Positions 1-64,000 of a stretch of 64,000 bases of DNA are shown here, piece after piece. Numbering within the stretch: position 1 is the first letter of the stretch; every line of letters begins with the position of its first letter. Made by a program: the position numbers and the translations under genes. The notes beneath the pieces were generated by a model, which saw nothing but the letters and a program-made list of their open reading frames with translations, was not told the origin of the DNA and did no database searches. This stretch comes from Octopus vulgaris (taxonomy: Eukaryota): assembly GCA_951406725.2 (NCBI GenBank), contig OX597820.1:2418001-2482000 (forward strand). The letters run 5' to 3'.

Positions 1-193
1 AAACACCATCCACATATATATACGTATATACGACGGGGTTCTTTGAGTTTCCGTCTACCAAATCCACTCACAAGGATTTGGTCGGCTCGAGGCTATAGTA
101 GAAGACACTTGCCCAAGGTGCCACGAAGTGGGACTGAACACTCATAACTATGTGGTTGATAAGCAAGCTACTTACCACACAGCCACTCCTGCG

Positions 194-247
<54 letters not shown>

Positions 248-928
248 AAATGGGACAAGAACGCAAAACATCCAGGTCTTTCGGAGTTTTCTTTCCTCAG
301 TCAAGTACCAGATTATCTTTGCAATTTCGGTTGTTTATACTCGAGATTGCTCCAATCTGGCCAGCCCCAAGGAAAAACTAAGCTAAGAACATTAGATTCC
401 TTGTAAGAAAGCAGCGAATGTATACGAAAACAAGGAAGGAAAACAATGGAGAAGGTTACACAAATACAAATAACAGGACACAACAACAGGTGTCTTTCGA
501 CTAAGGACGCATCAAATTAAGCTGGCGTGTGTGGAAGTAAAGCCTTACGGCAGAGATACAAGATTTCACAGGTACGGGGAAGAATGTAGATGTTGCACGG
601 ACAGCGGCCGAACCAAGAAAGAAAGGCCAGGCTTGGCCGAACACCGGTCACGTGGGGAGAGAAGAGAGAGATAGGTGGAGGGATAGAAGAAATAAGGAGG
701 TGCGAGAAAAAAATGACAGGGACACAGTGAAGTGAAAAGAGGATGGAAAGTGAGCATGAAGAGGAGGCAATTAAATATAAGAGAGGGGGAACGAAAGAAG
801 GAAGAGTGGAAGGAACGAAGTAAACGTAAAAGGGCTGATAGAAAGAAGGAAAGAATAAAAGAATAGAGTCGTACAAGATTTAGATAAATATATACTTACA
901 TATAAGAGACCAAAGTGTACGTACGCCG

Positions 929-967
<39 letters not shown>

Positions 968-1686
968 AATGGACACGTGTGTTCGGTACCTATTTACAAC
1001 TGCATAAATATTCATTAATTAGCGATCTCGCTGACGATCTAGAGATTCCAAATTAGCTTATTTGGCAATTAATAGAGGAACTCGAGTTCAGGATTAACTA
1101 ATTCATTTTTTGTTTGTTCTGGTGTTATAACAGCGTGCCTCATGAATTCTTTTTTCGTGGTTTGGGTTTTAACTGCCCTTTCTAGCATGTAAGAAGTCCT
1201 GTCAAAGGTCTCCTCTCTGTATATAAAAATATTTTATACACCTTATATTTTCAAATATGTGTGGGAGGGGGTGCGCGCGCGCTTCATATGTCCCGTGCCA
1301 ACGACATTGCCAGTTCGAAATTATCAAATGCGATAGGCACCTGCAGATGGCGGGTGAGTACAATGGCTGAAACATTGTGACTACAACAATGTTGTGCAGC
1401 CGTGGCCCGAGTATTCCAGTGTAGGGTGTCAGAAATCCCTCTCAGAAATTCAGACAGAAAAGCTTAACAACGTTAATATCCATTGTTGATCACTTAACAA
1501 TGTAATAAAAAATGTTTTACTTTGTGAAAAATAAAAACGAAAATCGTAAATAAATCATTTTTCTTATTCATGAAAATAATGTCATTAAATGTCAGTTCCC
1601 TCGTTTTAAGAGTACAAATGAAAAGGTTAATTAAAATAAATAACGTCAATAACAAAATAGTAGTAGTAGTAGTAGTAGTAGTAGTT

Positions 1687-1727
<41 letters not shown>

Positions 1728-1869
1728 CGTTCTCTAAGAGGAAAAGGTGACAGGAAGCTGAATGTTATTTAGATTACAAAAAATAAGAGAATACTTAATT
1801 TTGAACCTCATCAATTTAAAATAAATCAAACTCGAGTCTAATAAGAAAGGTGAAGAAATCTGCAGAGAA

Positions 1870-1975
1870 TAAACCGGAAGTGCCGCCATACTTATTCCAT
1901 GACATTATATATAACATGATATTATATTATTAAGGGCGTGGAGTTAGCAGGGAGGCGACACAGAGGGGCGGGAAG
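1870..1975. promoter_or_regulatory. Housekeeping-promoter-like motif cluster
   Basis: CCGGAAGT (ETS) abutting GCCGCCAT (YY1-like), a TATATA run, and GC boxes GGGCGTGG and GGGGCGGG. Confidence 0.45.
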
Positions 1976-2269
1976 ATGATTTACGAAATCTAGTTTGAAA
2001 ACTTCATAATTCCCTTTTTAAATTCGTCACTTTTCTAGATTTTGATCAAATACCAGTTATATATTATTTTGGTGTAAGCGTTTAGCCACAGTCTCTTGAC
2101 TAAAAGATTGCATCAGTTCAGAAACGCAACAAACAAATGAAACAGCAATTTTTAACTGAATTTGCTGGGGTTTCTTTTTAAGAATGGAGGTAAATTTTGA
2201 AATCTTTTTCGTGTCAGGTATTTTATACGTTTAAAAAAAATTATTCTAATACGTTAAATAATGACTCAC

Positions 2270-2620
2270 GCTATGATACCGACCGCCCCTCGATTCAAGC
2301 ACCAGTTGCTGATTCAGCTTCTTCAAATACCAACCCATTGAAGAAAATGTATCCGTAATACAACCCTTCCCAGCACCTAGTAGCAGAGGTGCCGACGACA
2401 GTGTGGGAATCTGCATAAGCCGACCATCGGCTGCAGGAGACGATGACGAAGCTCATCGGCAAATTTATTCGTGGCGATCTGACAATCTGCCGTATATGCA
2501 TCCTCTTCTTTTTGGCTAACTTGAATGCTCGGAGCTTGAAGGACGATAGCACAGTGTTCCATAGCAGTGAGCAACCGCTTCTGGTGGCTCGCAGCGAAAA
2601 TTATTTGTAAGGTAGTCGAC
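2270..2620 (-). other. CpG-rich candidate first exon of an unidentified minus-strand gene
   Basis: GC/CpG-rich unique segment ending at a C|GTGAGT donor (2269). An open frame MQIPTLSSAPLLLGAGKGCITDTFSSMGWYLKKLNQQLVLESRGGRYHS runs into the donor. No homolog recognised. Confidence 0.3.
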
Positions 2621-4864
2621 TGTCAACTAAGTGAAAAAAAAAACTGAGTCCTGTGTTGCTGACGAATGTCAGAGCGCCATCTACGCTGCTAAACAATATA
2701 TTGGAAACTTCCGTGGGCGACTTTGGCTACTTCTTTATGGTATGTCTCTCTAGATCTTCCCAGATGAGTAAGGACTGGCTTTATTATGTGTACGTTAGCT
2801 GCTTATTTCTCTGGGGTAGTCAAGATATATTCACCTCTGATGAGACCCCAATATGGCTAGAAAATCAATTAAAGCTGTTCAACATGTTTTCAACCAACAA
2901 AGAGTTAAATTTGTTGTTTTTAAACACACACACACACACACACACAACTGGTTTCTTTACAGTTGGATTTTGTGATCAAAGATAACGAATATGTGAACTA
3001 TCATCTCTCTCTCTCTCTCTCTGTCCTAAACTCACACCAATCACATCTGTCCATTCAGCTAGGTGTCGCTCATCATTCATCTAGAACTTTGTACCAGAGA
3101 TAGGTTTCCTTACAGAAACACGTCAGGATTGGTTGTTGTTGTTGTTGTTGTTGTTGCACATTGAACATTGTGATAGAAATGAAAAGGCAAAATACGTAAA
3201 TAAATCTACTCTTTTATTTGTTTGTCGTTTGTCTGCGGCCATGCTGGAGCGCCACATTTAGTCGAATAAATCGACCCCAAGACTTATTCTTTGTTAAGCC
3301 TAGTACTTATTATATCGGTCTCTTTTTGCCGAACCGCTAGATTACGGGGATGCAAACACACCAACATCGGTTGACAAGCGATGGTGGGAGAACAAGCACA
3401 CACCATAAACACATTTTTATAAGGTCGTGTGGTGAAGTCGACTTTGGCAGCACGTGATCCAACTTCTAGCTATCAAAATAAGATTTTAACTGAGAGTTTG
3501 CATATGTGCAGATCTTTGTATTTCAGTATTCCATCTTTGTCAATTGAATAAAGCGGCGAGCTGGCAGAATCGTTAGCACGCCGGGCGAAAGGCGTAGCCG
3601 TATTTCATCTGCCGTTATGTTCTGAGTTCAAATTCCGCCGGTAGACTTTGCCTTTCATCCTTTCAAGGTCGATAAATTAAGTACCAGTTACACACTGGGG
3701 TCGATGTAATCAGCTTAATCCGTTTGTCTGTCCTTGTTTGTCCTCTCTGTGCTTAGCCCCTTGTGGGTAGTAAAGAAATAGGTATTTCGTCTGTCTTTAC
3801 GTTCTGAGTTCAAATTCCGCCAAGGTCGGCTTTGTCTTTTATCCTTTCGGGGTCCATAAATTAAGTACCAGGGTCGATTTAATCAACTGCCCCCCCCCCC
3901 CACTCCCCAAAACTTTCAGGCCTTGTGCCTAGAAATGCTAAACATAGCATAAGACTAACGGAAGCCAAAGATGATCCAGCAGTGCACTTGACTCTGCTCA
4001 CCTGAAGAGATGCAGGTACACATGGAACTCATTGAGGGAGATTTTGTGTAGTCAGATGCCCTTCCTGTCACCAATCCTCACATGTTTATAAGCAAGGTAA
4101 TACTTCCCCATGACCAGACATGTTTTTGCAGGATTTTGAAGATGAGTTGACACCGCTTGTTTGACAGTGACACTCGTTTACAACTATTCCGCAATGCCAA
4201 GACAAGGAGGTGCACACACGATGGGCTTCCATACCGTTTCTGGTTACCAAATCTATTCACAAGACTAGATTAATACACACACATAGGTACACTGCACACA
4301 CACACAGATGTATACATATGTACACACACACACACACACAGGCAATAGCCGGGGGGGGGGGCTATTGCAGAAAACACTTGCCCAAGGTGTCATGCGGTAG
4401 GACTGAACCCATAGCCATGTAGTTGGTAAGCAAGTTTTTTAACTACACAACAATGCCTGCATCAAAGCAAAAAGCTGAAATCAGTCCTCTGAGAGACAGA
4501 GAGAGAGAGACAGAGAGAGAGACAGAGACAGACAGACAGAGAAATATGGAACAACAATTTGATAAAAAAGTATTTTTTTCTTTTTTAATTCTCTTTAAAA
4601 TATACAATGTAATCTTTCTGTTTTTACATTCATTCGTGATTAAAAGACCTGGACAGAATTAATGAATGCTTCCGACTGAAAAACACCAACTTAGGGCCAA
4701 TCGTGCTGATTTGAAAGAAGAGAGTTTGAAGTTTGGAGTATTGGCAGCAAGGGTTCTGCGAAGAACGGTTTCTACAAAACTGTGACACTTTGTACCAAAT
4801 TGGGAATGCAACATCAAAACCACAAACAGGGAAGGTTATGTGTTTGCATTAAGGGTGATAATGT

Positions 4865-5210
4865 GTACCCCTTGTGTGTGCATGTGCGTGTGCGTGTGTG
4901 TGTGTGTGCAGTGTGTGTACTTGTGTGTGCAATGTTCCTCTGTATATATATGTCTGTGCGTGCATGTGTAGTGTACTTATGTGTGCCTGTGTGTGTGTGT
5001 GTGCATGTGTTTGTGAGTGCATATGTGCAGTGTACCTATGTGTGTGCATGTGCACCTATGTGTACCTCTGTGTTTGTGTGTGCATTGTACCCATGTGTGC
5101 CTCTGTATGTGTGTGTGAATGGAATACATACACACACATATACCTATAACTGTGTGTCAGTGTATGTGTGTGTGTGTATTAGTGTGATCATCATCATCAT
5201 CATCATCATC
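4865..5210. repeat. Degenerate (TG)n microsatellite field, one of many (TA)n/(CA)n/(GA)n/(TAG)n tracts
   Basis: Visible simple repeats that account for the low-complexity ORFs in the track. Confidence 0.95.
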
Positions 5211-5489
5211 GTTTAACGTCTGTTGCCCATGCTAGCAACGGGTTGGATGGTTTGACCAGGGCTGGTAAGCTGGACAACCCATCCAACCCATGCCAGCATG
5301 GGCAACAGACGTTAAATGATGATGATCACACTAATACATACACACATGTAGATATGTGTAGTTATATGAGTGTGCATTTCAGAGTGTGTGTAAGTGTGTG
5401 AGTGTGTGCATAACTGTAATGTATACATCTGTATGCGTGTGTTTGGATGTTACATGTACCATAAGTGTGTTTTTGTGTGTGTATATATG

Positions 5490-5535
<46 letters not shown>

Positions 5536-5579
5536 TACATATACACACAACATCCATAGAACAACAAGTGAGTGTGACT

Positions 5580-5641
5580 CTAGCTGGACCACAGGTAGAA
5601 ATAGACTTTTTGCCAGTATGGAATGTAGGAAATCAAAGGAT
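5580..5641 (-). CDS. PEX16: PEX16 last coding exon 10 (NPLISYIPYWQKVYFYLWSS*)
   Basis: Polypyrimidine plus CAG acceptor, PL..Y.P.WQK.YFY.W C-terminal motif, TAG stop at 5582-5580. The spliced CDS totals 1029 nt (342 aa). Confidence 0.95.
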
Positions 5642-5706
5642 CTGAAAAGAGATAAAAATTTTTAAATATATCAATTAAGACTAAACATAACGAAACATTA
5701 AATGTC

Positions 5707-6052
5707 TACAGTTCTATATTCAAGAGATGAGGAATTATTTACATTATTTACATTTGACAGATATTTGTCCTCATCTTGTTTGTTGTTTACACAACGTTTC
5801 GGCTTTTATACCCTCCAGCCTTCATCAGGCATATGGCATAGTGGTTAAGAGCTTGGGCTACTAACCCCAAGATTCCGAGTTCGATTCCAGGAAGTGACCT
5901 GAATAATAATAATAACAACATCAAAAAATACTGTAGGAATGAGAACCCAAGTTCAAGATTTCGCCAAGACACCTGAAGGAGGCTGGAGGGTAAATAAACC
6001 GAAATGCCGTGTCAACAAGATGAGGACAAATATCCGTCAAATATAAATAATG
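5707..6052 (+). mobile_element. tRNA-cassette plus hammerhead element, copy 1 (inverted tail 5707-5830)
   Basis: A box TGGCATAGTGG and B box GTTCGATTCC within 5829-5899. Degenerate hammerhead at 5968-6012. The inverted tail holds an intact-core hammerhead on the minus strand (5788-5833). Confidence 0.75.
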
Positions 6053-6716
6053 TTTTAAATGTCTAATCTTTAAAATATCTCACTCCATCCATACATTTTC
6101 TATGAGGTTTGTAGGAGAAGAATCCTCAGGGCCTCCCCTCCATAGGATCCCATTAGAAGCAACTGTCTTTACACTTTCCAACTGGATTCCCTTGAGTAAT
6201 GAACTGAGACTACAGATATTATCCAGCCCCCCTCTCATTCATGCTCTGCCCCTGGGTCTCCTGCCACTTGGCTCAACTTGCAGAACCCATCTTGTGATTC
6301 TATCCTGTGACATTCTAAATGCATTTCTGTAATACCAGGGCTGTGACCCCTTGATGTGGAGAAGTTGTGGTTTGACCTGGAGAGACTTCCTGATCCTCCA
6401 AGCTCCACACCCTGTCGAGTAATGTTACTCGAGAGATCCTTCGGAGAAATTCCATTTAGGGCATTTGTACTGATTTCTCTTTTTTCAGTCATTCCCCCAA
6501 ACAGACAACAAATTTGGCTTTTTTGCCAACCTCTCCTCTTCTGGCAATCAAATGCTTGCGCTGACATATTACTCCACTGGTGCCTTGTTATGTCCTTATG
6601 CTTCCAATATCGTAGGGTGACTGATATTGTCGATGATAAAGAATACACTGTAACAGTGTAATAACAATACAAAATAGAAACAGCAACAAACCAACAATCA
6701 ATATTTCCAACAGACT

Positions 6717-7221
6717 GGGGGGGGGGGGGCAGAAACGTTAGGACACCAGATGAAATGCTCAACAGTATTTTGTCTGTCTTTACGTTCTGAGTTCAAATTC
6801 CGCCGAGGTCGACTTTGCCTTTCATCCTTTTGGGGTCGATAAATTAAGTACCAGTTACACACTGGGGTTGATGTAATCAACTTAATCCGTTTGTCTGTCC
6901 TTGTTTGTCCCCTCTGTGTTTAGCCCCTTGTGGGTCGTAAAGAAATAAGTATTTTGTCTGTCTTTACGTTCTGAGTTCAAATTCTGCCGAGGTCAATTTT
7001 GCTTTTCATCCTTTCGGGGTCGATTAAATAAGTACCAGTTATGCACTGGGGTCGATGTAATCGGCTTAATCCCTTTGTCTGTCCTTGTTTATTCCCTCTA
7101 TATTTAGCTCCCTGTGGGCAATAAAGAAATAAATTAAGTCCCAGTTGTGTACTGGGGTCAATCTAATCAACTAGCCCCCTCTCCCCAAAAAATTTCAGGC
7201 CTTATGCCTCGAGTAGAAAAG
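6717..7221 (+). mobile_element. SINE family B with Meta-domain-like core, internal duplication and 17-bp TSD (other copies about 3552-3930, 11398-11610, 18270-18501, 23535-23938, 57398-57613)
   Basis: Core GCCTTTCATCCTTTCGGGGTCGATAAATTAAGTACCAG. TSD AATATTTCCAACAGACT at 6700 and 7222. Confidence 0.8.
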
Positions 7222-8644
7222 AATATTTCCAACAGACTAACTCGTACTGTAAACTGAACCTTGACTTTGAAGACCAAGCTACGAACTGCCAACTACGTCA
7301 GACTGCTACTATTTATGTGTAGGGGTCCCGTCTATTCTCATCAGGGGAGGGTCATACTCTCACCACAACACACCCGCAATTCTCAACAATCATAAAACCA
7401 AACGGATCCTGTTTAACTTGTTTAATTTGTTTTGTCTTAAATTTCATTGATATCTTTTGTCTTTTGCTTGTTTCCGTCATTAGACTGCGACCATGCTGGG
7501 GCATTTGCCTAAAAAAAATTTTTAGTTGAATGAATCAACCCCAGGACTTTTTTTTTTTAAAGTCTTGCACTTATTTTATCAGTTTCTTTTGCTGTACTGC
7601 TAAGTGATGGAGATGTAAACACACTGACATAGGTTGTCAAGCATTGGAGGGGGACAAACACGGACACAAAGACACATGCACATGACAGGCATCTTTCAGT
7701 TTCCGTCTACCTAATCCACTCACAAGGCTCTGATCAGCCCCAGGGCTATAGTAGAAGACACTGAGCCACGTTATCATGCAGTGAGACTGAACTCAGAACC
7801 TTGTGGCTGGGAATCAAACTTCTTACCACACAGCCACGCCTGCACCTTCACATACAAATATTCAATTCAAATCTACAGCAGGACCCTTTATTTCTACCAT
7901 TGCCTAAGTTCATCTCAATACTACATTTCTGAAAATAAGGGTCAGAAAATCAAAGTTTTGAACACAAATAGTTACATAACCAACCCCCTCACACACGCGG
8001 CACGTAAAAGCCACCAACCGATCGTGGCTGTTGCCAGCCTCCCCTGGCACCTGTGCCGGTGGCACGTAAAAAGCACCATCCGTATGTGGCCGATGCCAGC
8101 ACCGCCTTGACTGGCTTCCGTGCTGGTAGCACATAAAAACCACCAACCGATCGTGGTCATTGCCAGCCTCCCCTGGCACCTGTGCTGGTGGCACGTAAAA
8201 GGCACCCACTACACTCACAGAGTGGTTGGCATTAGGAAGGGCATCCAGCTGTAGAAACATTGCCAGATCAGACTGGAGCCTGGTGCAGCCTCCTGGCTTC
8301 CCAGACCCCAGTTGAACCGTCCAACCCATGCTAACATGGAAAGCGGACATTAAACGATGATGATGATGATCAACAGCGACACTTTTATGTCCATTTTTTC
8401 ATGCTAGTATGAGTTAGATGAGTCTTTGTGAGACAGTATTCTACAGCAAGTTTTTCAACTGCGGTACTCCATTCTACTGGTCTTTGCACATCAAATTGCC
8501 GAGCAGCAAAAACAGTGCCAAAGTGGACATTGGAGGTTTACATGGTCTTCTGCTTCACCAGATTCTGTTGAACCATAAAGGCAGGGAAAATATGGACATT
8601 AGATAGTTTGTTGTTGTTGTTGTTGTAGTAGTAGTAGTTCTTCA

Positions 8645-8832
8645 CCATGATATATCGCTAGCCACTAAACCTTTTTCTATTTTCTCTCCCAGTTTATTTC
8701 TGTGTTCCTTTCTGTTGAAGAGCGTTGGCTCGAAATGTAAAAGACTTTTTCACTTCCCGACTGTTAAAATAATACATCTGTTTGTTGTTTACACACCCAT
8801 CTTCGTCTTTTGTTTCTTTGCAAATTCTCACT
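8645..8832 (+). mobile_element. Family-2 hammerhead-like repeat copy
   Basis: CTTTCTGTTGAAGAGCGTTGGCTCGAAATGTAAAAG, with shared flanks. Confidence 0.6.
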
Positions 8833-8836
8833 AGTT

Positions 8837-8871
<35 letters not shown>

Positions 8872-8950
8872 GGTGGTGCTACTGCTGCTAGAAATAACAG
8901 TAATATGCATGTAAGTAAAATGTGTTAAGACGTAGTAATTAAAGGCTTAC

Positions 8951-9015
8951 TTGTAAAATGATTCAAGCCAGGAATGCTGTCACCAAATACTTTCAATAAA
9001 ATTCTGATCTTTGCT
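8951..9015 (-). CDS. PEX16: PEX16 exon 9 (AKIRILLKVFGDSIPGLNHFT)
   Basis: TTCCAG acceptor, GTAAGC donor, D..PG motif, 65 nt. Confidence 0.9.
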
Positions 9016-10936
9016 CTGGAAATAGACAAGAAAATCAAAATCAATAATCAAACAGTTATCAAATCAATAATTCATGACATTGATCCACCACATATTTGGA
9101 GACTGGCAAATGTACAAATGTAGGTTTTGGAGAATGGATCATTCAGGGGGATATTTAGGATGAAACACTTGTGTTGGGGAGGGGTGGGGCTGTACTGAGT
9201 CTCCCAATGCAAGAGTCAATGTTTCATCAGGTCTGTGAGTGTCTCAGCCCCTTCTACAGCAACATCAGAGATGCCTGGGGACATCTATGTAAGCAACAAA
9301 ACTGTTACACAATAGCACAAGCTTTGTTTAGTCAGATGCTGCGACTCTCACCCAGATGTCACATCTCTCCCCCAGATGCTGCGGCTCTCCCCCAGCCTCT
9401 CCTTCAAGCCGTTCATCAGCATTGCTATCAGATGTTGCAACTTTTCATGGAATTAAGCAACCGAAAGACGACTTTCATTCTGACGGGAACAGCAGGTAAT
9501 TTTGATTAGGGTGGAAGCATTTTGGTTCACTCCTAGGAAGAGCGGTGACATTGAATATCTTTGCAGGAGGTCTGAGGAAAGGTGGGAGCAAAAGGAGGAA
9601 GAAACTAACGTTTTGGGGTTGTCGCTAACCACTATTTTCATCATCATCATCATCACCACCAAGAGCACCATTCAACATCCACGTTTCTATACTTGAATGG
9701 ATTGGATGGAACTTGCTGAAACAGATCTTCTGCAGCTGGATACCCTTCCTGTTGCCAACCCTCCCCTGTTTCCAAGTAAAGCAATATTTTAATATTTCCC
9801 CCACCCCACCCCACCCCATGGTTGGACATGTTTTCACATAAGATTGGTTCTGAAGGACACCACCTGTATAAAGGTGACACTTGTTTACAACAAGACAAGG
9901 AGAGAGTAACACACACACACACACACACATGTGCATGTGTTTGTATATATATCATCATCATCATCGTTTAATGTCTGCTTTCCATGCTAGCATGGGTTGA
10001 ACGGTTCGACCAGGGTCTGGGAAGCCTGGAGGCTGCACCAGGCTCCAATCTGATCTGGCAGTGTTTCTACAGCTGGATACCCTTCCTAATGCCAACCACT
10101 CCAAGAGTGTAGTGGGTGCTTTTTATGTGCCACCGGCATAGGGGCCAGAGGAGGCTGGCAATGTCCACATTCAGTTGGTGCTTTTTATGTGCCACCAGCA
10201 CAGAAGCCAGTCAAAGCAGCGCTGGCATCAGCCATATTCAGATGGTGCCTTTTACGTGCCACTGGCACAGGTATCACAACTACAATTTGATTTTTATTTT
10301 GATGTTGATGTACTTGACTCAATAGGTCTCCTCAAGCACAGAAGGTGACCCTACGATCCAAGGTAAGCACAGCAGGCCATCCTGCGATCCAAGTTTCTTT
10401 GAATGGGCTGGGGCTGGTTATGCGAAGCTGGTGTAAGATACAGCCTTGAACTCACGTTATTTGTCAGGTCTTCACAGTCACAGCATATCTCCAGAGGTCT
10501 CTGTTTTTCATCATTGCCTCTGTGAGGCCCAACGTTCGAAGGTCATGCTTGACCACCTCATTCCATGTCTTCCTGGATCCCTTCAACAGTTTTGGAGTGG
10601 CACTTCTTCACACAGCTCTCTTCATCCATCCGTTGTACCTGACCAAACCAGCACAAACGTCTCTCTTGCACGTCACATCCAATGCTTCTTATGTCCAACA
10701 TTTCTCCCAGGGCGCTTACACTCTGTCATGTGTGCACTCTGACATTACACACACACACACACAATGGGCTTCTTTTAGTTTCGGTTGACCAAAGCCACTC
10801 CCAAGACTTTGGTTGGTCTGGGGATATGGAAGAAGAGGAAGACACTTGTCAAAGGTGCTGCACGGTGGAATTGAACTCAAAGCCCCGTGTATTGCTTCCA
10901 CCCATTAATAAGTAATATTTGAGAAACAATACTTAC

Positions 10937-11056
10937 TCTGAGAATCTGTCATAGAATGGTGATCTTAGCAAATAATAAAACAGTGTGAAAGTCCTTCGTT
11001 TCAATTCGGTTCGTTCATTTGGGTTTAAATCTTTTAGGTCACCCATAACATATAAA
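10937..11056 (-). CDS. PEX16: PEX16 exon 8 ([40 protein letters not shown])
   Basis: Diagnostic [14 protein letters not shown] motif, TTCAG acceptor, GTAAGT donor, 120 nt. Confidence 0.96.
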
Positions 11057-12050
11057 CTGAAGATATAAATAAAAAAAAAAAAATTAAAATAAAATACATA
11101 TATATAGTAGGAGAGAAAGAGAGACAGAGGCAGATAGACAGACACATTTACACATATTCAGAAGGACAAACACACGCACATGCACATATACATGTATATA
11201 CACACACACACACACACACAAATATATTAACATAGAGCATAAAAAATATAGAACGCTAAGAAGAGAATACATAATTTCTTAACTCGACAGCTGTTTCAGG
11301 AAACTCAGATATATGTAATAATCACAATGTTCATACTTTGCAGATGGAATGTACAAAAAGTCTTGAGCATGCAACTAGTAAACAGTCACACAGAGATATT
11401 CTTTTCTACTCTAAGCACAAGGCCCGAAATATGGGGGGAGGGGGCCAGTCGATTAGATCTACCCCAGTATGCAACTGGTACTTAATTTATTGACCCCGAA
11501 AGGATGAAAAGCAAAGTTGACCATGGCGGAATTTGAACTCAGAACATAAAGACAGATGAAATACTGCAAAGCATTTCGCCCGGTGTGCAAATGTTTCTGC
11601 CAGGTCCCCACTCCCCCGCCTAGGTCACACGGAAATATTACCATAAGTCTGGCATCACACATCAAGAGAAAATTGGCTCTCCTTGAGATTCTCTTATAGC
11701 TACGCTTGACACTGTGGATGAAGAATACTGCAACAGCACAAGTGCTTTTTAAGTGGCACCAGTACCTGAAAGAACGAGCCTGGGTGGGTGGAAGACAGGG
11801 ATTTCACACAGCTCAATTAGTGTCTTACCAAGGACAGCAAATCATCACATCTCGTGGCCCCTTTGTCATTTCCTTAGAGCACCCACTACACTCTCGGAGT
11901 GGTTGGCGTTAGGAAGGGCATCCAGCCGTAGAAACACTGCCAGATTTGACTGGGCCTGATGAAGCCTTCTGGCTTCACAGACCCCAGTAGAACCGTCCAA
12001 CCCATGCTAGCATGGAAAACGGACGCTAAACGATGATGATGATGATGATG

Positions 12051-12081
<31 letters not shown>

Positions 12082-12091
12082 CATACACACA

Positions 12092-12275
12092 TGCCATGAG
12101 ATCGCTAGCCACTAAGCCTTTCTTATTTTCTCTCCCTGTATATTTCTGTGTTCCTTTCTGTCGAAGAGCATAGGCTCAAAACGTAAAAGACTTTATTTCC
12201 CGAGTGTTAAACTAATACACCTGTTTGTTGTTTGCACACCTGTCTTTGTGTTTCGTTTTTTAATAAATTCTCCCT
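12092..12275 (+). mobile_element. Family-2 hammerhead-like repeat copy
   Basis: CTTTCTGTCGAAGAGCATAGGCTCAAAACGTAAAAG, with flanks similar to the 8645 and 38880 copies. Confidence 0.6.
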
Positions 12276-12295
12276 ATATATATATATATATGTAT

Positions 12296-12348
<53 letters not shown>

Positions 12349-12705
12349 CATATATATATAGGAAAGGAAAAAAATAATAATAATAAGGCAGAATGATAAA
12401 CTGAAAGCAAATTTTAATATAAATGGGTGTAAGAAAGATTAACCTTTTTAACCATTTATATTAAAATTTGCTTTCAGTTTATCATTCTGCCTTATTATTA
12501 TTATTTTCTTCCTTTCCGATTATTTCTCCACGTGTGGTTAACACAACCCCACCATTTACTGACTTACATACATACATACATACATATAACTGATGTCCAA
12601 CGACTGAATTCACTGTGCTCTGCCCGTCTTTTATGTTAACATTGTTTCTCCACTGCCATGAATGGAATGTAGACTGGAAAATGAGAGAAAATAAATAAGC
12701 CTCAC

Positions 12706-12778
12706 CTAGCAATGTCCATTAAGCAAGAACTCATCCATGGTTTCCATGACTTTTTACCATTCCAACTTAATAGGAGGA
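12706..12778 (-). CDS. PEX16: PEX16 exon 7 (ILLLSWNGKKSWKPWMSSCLMDIAS)
   Basis: SWKPW motif, CTAG acceptor, GTGAGG donor, 73 nt. Confidence 0.93.
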
Positions 12779-15246
12779 CTAGAAATCTGTTAAGGAATGG
12801 AATCAAATAAAAGAAGTGAAACATACCAAAGTGGTAAAACCAGATTCAGTGCTACCCAGGGCAGCCCTTGTCTCTGCCCCCCATAAAAGTGTCACCCAAA
12901 GCAGACACCCCACTACCACCACCACCACTCAACTACACAACTGATGTAACAGTGACAAGTTATTAAATGTGTGTCATCTGATGACCGTAGTTAAAATATT
13001 TTGGCTTCATCAGGAACTAAACAACAACAACAAAATTTGAATAAACTGCTGAAATTCATAAAATAATGAAATAAAAATCATTGACATGCCATTTGAACGT
13101 TAAAAGCACCATCCGAGCGTGATCGTTGCCAGGACCGTTGATTGGCTCCCGTGCCAGTGACGCGTAAAAAGCAGCATTCAAGCATGATCACTGCCAGCGT
13201 CGCCTTACTGGCACATGTCCTCAGTCAATCCGTCCAACCCATGACAGCATGGAAAGCGGACATTAAACGACAATGATGATGATGATGATGAATATTACGC
13301 AAGAAAAATAGATAAGTATATTCTTTCATAAAGAGAACTGAGGTTATAAGAAATATCACTGTAAACAATTTTACAATATGAAATGTCATTTTAAATGACC
13401 TCATCTTGTCTTTTAATGGTTGATGTTGAATAAAGATTTGTCAATTTAATGTTTTTATAAAACCTTTGAACATTTTTTTCTTTTTTATTATTTGGAAAAA
13501 TTCTGATATATGTCTTATCATTGTCCGTACAGAGAATTTGTCTGTGAATATTCTTAAATGGCAAAGTTTCTTGTTGTGACTTTTCCAGACACAGAGAATT
13601 GGTTTGTATTGGATTATCCTTATCATTGTCATTTAACACCCATGTTCCTTACTGACATGGATTGGATGGTTTGACAAGGATTCTGTGGTACAGTTCTATA
13701 TGCCCACGGGCATATGGTGTAGTGGTTAAGAGTGCAGGCTACTAACCCCAAGATTCCGAGTTCGATTCCAAGCAGTGACCTGAATCATCATTATCATCAT
13801 CGTTTAACGTCTGCTTTCCATGCTAGCATGGGTTGGACGATTTTGACTGAAGGCTGGAGAACCAGATGGCTGCACCAGGCTCCAATCTTGATCTGGCAGT
13901 GTTTCTACAGCTGGATGCCCTTCCTAACGCCAACCACTCCGAGAGTGTAGTGGGTGCTTTTTACATGCCACCAGCACGGGGGCCAGTCAGGTAGTACTGG
14001 CAATGACTTCACTCGAATCTTTTTACACATGCCACTGGCACAGGTGCCAGTAAGGCGACACTGGTAACAATCATACTCGAATGGTGCCTTTTACATGCCA
14101 CCTGCACGGAAGCCAGTTTGCCGCTCTGGCAACGATCATGCTCGGGTGGTGCTCTTAGCACCCTACTAGCACAGGTACAAGTGCTAGTAAGGCAATGCTG
14201 GTAACAATCACACTCGAACGGTGCCTTTTATGTGCCACTGGCACGGAAGCCAGTTATCCCCTCTGTCAACGATCACACACGTATGGTGCTCTTTGGACCC
14301 CACTAGCACAGATGCCAGTCATCGATTTTGATTTTGATTTCACTTGCCATAACAGGTCTTCGCAAGCAGAGTTTAGTGTCCAAAGAAGGAAAAGGTACGC
14401 ATAAGTGGGCTGGTTACGCCCCTGGCATAGGTTATGGTCTCATTTGGCTTGCCGGGTCTTCTTAAGCACAAATAATAATAATAATAACAAACATCAAAAA
14501 ATAGCTTAAGAATGAGAACCGAGGTTTGAAATTTCCCCAAGACCCCTGATGAAGGCTGGAGGGTATATCAGCCAAAACGTGTTAACAACAAACAAGATGA
14601 GGACAAATATCCGTCAAATGTAAATAATGTAAAGGATTCAGTGGGTTCAAGGATTTCAATGTGCTCCAGGGCCTGCTTTGGCATGGCTTCTATAGCTGGA
14701 TGCCCTTCAGTAAATAATTCATTTCTTAGAGAAACAAATTCAGAAATACAGTGAGCAAATGACAGAGAAGATCTTATCCCAATTATACTTTTCCTGGAGG
14801 CATCTATCTTCTCTTTAACTTGCTTCAGTCACTGGACTGTGGCCATACTGGAGCACTGCCCTGAAGGGTTTTAGTCAAACAAATTGACTAGGATACTAAT
14901 GTTATTTTTTGTAATAAATCAACACCGGTGATCAAGTGGCACAAAGACACAGCCAATTGTTTCCTCAAGCAAATTCCCTGGCAGGGGCATTGGTTGGGGC
15001 TGGAATAGAAGAGACTGACCTAAAACACTGCACAATGGGAAGCCAACTTCATAGTCAAACAACCACACTTTGATTCAGTTTATAGTCAATGAATCAAAAT
15101 AGAATCGCTAAAGAAAATGCTATGATGTCCGATAAGAGTCGAATGACACATCTGCTCCCTGTAAAAAACTATTGGCCATTATCATTCAATGTCGGCAAAA
15201 TGGAACAGGATGAAAAGAGAACCAAACCATTTCTTTGAAAGGATAC
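12779..15246 (-). other. U12-type (minor spliceosome) GT-AG intron 6 of PEX16
   Basis: 5' splice site GTATCCTTTC at 15246-15237. Branch site TTCCTTAAC at 12797-12789, 10 nt before the exon start. No long polypyrimidine tract. Confidence 0.93.
13689..14631 (+). mobile_element. tRNA-cassette plus hammerhead element, copy 2, split by a SINE insertion (about 13784-14470)
   Basis: Inverted tail TACAGTTCTATA at 13689-13700, tRNA-like 13709-13780, CTGATGAAGGCTG..CAGCCAAAACGT at 14546-14580. Confidence 0.75.
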
Positions 15247-15387
15247 TATGTACTAATGGTCGGGATATGTGTATAAACTCAGCCAGCATTTGTGGCTGCG
15301 TTAGCTTTGAAGGTTTATACAAAAACAATTTCTTTTCAATGTCTTCAGCTTCTGGAAGGACCCAGGTTCTACAGTTCTCGTTTGGTG
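15247..15387 (-). CDS. PEX16: PEX16 exon 6 (APNENCRTWVLPEAEDIEKKLFLYKPSKLTQPQMLAEFIHISRPLVH)
   Basis: TGTAG acceptor, AEF..I.RPL.H motif, followed by a GTATCCTTT donor. 141 nt. Confidence 0.93.
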
Positions 15388-16578
15388 CTACAAATTAAAA
15401 TAGAAATTTTAGAAACTTAATGTGAAATCATGACTGATTGATCCCCCTTCGTTGTTCTGCATCCCTTATGCAATGGATTCAATGAAGAGTGTTTTCACGT
15501 TATTTACTTACTTAGACTCAGGACTCATAAAGCCAGAATTTGACTCAGTCTCCAGGGTGTACGGGTGATTGAGATTATAATACTTTCCCTGAATGGGATG
15601 CTAGTCCATCACAGAGTTAACTTCCCACCTATTGCTGGAACTCATTCTCTACTGAGTGAGCTGGAACAGAGTGAAATGAACACAATGCACTACCTGGCCT
15701 GGGAATTGAAACCATGAAACAGAAATGAAAAAGCTGGTTCTTATGTCTGTTATAATCCCTAGATTAAGGCTGGATTATAACCCAGTTTCCATTGTGTATA
15801 AGTGACAGAGATTACAACACTCTCACCGGGAAAGGATGCCAGTCCATCACAGGCTTAACTCCCCAGCTATTGTTGGGAATTGTTTACAGCTAAGCAGACT
15901 GAGGAAACATGAAATGAAGTGTTTCAATCAAGAACACAATGCACTGCCCAGTCCAGGAATTGAAACCACAATCTTGCAACCATGAGTGCAACACCCTAAC
16001 CACTAACCCATGTGCCATCATGTAGTGATTAAAAATGAAAAAGAAGAAACTGGAATGGTTTCTTCCCCAATGTCCTTCCTCGATACCTTATGAAGGATTT
16101 GAGCTCAGCAGTGGGCAAGTTAATGACGAATGAATTATACAGAGTTCCAGCATCTACCCTTTCAGGAATGGTGTCTGGTGCCTCCATAAAATACCCATTC
16201 ACACACTCAGTTACTGAAAACTCAGTGGCTTTATCACAGGCCAAAGGCCAAATGCATCACAATACTTGACATTAATTGAAGTCATTTTGTAGAGTTTCAA
16301 ATAAGGTTTGAGTCAAGATCCCTTCATTCAATCCCATACATATAGAATTAAACGCACCATGTAATACTAACTCTTTAGCCATGATATATTCAGGCCAACT
16401 TCAAAGACAAGGTCAGCTTCAGTAAAAGAAGAATAAGAAACACTTGCACCATGGCCATTTCTGGCATTCCATCAGTTACGACGACAAAGGTTCCAGCTGG
16501 TTTAATCAACAGAACAGCCTGCTCTTGAAAAATTAACATGCGAGTGGCTGAGTACTCCACAGACATGCATACCATTAA

Positions 16579-16792
16579 CCCTTTCGTTACTGTATTTATT
16601 TTGAGATGCTCTTCAATTAATTTTAAATATAACAAAGAATTTAGTAAAATAACTTAGTTATCATTCATCTAGTGTTAGGAACATAAATGGTGACTAAGGT
16701 TTGGTGGAAGATTTTTTATTCAAAACTTATGAAAACAAGACATTTGTTCTACAGAGCCAGAGGCAGTTTCAGCCGGGTTGGTAACGAAAGGG
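16579..16792. mobile_element. piggyBac-type MITE
   Basis: TTAA TSDs and TIRs CCCTTTCGTTAC/GTAACGAAAGGG. Confidence 0.85.
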
Positions 16793-17281
16793 TTAAAGTT
16801 CTCAAGAAGAATCAGCTTGACAGAGTCTGTGACAAGATTGGCTCCTTTTGAATGATGGGTACACCTCATCTCTGCCAGCTGAGTGGAAGCTGGAACAACG
16901 TGGCAAGCAATTTCAGGACAGAAGATAAGACAATTACATTGACCCTCAACACTCAACTGGTACTTGTTTTATCTACCTCAAAGAGATGAAAGGCTAAGTT
17001 GACCTTGGCAGAATTTGAACTCAGAACATATAAAGACGGCCGAAATGCCACTAAGCATTTTGCTCGGCACACTAACGACCCTCCCAGCTCGTTGTCTTAA
17101 TCATTACACTAACATAAAATCTATTTGTAAAATTTGCATAACAGTGATGTTTACATCTTTTAAACAAACTTTAACAAAGCAAATAATTATTCAATTGTCA
17201 TTATATATCAAAAAGCAATTAAACATATCTTGTCACTTAATTGTTTTATTAAATGAAATTCCAGAACCAAACATTTCTTAC

Positions 17282-17375
17282 CTGCTTTTAGTGTCCTCAT
17301 TGCTTTACCTGAACGTTTCAGGACAAATGTGTCTTTACTTTTGGTTTTTTCTGTCATCAGATTTTCAACCACCAA
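17282..17375 (-). CDS. PEX16: PEX16 exon 5 (LVVENLMTEKTKSKDTFVLKRSGKAMRTLKA)
   Basis: TAG acceptor, GTAAG donor, KRSG...RTL motif, 94 nt, phases fit the neighbouring exons. Confidence 0.88.
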
Positions 17376-20300
17376 CTATCATCAAAAACAGAATAAAATA
17401 AATTCGTTATTTATCTTTCGTGTGCTGTATAATGAGACAAAAGTAAAATTCAGCTAATTGAAACTGAACTTGTAATGAGAAGGAAAGTTATTAGGAATTA
17501 ATAGCAATTTTTGTCAAGGAAGGCAAGAGAGAGAGCGAGAGAGAGAGAGAAATCAGAAATTTTTTATTGATTGAAAATTAAATGGAAATATAGAAACAGG
17601 TGTGGCTGTGTAAGAAGTTTGCTTCAAAACATCGTTTTAGGTTCAGTTCTACTGCCCCGCACCTTGGGCAGGTGTCTTCTACCTTGGCCCAAGGCCAACC
17701 AAAACCTTGTGAGTGAATTTGGTAGACAGAAAGTTGAAGAAGCTCAAACTGTGTGTGTGTGAGTGAGTGAGAGAGACACAGAGATAGTGTGTGTGTGTGT
17801 GTGTGTGTTAGTGTTTCCTTGTGACATCATGTGATATTTGTAAACGAGTGTCATGTCATGCAAGCAATGACCTTCCTTTTCAATCTTCCATGAAAACATG
17901 TCTGGCCACAGAGAACTGTTACTTTACATGGAAACAGGTGAGAATTGGCAACGTGAAGGGCATCTGACCAGAGAAAATCTGCCTCAACAAAAATTCTGTC
18001 CAATCCATGCAAGCATGGGAAAGTCAACATCAAAATGATGGGGATACAAGATCACAAGCCAGAGCTTTAGTTAAGTGATGGGGGAAATTCAAGGCATGTT
18101 TCAGTCTTATTAGAACTTCTCAACAAACCATAATTTCATGATTACTTTTCAGATTATAGAACAACAGAACTGATGTAGTTTTTTTTTATTTGATATTCAT
18201 ATTTACCAGGCTGTGCCAGGAAATGTGGACATTAAATGACGATGATAAATGCAATATTTAATAAATCAAGGGCAGCAAACTGGCAGAACTGTTAGCAGAC
18301 CAGGCGAAGTGCTTAGCAGTATTTCGTCTGCCATTATGCTCTGAGTTCAGATTCCACCATGGTCAACTTTGCTTTCCATCCTTTCAGGGTCGATTAAACA
18401 AATACCATTACACACTGGGGGTTGATGTAATCGACTTAATCCCTTTGTCTGTCCTTGCTTGTCCCCTTTATGTTTAGCCCCCTGTGGACAATAGAAGGAT
18501 AAATATTTAATAAATCTTGTCAGAAAATACTCACACCTGATTTATTGTAAATCAGAAACCGTCAAATACTTGGCTTCTACTTGAAAGCATCTGTGAAGTT
18601 CATCAAAGACCACAATTTGAAACGTGATACAATGAACTGGTCTGACTGATGTCTACAAAAATTAGTCAATGAGAATCACTACATTTTGTTTTTGAATGGA
18701 GTAAATGAATGTGAATAAAACAGCAAGATTAAACCTTTGATTTTGTGATTTATAAGTTCCACATAATTAATTCTATTGGATCAACATTGTAAGCTCAGTT
18801 CATTCAACCCGTTGCCTGTCACGAGCCCCATTTGGGGATCTGCTAAAAAACAGTCTCACTGCCGGTCGTTTGTTGTATTTAAAGTGAATTGCTTATGGAC
18901 ATTGTATTTGCAGAGGTGGGCTTAACAATATTTAGTCGTTAAAGTTTGTCCTTATTTGCTCTGGTTAATTCTAGAGGACATTTTATGTCATAAATCGCAA
19001 TTTTTGAACTACAAAAGTATCGACTGTTCTGAAAATGTATTTTGTTTTGTTTTTGCATTTCCCATTTATATCATTCGTTGATATTTCATTCACCTTCGCA
19101 TTTGATATTACAGTTTCAAAAAAAAAACAACTAAAATGTTTATTATTGCAATTGAATAGAAAAGAATAAATGTGCTTGTTTTTCAGTGATCCCCATTTGG
19201 GACTTTTCGAAAAATTTATCATAATTTCCAAAATAATTCACATATGAAGAAAATTTAAATATTATATATTATTCTAACTCCTAAGAAACCTGGTGAAACC
19301 AAAAGATACGAATGAAAAAATCTTGGCAGTTGACGGTTTAATCAGAACACAAGAAAAATTACGATCAAGGGAAATAACTCCTTTATACTATATTTTATCC
19401 TTTTTTTCTTTTGCCATGAAGTTTCCTGGAAAAAGTTAATAACCAATACCAACATCATGGAATGCCATCTATAATTGATAAGCAGTCAGAATTGGTACAC
19501 AGAAGTTATGTGGTTTTCGTGTTTAGGATGCTGTACTCACGATTGTAAAAACATGGTTTCAATTCCCAGCCTGGACAATGAATTGTGCTTTTGACCAAAA
19601 CGGTTCATTTCCTGTTGCTCCAGTCCCCTCAGCTGCAAATGAGTTCCTGAGGAGTTAACCCTGTGAGGGACTAGCGTTCTGTTCAGGGAGAATGTTATCA
19701 CTTATACACCAGCGTCGCCTTACCAGCACATGTGCCGGTGGCATATGAAAAACAACATTTGTGTGTAACGAGTCCATAATTTAGACGCTGGCATGCCTTT
19801 CTGGTGAGGAAGTTCACTTTGCAACCACATTGTTCTAGTGTTCTAGATATTTGGCACATATCTTAACCACTATAGCCAGGCTGTAATGAAAACACTTATC
19901 TAAAGTATTACAATGGGATGAACACTAGAACAATGTGGTTGCAAAGTGAACTTCCTAACCAGAAAGGCATGCCAGCGTCTAAATATTATTCTAAGGCAAT
20001 GGGATATCAGAATGGGTGTATGAAAAAATAAAGCTTGTATATTACTGAGTGATATCAAAGGTACTGAGGCAGATGGCGATAAGGGTGGCAGGTGGATTGA
20101 CAAGAGTGGGAACCATGAATTGGTAAAGGTGGAAGTGGGGGATTGGATAAACTGGCATGTTTGGTGTTATAGTGGACAAAATTAGGTCTCTCTCTTTCAA
20201 CAATCTAAAGTTTAAATCCTGTCAAAGTCAACTTTGTCAGTCATCCTTCCAAGGTGGATAAAATACAGTAGCAGTGAAGTACTTTTATTTCGAACGATCA

Positions 20301-20789
20301 GAAAGTTTCTTGGCAAAAAAATCTTCCATTATTCATAAGAACTGAAGTGTCAGTAGACATGTTTCAATCAGACCAGATCATTCCATCACATTTCAAATCT
20401 TGGTCTTTAATGAACTTCACAAATACTTTCCAAGTAGAAGCCAGGTATTTGAGGGTCTCTGATTTACCAGGTGTGAGCATTTTCTGATAAGATTTATTAA
20501 ATATTGCATTTATCATTAGGATTTAATGTCCACTTCTTCCATCTTTTCATGGGTTCAACAGAATTTGCTAAGGCTCACTTCCAACAACTGGATGCTCTTC
20601 CTGTCCTTAATCCTCACCTGTTTCCAAATAAGGTAATATTTCCCCATGGCCAGACATGTTTTTAACAGAAAACTGAAAACAAACAATCTCTCTTGTAGAA
20701 TGATGAGACACATTTTTAACCATTAAGGGATGTCTAGACAAAGCTACACATAAACATTCATATATGAATATATGAGTGTATGAGTGTGC

Positions 20790-20846
<57 letters not shown>

Positions 20847-20913
20847 ACCGCATGTGTAATGTTGGCGATTTTCTTTCTCCGTCTTCCCTTCCTTGGACCT
20901 TTCCTTTTTCGCT

Positions 20914-20948
20914 GTTTCTGACGAAGAGCTCCGCTCAAAACGTTAAAC
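20914..20948 (+). ncRNA. Minimal hammerhead motif (G12A-decayed)
   Basis: GTTT-CTGACGA-A-GAGC-TCC-GCTC-AAAACGTT-AAAC, with perfect stems I and II. Confidence 0.6.
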
Positions 20949-21380
20949 CCTCCTTCTTTCTTTCCTTTGCTGAGTGTCCAATAACACTATACTTGTTCCA
21001 CGTCCTCACGTTGTTGTGTTTTTTCTTCGTTCATGTTTGGATTAACTATATAAATATATATATTTATATAAAGGGCTTCTTTCTGTTTCCATCTACCAAA
21101 TTCACTCACAACACTTTGGTTAACCCAAGGTAATAGGAGACATTTGCCTAAGGTGTTATAGAATAGGACTGAACTCACGACTACATGGTTGGGAAACAAC
21201 CTTCCTAACCACACAGCCATGCCTGCACCTACAAAACCGAACTAAAGGTCAATATCATATTCTGATTAAGAAATGATGATGATGATGATGATGACTGTGA
21301 TGCAGTTAACAGTCGTATAATAAAGACATGTCTTTTGCTACGACATATCTTAATGTAGACTTTTAACAGAGAAGACTTAC

Positions 21381-21492
21381 ATCAAGTTTCTTGGAAGACA
21401 TCATCAGAATGTCCCGATCAATTGGACTTATGGGAGGGGTTGCTTGTATTCCAGCCTGGTACCAGATTAACAAGAGGCATCGTAGTACAGCT
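21381..21492 (-). CDS. PEX16: PEX16 exon 4 ([37 protein letters not shown])
   Basis: TAG acceptor, GTAAGT donor, AVLR.LLL.W..AG.Q..PPI.P.DR motif, 112 nt. Confidence 0.93.
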
Positions 21493-21888
21493 CTAGGATC
21501 AAGAACAAAAGAACAAAAGAAAAACAAATTAGAATATTTAATGTAAATTAATAAGATTTACCAAATACAAAACTAATTCTTTTCTTTGAAAATAAAATAA
21601 TAAATTCAATATCATTCGTGATATTAAATACAATTTAAAAATAAAAAAATATATAATGATGATGATGATTAATGGTTTCAAATTTTGGCACAAGGACAGC
21701 AATTTTGGAGAAGGGGAGAAGTTCATTACATTGACCCCATGTTCAAATGGTACTTATTTCATCGAACCCCTAAAGATGAAAGGCAAAGTTGACTTCGGCA
21801 GAATTTGAACTCAGAACCTAAAGGCAGACAAAATGCATTTTCCCTGGCATGCTAACGATTCTGCCAGCTCACTGCCCTAATAATAATA

Positions 21889-22255
21889 GCAAGAACACTC
21901 AGAGAGCACAAATCTCCGCCAAGGCAACACCAACATCCTCTCAAAATTTAGCCAAAGATGATTTTTAAAATGAGAATCTCTGAAATAATCTCGACTGCTC
22001 TCACAAACTAAAAATGAACCCAACCACTCTCGAAAACTAAGTAAAAAAAAAAACAGAAAAAATAATCCAGAATCCTTGTACGGTACCGGATCAATCCCAA
22101 AATGTAATCAGTTTGTGCTAGTCACATGGCCAAACATCCCTGAAAATTTTCATCTGAATCCATCCAGCAGTTCTTGAAAGATCTTGTCTCCACAGACAAA
22201 CAAACAAACATGACTGAAAACAATACCTCTGCCTTCGTTAAGGCAAAGGTAATAA
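21889..22255 (-). mobile_element. Helentron-associated (DINE-1/HINE-like) non-autonomous element
   Basis: Minus strand TTATTACCTTTGCC..GGCAGAGGT inverted repeat, (GTTT)n microsatellite, 3' GGCGGAGA sub-TIR and GCTCTCTGAGTG stem-loop. Confidence 0.65.
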
Positions 22256-22842
22256 TAATAATAAGAAGAAGAAGAATCCTTTCTATTAAAGGCACAAGGC
22301 CTGAAATTTTGTGGGAGGGGATTAGTCAATTACATCAACCCCAGTGTGTAACTGGTACTTTATTTATCGACTCCAAAAGGATGAAACGCAAAGTCAACCT
22401 CAGTAGAATAATAATAATAATAATAATAATCCTTTCTACTATAGGCACAAAGCCTGATATTTTTGGGGGGAGGATACTAGTCAATAACATTGACCCCAGT
22501 CCTCAACTGGTATTTATTTCACCGACCCCACCCCAAAAAGATTAAAGGCAAGGTTTTATTCTTTAAATGAAGGGAAGAGGGTACAAATGCTTGTACACAG
22601 AGTATGATATTGTAAAGTAGTGACACACACGTATTGAATGTGGAGGATGTGTGGCAAGCATGCCTCACTGGATGAGTACTGAATGATGGAGAAGAAAAGT
22701 GGTAATAAGAGGAATCAGATGGAGTCTGCAAGGGAAAAGACGGAGCTGGAATGGGTATAGGATGCTTATGAAGAACGGGGGTTGGATACAGAAGTGCCGA
22801 ATACTGCAAGTGGAAAATTAATTAAAACAAGGTAGGGCAATT

Positions 22843-23120
22843 CAGTTCTATATTTGAGAGATGAGGAATTAGGGACATTATTTACATTTGATGGATATTT
22901 GTCCTCATCTGGTTTGCTAGGACACAACAACCTCCTAAGCAGACCGAGTGTAGATATGAGCAGCATATGGAAACCGGTATTAAGGAAGGATAGGAGAATA
23001 TTAGATTTATAAGCCCTAAAATTCACTCCATAATTACCCACGGGCATATGGGGTAGTGGTTAAGAGTGCGAGCTACTAACCCCAAGATCCCGAGTTTGAT
23101 CAATAATCATAATAATAACA
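22843..23120 (+). mobile_element. tRNA-cassette element, copy 3 (3'-truncated, inverted tail 22843-22929)
   Basis: Same inverted tail, longest 5' extension of the four copies, tRNA-like 23043-23101. Confidence 0.7.
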
Positions 23121-24271
23121 GTATGGACAACGGACGTAAAATGATGATAATGATGATGATGATTAACTTTTTAGCATTTAAGAGAGCCATATCTGGCCCA
23201 AATATTCTACCTGTTTTATGCTCAAACTGGCCAGATCTGGCATCTCACACTAACCTTACAATGCCATTCTAAAAATATACAAATCACATCACTGAAATCT
23301 CAAAGCTATGAGATAATGCATGATTAACTGAAAACAATGTATAAATAAGCATTATATTTGGAAGAGTATTCTGAAGGCTAAAGGGTCAAACATTTTAAAA
23401 GATCGTTAACAATAATGAAGTGCTCACATAGAAAATACCCGGTTATATTTATTCAGCCCAAGTTGCACAAACACTCCCTTGTTACTTTCACCTTTACAAA
23501 TAGATGACATAAAAATTATTTTAAAAATTAATTCTTATTTCTTTATTGCCCACAAGGGGCTAAACAAGGACAGACAAAGGGATTAAGTTGATTACATCGA
23601 CCCCCAGTGCGTAACTGGTACTTATTTAATCGACCCCGAAAGGATGAAAGGCAAAGTTGACCTCAGCGGAATTTGAACTCAGAATGTAACGACAGACGAA
23701 ATACCTATTTCTTTATTACCCACAAGGGGCTAAACACAGAGGGGACAAACAAGGACAGACATAGGTATTAAGTCGATTACATCGACCCCAGTGCGTAACT
23801 GGTACTTATTTGATCGACCCCGAAAGGATGAAAGGCAAAGTCAACCTCAGCGGAATTTGAACTCAGAACGTAACGACAGACGAAATACCGCTAAGCATTT
23901 CGCCTGTCGTGCTAACGTTTCTGCAAGCTCACCACCTTAAATCAATCAATTTTTAAATTGATTCTGTTACCTTTATAATTATCCCCTGGATTAACATACT
24001 TGTTATTTCCCCTTGGCAGTATATATACATTAGTGATAAGACATGGCACAAGTCTCTAAGATAACCCTGACCTGTCCGAGTTCTATTTTGGAGATCAACA
24101 AAGTTAAGAGCAATTTATTTTGAGAGAATTATCTTTTATCCTCATCACGTGAGAATCCATTTAAATTAATTATTTTTTAGAAAGGTAAAACAAGAAATAA
24201 ACAAACATGTTTATAATTAACAACTTTTTCTTTTCACATTGTAGTAAGAAAATAAATGTTATTCAACTAAC

Positions 24272-24405
24272 TTTGCTAACTGAATAACTGTAATAACAAT
24301 CCATCGGCCGACCTCACCCCAGAGTTTCTTCACTGCAAGTTCAACAAACACTTCTGTGTATTCCAGGACAGTCAATAATCGCATGATGCGGTCTTGTGAC
24401 AAAGG
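24272..24405 (-). CDS. PEX16: PEX16 exon 3 (PLSQDRIMRLLTVLEYTEVFVELAVKKLWGEVGRWIVITVIQLAK)
   Basis: TTTCAG acceptor, GTTAGT donor, WGEVGRW..IQLAK motif, 134 nt. Confidence 0.95.
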
Positions 24406-26216
24406 CTGAAATATTACCAAAAAGATAAAGGTTTGTAAGGTTTAAACAATTACAAGTTTTCACATCATCTTCATTATAATTTAGGATAAAATCGAAATCA
24501 AATTCGATGACTGGCATCTGTGCTAGCGGGGTACAAAGAGCACTATACGAGTGTGATCATTGACAGAGTGGCTAACTAGCTTCCATACCAGTGGCACTTA
24601 AAAGGCACCATTCGTGTGTGATCGTTACCAGCATCGCCTTACTGGCACTTGAGCCCCGTGCTAGTAGGGTGCTAAGAGCACCATTCGAGCGTGATCATTA
24701 CCAGCATCACCTTACTGGCACCTGTGCTGGCAGCATGTGTAAAAAGATTCGAGCGAGGTCGTTGCCAGTACCGCCTGACTGGCCCCCGTGCTGGTGGCAT
24801 GTAAAAAGCACCCGCTACACTCTCGGAGTGGTTGGCATTGGGAAGGGCATCCAGCTGTAGAAACTCTGCCAGATCAAGATTGGAGTCTGGTGCAGCCATC
24901 TGGTTCGCCAGCCCCCAGTCAAACTGTCCAACCCATGCTAGCATGGGAAGCGGATGTTAAACGATGGTGATGATGATAAAACAAATTCCTGCAGAACCAT
25001 TTTAGACAGCATCCTGAAAAGGGTTCACTGACTGATCGCATCCAGGAAAGGGTCACCCAGCTGACAGGCATGAAATCACTCATAGCAGTAGCAGAGCTGA
25101 TGGGGAAGGTGAGTGGATGAGGTCTGTCACAAGCAGCACTTTTAGATCAGCTGTATAAGCCTGTATAGGGGGGGAGCAAACTCAAGGGCTGTACTCACCA
25201 CCCCAACTACACCACTGACTCACAGATACACTCCAGCCTCTGGCTCTCAGGAGCAGTTGCCTCTCTCTTCTTTCTCTACTGTTACTATAAATCACATTCA
25301 GGAGGGAGATAGGTTTTGAAGATCCCATACAAAGTAGGCATTAAAGCTAAAAATATATAAAATAAAATAAAGGAGGCAATGTGGCAGATGTTGGTGTCGC
25401 ATACCTGGCACTTGTGCTGGTGACATGTAAAAGGCAGCCATCGTGCGCTGAGCCTCACAGAGGCAATGTGGCCAGTGCCAGTGTAGCACAACTCGCACCT
25501 GTGCCAGTGGCCCATAAAAAGCAACTTTCAAGCGTTGGGCCTCACAGAGGTCTCTAACACCTGTGCCAGCAGCACATAAAAAGCACCTATTGAGTGTTGG
25601 GCCTCATGGAGGCACTGTGGTTGAAGTCAGTGTTGTGTAACTGGCACCTGTGCTGGTGGCACATAAAATGCACTTTTTCAGTGTTGATCCTCATGGAGGC
25701 ACTGACAAATGACCAAGACCTTTGGCAATATGTTGTGCTTGAGAAGGAAGGCCCATCAAGCCAAGTGAAACCACAGTCATGGTGGACACTGGTGTCAGGC
25801 AACTGGCACCCATGCTGGTGGCACATAAAAGCACTCATTACAGTGGTTGGTGTTAGGAAGGGCATCTAGCCGTAGAAACTATGCCAAATCAAACTGGAGT
25901 CTGGTGCAGCTCGGCAACTTACCAGCCCTGGTCAAGCCATCCAACCCACGCCAGCATGGACAATCGATGTTAAAAGATGATGATGAAGGGCAACCTCACA
26001 AATACTGATGACAGAAGAAAAGGACCCGACCCAGTACACACTATAAAGTGGGTGGTGTTGGGAAGGGCATCCGGCTACAGAGACCACATTAAATCTGATA
26101 TGGAGCACAATGCAGTCCTACAGCTTATTGGATCCTGTCAAACTGTGTGACCTTTACAGAAAATGGACGTTAGATGATGACGATGACACTAGCAAAGAAT
26201 GTGACAAAATACTAAC

Positions 26217-26329
26217 CACTTTGGGAACAATTTTAACCGCATGTTGCAATATTATATCATTCAACATAACCATAAGTCTGGAGGCCGAATATACCAGCTC
26301 TGACAGAACTTGGCTGTCATTGTAGCGAC
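26217..26329 (-). CDS. PEX16: PEX16 exon 2 (RYNDSQVLSELVYSASRLMVMLNDIILQHAVKIVPKV)
   Basis: AG and GTTAGT boundaries, conserved SELVYSAS..LND motif, 113 nt, frame-compatible with exons 1 and 3. Confidence 0.93.
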
Positions 26330-27264
26330 CTTGAACATAAAAGGAAAAAAAATCATAATTATTTTAATGAAAGAAACAGTAATGAGTTTGATATATAATG
26401 TATTGTAGTGCAGTGAATAAAAGAAACAAACAGATGACCTAAATTTGTTGTTTTCACTGTTTTTGACATCAAGATATGCTCTAGATCAAACAGAGAACTT
26501 TTGGTCCACTTTGCAAACCTAATCCTAACTTTGCAAAGCAGTTATAAGAAATATCGTTTTCAAGTTAAGCATTTAGGGAAAAAATGTCAAAAAAATTTGG
26601 TTAACCTTATTTTATAAACTCTTTTGTTACCATATTTCTGTTGAGATGCTCTGTCAGGTTTCATTCAATTAATTTTAAATATAACAAAGCATTTAGTAAA
26701 TTAACTTTGTTATCATTAAGCTAGTTTTAGGAACATAAATTGTGACTAAGGTTTGGTGGAAGATTTTAATTCAAAACTTATGAAAATTAGAACCAGATTC
26801 AGCCAGGTTGTTATCAAAAGGGTTAATACATATGTGGTTCTCACACACATTGATGACGGGTCAATACTCAGAAACTCGGGTCCATGTGTATCACGTTAGG
26901 CTGGAGATGGGAAGGATGACTTCCCTTTGCAAATACTGATAGGGCACAGAAAATGTGTCAATAATAGCCAGCTGGAGGAGATGTCTTCCTGGGGCTACAA
27001 GCTACAGTAACAGTGACCCTTAAGGGTTCACCACATTTAGGTGGCAAATATACTTCACAAGATATACATATATATATTCAAATTACGATGAACATAAACA
27101 AGCAAACAATGTTTGCTTTTGAAGCGTTGAGATGTCTTAAAAAGTTAAAGAAGTGATTTGAAATTCTCAAACGCAGGATAATGCAAATAATAATGGATGA
27201 ACAGGATAAGCTACCCCTATTTTGCAGAAAAAAGTGTTGGCGGCCAGCAACACATTTTTCTAGG

Positions 27265-27306
<42 letters not shown>

Positions 27307-28565
27307 GAACTTTGAAGGTTCACCCTGATATCTCGTCACTATTTTTATTGCTTTCCAGCTCAAATCAATCACTGCAACCGACTCTTCTAAAATTCGAGTA
27401 ACCCTGTAGCAGCTCCTCTACTGCAGGAAACCAGTTCTGCTGTGGCAGTTTTCTCTCCCATTTTACCCCACTCTACTCCTTATCCTCCGAGCATCAAGTT
27501 GCTCCCAGAGCACAAAGTCTTGCAAGTTGCATGGTGACCTCACCAGTGCTGAGAGCATGAAAAAAGGGACCCTGTACACAGTGTAGAGTGGTTAGCATTA
27601 GGGGAGGGCATCCAGCTATTGAAACCCTGCCAGAGCAAACTCTGAAACATAATGCAGTGCTTTGAGTCCCTCAGGTCCTATCAAACTGTCCAACCCGTGT
27701 CACAAAGGGACATGGATGCTAAATGATGATGATGATGACAGGGCCCACATAGGTCAAGTTTGACTGTACTTTGCACATATACATGCTGGCCTCAACAAGA
27801 TCTTTATGTAAGGTAGACTGGCAGCTGCCCATATAAGAATAATTATTTTATTAAGTTTCATAATTTGTGGTTTCCATCCAAAAAAAAGGTAGGGAAAATC
27901 TAGCAAAGTTCCGTAAACATAGTCTCAGTCCAGGATAAGTTAATGAATAACACATCACAATCGTTACTTTCTTCTCTCATAATTGCAAAGTAAATATTAT
28001 CAGAGAAGCATTTACCAAGATTAGATCCAAACCATTCTTTGCCAGGCTTCGATGATCACACCTGACAGGTTGATGTAGTCAATAGAAACTGGTTTGTTAT
28101 TCGAATGGCCATACTGGGGCAGTGCTTTCAATGGTTTTAATTGATTATTTATCAATTCTCAGGACATTATCGGCTACTTATATAACTGACCTCATCATCA
28201 TCATTTAACGTCCGTTTTCCATGCTAGCATGGGTTGGACGGTTTGACTGAAGACTGGCAAGCCATGGAGGCTGCACTAGGCTCCAGTCTGATTTGGCAGT
28301 GTTTCTACAGCTGGATGCCCTTCCTAACGCCAACTACTCCATGAGTGTAGTGGGTGTCTTTTTACGTGCCACCAGCACAGGAGTCAGCGCAGGCTGAAAT
28401 AAAAGAAAACCCGAGTATAAAACATCGACTAAAAACTTTTGTTAAAGACAGATTTTCTCATCGCACACACACACACACACACATTTAGTATCATCATCAT
28501 CATTTTATATCCACTTTCCATACCGGCATGGGTTAGATGGTTGAACAGGATGCAAAGGACTACAT

Positions 28566-28830
28566 CAATGGTTCCCAAAGTGGGCAGTATTGCCCCCTGG
28601 GGGCAGTGGAAAGTTCCAAGAGGGTGTTGAAGAAAAGTAGGGCGATAATGGGATAGCAATTCATGTAAAAACAACATAAAATGGGTTCATTAAGTTATAT
28701 TTGTGAAATAGTTGCTTTGAATTTGCTTCAGAAAAAGGTCTCTGTTTGTGATGGTTAGTTGGGGTGGGGTCGCTAGGAATGTGACCTGGGGTCAAGGGGG
28801 CGGCGGCCCAAAAAAGTTTGGGAACCACTG
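28566..28830. mobile_element. hAT-type MITE
   Basis: TIRs CAATGGTTCCCAAA/TTTGGGAACCACTG and a perfect 8-bp TSD GACTACAT on both sides. Confidence 0.88.
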
Positions 28831-30743
28831 GACTACATCTTGCTACAAGTGACTCAGTTTTGACATGGTTTCCTTTTGCTATCAATCACTTTACAGTGTA
28901 TACTGTAAGCAATTTTTTGTGTGTGGCACCAGCACCCTAGAGGTCGCCTTGCCCTCGCTAAGACTAGTTCCTTCTCAGACCTTGCACTGTCACTGGTTCT
29001 ATTTACAGAGTGAACTGGGTGCTTTCTTGTGGCACTAGCACTGGTGGGGTCACCTTATTGCACGTAAGGAAAAAGAGAATCCCCGTCACTAAAAAAAAAA
29101 AAGAAATAGAAGTTAAAGTATGTTGGAAGAAACAGGTTTATCGTTGTGGGAGGATAGAAGTGGAGAGAATAACTGAGGAAAAGAGAAGAGACATGTCTCG
29201 GGTACTTTTAAGGCTGGAGGGGCCCCTTTCGGGGGCTGACGGCAAGTTGTGACATTCGTTGCTTTCTCAAGAATTTTACGAACATAAATGATGAGAAATA
29301 TTTCTAACCGAACCACGTAATTATTTATTTTATCGAAGGTCAAGATATTTTTTAAAAGGGGTACAACGATTGACTGAACCCCTGTATCTGAACTGATAAT
29401 TCATTTATCAACGTTGATAACAAAAAAGCCGACCCTGTTAAAGATTTTGGAGTCAGAATGTAAAGGTGCCAAAGGTGATAGAGAAGACGGTTAATGTTTA
29501 ACCGAGAAGACAATTGTAAATAATTATCGCCATCACAAAGTTTGGGAAACATGTCTGAAACAAATATTAAAAAAATAGACGTGGGTGTTACGGCTGGAAT
29601 GTCTTTGGCCATAAGTCTGCTGGTTCAAACGTGACTAGCGGCTAAACAACTCCTTGGTTGCAAAGTACAAAATGGGAGGGATCGTAATTTAAGGTGAAGT
29701 TGTTGAATAAGAAGGTAAACATACAAGCAGCGGACCAGCACGAAAGAGGCCCATCAGAGAAACATGCTACGTTCTACACCCAAATCATAACCTTACATAA
29801 TCGATTACTAATATTAATCAAATGAGAAAATGCCTAGGGCCTCCTTTCGGTTGAAACAGCATTCTTGTCTAACTCGGCATTCAATGCAACAAAATACTTC
29901 AGAATGTTTGCCCATATCTTCTGTGCAGTCCTTTCTGATTTGTATAGGAAATCGTTTGTATTTTAATCAAATGCTAGCTTTAGTCAGCGTTTGGTTGCGA
30001 AGATCACGTCGTTTAGCCCCAGGCCAGTTTCCATTGATACGACTTAAGAGCAAAATCATTCTTGTCGTGACTAACACAACTTATTTCAGGAATAACTAAG
30101 ATTGCATTCGGTCTTTTTCTCGTCGGTGACGGCGGGGAATGAGGCGAAGGTAAAAGAATACACAGACCACCCGTTTTCGGCGTTTAGGGTTAGGATCACG
30201 CCGAAAACAGGTGGTCTGCGTATTCTTTACCTCCGTCGGGAATGATTTGAAATAAATTTGACTGCTATTTCTAGGCTGTCGAGTGACCATGTAGAGGCTT
30301 CCACGTTGGTTCGGCGAAGATTGTTTTGCTTGTTAGGTTTGCAATTAGAAGTCTAACCTAGAAGGATTTGAACTCAGGACGTAAACGAACTGAAGTAAAT
30401 ACCGAGGTGTTCCATACAACACCGTCCCTCAAGAATAATTTCCTTCGATTAGGTTCGAACCGGAGATCAAGTGTATCGATTTATTTCTTGTGCAGATCAG
30501 AAAATGTAAAATCTATAAGAGGGGGGGAATATGATCGAGTGACATTGGTGCTTTGCAAAGTTCATTAGCAACGTGAATCGAATCGGTTTTAACCTGGAAT
30601 CGAAACATTTGACGATGAAATGGGAAAAAGGAACCCGTTTTGGGGCTGAGAAGAGTTTTCATTGAAGAAAGAGAAAATATATGGAAAGCTTAGAAAGTTA
30701 TGTATAAGGAGAGAAATAAGCAATGAGTGTAAGTTTAATTTAC

Positions 30744-30858
30744 CTGCAATGAGATAAGAGGAAATCCGAAAAACCGATTCAATCTGCCGAATGACTTCTG
30801 GGTTGCAGCTGACGCTTTTGCAGTATTTCGTGTAAACAGTTTGGAAGTATTCAGCCAT
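30744..30858 (-). CDS. PEX16: PEX16 coding exon 1 (MAEYFQTVYTKYCKSVSCNPEVIRQIESVFRISSYLIAG)
   Basis: ATG at 30858 in AAGATGG context and GTAAAT donor at 30743. Matches the PEX16 N-terminus (human ...QLETAVRGFSYLLAG). 115 nt, phase 1. Confidence 0.93.
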
Positions 30859-30960
30859 CTTTGGCGTGGTTTTGAAAGTAAGGAGCCAAAGCACGAGAAA
30901 GCGACGTTTCTATTGGTTACACTCGATCCATCGACCAATCAAAACATTCGTTATGATTAT
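30850..30960. promoter_or_regulatory. Putative bidirectional promoter of PEX16 and a divergent transcript
   Basis: CpG-containing segment with inverted CCAAT boxes (ATTGG 30912-30916, CCAAT 30935-30939). A YY1-like AAGATGGC overlaps the PEX16 ATG. Confidence 0.6.
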
Positions 30961-31030
30961 TCCATGCCATGTGCTTAGGCTCGTCCTCAGAGTTGTGTGG
31001 AGGATTTCAAAACCTGGCCAAGTTCTACAG
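30960..31030 (+). other. Candidate first exon of a divergent plus-strand gene (start approximate)
   Basis: Perfect CAG|GTGAGT donor at 31030/31031, just downstream of the CCAAT pair. Confidence 0.5.
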
Positions 31031-34000
31031 GTGAGTGTTTTTATCTGCGCTTATTTATTGGAACGGCCTACATAATTTGATTGTTGTTTAGTTTACACCT
31101 TGTCAAACACTCCCAATTACAAGCCTTGCTGCTTCTTTCCCTCGTTTATTTAAATTACTCTGTTCTACTTAACATTTAAAACTAGAAATTGCTGAGATGT
31201 TTTGGTAAAGGAAGAAGATTGGCAGGAAATGAAAGACAGAAAAATAGATTTTTAGCTTCATTTAGTTTGTCGTGGATGATTGTTTCTTCTCAAATATCGA
31301 ATATTACAGTTCACTTTAGCTTATATATCCGTCGATCTCTTCATAGAACTTTATTATGGTAAATAGATAACGAAATGCAAGGTCAGGGGTCTTTTTGAAT
31401 GAAACCATTCTTCACCCATCCCAGATTTTTTTTTTTTAATTCTATTTTATGGATAATGGAAAACTTTTCTCCGTCGTATATATATGTATGTCTCTCTAGT
31501 ATGCCAAGCATAATAAAAGATTTAGGCCTTTGCTGTGCATTTTAGCAATTTCAAAACACGCTCAATTTCATCTTAGATCTCCTCCAGATTCCAGGTACAT
31601 CTTGTGATTAGATGGAGATATATTTTATTGTGTTCTCTTATAAGCCCAAAGCTTCTTTTTTTTTTAATGAGGAAGTGTGAAAAGTTAAGTTATTCGTTTT
31701 TTGTCGTTTTTTTGTGGGGGGGGGGGGGTATTTTAGCCCAATTTCCTCCTCAGCAACCCAAGTGAAAATAGCGGGTCCAGCCTGGAATGGAATTTCCAGC
31801 TCAATTTATGGACAGATGAAAAAGTCTATGACACTAATTACTGTAATAAATTTAATTAGATGGTGTTCTGCTAATTAACTGCTAAATATTTAATGCTAAT
31901 TCCATATACAGGTGCGTGCTAGCAGTGTAAGATTTTCGAGTAAAAATCAGATAGATGTTACATTAAAATTGGTAGATTTTTTTCCCATACAAAAAGGTTA
32001 TTCCATCGTTCAAAGTAAATTCTTTGTGTTGGCTTTATTCATCTCAGATTACATCTCATCTCAATTCTCTATAATTCACATTTATGTGGCTAGGAATTAT
32101 TTCTCTTGGTTAACAATAAATTCTGCTTGTGTTACTCTTAAAATCTGAAGTTTGTGGCCTTCACTGTAAATGTTGTGCTTTTTATCACAAATGTAAGTGT
32201 TCCAGAGGAACAGGTTTTGACCTGTGGCTAAATAACTCCAACATCCATCTGATATCGAACCAACAAGTGAGTGTCTCGACATTGGTTTGACATGCTTCAA
32301 GTCGCACCTTATCGTCTTAGATGATAAGTAAAAGTCACGGTTGTCACGGTTGGAATGCCTTTCATTCACGGATGTCGATCAGGTCTCATCCGGATGCTAA
32401 ACAACAACCATGGGATTAGGAAGATTAAGTCAAATGAATCACAAATCATTTCGAAAGCAAACCGATGATTCCAAGTCATTCCGTCTGTGTATCTTATTTT
32501 GATGTGGCCATGCTGGAGCATCGCCTTCAGTTTTTAGTCAAACGAATGGACCCCTGCTACTTATTCTATCGGCCAGTTTTACCCAACAGGTAGCGGACAT
32601 ATTACCTATCCTGTCCTTCCTTTTTTTAAAAAAAAGAGATTTGTCTTTTATTTCGGCTGTCGACTTCCTCTTCTCAATTAAGATGTTAGGAATGGTGAGT
32701 GTGTGGAGCAATAAGAGACGGTGTTGTTTACAGTATCCAAGACGGGAGACCCACAAACCTGGCCGTTCTGATTTCAAATTCCATTTGGATTAGCTGTGTG
32801 TTACAAATCCCAAGTCGAGAGTTTAAGAACCATCAAGATGTAGGGTTCGTCTAAATCTAATAAAATATACAATCACTATTCGCTGCTTTGGATCCTTTAT
32901 AAAATCGAAATTCACCCTTTTCACACCCAGTCCCTCGGGAACTGGATTTGACTTTCATCTAATTGTTATTATGAGTTTTTAATGACTGTTAAATACTGGA
33001 GTTGGTCGAATCCCATTTTATATGCTTTTCCACTTAGAAGGAGGGTTCTCTCCTCAGGACAGATGGATGATATTTAATAATTCTGTTTTTATGTCGAGAA
33101 AAACGATTCAATAGCCCTTCCTCATCGCTTGTAGTAGACATAATCAACAAGATTTCTGTTTTTGTTACTTTGTGGTACAAATGTAAATTTGATGCATTTT
33201 AATGTTTCATTTGCATCAAAAATATAACATAATGGCTTTTACTAAATTATGTTTATAGAAATAAAATTACAGTTATATTGAATGCATGTGTTTAGTCACA
33301 AGTTAGCCCCGATTGAGCCAACTTTTTGGCCAAAGATGCACCGGCCGTGACCACTCCATCTTTTTCTAAGACATACCACACCCAGAACGACATTATCCAG
33401 TCTCTCTCTCTCTCACTAAGACAGCAGCGTGTGGTTGTGAAGAAAATATAACTGCTATTTCTAGCAGGGTGAGTGACCACATAGAAGCACTTTCGCTGGT
33501 TCGCGGATGGATACACGTTTATGGCAGTTTAGTATTAAAGAGGGGTGGCGAAACAGATCAATGAGCAAAGAGGAGGGGTGGAATGTTTTGCTGGATTTAG
33601 TCATGTGGTATCCTTCACCAGTTCCAGTATTAGCAGGGTTAACTTTTTTCCTTTGCTTCCATCGCAGCCACAGGCTCGGATTAAATTTCAATTGAATCTC
33701 GTGTTTAATTAAACGAATCTATATTTCGGCTCTCTTGCAAGTCGCCGAATTCTTCAAAACAGGAACTGACTCTGAGGACTGCCATCTGCTGTCTTTGCTC
33801 CGAAACAACAGAGCTGTCCGGACATGACCACTCGACCTACTGGAAATAGCGGTCAAGGCCACGTGACTGGCCTTAAAAGGGGAAGAACACGTTGGCGAAT
33901 GTATTTCTCGGCAAATGTCTTGCCAAAGCTTGGCATTCTCGATCAAAAATTCCAGTGTTTCAATGAATCAACAAGCGACAATGCAGCCTCTATTTAAGTC

Positions 34001-34349
34001 ATCCGACCTGCTAGAAATAGCAGCCAAATCACTCTACCGTCTTTAAAAATTGGAAGAACGTATTGAGTAATATAGTTTAAAATAAACTACGGCTGAAAAG
34101 GCAGGATGGTCGTGGTTGGAATGCCTTTGACCATTTGTTTACTGAATCAGAACTGACCAAACAGACATCACTTTTCCTCGAAAACAAAAGAAAAACGTGA
34201 AGATTTAAGTTCTCCCTTCCTCGTGACGATTGGATTTATCAGTTTTACCTTATTACCAAATAAGATCGATAAAATCGACCATTACCTATTTAAGTTGTAG
34301 TGTCAAACTTCATCTCATCTTGTTTACCCTCTTATTCTTGGGAGGGTCT

Positions 34350-34660
34350 TGTAGGTAGAGTCCTCAAATATACCTTCCCTCAGATCCTCTCAGAAACAAC
34401 TCTTTCCTATCGATCTGGCTAGATCCCCAGGCAAGACCATCCAAGCTCATGGATGTTATCTAACCATCTCGATCATGGTCTACCCTGGGGCCTTCTGCTA
34501 GTTGGTTTTGCCCATAAAACCTGTCCACCAATCCTTTCCCATGACATTTTTGCTACATGCCTGTAGTATCAGAATTACGGCTTCAGATTTCACCCTATTT
34601 GAGCCAAAGATATGTTTGCTCTGTGTGTCCTAGGCCTTTCTTTTATATATCTTAGGGTCA
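34350..34660 (-). mobile_element. Decayed RTE LINE 3' fragment
   Basis: Minus-strand YYRHVAKM..RRPQGRP.SRWLDNI motif (one frameshift assumed). Confidence 0.6.
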
Positions 34661-34945
34661 TGCATATGTAATATGAGTTGACAGTATGTCAATTAATTTA
34701 AATTATCCAGGCAGGTGTAAAAAGCACCTGTGTTGGTGTCACATAAAAAGCATCCAGTACACTCTGTAATGTGGTTGGTGTTAGGAAGGGCATCCAGCTG
34801 TAGAAACCATGCCAAAACATACAATTAGTGCCTGGTGCAGCTCTCTCTCTCTTACTTGTCAACTCCTACAAGACCATTTAACCCTGACAATCTCACTCCT
34901 AACATCTCAAATATAATGGAGACATTAACAACATTCTCCAGAACA

Positions 34946-35017
<72 letters not shown>

Positions 35018-35693
35018 TGACCTCATGTATGGCTTCCTTAAAGCCAACTCTACTGGAGACCTTTTCTTCTATGTCCTTTTGAGAGATTTTACAAAAGTAT
35101 TGTTTTCCTTCGTCTGTAAAGCTTTCATTATGTCAAGCTTACAAACTTCCTCGCAAAACTCCATCTCGACCTCAGCTCCTATCAGATTGCACTTCGATGG
35201 CCAGATGTGAAGGAGGTTTTCTCTCCTGTACCCCAGGGTTCAGCTCTATTCTCCATGGTAGTTATCATTAAAAGACATTTGATTAGAGCTGACCACAGAC
35301 AGAACAACTGGCTGATATTTTTGCACACATCAAGAATATGAAATTGATTTTGTAATACCAGATATCATCATCATTGTCTAAACTTCCACTTTTCCATGCT
35401 TGCATGGATCGGATGAAATTTGTTGAGGCAAATTTTTACAGCTGATGCCTTTCTTATGACCAACCTTCATCTGTTTCTAAGTAAAGTGATGTTTCCCCAA
35501 GACTAGACATGTTTTCACAAAAGACTGGAAACGAAAGACACTGCTTCCTTGATGGTGACACTTGTTTACAACCATCATAGGAATCAAGGCAAGCACACAC
35601 ACACACACACACACAAAGGGTTCCTTCTAGTTTCTGTCTGCCAGATCCACTGGTAATAAGCAGAGCAATTCAGCTGTAAAAAAACCATTCCAG

Positions 35694-36095
35694 AAAATGG
35701 AAGCAACCTTAGGTAGAAATGTCTTTTTAATCATGTTTGGGGTGATATCAGTGACAAGTAAAATGGAAGCAACCTTAGGTAGAAATGTCTTTTTAATCAT
35801 GTTTGGGGTGATATCAGTGACAGGTAAAATGGAAGCAACCTTAGGTAGAAATGTCTTTTTAATCATGTTTGGGGTGATATCAGTGACAGGTAAAATGGAA
35901 GCAACCTTAGGTAGAAATGTCTTTTTAATCATGTTTGGGGTGATATCAGTGACAGGTAAAATGGAAGCAAACTTAGGTAGAAATGTCTTTTTAATCATGT
36001 TTGGGGTGATATCAGTGACAGGTAAAATGGAAGCAACCTTAGGTAGAAATGTCTTTTTAATCATGTTTGGGGTGATATCAGTGACAGGTAAAATG
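35694..36095. repeat. 66-bp minisatellite, 6 near-identical copies
   Basis: Unit AAAATGGAAGCAACCTTAGGTAGAAATGTCTTTTTAATCATGTTTGGGGTGATATCAGTGACAGGT. Only two substitutions seen. Confidence 0.97.
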
Positions 36096-37191
36096 CACCC
36101 ACTTCACAAAATTGGTTGATGATAGAAATGGCATCTAGTCTAAACATTACCTGCCCAGCAGAATTGGCCGGGAGGGGGGGGGGGTCCCCCCACCCTGTGT
36201 ATAGGAAGTGCTGTGGTGAGTGACAGGGACACTGAGATCTGGCTAATCTCTGTCAACAAAGAAACATGGTGAGGGTGATTTCTATGTTAAACAAAATTCA
36301 TTCATATATATATCTGCTTCATTTCAACTCTCCATTCTAAATAGTATTAATGAACAGCATAATCATCCTCTTCCTCCTCCTCCTCATCATCATCATCATC
36401 GTTTAACATCCACTTTCCATGCTGGCATGGTTTGGACAGTTTGACATGGAGCTATCCAGACTCCAGCTGTCTGTTTTGGTCTGGTCTCTACAGGCTGGAT
36501 GCCTTTCCTAATGCCAACCACTTAACAGTGTGTTGGGTGCTTTTTACGTGCCACCTGATTGTGACAATTTTTTTTCTCTAATAAAACCCTATTACTTGAA
36601 TGCTTTATGTCTTTGACAATGATTCTTTCGGCTCCCACCAGCAGATTTTTAGTATTTTACAGAGATGTTATGTAGATTGGGTTTGAATCCAAGCTGTGTC
36701 CTCTTGCGATACATCTGCTTATTAAAGTATTCCAATCCATAAGTTATATTTGTGTGAGGTAGGCATAAGAGTTATGTGTAATGGAGAATAAATTATATCA
36801 AAACTTTTTCCAGTCTCCTGTTGTGGCGGAGGCAAAGTGGCTGAGTTCCTTCAGAGCATTGGGCCTCACAGAGACAATGACCAAGACCTTTGGCATTATG
36901 TCATACTGGAGAAGAAGACCCATCAAGCTGAGCAAAATCGCAATCATGGCAGATACTGGTGTCACACAAATTGGCACCCATTACACTGAGAGTGGTTGGC
37001 TTTAGGAAGGACATCCAGCTGCAGAAAATCATACCAAGTCAGACTGGAGTCTGGTGCAGCCTTCCAGCATGGGCAACAGACATTAAATGATGATGATGTA
37101 TCAAATTAAATACATAACCAAAAGCTCTAATAGTTTCATGCTATTATGATACTTGATCAGGCATATTTATAAAATACACCATGTATCTTAA

Positions 37192-37647
37192 CCCTTTCAT
37201 TACCAACCCAGCTGAAACTGCCTCTGGCTCTGAGTACAAATGTCTTGTTTTCATAAGTTCTGAATTAAAATCTTCCACCAAACCTTAGTCACAATTTATG
37301 TTCCTAACACTAGCTGAATGATAACTAAGTTATTTTACTAAATTCTTTGTTATATTTAAAATCAATTGAAAGAAACACAGATCATCTCAACAGAAATATG
37401 GTAACAAAAGGGTTAAAATATATAATAGAGTGACAATTCTTAACCCTTTCGATACCAACCTGGCTGAAACTACCTCTGGTTCTGTAGTACAAATGTCTTG
37501 TTTTCATAAGTTTTGAATGAAAATCTTCCACCAAACCTTAGTCACCATTTATGTTCCTGACACTAGATGAATGATAACTAAGTTATTTTACTAAATTCTT
37601 TTGAAAGAAACACAGAGCATCTCGAAATAAATACAGTAACGAAAGGG
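37192..37647. mobile_element. Two adjacent piggyBac-type MITEs (37192-37412 and 37444-37647)
   Basis: Each has TTAA flanks and CCCTTTC..GAAAGGG/AAAAGGG TIRs. Same family as 16579. Confidence 0.85.
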
Positions 37648-38879
37648 TTAAAGAAATCTTTTAGGCTCTGTGCGTCATAATTTTTAAAAACAAGGACACT
37701 GGACAGTAAGAAAATAAGAAAAAAATGTATACATATACACATAGAGAGTCCATAAATGACCTTCACAATTGGAAAAAAAAATTTTTTTAAATGAAAAATA
37801 AGGATGACTCAGAATTTATGAGCAAACAAATATAGTTTTAGGAGAAACATCAGAAACACTTCAAGATGGGCTTCATTGATTGTATGCAATACATCCAGAT
37901 GATACAATAAATTGTGGAGGTTGTGAAGATAATTTATAAACAACTTGTATACACACACAACATGCTCTCTTGTCATCATCAGTTTTCTGTTGATTTTTCT
38001 ATGCCTCAGGAGTTTTCTTTCATTACTCAAGGCCTTCTCTATCTAAGCTGGAGTCAGCCAGTATTTTATGATAAAGATATACTTAAAGTACACTATTTCT
38101 ATGTCACACATGGTGTACTGTTTATTAACAAACACATTAGTATTATTAAAACCTATTTAGTTTTATAAAACAATCTCCAAGCCAGTCTTTTAAAACTTAT
38201 TCACAGCACTGTAGTTCAGTACGCACTATATATAGATAGATAAAGAAATGGAGTTAAACACAGATGTTATTCAAATCTTTATACTTCCGACATATGTTTT
38301 GAAGAAAACATTGGTTAAAATGGCTTATTGATGTGTCTTGTTTCTCTTTTTTTCCCTGATGAGAAGATCACATTGTTTTACATAATTTTATTCCCTCTGG
38401 AATGATACCAATGTTTTCTTCAAAACACATGTTGGAAGTATAAAGATTTGAATAACACCTGCATTTAACTCCATTTCTTTATTTATCTGTCATACAAAAA
38501 CATTTCACTAAACCCTGGAATTTCTACTTTTATAAATAGGCTGTAACATCCTTGGTACTTATGTGAATTTTTTTCTACCCTAGTGTCTATTTATTTATTT
38601 TTTCCATGTTATTTGTACACATTGAAAAATACACATACATATATATCCCTCCTCTCTCTTCTCTCCCCCACACCACACTACACTACACCATACGACATTA
38701 CACATCATACATACATACACACGTCCAAACCACCAGCCCCCTTCCACATGCACATACATACTCTCTTATGCACACACGCACCTTCAGGTTGGAGCGAGGT
38801 CACTTGACCCTGTTATCTCCCCTACTATCCCTCTAGCATCTAACGTTTGACCTCCGACCTCTGACTTCTGAAATCAGAA

Positions 38880-39120
38880 CGCCATGTTGGATCGTTAGCC
38901 CCTACACGCAATTTTTTCTCTCCTTGTTTCTTTTCTGTGTATCCTTTCTGTCGAAGAGCGTAGGCTCGAAACGTAAAAGACTTGTTTTATTTCTATTCCT
39001 GAGCGCCATACTAATACATTTGTTTGTTTGTACTCCACCTGCCTTCGTCTTTTGTTTATTTTCGTAAACCTTCCGTTACAAAAAAACAAAAGACAAAGAC
39101 TTGTGTGTAAACAACAAATA
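38880..39120 (+). mobile_element. About 190-bp repeat with a variant hammerhead motif (family 2), followed by an inverted tail
   Basis: CCTTT-CTGTCGA-A-GAGC-GTAG-GCTC-GAAACGTA-AAAGA at 38943-38980. Related copies at about 8645-8832 and 12092-12275, and a deleted copy at 52381-52460 on the minus strand. Confidence 0.65.
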
Positions 39121-40741
39121 TTACATGGTATACTATGAATATAATATAATATTATATAACATAAACAATTGTATATAAGGGAATTGTTATTGTGTACATA
39201 CTCTTTTGCTTGTTTCAGTCATTTGACTGTGGCCATGCTTGGAGCACCGCCTTTAGTCGAGCAAATCGACCCCAGGACTTATTCTTTGTAAGCCTAGTAC
39301 TTATTCTATCGGTCTCTTTTGCCGAACCATGTGGTTCGTAAGCAAGCTGTCAGAAAATGTATATAAATCTAAACAATTTGTTGGCCATTCATGGTTTTTT
39401 TTTAATAATTATGTTATATTATATTCATAGTATATCATGTAATATTGTAAATATAAATAAATTATTGGATTGTCAAAGGTATCTCTGTTTAATTTATCTT
39501 TGTTATATATATATATATATATATATTTTATTACCAAACACATATACATAACATATATGCTGCATGTATTTTCCAAAAGACTGCAAATTGGTATGGTGGA
39601 GAATAGTCTCTCAAAGGACTGGATGTTGAAACACCTGAAAGTCACCTCTAATCCCATCTAGGAGTGATGGCCATCAATGTTTTGCCATTTTTGTGGCTTG
39701 CCAACATAATGTACCCAATCAAGATTAGAGATGAATCATCTCAGGTATGTGATGTTGAAAAGCCATAAAAATGGTGACACATCAATATCTATCACTCCTA
39801 GATGCAGTTAGAGGTGAGTTAACTTACCTGTCCATGACTTCGAGGTGTTTTAACACCTGGTGCTTTGGGAGACAGTATTCTCAATCATAAAGGACCAGCA
39901 AATACACAGGGCTTATACAATAAGTATATGTGCCTGATAATGGTTATTGCACTAGAGCTGCCTCTGTTTCATATTTGATTTGGATGCCAGAATGAATGTC
40001 AGTGTGTCACACTTTGCCCCCCCTTCTCACTATTCAGTGACACTTCCACTATTCCTCATGATGGGGTGAGAGTAATAATAGGCATAGAGACGGTAGTAGA
40101 TTGATGGTTGTGATGGTAATGGGGTGACAGTAATAGTATGAGCTGTAGTTGTGATAGAGGGGGAGGCAATGGTGATGATGATGATGATGGTGGTGATCAA
40201 TCAGAGATGATAGTGATAGTAAGCAATGTGAAAGACAGTGGTGATGGTGGTGGAGGGGAAGGTGGTGAAGTCAAAGATATCAATGGTAGTGGCATCAGAA
40301 GTCTGAATGGTGTGTGTGTATGCCAGTTGTGGTGGCAATGGTAATGGTTGAAAACACTGAACAGAAAGAGAGAGAGAGAAAGAAAGAGGTTAGACAGAAA
40401 GAAAAACTTGTACTGACCCCCGAATGGGAAGACAAAATGTTGTTTATCATGCAGCTTTGCAATAAGTTCCAAGTCGACAAATTATATCCTTGTTTTGATG
40501 AATATTGTTCATTGCTTGAAAACTATTGGTCAAGTTTAATAAAATGTAATATATACTCAATGCATGAAGTGTCATTGTTGAGCCCAAGGACAAATGGAGA
40601 GCCCTCCAGCACAGGAGCTAGCTTAAAAGCCACTCGACAGGGCTGCTTTTAAGCTTATATATATATTTAGATTAGTTGAAATATGTTTGTCACATATTTC
40701 AACTGTTAAAGGCAAATACACTGCAGTGTCGTGGAGAAAAA

Positions 40742-40798
<57 letters not shown>

Positions 40799-41387
40799 TA
40801 CATACATACATAAAAAAGCGAGTGTAAAATGATTCATAAGGAATCCTAAACATGTATAAAATTTTCACGGCCGTTTTGAAAAGATAAAGGTTGCTATGGG
40901 TGAGCTAACTCCAACCATAGCAATTCTCTATATTTCTCTCATCAAAGTTAATGGATTCACAAAGTTAAAACTTCAAAAGATATGATAGGTTAGATGAAGT
41001 TTTTTGCATATTTATAATCTGCAAAAAAATCCAACACATTCTCTTACAGCTGTTTCAATTTAGCCTAAAAGATTAAATTACAAGAATTAAATCATTGTAT
41101 TAGGCAAAATCTCATCTGGCTCTTTCCAGAGGTATGGCAAGGTGGTGGATCCAACTGTCACACACCTGGCCTTCCTGCAGCAACCTTCTCCAGCCAGGGT
41201 TTGACCACAGCCTCCAACAGCTTCACATAGCTAACTGAAGTGAGCTTAAGGTCCTGCAGTTTTGGGGTAAATTTTGAGATGCAGATACAGTCAGGATACC
41301 TGCTGTGTGCCTTCCTGCTCACCACACCTTCATCGTCTTCACTGCAGTGTCCATGTCATACAGTCAGCATTTTCATACCCAACATGA

Positions 41388-41920
41388 ATCATCATCATCG
41401 TTTAGCGTCCGCTTTCCATGCTGGCATGGGTTGGACGGTTCAACTGGGGTCTGGGAAGCCAGAAGGCTGCACCAGGCCCAGTCTGATCTGGCAGTGTTTC
41501 TACAGCTGGATGCCCTTCCTAGCGCCAACCACTCCATGAGTGTAGTGGGTGCTTTTTATGTGCCACCAGCATAGGTGCCAGACGAGGCTGACAACAGCCA
41601 CGATCAGATGGTGCTTTTTACGTGCCACCGGGACGGAGGCCAGATGGGCTGGCATTGGCCACGATCGGATGGTGCTTTTTTCGTGCCACCGGCACGGAGG
41701 CCAGTCGGGGCGGCATTGGCAACGGCCGCGTTCGGATGGTTCTCTTACGTGCCACCGGCACCGGTATCACAGCTACAATTTCCATTGATGTTGATCGATT
41801 TCGATTTTGATTTTCACTTGCCTCAACAGGTCTTCACAAGTAGAGTTTTGTGTCCCAAGAAGGAAAGGTATGCATAAGTGGACTGGTTACATCCCAGGTA
41901 GAGGCCACGGGTTATGGCCT
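41388..41920 (-). mobile_element. SINE family C with (GAT)n tail and internal tandem sub-repeats (other copies about 7995-8370, 9953-10340, 11880-12052, 13784-14470, 24490-24977, 48572-48950, 59577-59887, 61110-61443)
   Basis: Shared AGGAAGGGCATCCAGCTGTAGAAAC..CCAACCCATGC.AGCATGGAAAGCGGACG.TAAACGATGATG 3' end and GTGGCACGTAAAAAGCACC sub-repeats. Confidence 0.85.
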
Positions 41921-43367
41921 CTACCTATATTACGAATCATCGTAATATAAGAGAAACTCTTCCAATCCTCCATGTCCACTAACATTTATTCTTAACTTCA
42001 ACTTTCATCTTTTTGCTCTCCAACACCATCGACTGGTCACCAATATATCAAGCTGTTCTTGGAAAAAGAAAACATAAGAAAAATCATCAAATTTAGCCCA
42101 AAGACCATATCTACCTTGTCCTTTTTTTTTTTTTCTTTTTAGTTAATAAGATGTAATTTGTGGGAGATCTGGCTGCCATTTCTAGCAGTTCTAGTGATGA
42201 TATAGGGACTCCCTCAATACTTTAGCCACGGTTGTAGATTACTACTTGGCAAGGAAATTGGGTCAGGGAGTATATTCTTTAACCCCAGGTCAGCCTTAAT
42301 CGAGAAACAATAAGATTAAAGGCATTCTATAATCATGAACATCCTGGGGTTTTTTTAGGGCATAATGTATCTAGTGTTACATTATGTGATGTATCATTCC
42401 TTTTTTTAAGACTATAATTTGAAAGAGAAATGCCTGTTTGTTTCTAGCAGGTCAAGCAATCACGTACAGGCTCCTGCTTGTCCTGTTTATGTTTGTTAAT
42501 GTAAGGTAAATCCATTTCTTCCTCCGTTTGACTCCTATTTTCTTTCTCTGACCCAGTTTCACACTGTTTCGCTTATATTGTTAATACCCTGAGGGAAATC
42601 TATAAACCACAAGCCAGTCTGTTTTCTTTTCATCTCCATGAATCTGAGATCTCAAACCCTATGTAAATACAAAGATGAATTTTACATCTTCATGAAGATC
42701 CACAACATCATCATCATCATCATCATCATTGTTAAATTTACAGTCAAAAATATATATTTTGTTTATTAGACACCCTCCCCTCAAAGCTCTCATTAGCCAC
42801 TGATTCCAGTTGTAATTCAACTGGAATCAATGAAATTCTCTTTTTTTCCTCCCGAGCCCCTGGACTCATTTAGCTGGTTACCCATTTCCCATGGCATATT
42901 AAATGACTGAGATCATAACATTTCCCCGAATGGGTTGTTGGTCCATTGCAGGGTACAAATACATCAACCCCAGTACATGACTGGTATTTTATTTTATTGA
43001 CCCCGAGGAGAGGAAAAGCAAGGCTGACATCAACAGCATTTGAACTCTAAAGAAATGCTGCCAAGCACTCTCTCTGACATGCTAACGATTCTGCCAGCTC
43101 ACTGCCTTGTTGTTAATATAGATATGTAATAATTAACTTCCATGTTAATTATCCTTTCATGTCATTAGTTCACCAATCCTCGCTAAATGGTGGGTAAAAG
43201 TGATGTTATCACAAATTGCTTCTATTAACACTGTTATCTCTGAGTTAATATAAAAGATTCAGTGAAAGCAACTTCTCTAGTGGAGGCTGCCAAGTCTTCA
43301 TCAACAAACTCCAAACTCTTTTACAGTCTTATAAGTTGGCAGGGGGGGGAGGACAGCACGTTTTGAC

Positions 43368-43596
43368 CCCTTTCGTTACCGTGTTTTGTTTTGTTTTTAG
43401 ATGCTCTGTGTTTCTTTCAATTAACTTTAAATAGAACAAAGAATTTAGTTAAAAAACTTAGTTATCATTCAGCTGCTGTTAGGAACATAAATTGTGACTA
43501 AGGTTTGGTGGAAGAATTTTGAGGCAGAACTTATGAAAACAAGACATTTGTACTACAGAGCCAGAGGCAGCTTCGGCTGGGTTGGTATCGAAAGGG
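43368..43596. mobile_element. piggyBac-type MITE (another copy at about 26620-26822)
   Basis: CCCTTTCGTTACC ... GGTATCGAAAGGG-TTAA with the same internal sequence. Confidence 0.8.
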
Positions 43597-44059
43597 TTAA
43601 GAGCTGAATCTAAGGAACAAATAGGCTCAGATGTGGCTGTGTGGTTAAGAAGTTTACTTCACAGCCATATGGTTTTGGGTTCAGTCCCACTGCATGACAC
43701 CTTGGATAAGTGTCTTCTACTATAACCCCCAGCTGAGCAAAGCCTTGTGAGTGGATTTGGTAGATGAAAACTGAAAGAAGTCTTGACATCCTGTGATAGT
43801 CGTAAACATGTGTCACTGTCCTCTAAGCAGTGTCAATCATTTCCAGTATTCTGTGGAAACGTCTGGCCATGGGGAAATATTACCTTACTTGGAAACAGGT
43901 GAGGGTTGGCTACAGATATCCTGTCACAGAAAATCCACCTTGATAGACCCCAACTGACCAACGCAAGCATGGAAAAGTGGACATTAAAAAACAGTGATGA
44001 TCTAGACTGTGTAAATATTAAAAGATGTAGTTAAAAGTTCAAAAACATTTATAGTTTTG

Positions 44060-44453
44060 CATTATTTACATTTGACAGATGACTTAGTTATCATTAAGTT
44101 AGGGTTAGGAACATAATTTGTGACTAAAGAAGGATAGGAAAATATTAGATTTATAAGCCCTAAAATTCACTCCATAATTGCCCATGGGCATATGATGCAG
44201 TGGTTAAGAGCACGGGCTACTAACCCCAAGATTCCGAGTTTGATTCCAGGCAGTGGCCTGAAGAACAATTATAATAACATTGAAAAATACCTTAGGAATG
44301 AGAGCCCAAGTTTGAAATTTTCCCAAGACACCTGATGAAGGCCAGAGGGTATATCAGCTGAAATGTTGTGTTAAAAACAAACAAGATGAGGACAAATATC
44401 TGTCGAATGTAAATAATGTACATAATTCCTCATCTCTTAAATATAGAACTGTA
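44060..44453 (+). mobile_element. tRNA-cassette plus hammerhead element, copy 4 (most complete)
   Basis: Inverted-tail remnant 44060-44080, 5' extension shared with copy 3, tRNA-like 44187-44258, hammerhead 44327-44372, tail ending TATAGAACTGTA. Confidence 0.78.
44327..44372 (+). ncRNA. Minimal type-I hammerhead ribozyme motif
   Basis: GACAC-CTGATGA-A-GGC...GCT-GAAATGTT-GTGTT. Stem I is GACAC/GTGTT and the conserved core boxes are present. Confidence 0.6.
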
Positions 44454-46399
44454 TTATTTATAGTTTTCTTCAATATTTTAAAGTTCTAAATTTTAAAAAC
44501 AATGAAAAAATGAAACAGGGAAAATATGTTTTCAATAAATAAATTTATTTTTTAGGGGTTTTTTTTCTTTTCTTTTCTGTTTTCCTCTTCTCTGTTTCAT
44601 TCTGCAAAAGAATTTCAAGATTGTGTCCTAAAGCTACAAATAATGATTCCATGTGTGGCAGTAGGTCACACATTTTAAGGCAAGGCTGTCTAATTGAATT
44701 GATGTATGTATGTGTGTGTGTGTGTGTGTGGTATTTATATTGCGGGCATTGAGGAGGTGAAAATGATTTCATTTACAGATCTGTTTCAAGGATGGGTTCT
44801 TTATTAAATACTATGCATTGTTGGAGCGACTCTGGCCCTCATCTTGTGTGGCTTTGTTTATAATGCATCTGCTCAATCTGCTGTGAAATAAGAATTTCAA
44901 TTGTAATAGGGGTTTTTGATGGGTTTTTTTTTATTATTTACTTGTTTTAATCATTGGACTGTGGCCAGGCTGGGGCACCGCCTTGAAGGGTTTTCATCAA
45001 ATAAATTGACTCCTGTGTTTATTTTTTTCAAGTCTGCTACTTATTTGATCAGAATCTTTTGCTGAACTAGGATGTAAACAAACCAACACTGGTTGTCAAG
45101 CAATGCAGTGGGGGACAAACACAGACACACACACAAATAAAACGCATACATATATATATATATATGTCAATAGCAAGCTTGCACAGTTTGCACCTACCAA
45201 ATTCTCTCACAAGGCATTGATTGGCCCAAGGCTATAGTTGAAGACACTTGTAGAACTGAACATGGAACCACATGGCTGCAAAACAAGCTTCTTAACCCCG
45301 CAGCCATGCTATGGTCTTTTCTGTGTGTGTGTGTGTGTGTGTTTGCTTTGCCTCTTTGTATCTCTTTGTCTTGACATTGAGCCATGGTTGTAAACAAGTA
45401 TCACCACCACACAAGCAGTGTTCTTTGTTTCTGATCTGCCATGAAAAGAAAATGTGTCCTTCAGTGCAAAGCCTGCTTCTCCACCACATGGTTCCAGGTT
45501 CAGACCTTGGGTAAGTGTCTGCTACTGTTGCATGGAACTGACCAAAGCCTTGTGAGTGGATTTGGTAGACGGAAACTGAAAGAAGCCTGTTGTGTATGTA
45601 TATAGGTGTGTGTGTGCCCTTGTGTCTGTGTTTATCTTTCCCCCCACCCACCTCCACAACTTGGACAACTAGTGTTGGTGTGTTTATGTCCCCATAACTT
45701 AGCAGTTCAGCAAAGGAGGCTGAAAGAATAAGTACTAGGCTTTAAATATATATATATATAATAATAAATCCTGGAGTTGATTCAACTAAAAATTCTTCGA
45801 GGCGGTGCCCCAGCATGGCCACAGTCTAATGGCTGAAACAAGTGAGAAAGATAAAAACAAAAAGATATTTGTGTGTTTATGTCCTTGTAACTTAGCAGTT
45901 CAGCAAAAGAAACCAATAGAATAAGTACCAGGGGGGTTGATTTGTTCGACTAAAAACGGTGCTCCAGCATGGCCACAGTCAAATGACTCAAACAAATAAA
46001 TGAAATAAATATTCGGTCATGAGAAAATATTAACTTGTTTGGAAACAGGCGAGGGTTAGTGACAGCAAGGGCATCGGTCCATCGAGAATATGCCTCAACC
46101 AATTTTTTGTCACCCATGGAAGCAGGGAATGTGAACATCAAAACGATATTGAGGATGACTTGTTAAGGTTATCTCTCCAAATATTCTATAGAGATCATTG
46201 CCAGCACAGATTTTTGTTCCAATGTTTCCAAGACATCAGAGGTAAACAAACAATGAGATCAGGAAGGGTTTTTGTAAGTTTCGGTTTTCCGTTTTGCCCA
46301 TCCTAAAGTAAGCACAGAATCTGGTCAGTTAGAGAAGATAGTCCCTTCTGTGGATGTTGACCGGAGGCATTTTAGTTGGGCACACTCTTGTATTTTACC

Positions 46400-46609
46400 C
46401 GATATGCGGATGCGATGCCCAAAGAACAATCAGCCAGACAGACATAAAGCCAAATGGTCAAGAGGCCGAAAAGACATACGGAAATTAAAATTTAATCTCA
46501 TTAAATCTTAAGTGACCAAATTGGTGAATTGGTCATTAAACTATATAGGTAGGAATGTTTTTTTATTCTTTTTAGGCTTTATGTCCATTCGGCATCCTGT
46601 CCGCGCACG
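46400..46609. mobile_element. Small TIR element with 8-9 bp TSD
   Basis: ATTTTACC(C) direct repeat at 46392 and 46610. Imperfect TIRs contain GACATAAAGCC/GGCTTTATGTC. Confidence 0.55.
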
Positions 46610-48530
46610 ATTTTACCCTATGGGTGAAGGGGGTGTGGATTAGCAACTAAGGGTATTTGGCTCAAGATCATAAGGTCATGAGATTGATCCCTGGTGGCAC
46701 ATTGTGTCCTTGAGCAAGACACCTTGCCTCAGTCCACTCAGCCAGCAAAAATTGTAATTGTACCAGTAATTGAAAGGGCCAGCCTTGCCACATTCTGCAT
46801 CATGTTGTATCTCCCTGAGAACCACTACTAAGGGCACACGTGTCTGTGGAGTGCTCAGCCACTTGCACATTAATTTCACAAACAGGCTGTTGCATTGATT
46901 GGATCCACTGCCAACACTCATTGACATAACCGGCGGAGTGCCAGTTTGGGTGAATCACCAGTAACTTAAAAGAACCATTAGTCTTATAGATATATGGGCT
47001 TGTGTCTTTAGATGCATATGTAAACACACACACACATATATAAATACACATGTACACACAAGTGTAAGCTGAAATCTGAGTTATACAGCTATCCAAATGA
47101 ATAGATGTTTTATGAATCCATGATGAGGGTGGAAATAGAAAATAACTGACTAAACAATCAAGTCTTTTTTTGTAATAATAATGAAATGATCTTCTTATAT
47201 AACGGTTCTTCAAATAAGCAAGAGGTCTCTGAGTGTTAGAAGCGTATCTGTGTATGTACAGGGTGGTGGTGGTGGTGGTGGGAGCAGCAGTGGCGACAAG
47301 GGAGGGGCTGTTTTGGTTTACGTCTGACTTTCACCAATGATATTATTGAAGTAACTGCAAAAGTTCTAACAAGGAATTGAAACAAAACCTCGTCTTTCAT
47401 TGCAAAGAAATTCCAGTCACAGCATCGCAACATTGTACCACCAACACCAATGAGAAGTGGTGGTTCCAAATTATTCTCGTCACTTTACATTAAAGGGAGT
47501 AGGAAGACTGGAAGATTTGGCATTCATGCCTTGTCTACAGAAAGATGTTAACAGTATAATCATGTGTATCCTATTTGAAAAATAGCAGGGTGTGATGCAA
47601 GAGTGATTTGGCTGTTATTTCTAGTAGGTTAAGTGACCACATAGACAATCTGTCTTTGAATCCCTCTTCATGGTATCAGTGAATTATCTCTGCAAAATAT
47701 TTAAGGATTTAATGCCACACACCTTCGTCCACTTTGTTGTAGAGAACAAATACCAACCAATGTTGGTTTGTTTACATCCCTGTAATTTAGCAGTTCAGCA
47801 AAAGAGACCCGTCATCATCATTGTTTAATGTATGCTTTCCCTGCTTGCATGGGATGGACGGTTTAACTGAGGACTGGTAAGCTGGAAAGCTGTACCAGGC
47901 TCCAATCTGATCTGGCAAGGCTTCTACAGTTGGATGCCGGCCGAGAGTGTAGTGGGTGCTTTTTACATGGCACTGGCATCAACCACACTCGAATGGTGCT
48001 TTTTATATGCCAGTCGGGCGGCAATGGCATCAACTACGGTCCTCGAATGCTGCCACTGGCACAGGAGCCAGACAAATACCAGACTTAAAAAGAACTGGTG
48101 TCAATTTCTTCAACTAAAGACTTTGCCCCAGCATGGCCGCAATCCAATGACTGAAACAAGTAAAAGATCAAACATGATGACTCTGATGGCAGGTTTTTCT
48201 TTGCTCCTGTGTGTACCAAAGGAGGAATCATTGTACTTCATATTGAAACCCTGTGAGCACCATTCAACCTCTGCAAAGACAAGCTGACATAAAACATTGA
48301 CGATCGGCAGAGAAGAAACGAGGTCACCGTTTCCTAATTTCTGTGTTGTAAAACTTTCCCAAATCAAAATATTTTTATCTCTGATTTTTCAGTTTGCAGA
48401 TTAAAATTAAGCATTGCTCATTGAGAACCTACAAGCATTCCCATCGGTACCATATGTGTTTGTTATCATCACTGTTACACATTGCCAGAATACATTTTAT
48501 TTAATGGTTGGATGAGGTTTTAAAATAATA

Positions 48531-49683
48531 CAGGGTGCAGCAAAAGTAACGCCCTATTTTTATTTAACTTTTCATCATCATCATCGTTGTCTAACATCCA
48601 CTTTCCATGCTGGCATGGGTTGGACAGTTTGACTGAGGACTGGCGAACCAGGAGACTGTACAAGGCTCCAATCTGATCTGGCAAGGTTTCTATGGCTGGA
48701 TGCCCTTCCTAACGCCAACCACTCCAAGAGTGTAGTGGGTTCTTTTTACATGCCACCGGCACGGGAGCCAGTCAGGTGGCACTTGCATCGACCATGCTCG
48801 AATGGTGATTTTTACATGTCACTGTCACAGGTGCCAGTCAGGTGGCACTGGCATTGACCTTGCTCGAATGGTGCTTTTTATGTGCCATCCAGGTGGCAAC
48901 TGGTATCGGCCATGCTCAAATAGTGCTTTTTACATGCCACTGGCACAGTTACATGTCACTTTTATTGAATGAGAATAAATTACAGTAGTTTTAAGAAAAT
49001 GTATAAGTATTGTGCCAGTGTCATGTAAAAAGCACCTGAATTGGCACCCTGTAAAAAGCACTCCTGCTGGTGTCACATAAAAAGCACCCAGTCCACACTC
49101 TGTAAAGTGGTTGGCATTAGGAAGGGCATTCAGCTGTAGAAACCCTAACCAAAGCAGACAAAGAGAGCCTGGTGCAGTCCTCCAGCTTGGCCAGTGCCTA
49201 TCAAACCATCCAACCCATGGCAGCATAGAAAACAGGCATTAAATGATGATGATGATGATGTCTCATCCGAACATAATCTGTTATGGTTAACAAACTTATT
49301 AGCACACTAATTAACATGTTCAAAATGTTCCCCTTCACATCCAATGCTGAACCCTTCCAGCAACACTTCTACAAACCGTTTGATATGTTTCCCTGTTAAT
49401 ATCAGAAAATATATCAGGAATTGCTTGTGTCAGTTCAGGAAATGTCTTTGGTTTGAACCTGTAAAGAGATTTTGGTACACTCCACAATAAAAGGGTCAGG
49501 TGGCGTTAGTTAGATCTGATGATCAGGATGGGTGGTCATGGCTGAAACATCATTGATCATAAATCTGTTCAAGCAAGATTGCCCTAGGGTTAAATAACAA
49601 CAGCTCCACCAGAAGCAATAATTCCAACACTAGTAGTAGTAGTAGTAGTTAAAGAAAAAGGGCGTTACTTCTGTTGCATCCTG
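48531..49683 (-). mobile_element. Tc1/mariner deletion derivative with nested SINEs
   Basis: TA flanks, TIRs CAGGGTGCAGCAAAAGTAACGCCC / GGGCGTTACTTCTGTTGCATCCTG, decayed transposase C-terminal motifs (SDL/TPPD, G.HFEH) on the minus strand. Confidence 0.75.
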
Positions 49684-49689
49684 TATATA

Positions 49690-50074
49690 AAAAATATATA
49701 AAAGAGAGGTTGTGTGCTGTCTGTCTCCTACGATTTAGATTCCTAACTACTCCCACATTTTGCGATGCAGTTTAACCAAGACCCGGTATCTTATAGTCGT
49801 GATTCATATCGAGCCCTTCTGGGTATTAGTATGAGTCTACGATTTTAAAAATAATTTACCATCATTTTTCCTATTTTTAATGCATTTTTTGGCAATTATA
49901 TAAGGGAAGTAACTCTCTAAAAATGTATTGTTAAATCTCAGAACGTAAAAAGCTACAGTAACACCCCCCTTTGTGGTTAGCCATATTGAGATGGCTATTA
50001 TACTTTACATCTCTAAAAATGCTTATATAGTTATTTCCCTTACAAACCCGAGCAACGCCGGGCGATACTGCTAG
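49690..50074 (+). mobile_element. Non-autonomous Helitron, same family as 62885-63713 but without the helicase fragment
   Basis: Shares about 200 bp of 5' sequence (GATTTAGATTCCTAACTACTCCCACATTTTGCGATGC...) and the 3' end CCCGAGCAACGCCGGGC...CTAG. Confidence 0.8.
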
Positions 50075-50620
50075 TATATATATATATATATATAACTTGT
50101 GTTTTCATCTGTTTGGTTAATGACGAACAATAGTGTGTCACTGTCTTTAAACAAATGGAGGCTTTGCAGTAGGTTGATGTGATGCAGTGAGTGGCATGCC
50201 TCATCTGCAAGTAGGCCTAAAGTACCTGCTGTGTCATATTAGCAATGAACTGCCACCTTCGCTATTCCCCACCACCCATTTGAGCAGATGTTCAGTTCGG
50301 GTGGGGTGGGGGTGGGGGGTTATGTCAGACAACTGCTGTGATATTTCAGAGAGATAAAGCTGTCAACTGACTTCATTATCACAAGTGTCTCACCATTCTT
50401 TGTGACTGCATATATTCTTTTATTCTTTTACTTGTTTCAGTCATTTGACTCCAGCCATGCTGGAGCACCGCCTTTTAGTTGAGCAAATTGACCCCAGGAC
50501 TTATTCTTTGTAAGTCTAGTACTTATTCTTTCGGTCTCTTTTGCCGAACCACTAAGTTTACAGTGGCATAAACACACCAACTTTGGTTTTCACACGATGG
50601 TTGGGGGGGACAGTCTCATG

Positions 50621-50663
<43 letters not shown>

Positions 50664-50995
50664 GACAGGCTTCTTTCGGTTTCCATCTACCAAATCCACT
50701 CACAAGGCTTTGGTTGGCCCGAGGATATAGTAGAAGATACTTGCCCAAGATGCCATGTGGTTGACAAGCAAGCTACTTACCACACATCCACTCCATAAAT
50801 TTTTTGATTTTTATTTAAGGCTTTGTTCGGCCCAAGGCTATAGTAGAAGACACATGCGCAAGGTGCTACACAGTGGGACTGAACCTGGAACAATGTGATT
50901 GGTTAGCAAGCTACTTATCACACAGCCAAACTTTTATTTATTTCAGTCATTGGACTGCAACTAAGCTGGGGAACTGCCGTGAAGAGTTTTTAAGT

Positions 50996-51272
50996 CAGAG
51001 GTTCCCAACGTTATTTTGCTTGTGAACCCCCTGAGAGCTATTTTATCATCTGTGGACCCTGTATATGCACATGTAAATTTTTGAAATAAAATATTTGTTT
51101 GTAGGTTAGTAAAAACTAACAATGAAATGATTTCGTTATATTCATAACATAAATTCCAAATACAAACCTTGAAAACTTCAATAAATACAGGTGCCTGTCC
51201 TAGTAAACAAAATTTATATATGGATCTACTAATTACAAGTTTTTACTCATGGACCCCAGTTGAGAACCCCTA
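50996..51272. mobile_element. hAT-type MITE inserted into a SINE
   Basis: TIRs CAGAGGTTCCCAAC/GTTGAGAACCCCTA and a partial TSD ..TAAGT. Confidence 0.6.
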
Positions 51273-52324
51273 GAATAAGTCAAACAAATTGACTCTAGGA
51301 CTTATTTTTTAAGCCTGGTACTTATTCTATCAGTCTCTGTTGCTGAACCGCTAAGTTACAAGGATACTGGTTATCAAGCAGTTGTGGTGGACAAACACGA
51401 GCATAAAGATGCATACACAGAGTGGTTGGTGTTAAGAAGGGCATCCGGCTGTCACAGTAGCCTAGGATGTTTTTTTCTACCTGGCTGGCTCCTGTCAACC
51501 ATCATACCCATGCATGCATGGAAGACAGACATTAAACGATGATGGGGCAAAGTCATACTAATAACCTAGAACTCAATATGCATGTTTCAGAATAAAGTAT
51601 TAGTTGAGTACAGAGCATTAATATGAAATTAATTACATGACAAAGGAACAGGAATTACATCACCAACTTCATTAGGTTACATCTGTTTCTGTTGTAAGAT
51701 ACAGAGCTGAGTGCTTGTGCATCACCTTAGAGCTTCCTCACAGTTTCTAAAATTGTGTAATTCCTGTTCCCTTGTCATTTATTGAATTTCATTTATTTAT
51801 CTCATTATCCCGTACAGCCTCGTGTAGCTTTGTGTATTCTCATCTACAATGGAGACGAGTACCAATATCCCATGTGACGGGCTTGATAATTGTTGAGATT
51901 TCTCTCTACGTGAAACCATTGGTAGCCTTGTCAACCTAAAAGTAAAGTATGTGTGTGTGTATATATCAGTGACATAGTTTTAACTTTTTCATGCTTGCAT
52001 GTTCAGGCAGATTTTCTATGGCCACATGCCCTTCCTGTCATCAACTCTCACCCCTTTTCAAGTAAAAGTAAAATTTCTTATTGGCTAGACATGCTTATTG
52101 ACGTAGATGACTCTCTTCTCCGTCTCTCTCTCTCTCTCCCCATATATATATATCATCATCACCATCGCTTAAATTGGACAAAATATATATGTATATGCGA
52201 TGTGATGATGATATATATGGGCACAGATAGTGTATCAATAGCCAGCTGGAGGAGATGTCTTCTACAAGCTACAGTAGCATCAACCCTTAACGGTTAGCCA
52301 CATTTAAGTGGCAAATATACTTCA

Positions 52325-52383
<59 letters not shown>

Positions 52384-55156
52384 CAAAAGACGAAGACAGA
52401 TGCATGAACAACAAGCAAGTGTATTAGTTTGGTGCTCTTCAACAGAAAGGAATAAGAGAAAATAAACAGAGAGAGAATGAAAAAACCCACGCACACACAA
52501 CCCTTTGGTCAGCCCATGAATGTTGTAGAAAACACTTGCCCGGAGTATCATGCAGTGGAACTGAACCCTGAACCATGTGGTTGGAAAGTAAGCTTTTTAA
52601 CCACACAGCCACACCTCTATACCTTTATATGTATGTAATGGCTGTGTGGTTAGGGAGCTTGCTTCATAGCTATATGGTTTCGGGTTCAGTCCCACTGTGT
52701 GGCACTTTGGGTAGGTGTCTTTCACTATAGCCCCGAGCTGACCGGAGCTTTGTGATTGAATTCGGTAGGTGGAAGTTACTGCCGTGTGTGTATATGTACG
52801 TGTAGGTGCTTGTGCCTCTCCGAAAGAGAGAGAGAGTGCGCACATATCTGTGTCTGTGTGTATTTGTTAACTTTGCAGCCGAAACGCTTTATGTTAGTAA
52901 TACTGCTACTCCCCCACACATCCGACCTCCAGTGATTTGGAGAAGGTACTCTTTGCCATTTCTTTCCAAAGTTTAATAAAATAGATACCAAGAATATATA
53001 ATAGTTTATTCAATCAACAGGTGCTGTGATAAGCTTTCAGCAAACAACGGAAATTTACTCTACTTATTTCGTCTGATTTCTCATTTCACACTCCATTTTC
53101 GCCTCTCTTATCTATAGGTGATCTACTACCGATATATCATCTTTCGTAATCTTATCTACCGCAACACACTACATACTAAATTCCTTCACCAACACATCTA
53201 CCATTAACATGCTCGCACATGAATACACACACACACACCACATGTTTATAGTGAAACCGTGCAATGTTTTACAAACCAGGCCTACTTAGAAGAAACCTAA
53301 TTCGTTGCGGTTTGAGCTAAAGTCTAACATTTCTCTCTCGCATTTTTGATTTTATTCTATTTCCTTATTTCCACCATCCACCCCCGCCCACCCCCGCTGA
53401 TGCTTCTATTTCCCATATTTCCACATTCTCATTCCTCTTCTGCTTTCTCTCTGTCGTTTAACCCTTCACTTCCTCTCCCTCCCTCCCCGTCTTTTCAACT
53501 CTTTCCTGCGTTTTTCTCTGCACTTGACTACCTCCACAGAGCGAAGGAGTTAGAGTTGCTACCATATCTGGCAGACAAAACAGTCCCAAATCACATGAAT
53601 GGCAAACAGAAACTGCAGACTGCTCCATGTGATGGTGGTGGTGGTGGTGGTGGTGTTAATAGTAGTATTAGTAGTAGTAATAGTGGTAGTATTAATAGTA
53701 GTAGTAGTAGTATTAATAGCAGTAGTGGTAGTAGCTTTCATCCTCTCAGTCATGTGACTGTGGCCATGCTGGAGCACCACCTTAAAGGGTATTAGTTGAA
53801 GAAATTGACCCCTGGGGGCTTATCCTTTGTAAGCCTAGTATTTATTCCATCAGCCTTTTTGCCAAACTGCTGGGTTACGGGGACATAAACACACCAGCAT
53901 CAGTTGTCAAGCAATGGTGGTGGGGACAAAGACACACACATACGCACAAATATATACATACATATATATATATATATACAACAGGCTTCTTCCAGTTTCC
54001 ATCTACCAAATCCACTCACAACACTTTGGTTGACCCGAGGCTACAGTAGAAGACACTTGCTCAAGTTACCACGCAGTGGGACTGAACCCAGAACCATGTG
54101 ATTGGGAAGCAAGCTTCTTACCACACAGCCATGCCTGCACCTATAATTTAATAATGTTTTTACTCTATCTAGTGAAACAGCTGTAGAGAACAACAAAATT
54201 ATGAATTATATGAGAAATTTATGTTTTTCAGCTTTTTAGTTTTCTAAGTTGGAAGTTCCAGATGCGATTCTTATATTTTAACCATTACAGAATACATTTA
54301 ACTTTGATGAATGTGCAAAACATGGTATTATTTTTGCACATAGTTCTTATGTTATTTTGTATTGCAGATTTTTTTGAATTTTCTCAAACACTTGCATTGG
54401 ATTGCATTTTCATGATTCATCAGATATGCTAGAATTTGTCAAATTTCTGCAGGCTTACTCATTTAGATAAAGGAAGGAACAATCTTTAATTGTTTTTATT
54501 TGAATCCGTCTTAACATTTCATAATTAATCATTTTAAAGTTTGCCATGAGTTTGGGGACCACAGACTTGTTGAAGAAACATAAAACTCTACGTATTTCTA
54601 ACACTGAATTGGGCTCTTCTGTGATTTTTATTTTAGCTCACATAAACAAACATTGTGTATGTATTGTATATATGTATGTATTGTTGTGTGTGTGGTGGGG
54701 TATATGTGTTTATATATATATATGTGTTTATATATATACACATACAAACATATATCATCATCATTTAACGTCCGCTTTCCATGCTAGCATGACAAACATA
54801 TACATATATATATATATATATACAAATATATATATATACACAAACATATACATATATATATATATACACTGAGAGATAGATAGATAGATAAATTCTACTC
54901 CCTCTGGCCTGGTTCCTCCTCATGTAGTAAAGGACTGAATCTACCCTGACCATTTGACCATTTATAAAAGCTATTATTCTAGTAATCTTTTCATATTTTG
55001 ATATGGCTTAAGTGAGCAACATTTTGCATAAGAAATGAAATTCTCGTTTTTTTATTACATAATTACCTGAAACGCGCATATTAAATGCATTCAAAATATC
55101 ATTACTTGATTTGGTTTCCTTTTTATACATTATATATGTATGTACATATGTGTGTG

Positions 55157-55205
<49 letters not shown>

Positions 55206-55357
55206 AAAAAATATAAATAAAAATACAAAATGGGACAAGAACGCAAAACACTCAAATAGACGACACAAAAAACGGACGGGTCATTCGAAGCCTCTAATCT
55301 TCAGTCAAGAACCGGATCATCCTCGCAATTTCGGCTGGTATGTACACCTTGTTCCCT

Positions 55358-55402
<45 letters not shown>

Positions 55403-55559
55403 AATGTAGGATTAAAATTTTCAAAAAAAATCCTATCAATGGTCAGCATATTAAAAAAAATACCTTTAAAGGTTAAATAAGGGTAGAAATCTTTTCTTTT
55501 GCCCTCACTTATATATATATATATATATGTAATCTCCCCCTGGCATGTGATGGAATGTT

Positions 55560-56032
55560 TTCTGAGCATCTGTGGTGTTTATTGCCCCTGTGCATCCGCC
55601 GCACACGAAAGCTATATTCCAGGTTAATCTTCCTTTGATGTTGCTGCACCTCTTATGTGTCTATAGCTTACACTGGGTACATCTTATGGGATTTCTGCCT
55701 ACCCCTTTTCTACAGATTGAGCAGTGCCACCTACCTGAAGGGGTGTGTGATGTGTTCGCCTTCCTACTTACTAGAACTTTGGTCTTTGCAACATTGACTC
55801 TAAGGCCCTTTGATTCTAAACCTTGCTTCCACACCTGAAATTTCTTCTCTAGTTCTGGCAGTGATTCTGCTATGAGGGCCAGGTCATCAGCATAGAGGAG
55901 CTTCTAGGGGCAACCTGTCTTGAATTCCTCTGTTATTGTCTAGAGGTCTATGATGAATAAGCGGGGGGCTGAGGACTGATCCGTGGTGGACCCCTACTTC
56001 TACCCAGAATTCTTCACTATACTCATTGCCAA
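55560..56032 (-). mobile_element. Decayed RTE-clade LINE reverse transcriptase fragment with Cys-rich insertion
   Basis: Minus-strand translation GVHHGSVLSP/..LLYADDLALIAESLPELEKKFQVWKQGLESKGLRVNVAKTKV..CSICRKGVG..CTQC..HKRC, with stops and a frameshift. Confidence 0.85.
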
Positions 56033-56665
56033 ATGTCTGTTTTCCATGCTGTCATGGGTTGGACAGTTTGACGGGAGTTGGTCGGCTGAAGAGCTCCCCT
56101 GGCTTCATGTCTGTTTTGATGTTTATTTCTACAGCTGGACGATGCCCTTCCTAATGCCAACCACTCTACAGAGTGCACCAGGTGCTTTTATGCAGCCCTG
56201 GTATGGGTGTGCTTATGTACCCCAAACCTGGAAGATTAGGAATGCTCGGCTTGGGTGGGATGCAGAGGATGTGTCTGTATACAAGAACCAAACACTTATT
56301 TACTCAGCACAGCAAACTGCCCCCGTTCCCTCTCATCCTCTACGCACACGTATATGTGTGTATGTATATGTTTGTGTGTGTATATTACATTTGTGTGTAT
56401 TGTTGGGCTACCAGCAACTAAATCATCCTTCTTATCAAAACTACGTGGTTAGGAGAGCGGTTTGCATTGGACAATAAACATACCTGTCATGTCAAAAGGC
56501 AGACAACTCAAATAGAATCAACAGCTGGGAGTGAGAGACCCCTAGTTTTTGTTTAGACATATCTCCAAAGGAAGGAAAACTCCCTGCTGACACACCCTAC
56601 TGTCTTAAAAATAGACGGTCACAGTGGATAATGTACATTATTCCTTTAAAAAGAGAAATGGAACA

Positions 56666-57355
56666 GCATCATCATCATCATTGTTCAACCGTGGTCGAGA
56701 CAATGGAATTTACCATGCTACGCCAGACTTCACGGCCCATCATGGCATTACAGAGGTCCTGTTGCTGGATGCCTGTATCCCTGGAGATTACATCAGGGTA
56801 GGAAAGTGTGCGCCCTCTGGTATTGCGAGTAGATGGCTTCCAGAGGAGGAGAGTAGAAATTACCTCTTTTTCAGCTCTACAACAATGTCCAGCAAACTGG
56901 ACTCTCCTACCTTTCACAAGAGATGACACAGGTGGTAGTTTCCCATATATTTGCATTTTGGTTGGATGACACTTCCACGAGAGATTTTGAGCTCTCATAA
57001 GGAGGCGAGTGTAGGTTCCATCCAACCGCCTCTCAAGCTTCTTTGATAACGTCCAGGTTTCTGAGCCATATAGTAGAATTGGTTCGACTGTGGCTTTGAA
57101 GATTTCAAGTTTGAAGTCTCTACTTAGATTTGATGACCAGATCTTATGCATGTCATGGCTGACCAGGCAATACCCTTTCTAGTTAGAAAATCTTTTCCAG
57201 ATGAGGATATGTATGACCCAAGATATTTGTAATCAGAAACCATATTTAAGGGTGCATTGTTGAGAGTATGGATGATGCAATCACTGTTGGACAGGCACTT
57301 GTTTATATATTCAGTCTTGGCCTCATTGAGGTAAAGACCTACACAATTTGAGGCT
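56666..57355 (-). mobile_element. 5'-truncated RTE-type LINE (RT C-terminus and 3' end)
   Basis: ORF ...KLEIFKATVEPILLYGSETWTLSKKLERRLDGTYTRLLMRAQNLSW...FAGHC. Frameshifted upstream ..YKYLGSYISS. (TGA)n tail directly after the stop. Confidence 0.85.
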
Positions 57356-57801
57356 TATGGAACAAGTTGGCCTTTGACTATAAAAGTATAAATGGATATT
57401 CTTTTCCACTCTAGGCACAAGGCCTGAAATTTTGGGGGAGGGAGCCAGTCGATTAGATCAACCCCAGTACACAACTGGTACTTAATTTATCGACCCCAAA
57501 GGATGAAAAGCAAAGTAGACCTCGGTGGAATTTGAACTCAGAACATAAAAACAGACGAAATATTGCTAAGCATTTCGCCTGGCGTGCTAACGTTTCTGCC
57601 AGCTCACTGCCTTAAAGTATAAATAGATATTAATCGAATGATGGTCATAATGTACAATGTTTTGGTCTTTGATGATGGTGGTGCTGGTGGTGGTGGTGGT
57701 GGTTGCTGTCGTTGTTGCTGCTATGATTATTATTATTCAATTGTTCTTATCGTTTGATCTTATATGTAATTTGCTGCATAAGGCATAGATGCTTGTGCAC
57801 C

Positions 57802-57839
<38 letters not shown>

Positions 57840-57922
57840 GCCTTCTTTCATTTTTGTTTTGTTTTGCTTTTTTTTAATCTAAAAAAGATTAAAAGATTAT
57901 TTATTTATTTATTTATTTATAG

Positions 57923-58066
57923 ATCTCCCGTGGTTGGAGTCTGTTAACATCTAACAGATGTTTGGGAACGGTGCCATTTGTTCTGCACATGCAACGCAAT
58001 GCCGACTTTAAATTGATCTCATCTCAACATTACTTTTTTAAAAATTAGGAAAATGGCTGAAACAAG
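57923..58066 (+). other. Candidate exon with 5' UTR and start codon (ATG 58053, MAET...) of a plus-strand gene extending beyond the window
   Basis: T-rich tract plus TAG acceptor, perfect AAG|GTAAGT donor, AAAATGG Kozak context. Product not identifiable. Confidence 0.45.
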
Positions 58067-58600
58067 GTAAGTCAGTTGTTAAATACATGTATGTCGACGT
58101 GTGTGTGTGTGTGTGTGTGTGTATTTATATATTTGATTTCATATTTTCACTTCACCTCATTGAATCTTGGTGCCTAAAATGTAAAGACAATTGGGCTACT
58201 GAGATGAGGATGAAGGTATTTGTGTGTGTGTATGTGTATAGTTATATATTTATATTACGGAGATGTACTTGCATAGCAAGTGACCTGGTCTGAGATCGTG
58301 TGCTAGAATGAAAGCAATTGCAAGTGTTTATATATTTATACTTATATAGTAAAAAAAATTGCACTGAAGAACAACAAAGGAATGCCAAGAAAAAACCACA
58401 CATGCTCATCCCTCATCAGTTGTCAGCCAAAATTCTTCACAATTTCGTGCCATTATTCATAAGATTGTTCATTTTGTGGCGTCAAAAGCACAATACTGCT
58501 GATTTAAGTAAGCAGACATGAAGAACAGTAACAAAAGTTATACACAACAACAGAATAAGGTTCAAGCATAATGGAAAATGACACGGGTACTTGCTATATA

Positions 58601-59180
58601 CAGGGTGTCCCAGAATTAACTATTTCATTGAAATCAGAAAATTATTTTTTTAAATTCACTTTTATTTATGTTTAGTATGTGTGAAGAGTTTATCATCATC
58701 ATCATCATCATCATTTAACATCCGTTTTTCATGCTGTCATGGATCGGATGGTTTGACTGGAGATGGCAGGAGACTGCACCAGACTTCACTGTCTGTTTTG
58801 GCAGGGGTTTCACAGCTGGATGCCCCTTCTTAACACCAAACTCTTTACATAGTGAACTGAATGCTTTTTACACACCACCAGCAAGGCCTGTGTTTATGAT
58901 TTTATTTCCTTTCCTGTTGGATCCGGCTGTTTTTCCGTTTGGCTGCCATCATTTTCTCTTCCTCCATCCCCAAAACGGACCTGTGGTTTTACTGAGCTTA
59001 AAGAACACATTCAGGCGCAGGAGTGGCTGTGTGGTAAGTAGCTTGCTAACCAACCACATGGTTCCGGGTTCAGTCCCACTGCATGGCATTTTGGGCAAGT
59101 GTCTTCTGCTATAGCCCCAGGCTGACCAATGCCTTGTGAGTGGACTTGGTAGACGGAAACTGAAAGAAGCCTGTCGTGTG

Positions 59181-59213
<33 letters not shown>

Positions 59214-59507
59214 TTGTATGTCTGTTTGACCCCTAGCATTGCTTGACAACCGATGCTGGTGTGTTTACGTCCCCGTCATATAGTGGTTCGACAAAAGAGA
59301 CAAATAGAATAAGTACTGGGCAAATTTGCAAGGAGACAGACAGAGCACATGTGGAATATTTTTGGTAAACTCTTGACATAAGATTTATAAATCTATTTGT
59401 TTTCATTTTTTTAATTAATTAACATAAAATTCTGTCAAATTTCTTTTTTTTTTTTTCCTAATTTTCCCAATTTCATTAAAATAGATTGTTAATTCTGGGA
59501 CACCCTG
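58601..59507. mobile_element. Tc1/mariner-type MITE with nested SINEs
   Basis: TA-CAGGGTGTCCCAGAATTAAC ... GTTAATTCTGGGACACCCTG-TA, perfect 20-bp TIRs. Confidence 0.82.
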
Positions 59508-60427
59508 TATATGAATATATACATACACATAAAGGATTTGTGTGTGTGTGTAATTTAGCGGTTCTGCAAAGAGACCCATCATCATCATCATTTAATGTCC
59601 GTTTTCCATGCTGACATGGGTTGGACAGTTTGACTGGGGACTGGCCAGCCAGGAGGCTGCACCAGGCTCCAATCTGATCTGGCAAGGTTTCTACAGCTGG
59701 ATGCCCTTCCTAACGCCAACCACTCCAAGAGTGTAGTGGGTGCTTTTTACATGCCAGCAGCACAGGAATCAGTCAGGCGGACCTGGCATCGGCCGTGCTC
59801 AAATGGTGCTTTTTATGTGCTGCCGGCACAGGTGCCAATCAGGCAACACTGGCATTGACCACGCTTGAATGGTGCTTTTTATGTGCCAAAAATATCTGAC
59901 AGATCAATTTGTAAAGGCAAGGAATAAAGTCCCTTTACTGCAAACTAGTAAGACATGATATCAGGCAGGGTATCCAGCTGAAGATCACTGCCTTTAACAA
60001 CTTTCATCTAACCCATGATGGCATAGAGAAACAGATGTAAAACCAATAGGATGACAATGCTAACAGTGGCTACCAAAACAAGTAGAATTATAATGATAAA
60101 AATAATATTAATTATAACAATTAATCACTTTGGCTACAGGCCACTAGTTTACAGGAGAGAGGAATAGTTAATTAAAACAACTCCCTTGTACTTGTCTTAT
60201 ATCGAGCCTAAAACTAGAAACAGTCTCCTGTGGGATTTGCACTCAGACATTGAATAAATTTTTTTAAAAACCCCACATAACAACTACCAACTGTTAAGTA
60301 TTTCTGTTCAGTTGTCTGCTAGTTCAGCCGTCTACAATTATAATGAGTATAATAACTAATATTATTATTGTTTTGTCTTTTACTAAGGCAGCAAGCTGGA
60401 AGAATTAGTAGCACACCAGGCAAATCC

Positions 60428-60795
60428 TTACTCTTTTACTTGTTTCAGTCATTTGACTGCAGCCATGCTGGAGCATCGCCTTTAGTCGAGCAAATCAACC
60501 CCAGGACTTATTTTTTGTAAGCCTAGTACTTATTCTATCGGTCTCTTTTGCCGAACAGCTAAGTTACGGGGATGCAAACACACCAGCATCGGTTGTCAAG
60601 CGATGTTGGGGGGACAAACACACACACACATATATATACGACAGGCTTCTTTCAGTTTCCGTCTACCGAATCCACTCACAAGGCTTTGGTCGGCCTGAGG
60701 GTATAGCAGAAGAAACTTGCCCAAGGTGCCACGCAGTGGGACTGAACCTGGAACCATGTGTTTCGTAAGCAAGTTACTTACCACGCAGCCACTCC
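60428..60795 (-). mobile_element. Near-full-length tRNA-derived SINE, family A (other copies about 1-196, 7465-7845, 45470-45850, 50420-50795, 53735-54140, 59013-59320)
   Basis: Head GGAGTGGCTG.GTGGTAAG..GGTTCAGTCCCACTGCGTGGCACCTTGGGCAAG, an internal microsatellite, and tail ..GACTGAAACAAGTAAAAGAG. Confidence 0.85.
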
Positions 60796-62104
60796 TTAGT
60801 GGAATTTTGTCTGCCTTTACATTTTGAGTTCAAATTCTGCTGGGTTCAATAAAATGACCAGTCGAGCACTGAGGTCAATGTAATTGACTAGCCTCTTCCC
60901 CTAAAATTTCAGGCCTTGTGCCTACAGTAGAAAGTATTATTATTATTATTATTTTGTCTTTTACTAAAGCAGCAATCTGGTAGAATTGGTAGCATGCCAG
61001 GCAAAATGCTTCGTGGCATTTTGTAGGTCTGTATGTTGAGTTCAAATTCTACTGAGGCCAACTTTGTCTTTCATCCTTTCAGGGTTGATAAAATAAGTAC
61101 CAGCTCCCTCCCATGCCAGTGGCACGTAAAAAAAAAAGCACCATTCGAGCGAGGTCGTTGCCAGTGCTGCTGGACTGGATCCTGTGCAGGTGGCAGCACG
61201 TAAAAAGCACCAGTTGAGTGTGGCTGATGCCATTACTGCCTGATTGGCCCTCATGCCAGTGGCACATAAAAGCACCCACTACACTCTCAGAGTGGTTGGC
61301 GTTAGGAAGAGCATCCAGCTGTAGAAACTTTGCCAGAATCAGATTGGAGCATGGTGCAGCCTTCTGGCTCGCCAATCCTCAGTCAAACCGTCCAACCCAT
61401 GCCAGCATGGAAAGCGGACATTAAACGATGATGATGATGATGATTAAATACTGGGTGGGTGGGTGTGGGGGGGTCAATGTAATTGACTTGCATCATCCCC
61501 TGAAATTGCTGGCCTTGTCCTGAAATTTGAGACCATTATTATGAGTCCATCAGGAAGCAAACTGGCAGAATCGTTAGTCTGCAAGACAAAATGCTTTGTA
61601 GCTTTTCTTCTGACTTTACATTCGAATTTGAACACCACCAAGGTTGACTTAGCCTTTTATCCTTCAGCGTTGATAAAATACCTATCAGTTGAGCATGAAG
61701 ATTGATGTAATCGACTTTATCCCTGCCCCCCCACCCCCCAAAAAAAATTTGCTGGCCTTGTGCCAAAATTTGAAACCATTATTGTTATTTTACCTTATTT
61801 CAATCGTTGGACTGCAACCATCCTGGTGTAACTCCTTGAGGGGTTTAGTCAAAAAACAATCAACCCCAGTTCTTGTGTTTTGGTTTGGTTTTTTTTTTTT
61901 TTTTTTTGGTTTTTTTAAGTCTGGTACTTATTCTGTCAGTTCTCTTACCAAACTGCTAAGTTATGGAGATATAAACAAACCAACATCAGCTGTCAAGCTG
62001 TTGGCAGAGGGCTTGACAAACATAAACACAAGCACACTCATAGCTTTATATATAGATATATATATATATATATACATACACACACACATGCACATAGGTA
62101 TGTA

Positions 62105-62875
62105 TCTCTTATTATAAAAGGCACATTTTATCTGCCTCCCTTTGTCTCTTATAGAAATCTACAATATAGGATCTCTTCAATTACAATTTACCTAGCATTT
62201 TTAAGAGTAGAATGCATCGGGTCTTGCCAGGTCCACTTTTTAAAATTTCAACCCCAATTAAGCAAAATTTAGAGAAAACTTACATTGTGGTGTATAAGTC
62301 AAATGCTTTTCTTAGTGTGGGCTACAGCACACGCACACACACAGTGTGCAATGATTAAAGTGAAAGTAATTCACTTTTTGTAGTGAGTGACTCTTTCACT
62401 CTGCATTCCCACTTCCTCTTTACACACATAGACACGCAAATATATAAATAAAATTGTAAGCTAACGTGTGTGCGTGTGTGTGAGGGTGCGTGTGTGTGTG
62501 TGTGCGTGTGCATGAGTGTGTGACAGGAAAGTTTTTTAGGACGAATATAAGACCTAAAGTATATCCAAGTAGCAGAAAGATCGCCCAAAAGTGTATATAG
62601 ATATTTAAATGTATTTATATATTCATCTATACACAGATGTATGTATAATGTGTGTGTATATATTTCCATAGAGGTAACCTTTCACTCCATACAAAGTTTT
62701 TTAGGACGAATATAAGATCTAAAGTATATACAAGTAGCAGAAAGATCGCCCAAAAGTGTATATAGATATTTAAATGTATTTATATATTCATCTATACACA
62801 GATGTATGTATAATGTGTGTGTATATATTTCCATAGACGTAACCATTCACTCCGCACATAGTTTTTTAGGACGAA
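62105..62875 (+). mobile_element. Probable Helitron 5' part with a 165-bp tandem duplication (62531-62875)
   Basis: TCTCTTATTATAAAAGGC start. GTTTTTTAGGACGAA recurs at 62531, 62696 and 62861. Confidence 0.5.
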
Positions 62876-62884
62876 AATATTTAT

Positions 62885-63713
62885 ATATAAAAGAAAGGTT
62901 GTGTGTCTGTCTACTCCGATTTAGATTCCTAACTACTCCCACATTTTGCGATGCAGTTTAACCAAAACCGGGTATCTTATAGTCATGATTCATATCGAGC
63001 CCAGCGTGCGTCTACGATGAGTCTATGATTTTACAAATAATTTACCATCATTTTTTTCCATTTTAATGCATATTTTTTTAAATAAAGGGAAGTAACTCTC
63101 AAACTTCACACCAATATGCGTGCTCATATGCGACGTAATATCACATCAGCAACATTTCCTCACACCCTCCTTGCACTTGGCGAAGGCAAAATACCAGGGG
63201 ATGAAAATGGTAATATTGCCATCGATTCCATTTGTACCATTGTTAAGACGCCTTCTGATCTCAGAGATGCAGTGTTCCCAGATCTACAAGCTAATTATCA
63301 GAATATGGATTGGATTGGCAAAAAGGCTATACTGGCCCCGAGGAATAAAACTGTTCACCATATTAATGATGAAATGCTAAAACTCATTCCTGGGGAAGTC
63401 TATGTATATCAGTCTATCGATACAACTCCTGACCCAGAGGACGTCATCAACTATCCAATAGAGGTACTCAATTCCTTTGAGCACCCCGGACTACCACCAC
63501 ACATTCTCAAACTTAAAGTTGGTGCCCCTATAATGCTCATCAGAAATTTGGTTCCCCCAAAACAATGCAATGGCACACGTTTGATCGTTAAGTCCTTATC
63601 TCCCACCGTAAACTTATATCAATATTTGCCTGAATAATCATCATAATTCAGTGCAATCATTAACAGTACTTTCAAGCAATTCAGTCCCGAGCAATGCCGG
63701 GCAATTCTGCTAG
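62885..63713 (+). mobile_element. Non-autonomous Helitron carrying a PIF1-helicase fragment (ORF 63116-63637)
   Basis: AILAPRN..IN..., GLPPHILKLKVGAPIMLIRNL..CNGTRL motifs. 3' CCCG..CGGG hairpin and terminal CTAG at 63710-63713. Confidence 0.88.
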
Positions 63714-64000
63714 TATATATATATATATAAACTATGGTTTATGTACTTCTCATGAAATTATTTCGTTGATCAGATCTTTGATACATTGAGTTCTGTGTTG
63801 TCTGTTAGCTGAATCTGCTAGAGGAGCTTTCTGTGATAGCCACACGATTCTGTGTATCCATATATTGCACCACAAATTTATGAGTGTGACAGGCTTCCAC
63901 ACAGTTTCTGTGTACGAAATTCACTCATAAGGTATTTTTGGGGCCTCTGGGTCTATAGCAGATGTTTGTGGGACTGAATGTTGAAGCCACTTGGTTGCAA

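What the first reader, a model, noticed from the sequence alone, without database searches (positions are those of the whole stretch)
44060..44453. Four-copy element joining a tRNA-like Pol III cassette, a minimal hammerhead ribozyme and a Penelope-like inverted tail
Seen: copies at 5707-6052, 13689-14631, 22843-23120 and 44060-44453. They share a tRNA-like block (A box TGGCRTAGTGG, anticodon-like loop CTACTAA, B box GTTCGATTCC) that by eye resembles tRNA-Ile(AAT). After an (AAT)n spacer comes consensus GACAC-CTGATGA-A-GGCTG-loop-CAGCC-GAAACGTT-GTGTT, then an ~80-nt tail ending TATAGAACTGTA. Copy 3 lacks the ribozyme part. Every copy starts with a reverse-complement piece of that tail, and 5' lengths upstream of the tRNA vary (0, ~8, ~60, ~110 nt). 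The tRNA is therefore internal and the copies are variably 5'-truncated. Known: Penelope-like elements carry minimal type-I hammerheads in their pseudo-LTRs and often insert with inverted pLTRs, and Schistosoma SM-alpha is a tRNA-related hammerhead repeat. Inference: this is a non-autonomous ribozyme retroelement with its own Pol III promoter, mobilised by a Penelope-type RT/endonuclease. I do not recall such a family described in cephalopods.
Basis: partly seen in the sequence, partly recalled or inferred. Interest (0 to 1): 0.85.

Follow-up and report, generated by a model that had tools for sequence, protein, structure and literature searches.

The report
Penelope retrotransposon carrying tRNA-type promoter
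The four repeats are decayed end-pieces of a protein-coding Penelope-like retrotransposon whose terminal repeat opens with a tRNA-derived block, and because most copies begin at or just inside the start of that block, the element likely used an RNA polymerase III promoter, which would be unusual for a self-mobilising retrotransposon.

Summary
The four copies are real, but they are not a stand-alone non-autonomous family. They are pseudo-LTR (pLTR) pieces of a Penelope-like element (PLE). Its 2,651-nt tandem unit holds an 835-codon RT + GIY-YIG frame that starts inside the pLTR and reads through the hammerhead. Two window copies still carry its last codons. There are roughly 56,000 insertions (16 in 800 kb). 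The hammerhead matches the published minimal type, and its stems covary across related PLEs (62 of 64 stem II pairs). 57 of 61 scorable head-to-head insertions carry the tail on one arm only. New: the pLTR begins with a tRNA-derived A/B-box block. 59 of 98 insertions that reach it stop within 18 nt, and 24 stop at one G lying 13 nt before the A box. Short and long copies share sequence and age. The unit has no TTTT on its sense strand (p 0.003-0.08 by null; a control PLE has 10). Best reading: Pol III sets the RNA start, and the element's own RT initiates internally and copies back to it. Pol III transcription and self-cleavage were not shown; RNA-seq gave no start signal.

The parts
44056..44080 (-). 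copy 4: short inverted piece from the inner 3' end of the pLTR
44127..44156 (+). copy 4: last 9 codons and TAA of the PLE RT/GIY-YIG frame
44180..44180 (+). copy 4: the G at which genome-wide copies most often begin (inferred RNA start), 13 nt before the A box
44186..44258 (+). copy 4: tRNA-derived block (A box 44193-44203, loop 44217-44223, B box 44238-44247; both boxes decayed)
44259..44280 (+). copy 4: (AAT)n spacer
44298..44300 (+). copy 4: ATG that opens the 835-codon frame when the pLTR lies upstream of an element body (inferred start codon)
44327..44372 (+). copy 4: minimal type I hammerhead (stem I, CTGATGA 44332, unpaired A, stem II, GAAATGTT 44360); palindrome and stem II damaged
44373..44453 (+). 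copy 4: 3' part of the pLTR; inner end near 44417-44426, optional tail to 44453
5707..5829 (-). copy 1: inverted arm with tail and hammerhead core
5828..6052 (+). copy 1: forward arm from the start of the tRNA block to the inner end, no tail
13689..13700 (-). copy 2: 12-nt inverted tail end
13701..13788 (+). copy 2: forward arm starting at the boundary G (13702), tRNA block
13789..14460 (.). copy 2: unrelated repeat inserted in the (AAT)n spacer (not part of the element)
14471..14631 (+). copy 2: rest of the pLTR, hammerhead with damaged 3' core, no tail
22839..22916 (-). copy 3: inverted arm with tail
22915..23100 (+). copy 3: forward arm, 31 C-terminal codons and TAA (22917-23012), tRNA block broken off in the B box

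Best explanation
The copies are pLTR fragments of a once-autonomous Penelope-like retrotransposon (RT + GIY-YIG) whose pLTR opens with a tRNA-derived block that likely acted as an internal RNA polymerase III promoter starting RNA at one G 13 nt before the A box, and the element's own protein likely began reverse transcription at two internal sites past the hammerhead and copied back to that RNA end. Shown: pLTR-ORF continuity, two 3' ends, one-tail head-to-head insertions, the 5' pile-up, fold-back letters beyond it, same sequence and age of short and long copies, no sense-strand TTTT. Inferred: (1) the pile-up is the RNA 5' end; (2) Pol III makes it; (3) internal RT starts, by analogy with Anolis Poseidon; (4) cDNA running off the 5' end folds back or jumps template, giving inverted and tandem junctions; (5) the hammerhead is a dimer- or protein-assisted ribozyme not needed for insertion. 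Left open: whether short copies come from the 5' pLTR of the coding RNA, from short RNAs of solo pLTRs in trans, or both.
For: ORF continuity: RT (PF00078, E 9e-12); GIY-YIG look-alikes at score 0.97; relatives carry RT plus further shared Pfam domains; 835-codon frame in a 2,651-nt unit; P0005 has the same N-terminus read through the hammerhead (TPDDG...PKRCVNN). 3' ends cluster near q2400-2406 and q2431-2437; 57 of 61 scorable head-to-head insertions have one tail, the PLE signature of PMC11167929 and PMC8557442. 5' ends: 59 of 98 insertions reaching the block stop at q2157-2175, 24 exactly at G2158. Per-arm stop rate is 0.104/nt at q2157-2162 against 0.0025-0.0065 just upstream. Genome-wide exact 19-mer counts fall from 5,491 inside the block to 960 and 728 just upstream. 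In 19 of 22 arms the letter two before the G is the fold-back A, not the element's T. The block scores 20.8 bits (E 6e-5) on a tRNA profile, shuffles at most 8.3. No T4 run in the unit: p 0.003, 0.009, 0.023 under three nulls; control PLE 10 runs in 2,433 nt at equal T content; all 6 other ORF families of 600 codons or more had 3 or more.
Against: No direct transcription evidence: three unstranded RNA-seq runs showed no read start or end pile-up at the G or at the hammerhead site (weak test). The T4 deficit is not significant under a dinucleotide null (p 0.08), and 2 of 24 related PLE ORFs also had none. 23 of 98 insertions pass the boundary, and 2 of 5 upstream pLTRs of N-terminus-bearing copies that reach the block run past it. 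The boundary sits in a small palindrome that could itself favour fold-back. An uncapped Pol III RNA of 2.9 kb would need unusual translation; PMC10886601 argues autonomous elements must use Pol II. No intact full-length natural copy was found among those fetched.
Confidence: 0.62

Rival explanations
1. One reading: a SINE-like non-autonomous lineage (tRNA head + hammerhead + tail) spread in trans from its own master copies, and the coding element used a separate Pol II transcript.
For: About 7 to 8 times more arms cover the tRNA block than the sequence just upstream; solo pLTRs hold everything a Pol III template needs; internal RT starts would tolerate ragged Pol III 3' ends.
Against: No diagnostic variant separates 71 short from 31 long arms; the low-p columns reflect gaps and scattered changes in long arms. 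Divergence is equal. The T4 deficit extends over the ORF.
Confidence: 0.15
2. The tRNA block is a dead SINE head captured in the 3' UTR; the pile-up is an RT stop or cDNA fold-back hotspot at the GCCC-NN-GGGC palindrome on long Pol II templates.
For: The palindrome and fold-back letters are seen; stop rates already rise across q2163-2175; T4 deficit p 0.08 under one null.
Against: The sharpest stop lies on the far (5') side of the hairpin, after RT would have opened it (inference). Many junctions at the G join unrelated positions or template jumps, e.g. L157, L252, L253, L294, L295. The spacing to the A box is what Pol III starts show (established knowledge, recalled).
Confidence: 0.13
3. The RNA does start at the G, but from an ordinary Pol II pLTR promoter, as described for other PLEs; the A/B boxes are incidental.
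For: PLE pLTRs typically hold promoters for the downstream unit (PMC6765202, passage); a capped RNA solves translation.
Against: The start is exactly placed before intact A and B boxes; no TTTT in the unit.
Confidence: 0.1

Closest known systems
Penelope/Poseidon-type EN+ PLEs, e.g. Poseidon of Anolis carolinensis (PMC11167929)
   Same: RT then C-terminal GIY-YIG, tandem units, ORF starting in the pLTR next to a hammerhead, two 3' ends defining an optional tail, AT-rich flanks
   Different: pLTR here begins with a tRNA-derived A/B-box block and copies pile up at its start; nothing like this in the parts read
Minimal hammerheads of metazoan PLEs (PMC4209133)
   Same: CUGANGA, unpaired base after position 9, G10.1-C11.1, palindromic ACGU in place of stem III, 5-bp stem I
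   Different: none structurally; activity not tested here
Schistosoma SM-alpha / Sj-alpha SINE-like repeats (PMC6765202, passage)
   Same: Pol III-type promoter followed by a hammerhead
   Different: described as non-coding tandem repeats with canonical hammerheads; here the cassette is part of a coding PLE, copies are head-to-head, and the hammerhead is minimal
TRIMp3 elements Helenus, Ajax, Cassandra (PMC10886601)
   Same: small-RNA-derived Pol III promoter inside a terminal repeat
   Different: those are non-autonomous LTR elements with PBS, PPT and TSDs; that paper expects autonomous partners to use Pol II
Animal non-LTR retrozymes (bioRxiv 10.64898/2026.07.22.740005)
   Same: hammerhead repeats derived from PLE pLTRs
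   Different: defined by head-to-tail arrays of hammerhead units; no tRNA block in the part read; here solo or head-to-head copies dominate
Octopus tRNA-derived SINEs of Ohshima and Okada 1994 (seen only as a reference line; names OK/OR1/OR2 recalled)
   Same: tRNA-derived head in an octopus repeat; an Arg origin of OR1/OR2 is recalled
   Different: sequences not available; this pLTR may have been filed as one of them; untested

Membership tests
EN+ Penelope-like element | single ORF with PLE-type RT | tested here: met
   PF00078 on 2 of 4 natural fragments; 835-codon frame; 94 relatives at E<=1e-30
EN+ Penelope-like element | C-terminal GIY-YIG endonuclease | tested here: met
   Atlas top hits GIY-YIG, score 0.97, family on 15-27% of members; Pfam scan of the same fragment gave no hit; position C-terminal
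EN+ Penelope-like element | tandem or partial-tandem units forming pLTRs | tested here: met
   26 of 30 N-terminus loci have a pLTR 3' end directly upstream
EN+ Penelope-like element | inverted 5' copy and 30-40-nt tail at one end | tested here: met
   76 of 125 insertions head-to-head; 57 of 61 scorable have one tail
EN+ Penelope-like element | hammerhead in the pLTR | tested here: met
Penelope/Poseidon clade | groups with named Poseidon/Penelope RTs; lacks the Neptune/Nematis linker motif | tested here: inconclusive
   tree (quick method) had no named PLE references; the assignment rests on recalled motifs and likeness to PMC11167929
minimal type I hammerhead | core, unpaired base, G10.1-C11.1, palindromic 15.2-16.2, pairing stems | tested here: met
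   near-intact copy L158 folds stems I and II; 16 motifs in related PLE loci pair 62 of 64 stem II and 39 of 48 stem I positions with varied letters; Rfam models do not detect it
minimal type I hammerhead | self-cleavage | not testable with these tools
   indirect test: 10 of 94 arm starts near the cut site, p 0.09, several being internal deletions
SINE (tRNA-derived) | tRNA-derived head with A and B boxes | tested here: met
SINE (tRNA-derived) | non-coding element distinct from its partner, own lineage | tested here: not met
   cassette is the pLTR and first codons of the coding element; no diagnostic variants
SINE (tRNA-derived) | transcribed by Pol III | not testable with these tools
   indirect only; RNA-seq uninformative
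non-LTR retrozyme | head-to-tail arrays of two or more hammerhead units | tested here: not met
   copies are mostly head-to-head or single; arrays elsewhere in the genome were not sought

The most novel reading that the evidence does not exclude
An autonomous, protein-coding retrotransposon transcribed end to end by RNA polymerase III: the captured tRNA promoter drives a 2.9-kb terminator-free RNA that is both mRNA and template, and internal RT starts in its 5' pLTR spin off tens of thousands of SINE-like copies, a direct route from a PLE to a SINE.
Probability: 0.33. Interest if true: 0.85.

Novelty: new variant of a known kind. Interest (0 to 1): 0.62.

Why it matters
PLE promoters and RNA ends are poorly known. 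Here tens of thousands of fossils mark one RNA start and two RT starts, which supports the internal-initiation model from genomic data. If Pol III made the coding RNA, it contradicts the expectation that autonomous retroelements need Pol II and raises the question of how an uncapped RNA was translated. It also shows how a repeat that annotation tools would call a tRNA SINE can be the pLTR of a coding PLE, and suggests an origin for promoter-plus-hammerhead repeats such as SM-alpha.

Tried and rejected
Rfam on the window and on L158: no tRNA or hammerhead match; miRNA rows are (TA)n/(CA)n repeats. ARAGORN: nothing in the window; on the element only an opposite-strand call at a very relaxed threshold. 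Ile(AAT) donor: not favoured; only 11 tRNA classes were compared. An apparent B-box difference between long and short arms vanished once loci picked by similarity to copy 4 were dropped. 5' ends at the hammerhead cut site: not significant. Sequencing runs: no RNA holder on record among indexed runs. Read lay on L317 (element on the minus strand): depth 100-750 per direction over the pLTR and ORF end, 0-18 over the N-terminal ORF part, unstranded, no start or end pile-up; 333-401 reads per run leave the element near the boundary G into inverted A-box letters, which shows the same junction in transcribed copies but not a promoter. Viral contigs: no relative. PDB: weak RT hits only. L347, a distant PLE with A/B-like boxes and (AAT)n between stop and hammerhead: tRNA profile 6.7 bits, within shuffle range, Rfam nothing; kept as a lead only. 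Earlier findings of this scan: none. The Lünse et al. paper on dimeric PLE hammerheads was not held. Dfam and Repbase were not available.

Full report
Observation. The genome is 2.8 Gb in 227 contigs. Positions 'q' refer to a majority-rule yardstick of 48 aligned copies; in copy 4, q2158 is 44180 and q2433 is 44453.

What lies upstream. Of 29 other loci found with copy 4, most continue 5' in shared sequence for up to 1.1 kb. It translates to an RT thumb and a GIY-YIG-like end. A search with that RT region gave 25 loci, 12 of which hit the start of the cassette in the forward direction about 1.1 kb downstream. Two of four natural fragments match PF00078; the endonuclease fragment had no Pfam hit but its nearest Atlas clusters are GIY-YIG. 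Locus L201 showed the pLTR running into an ORF N-terminus, and 26 of 30 loci found with that N-terminus have a pLTR 3' end directly upstream. The unit is therefore 2,651 nt with an 835-codon frame. The ATG lies 120 nt after G2158, and the stop lies 23 nt before the next G2158. Protein P0005 (62% identical over RT-EN) has the same N-terminus read through the hammerhead. The cassette is the pLTR of a coding PLE.

Abundance and age. 80 evenly spaced 10-kb stretches from 6 contigs held 16 insertions, about 56,000 genome-wide by extrapolation. A 28-nt hammerhead word occurs 3,631 times exactly, the reversed control 0 times. Non-CpG divergence is about 4.5%. No intact full-length copy was among those fetched.

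Insertion anatomy. I scored 125 insertions not chosen by 5' extent (random stretches, pattern-picked loci, window; duplicate loci dropped). 76 are head-to-head, 46 single-orientation and 3 other. Of the 76, 61 have both ends scorable: 57 have one tail, 3 none, 1 two. 3' ends cluster at q2397-2406 (blurred by a 9-nt repeat) and q2431-2437. This is the PLE pattern described in PMC8557442 (passages) and explained by two internal RT starts in PMC11167929 (main text read, parts 1-2 of 4). That paper also reports that the hammerhead cuts only with protein and is not needed for insertion.

Hammerhead. The motif has every feature of the minimal PLE hammerhead of PMC4209133 (parts 1-2 of 4 read). Within the family it decays neutrally, mostly at CpG; the one common non-CpG substitution in the core is at the free position 7 (12 of 86), and 13-16 of 86 arms carry a short deletion at the cut-site triplet. 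In 79 metagenome loci of related PLEs, a search on core letters alone gave 39 motifs; the 16 with the same GAAACGU-H end pair 62 of 64 stem II and 39 of 48 stem I positions with different letters. A near-intact copy folds both stems (z -2.3), and the window's copies are damaged. Cleavage was not shown, and 5' ends at the cut site are not enriched (10 of 94, p 0.09).

tRNA block and 5' boundary. The block scores 20.8 bits on a profile of 38 tRNA-like genes from this genome, against at most 8.3 in 10 shuffles; the donor is unresolved. Of 98 insertions reaching it, 35 stop at q2157-2162 (24 at G2158), 24 at q2163-2175, 16 at q2176-2200, and 23 go further. These counts move alignment starts at q2145-2157 to G2158, because in 22 of 23 such arms the upstream letters were not the element's; 19 of the 22 show the fold-back A. 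Per-arm rates can count a palindromic junction twice, so the per-insertion figures are the safer ones. Independent exact counts are 5,491 inside the block and 960 and 728 just upstream, about 20,600, 2,400 and 3,100 arms after correcting for match rates of 28 of 105, 13 of 33 and 7 of 30. Short and long arms share sequence and age.

Terminator test. The sense strand has no run of four T in 2,651 nt, and the letters flanking the 13 TTT checked are well supported by columns. Expected counts are 2.9 (codon permutation, p 0.023), 5.0 (third-position draw, p 0.003), 4.3 (mononucleotide, p 0.009) and 2.6 (dinucleotide, p 0.08). A young PLE of another lineage in this genome has 10. The 6 other ORF families of 600 codons or more have 3 to 16. 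Among 24 related PLE ORFs of 400 codons or more, 2 have none. The signal is suggestive only.

Mechanism. Most likely Pol III starts at G2158. RT starts internally about 240 or 275 nt downstream and runs off the RNA end, where the cDNA folds back or jumps template. Starting in the 5' pLTR of a coding RNA gives the same short product as copying a short RNA from a solo pLTR; equal sequence and age cannot separate the two. Starting in the 3' pLTR gives long copies. Against this stand the lack of any transcript evidence, the translation problem, and the insertions that pass the boundary.

Novelty. PLE, tail and hammerhead are known. Ten literature searches listed no paper on a PLE with a tRNA-type promoter in its pLTR; the library lacks most subscription journals, Repbase and Dfam. 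Seen as passages only: PMC13282606 (plus a search of its one supplement: 190 PLE consensus families, no mention of ribozymes), PMC6765202, PMC10886601, PMC6962438 (235 Rfam hammerheads in squid, no link to PLEs in the passage), PMC3531059 (reference lines). Part 1 of 5 of bioRxiv 10.64898/2026.07.22.740005 was read; its supplements were not seen and could bear on invertebrate families. Verdict: new variant of a known kind, interest 0.62.

Noticed in passing
L336:22-2454 (reversed locus) and L320-L344: A young PLE family of another lineage with near-identical copies and an open frame of 811 codons; 1,734 candidates in the genome. Used as a control.
   Followed up: partly
L347:2757-3030: A distant tandem PLE (period 2,791 nt) with A/B-like boxes, CCA and (AAT)n between ORF stop and hammerhead, the same order as here; only 2 T4 runs per unit; tRNA profile score not significant.
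   Followed up: partly
window 44168-44195: The 12 nt before the boundary G resemble a fold-back copy of the block's first bases, perhaps the scar of how the element captured the block.
   Followed up: partly
window 13789-14460 and family D5/D7/D11: An abundant unrelated repeat that begins with (ATC)n, 11 copies in the window; the (AAT)n spacer of the PLE is often interrupted by insertions.
   Followed up: no
window 12-188, 50644-50933, 53960-54136, 60620-60796 and others (D6, D12, D14): Another abundant short repeat family that looks by eye like a tRNA-derived SINE.
   Followed up: no
window 35628-36155: Tandem array of a 66-nt unit, inner copies 99% alike.
   Followed up: no
G000:C4:51993268-52042309 and C8:22979457-23067818: Clusters of tRNA-Ile(AAT)-type matches, 27 and 9 of the 51 listed.
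   Followed up: no
L062, L079, L086, L104, L122: Open frames of 600-1,040 codons that look like other retroelements in the random stretches.
   Followed up: no
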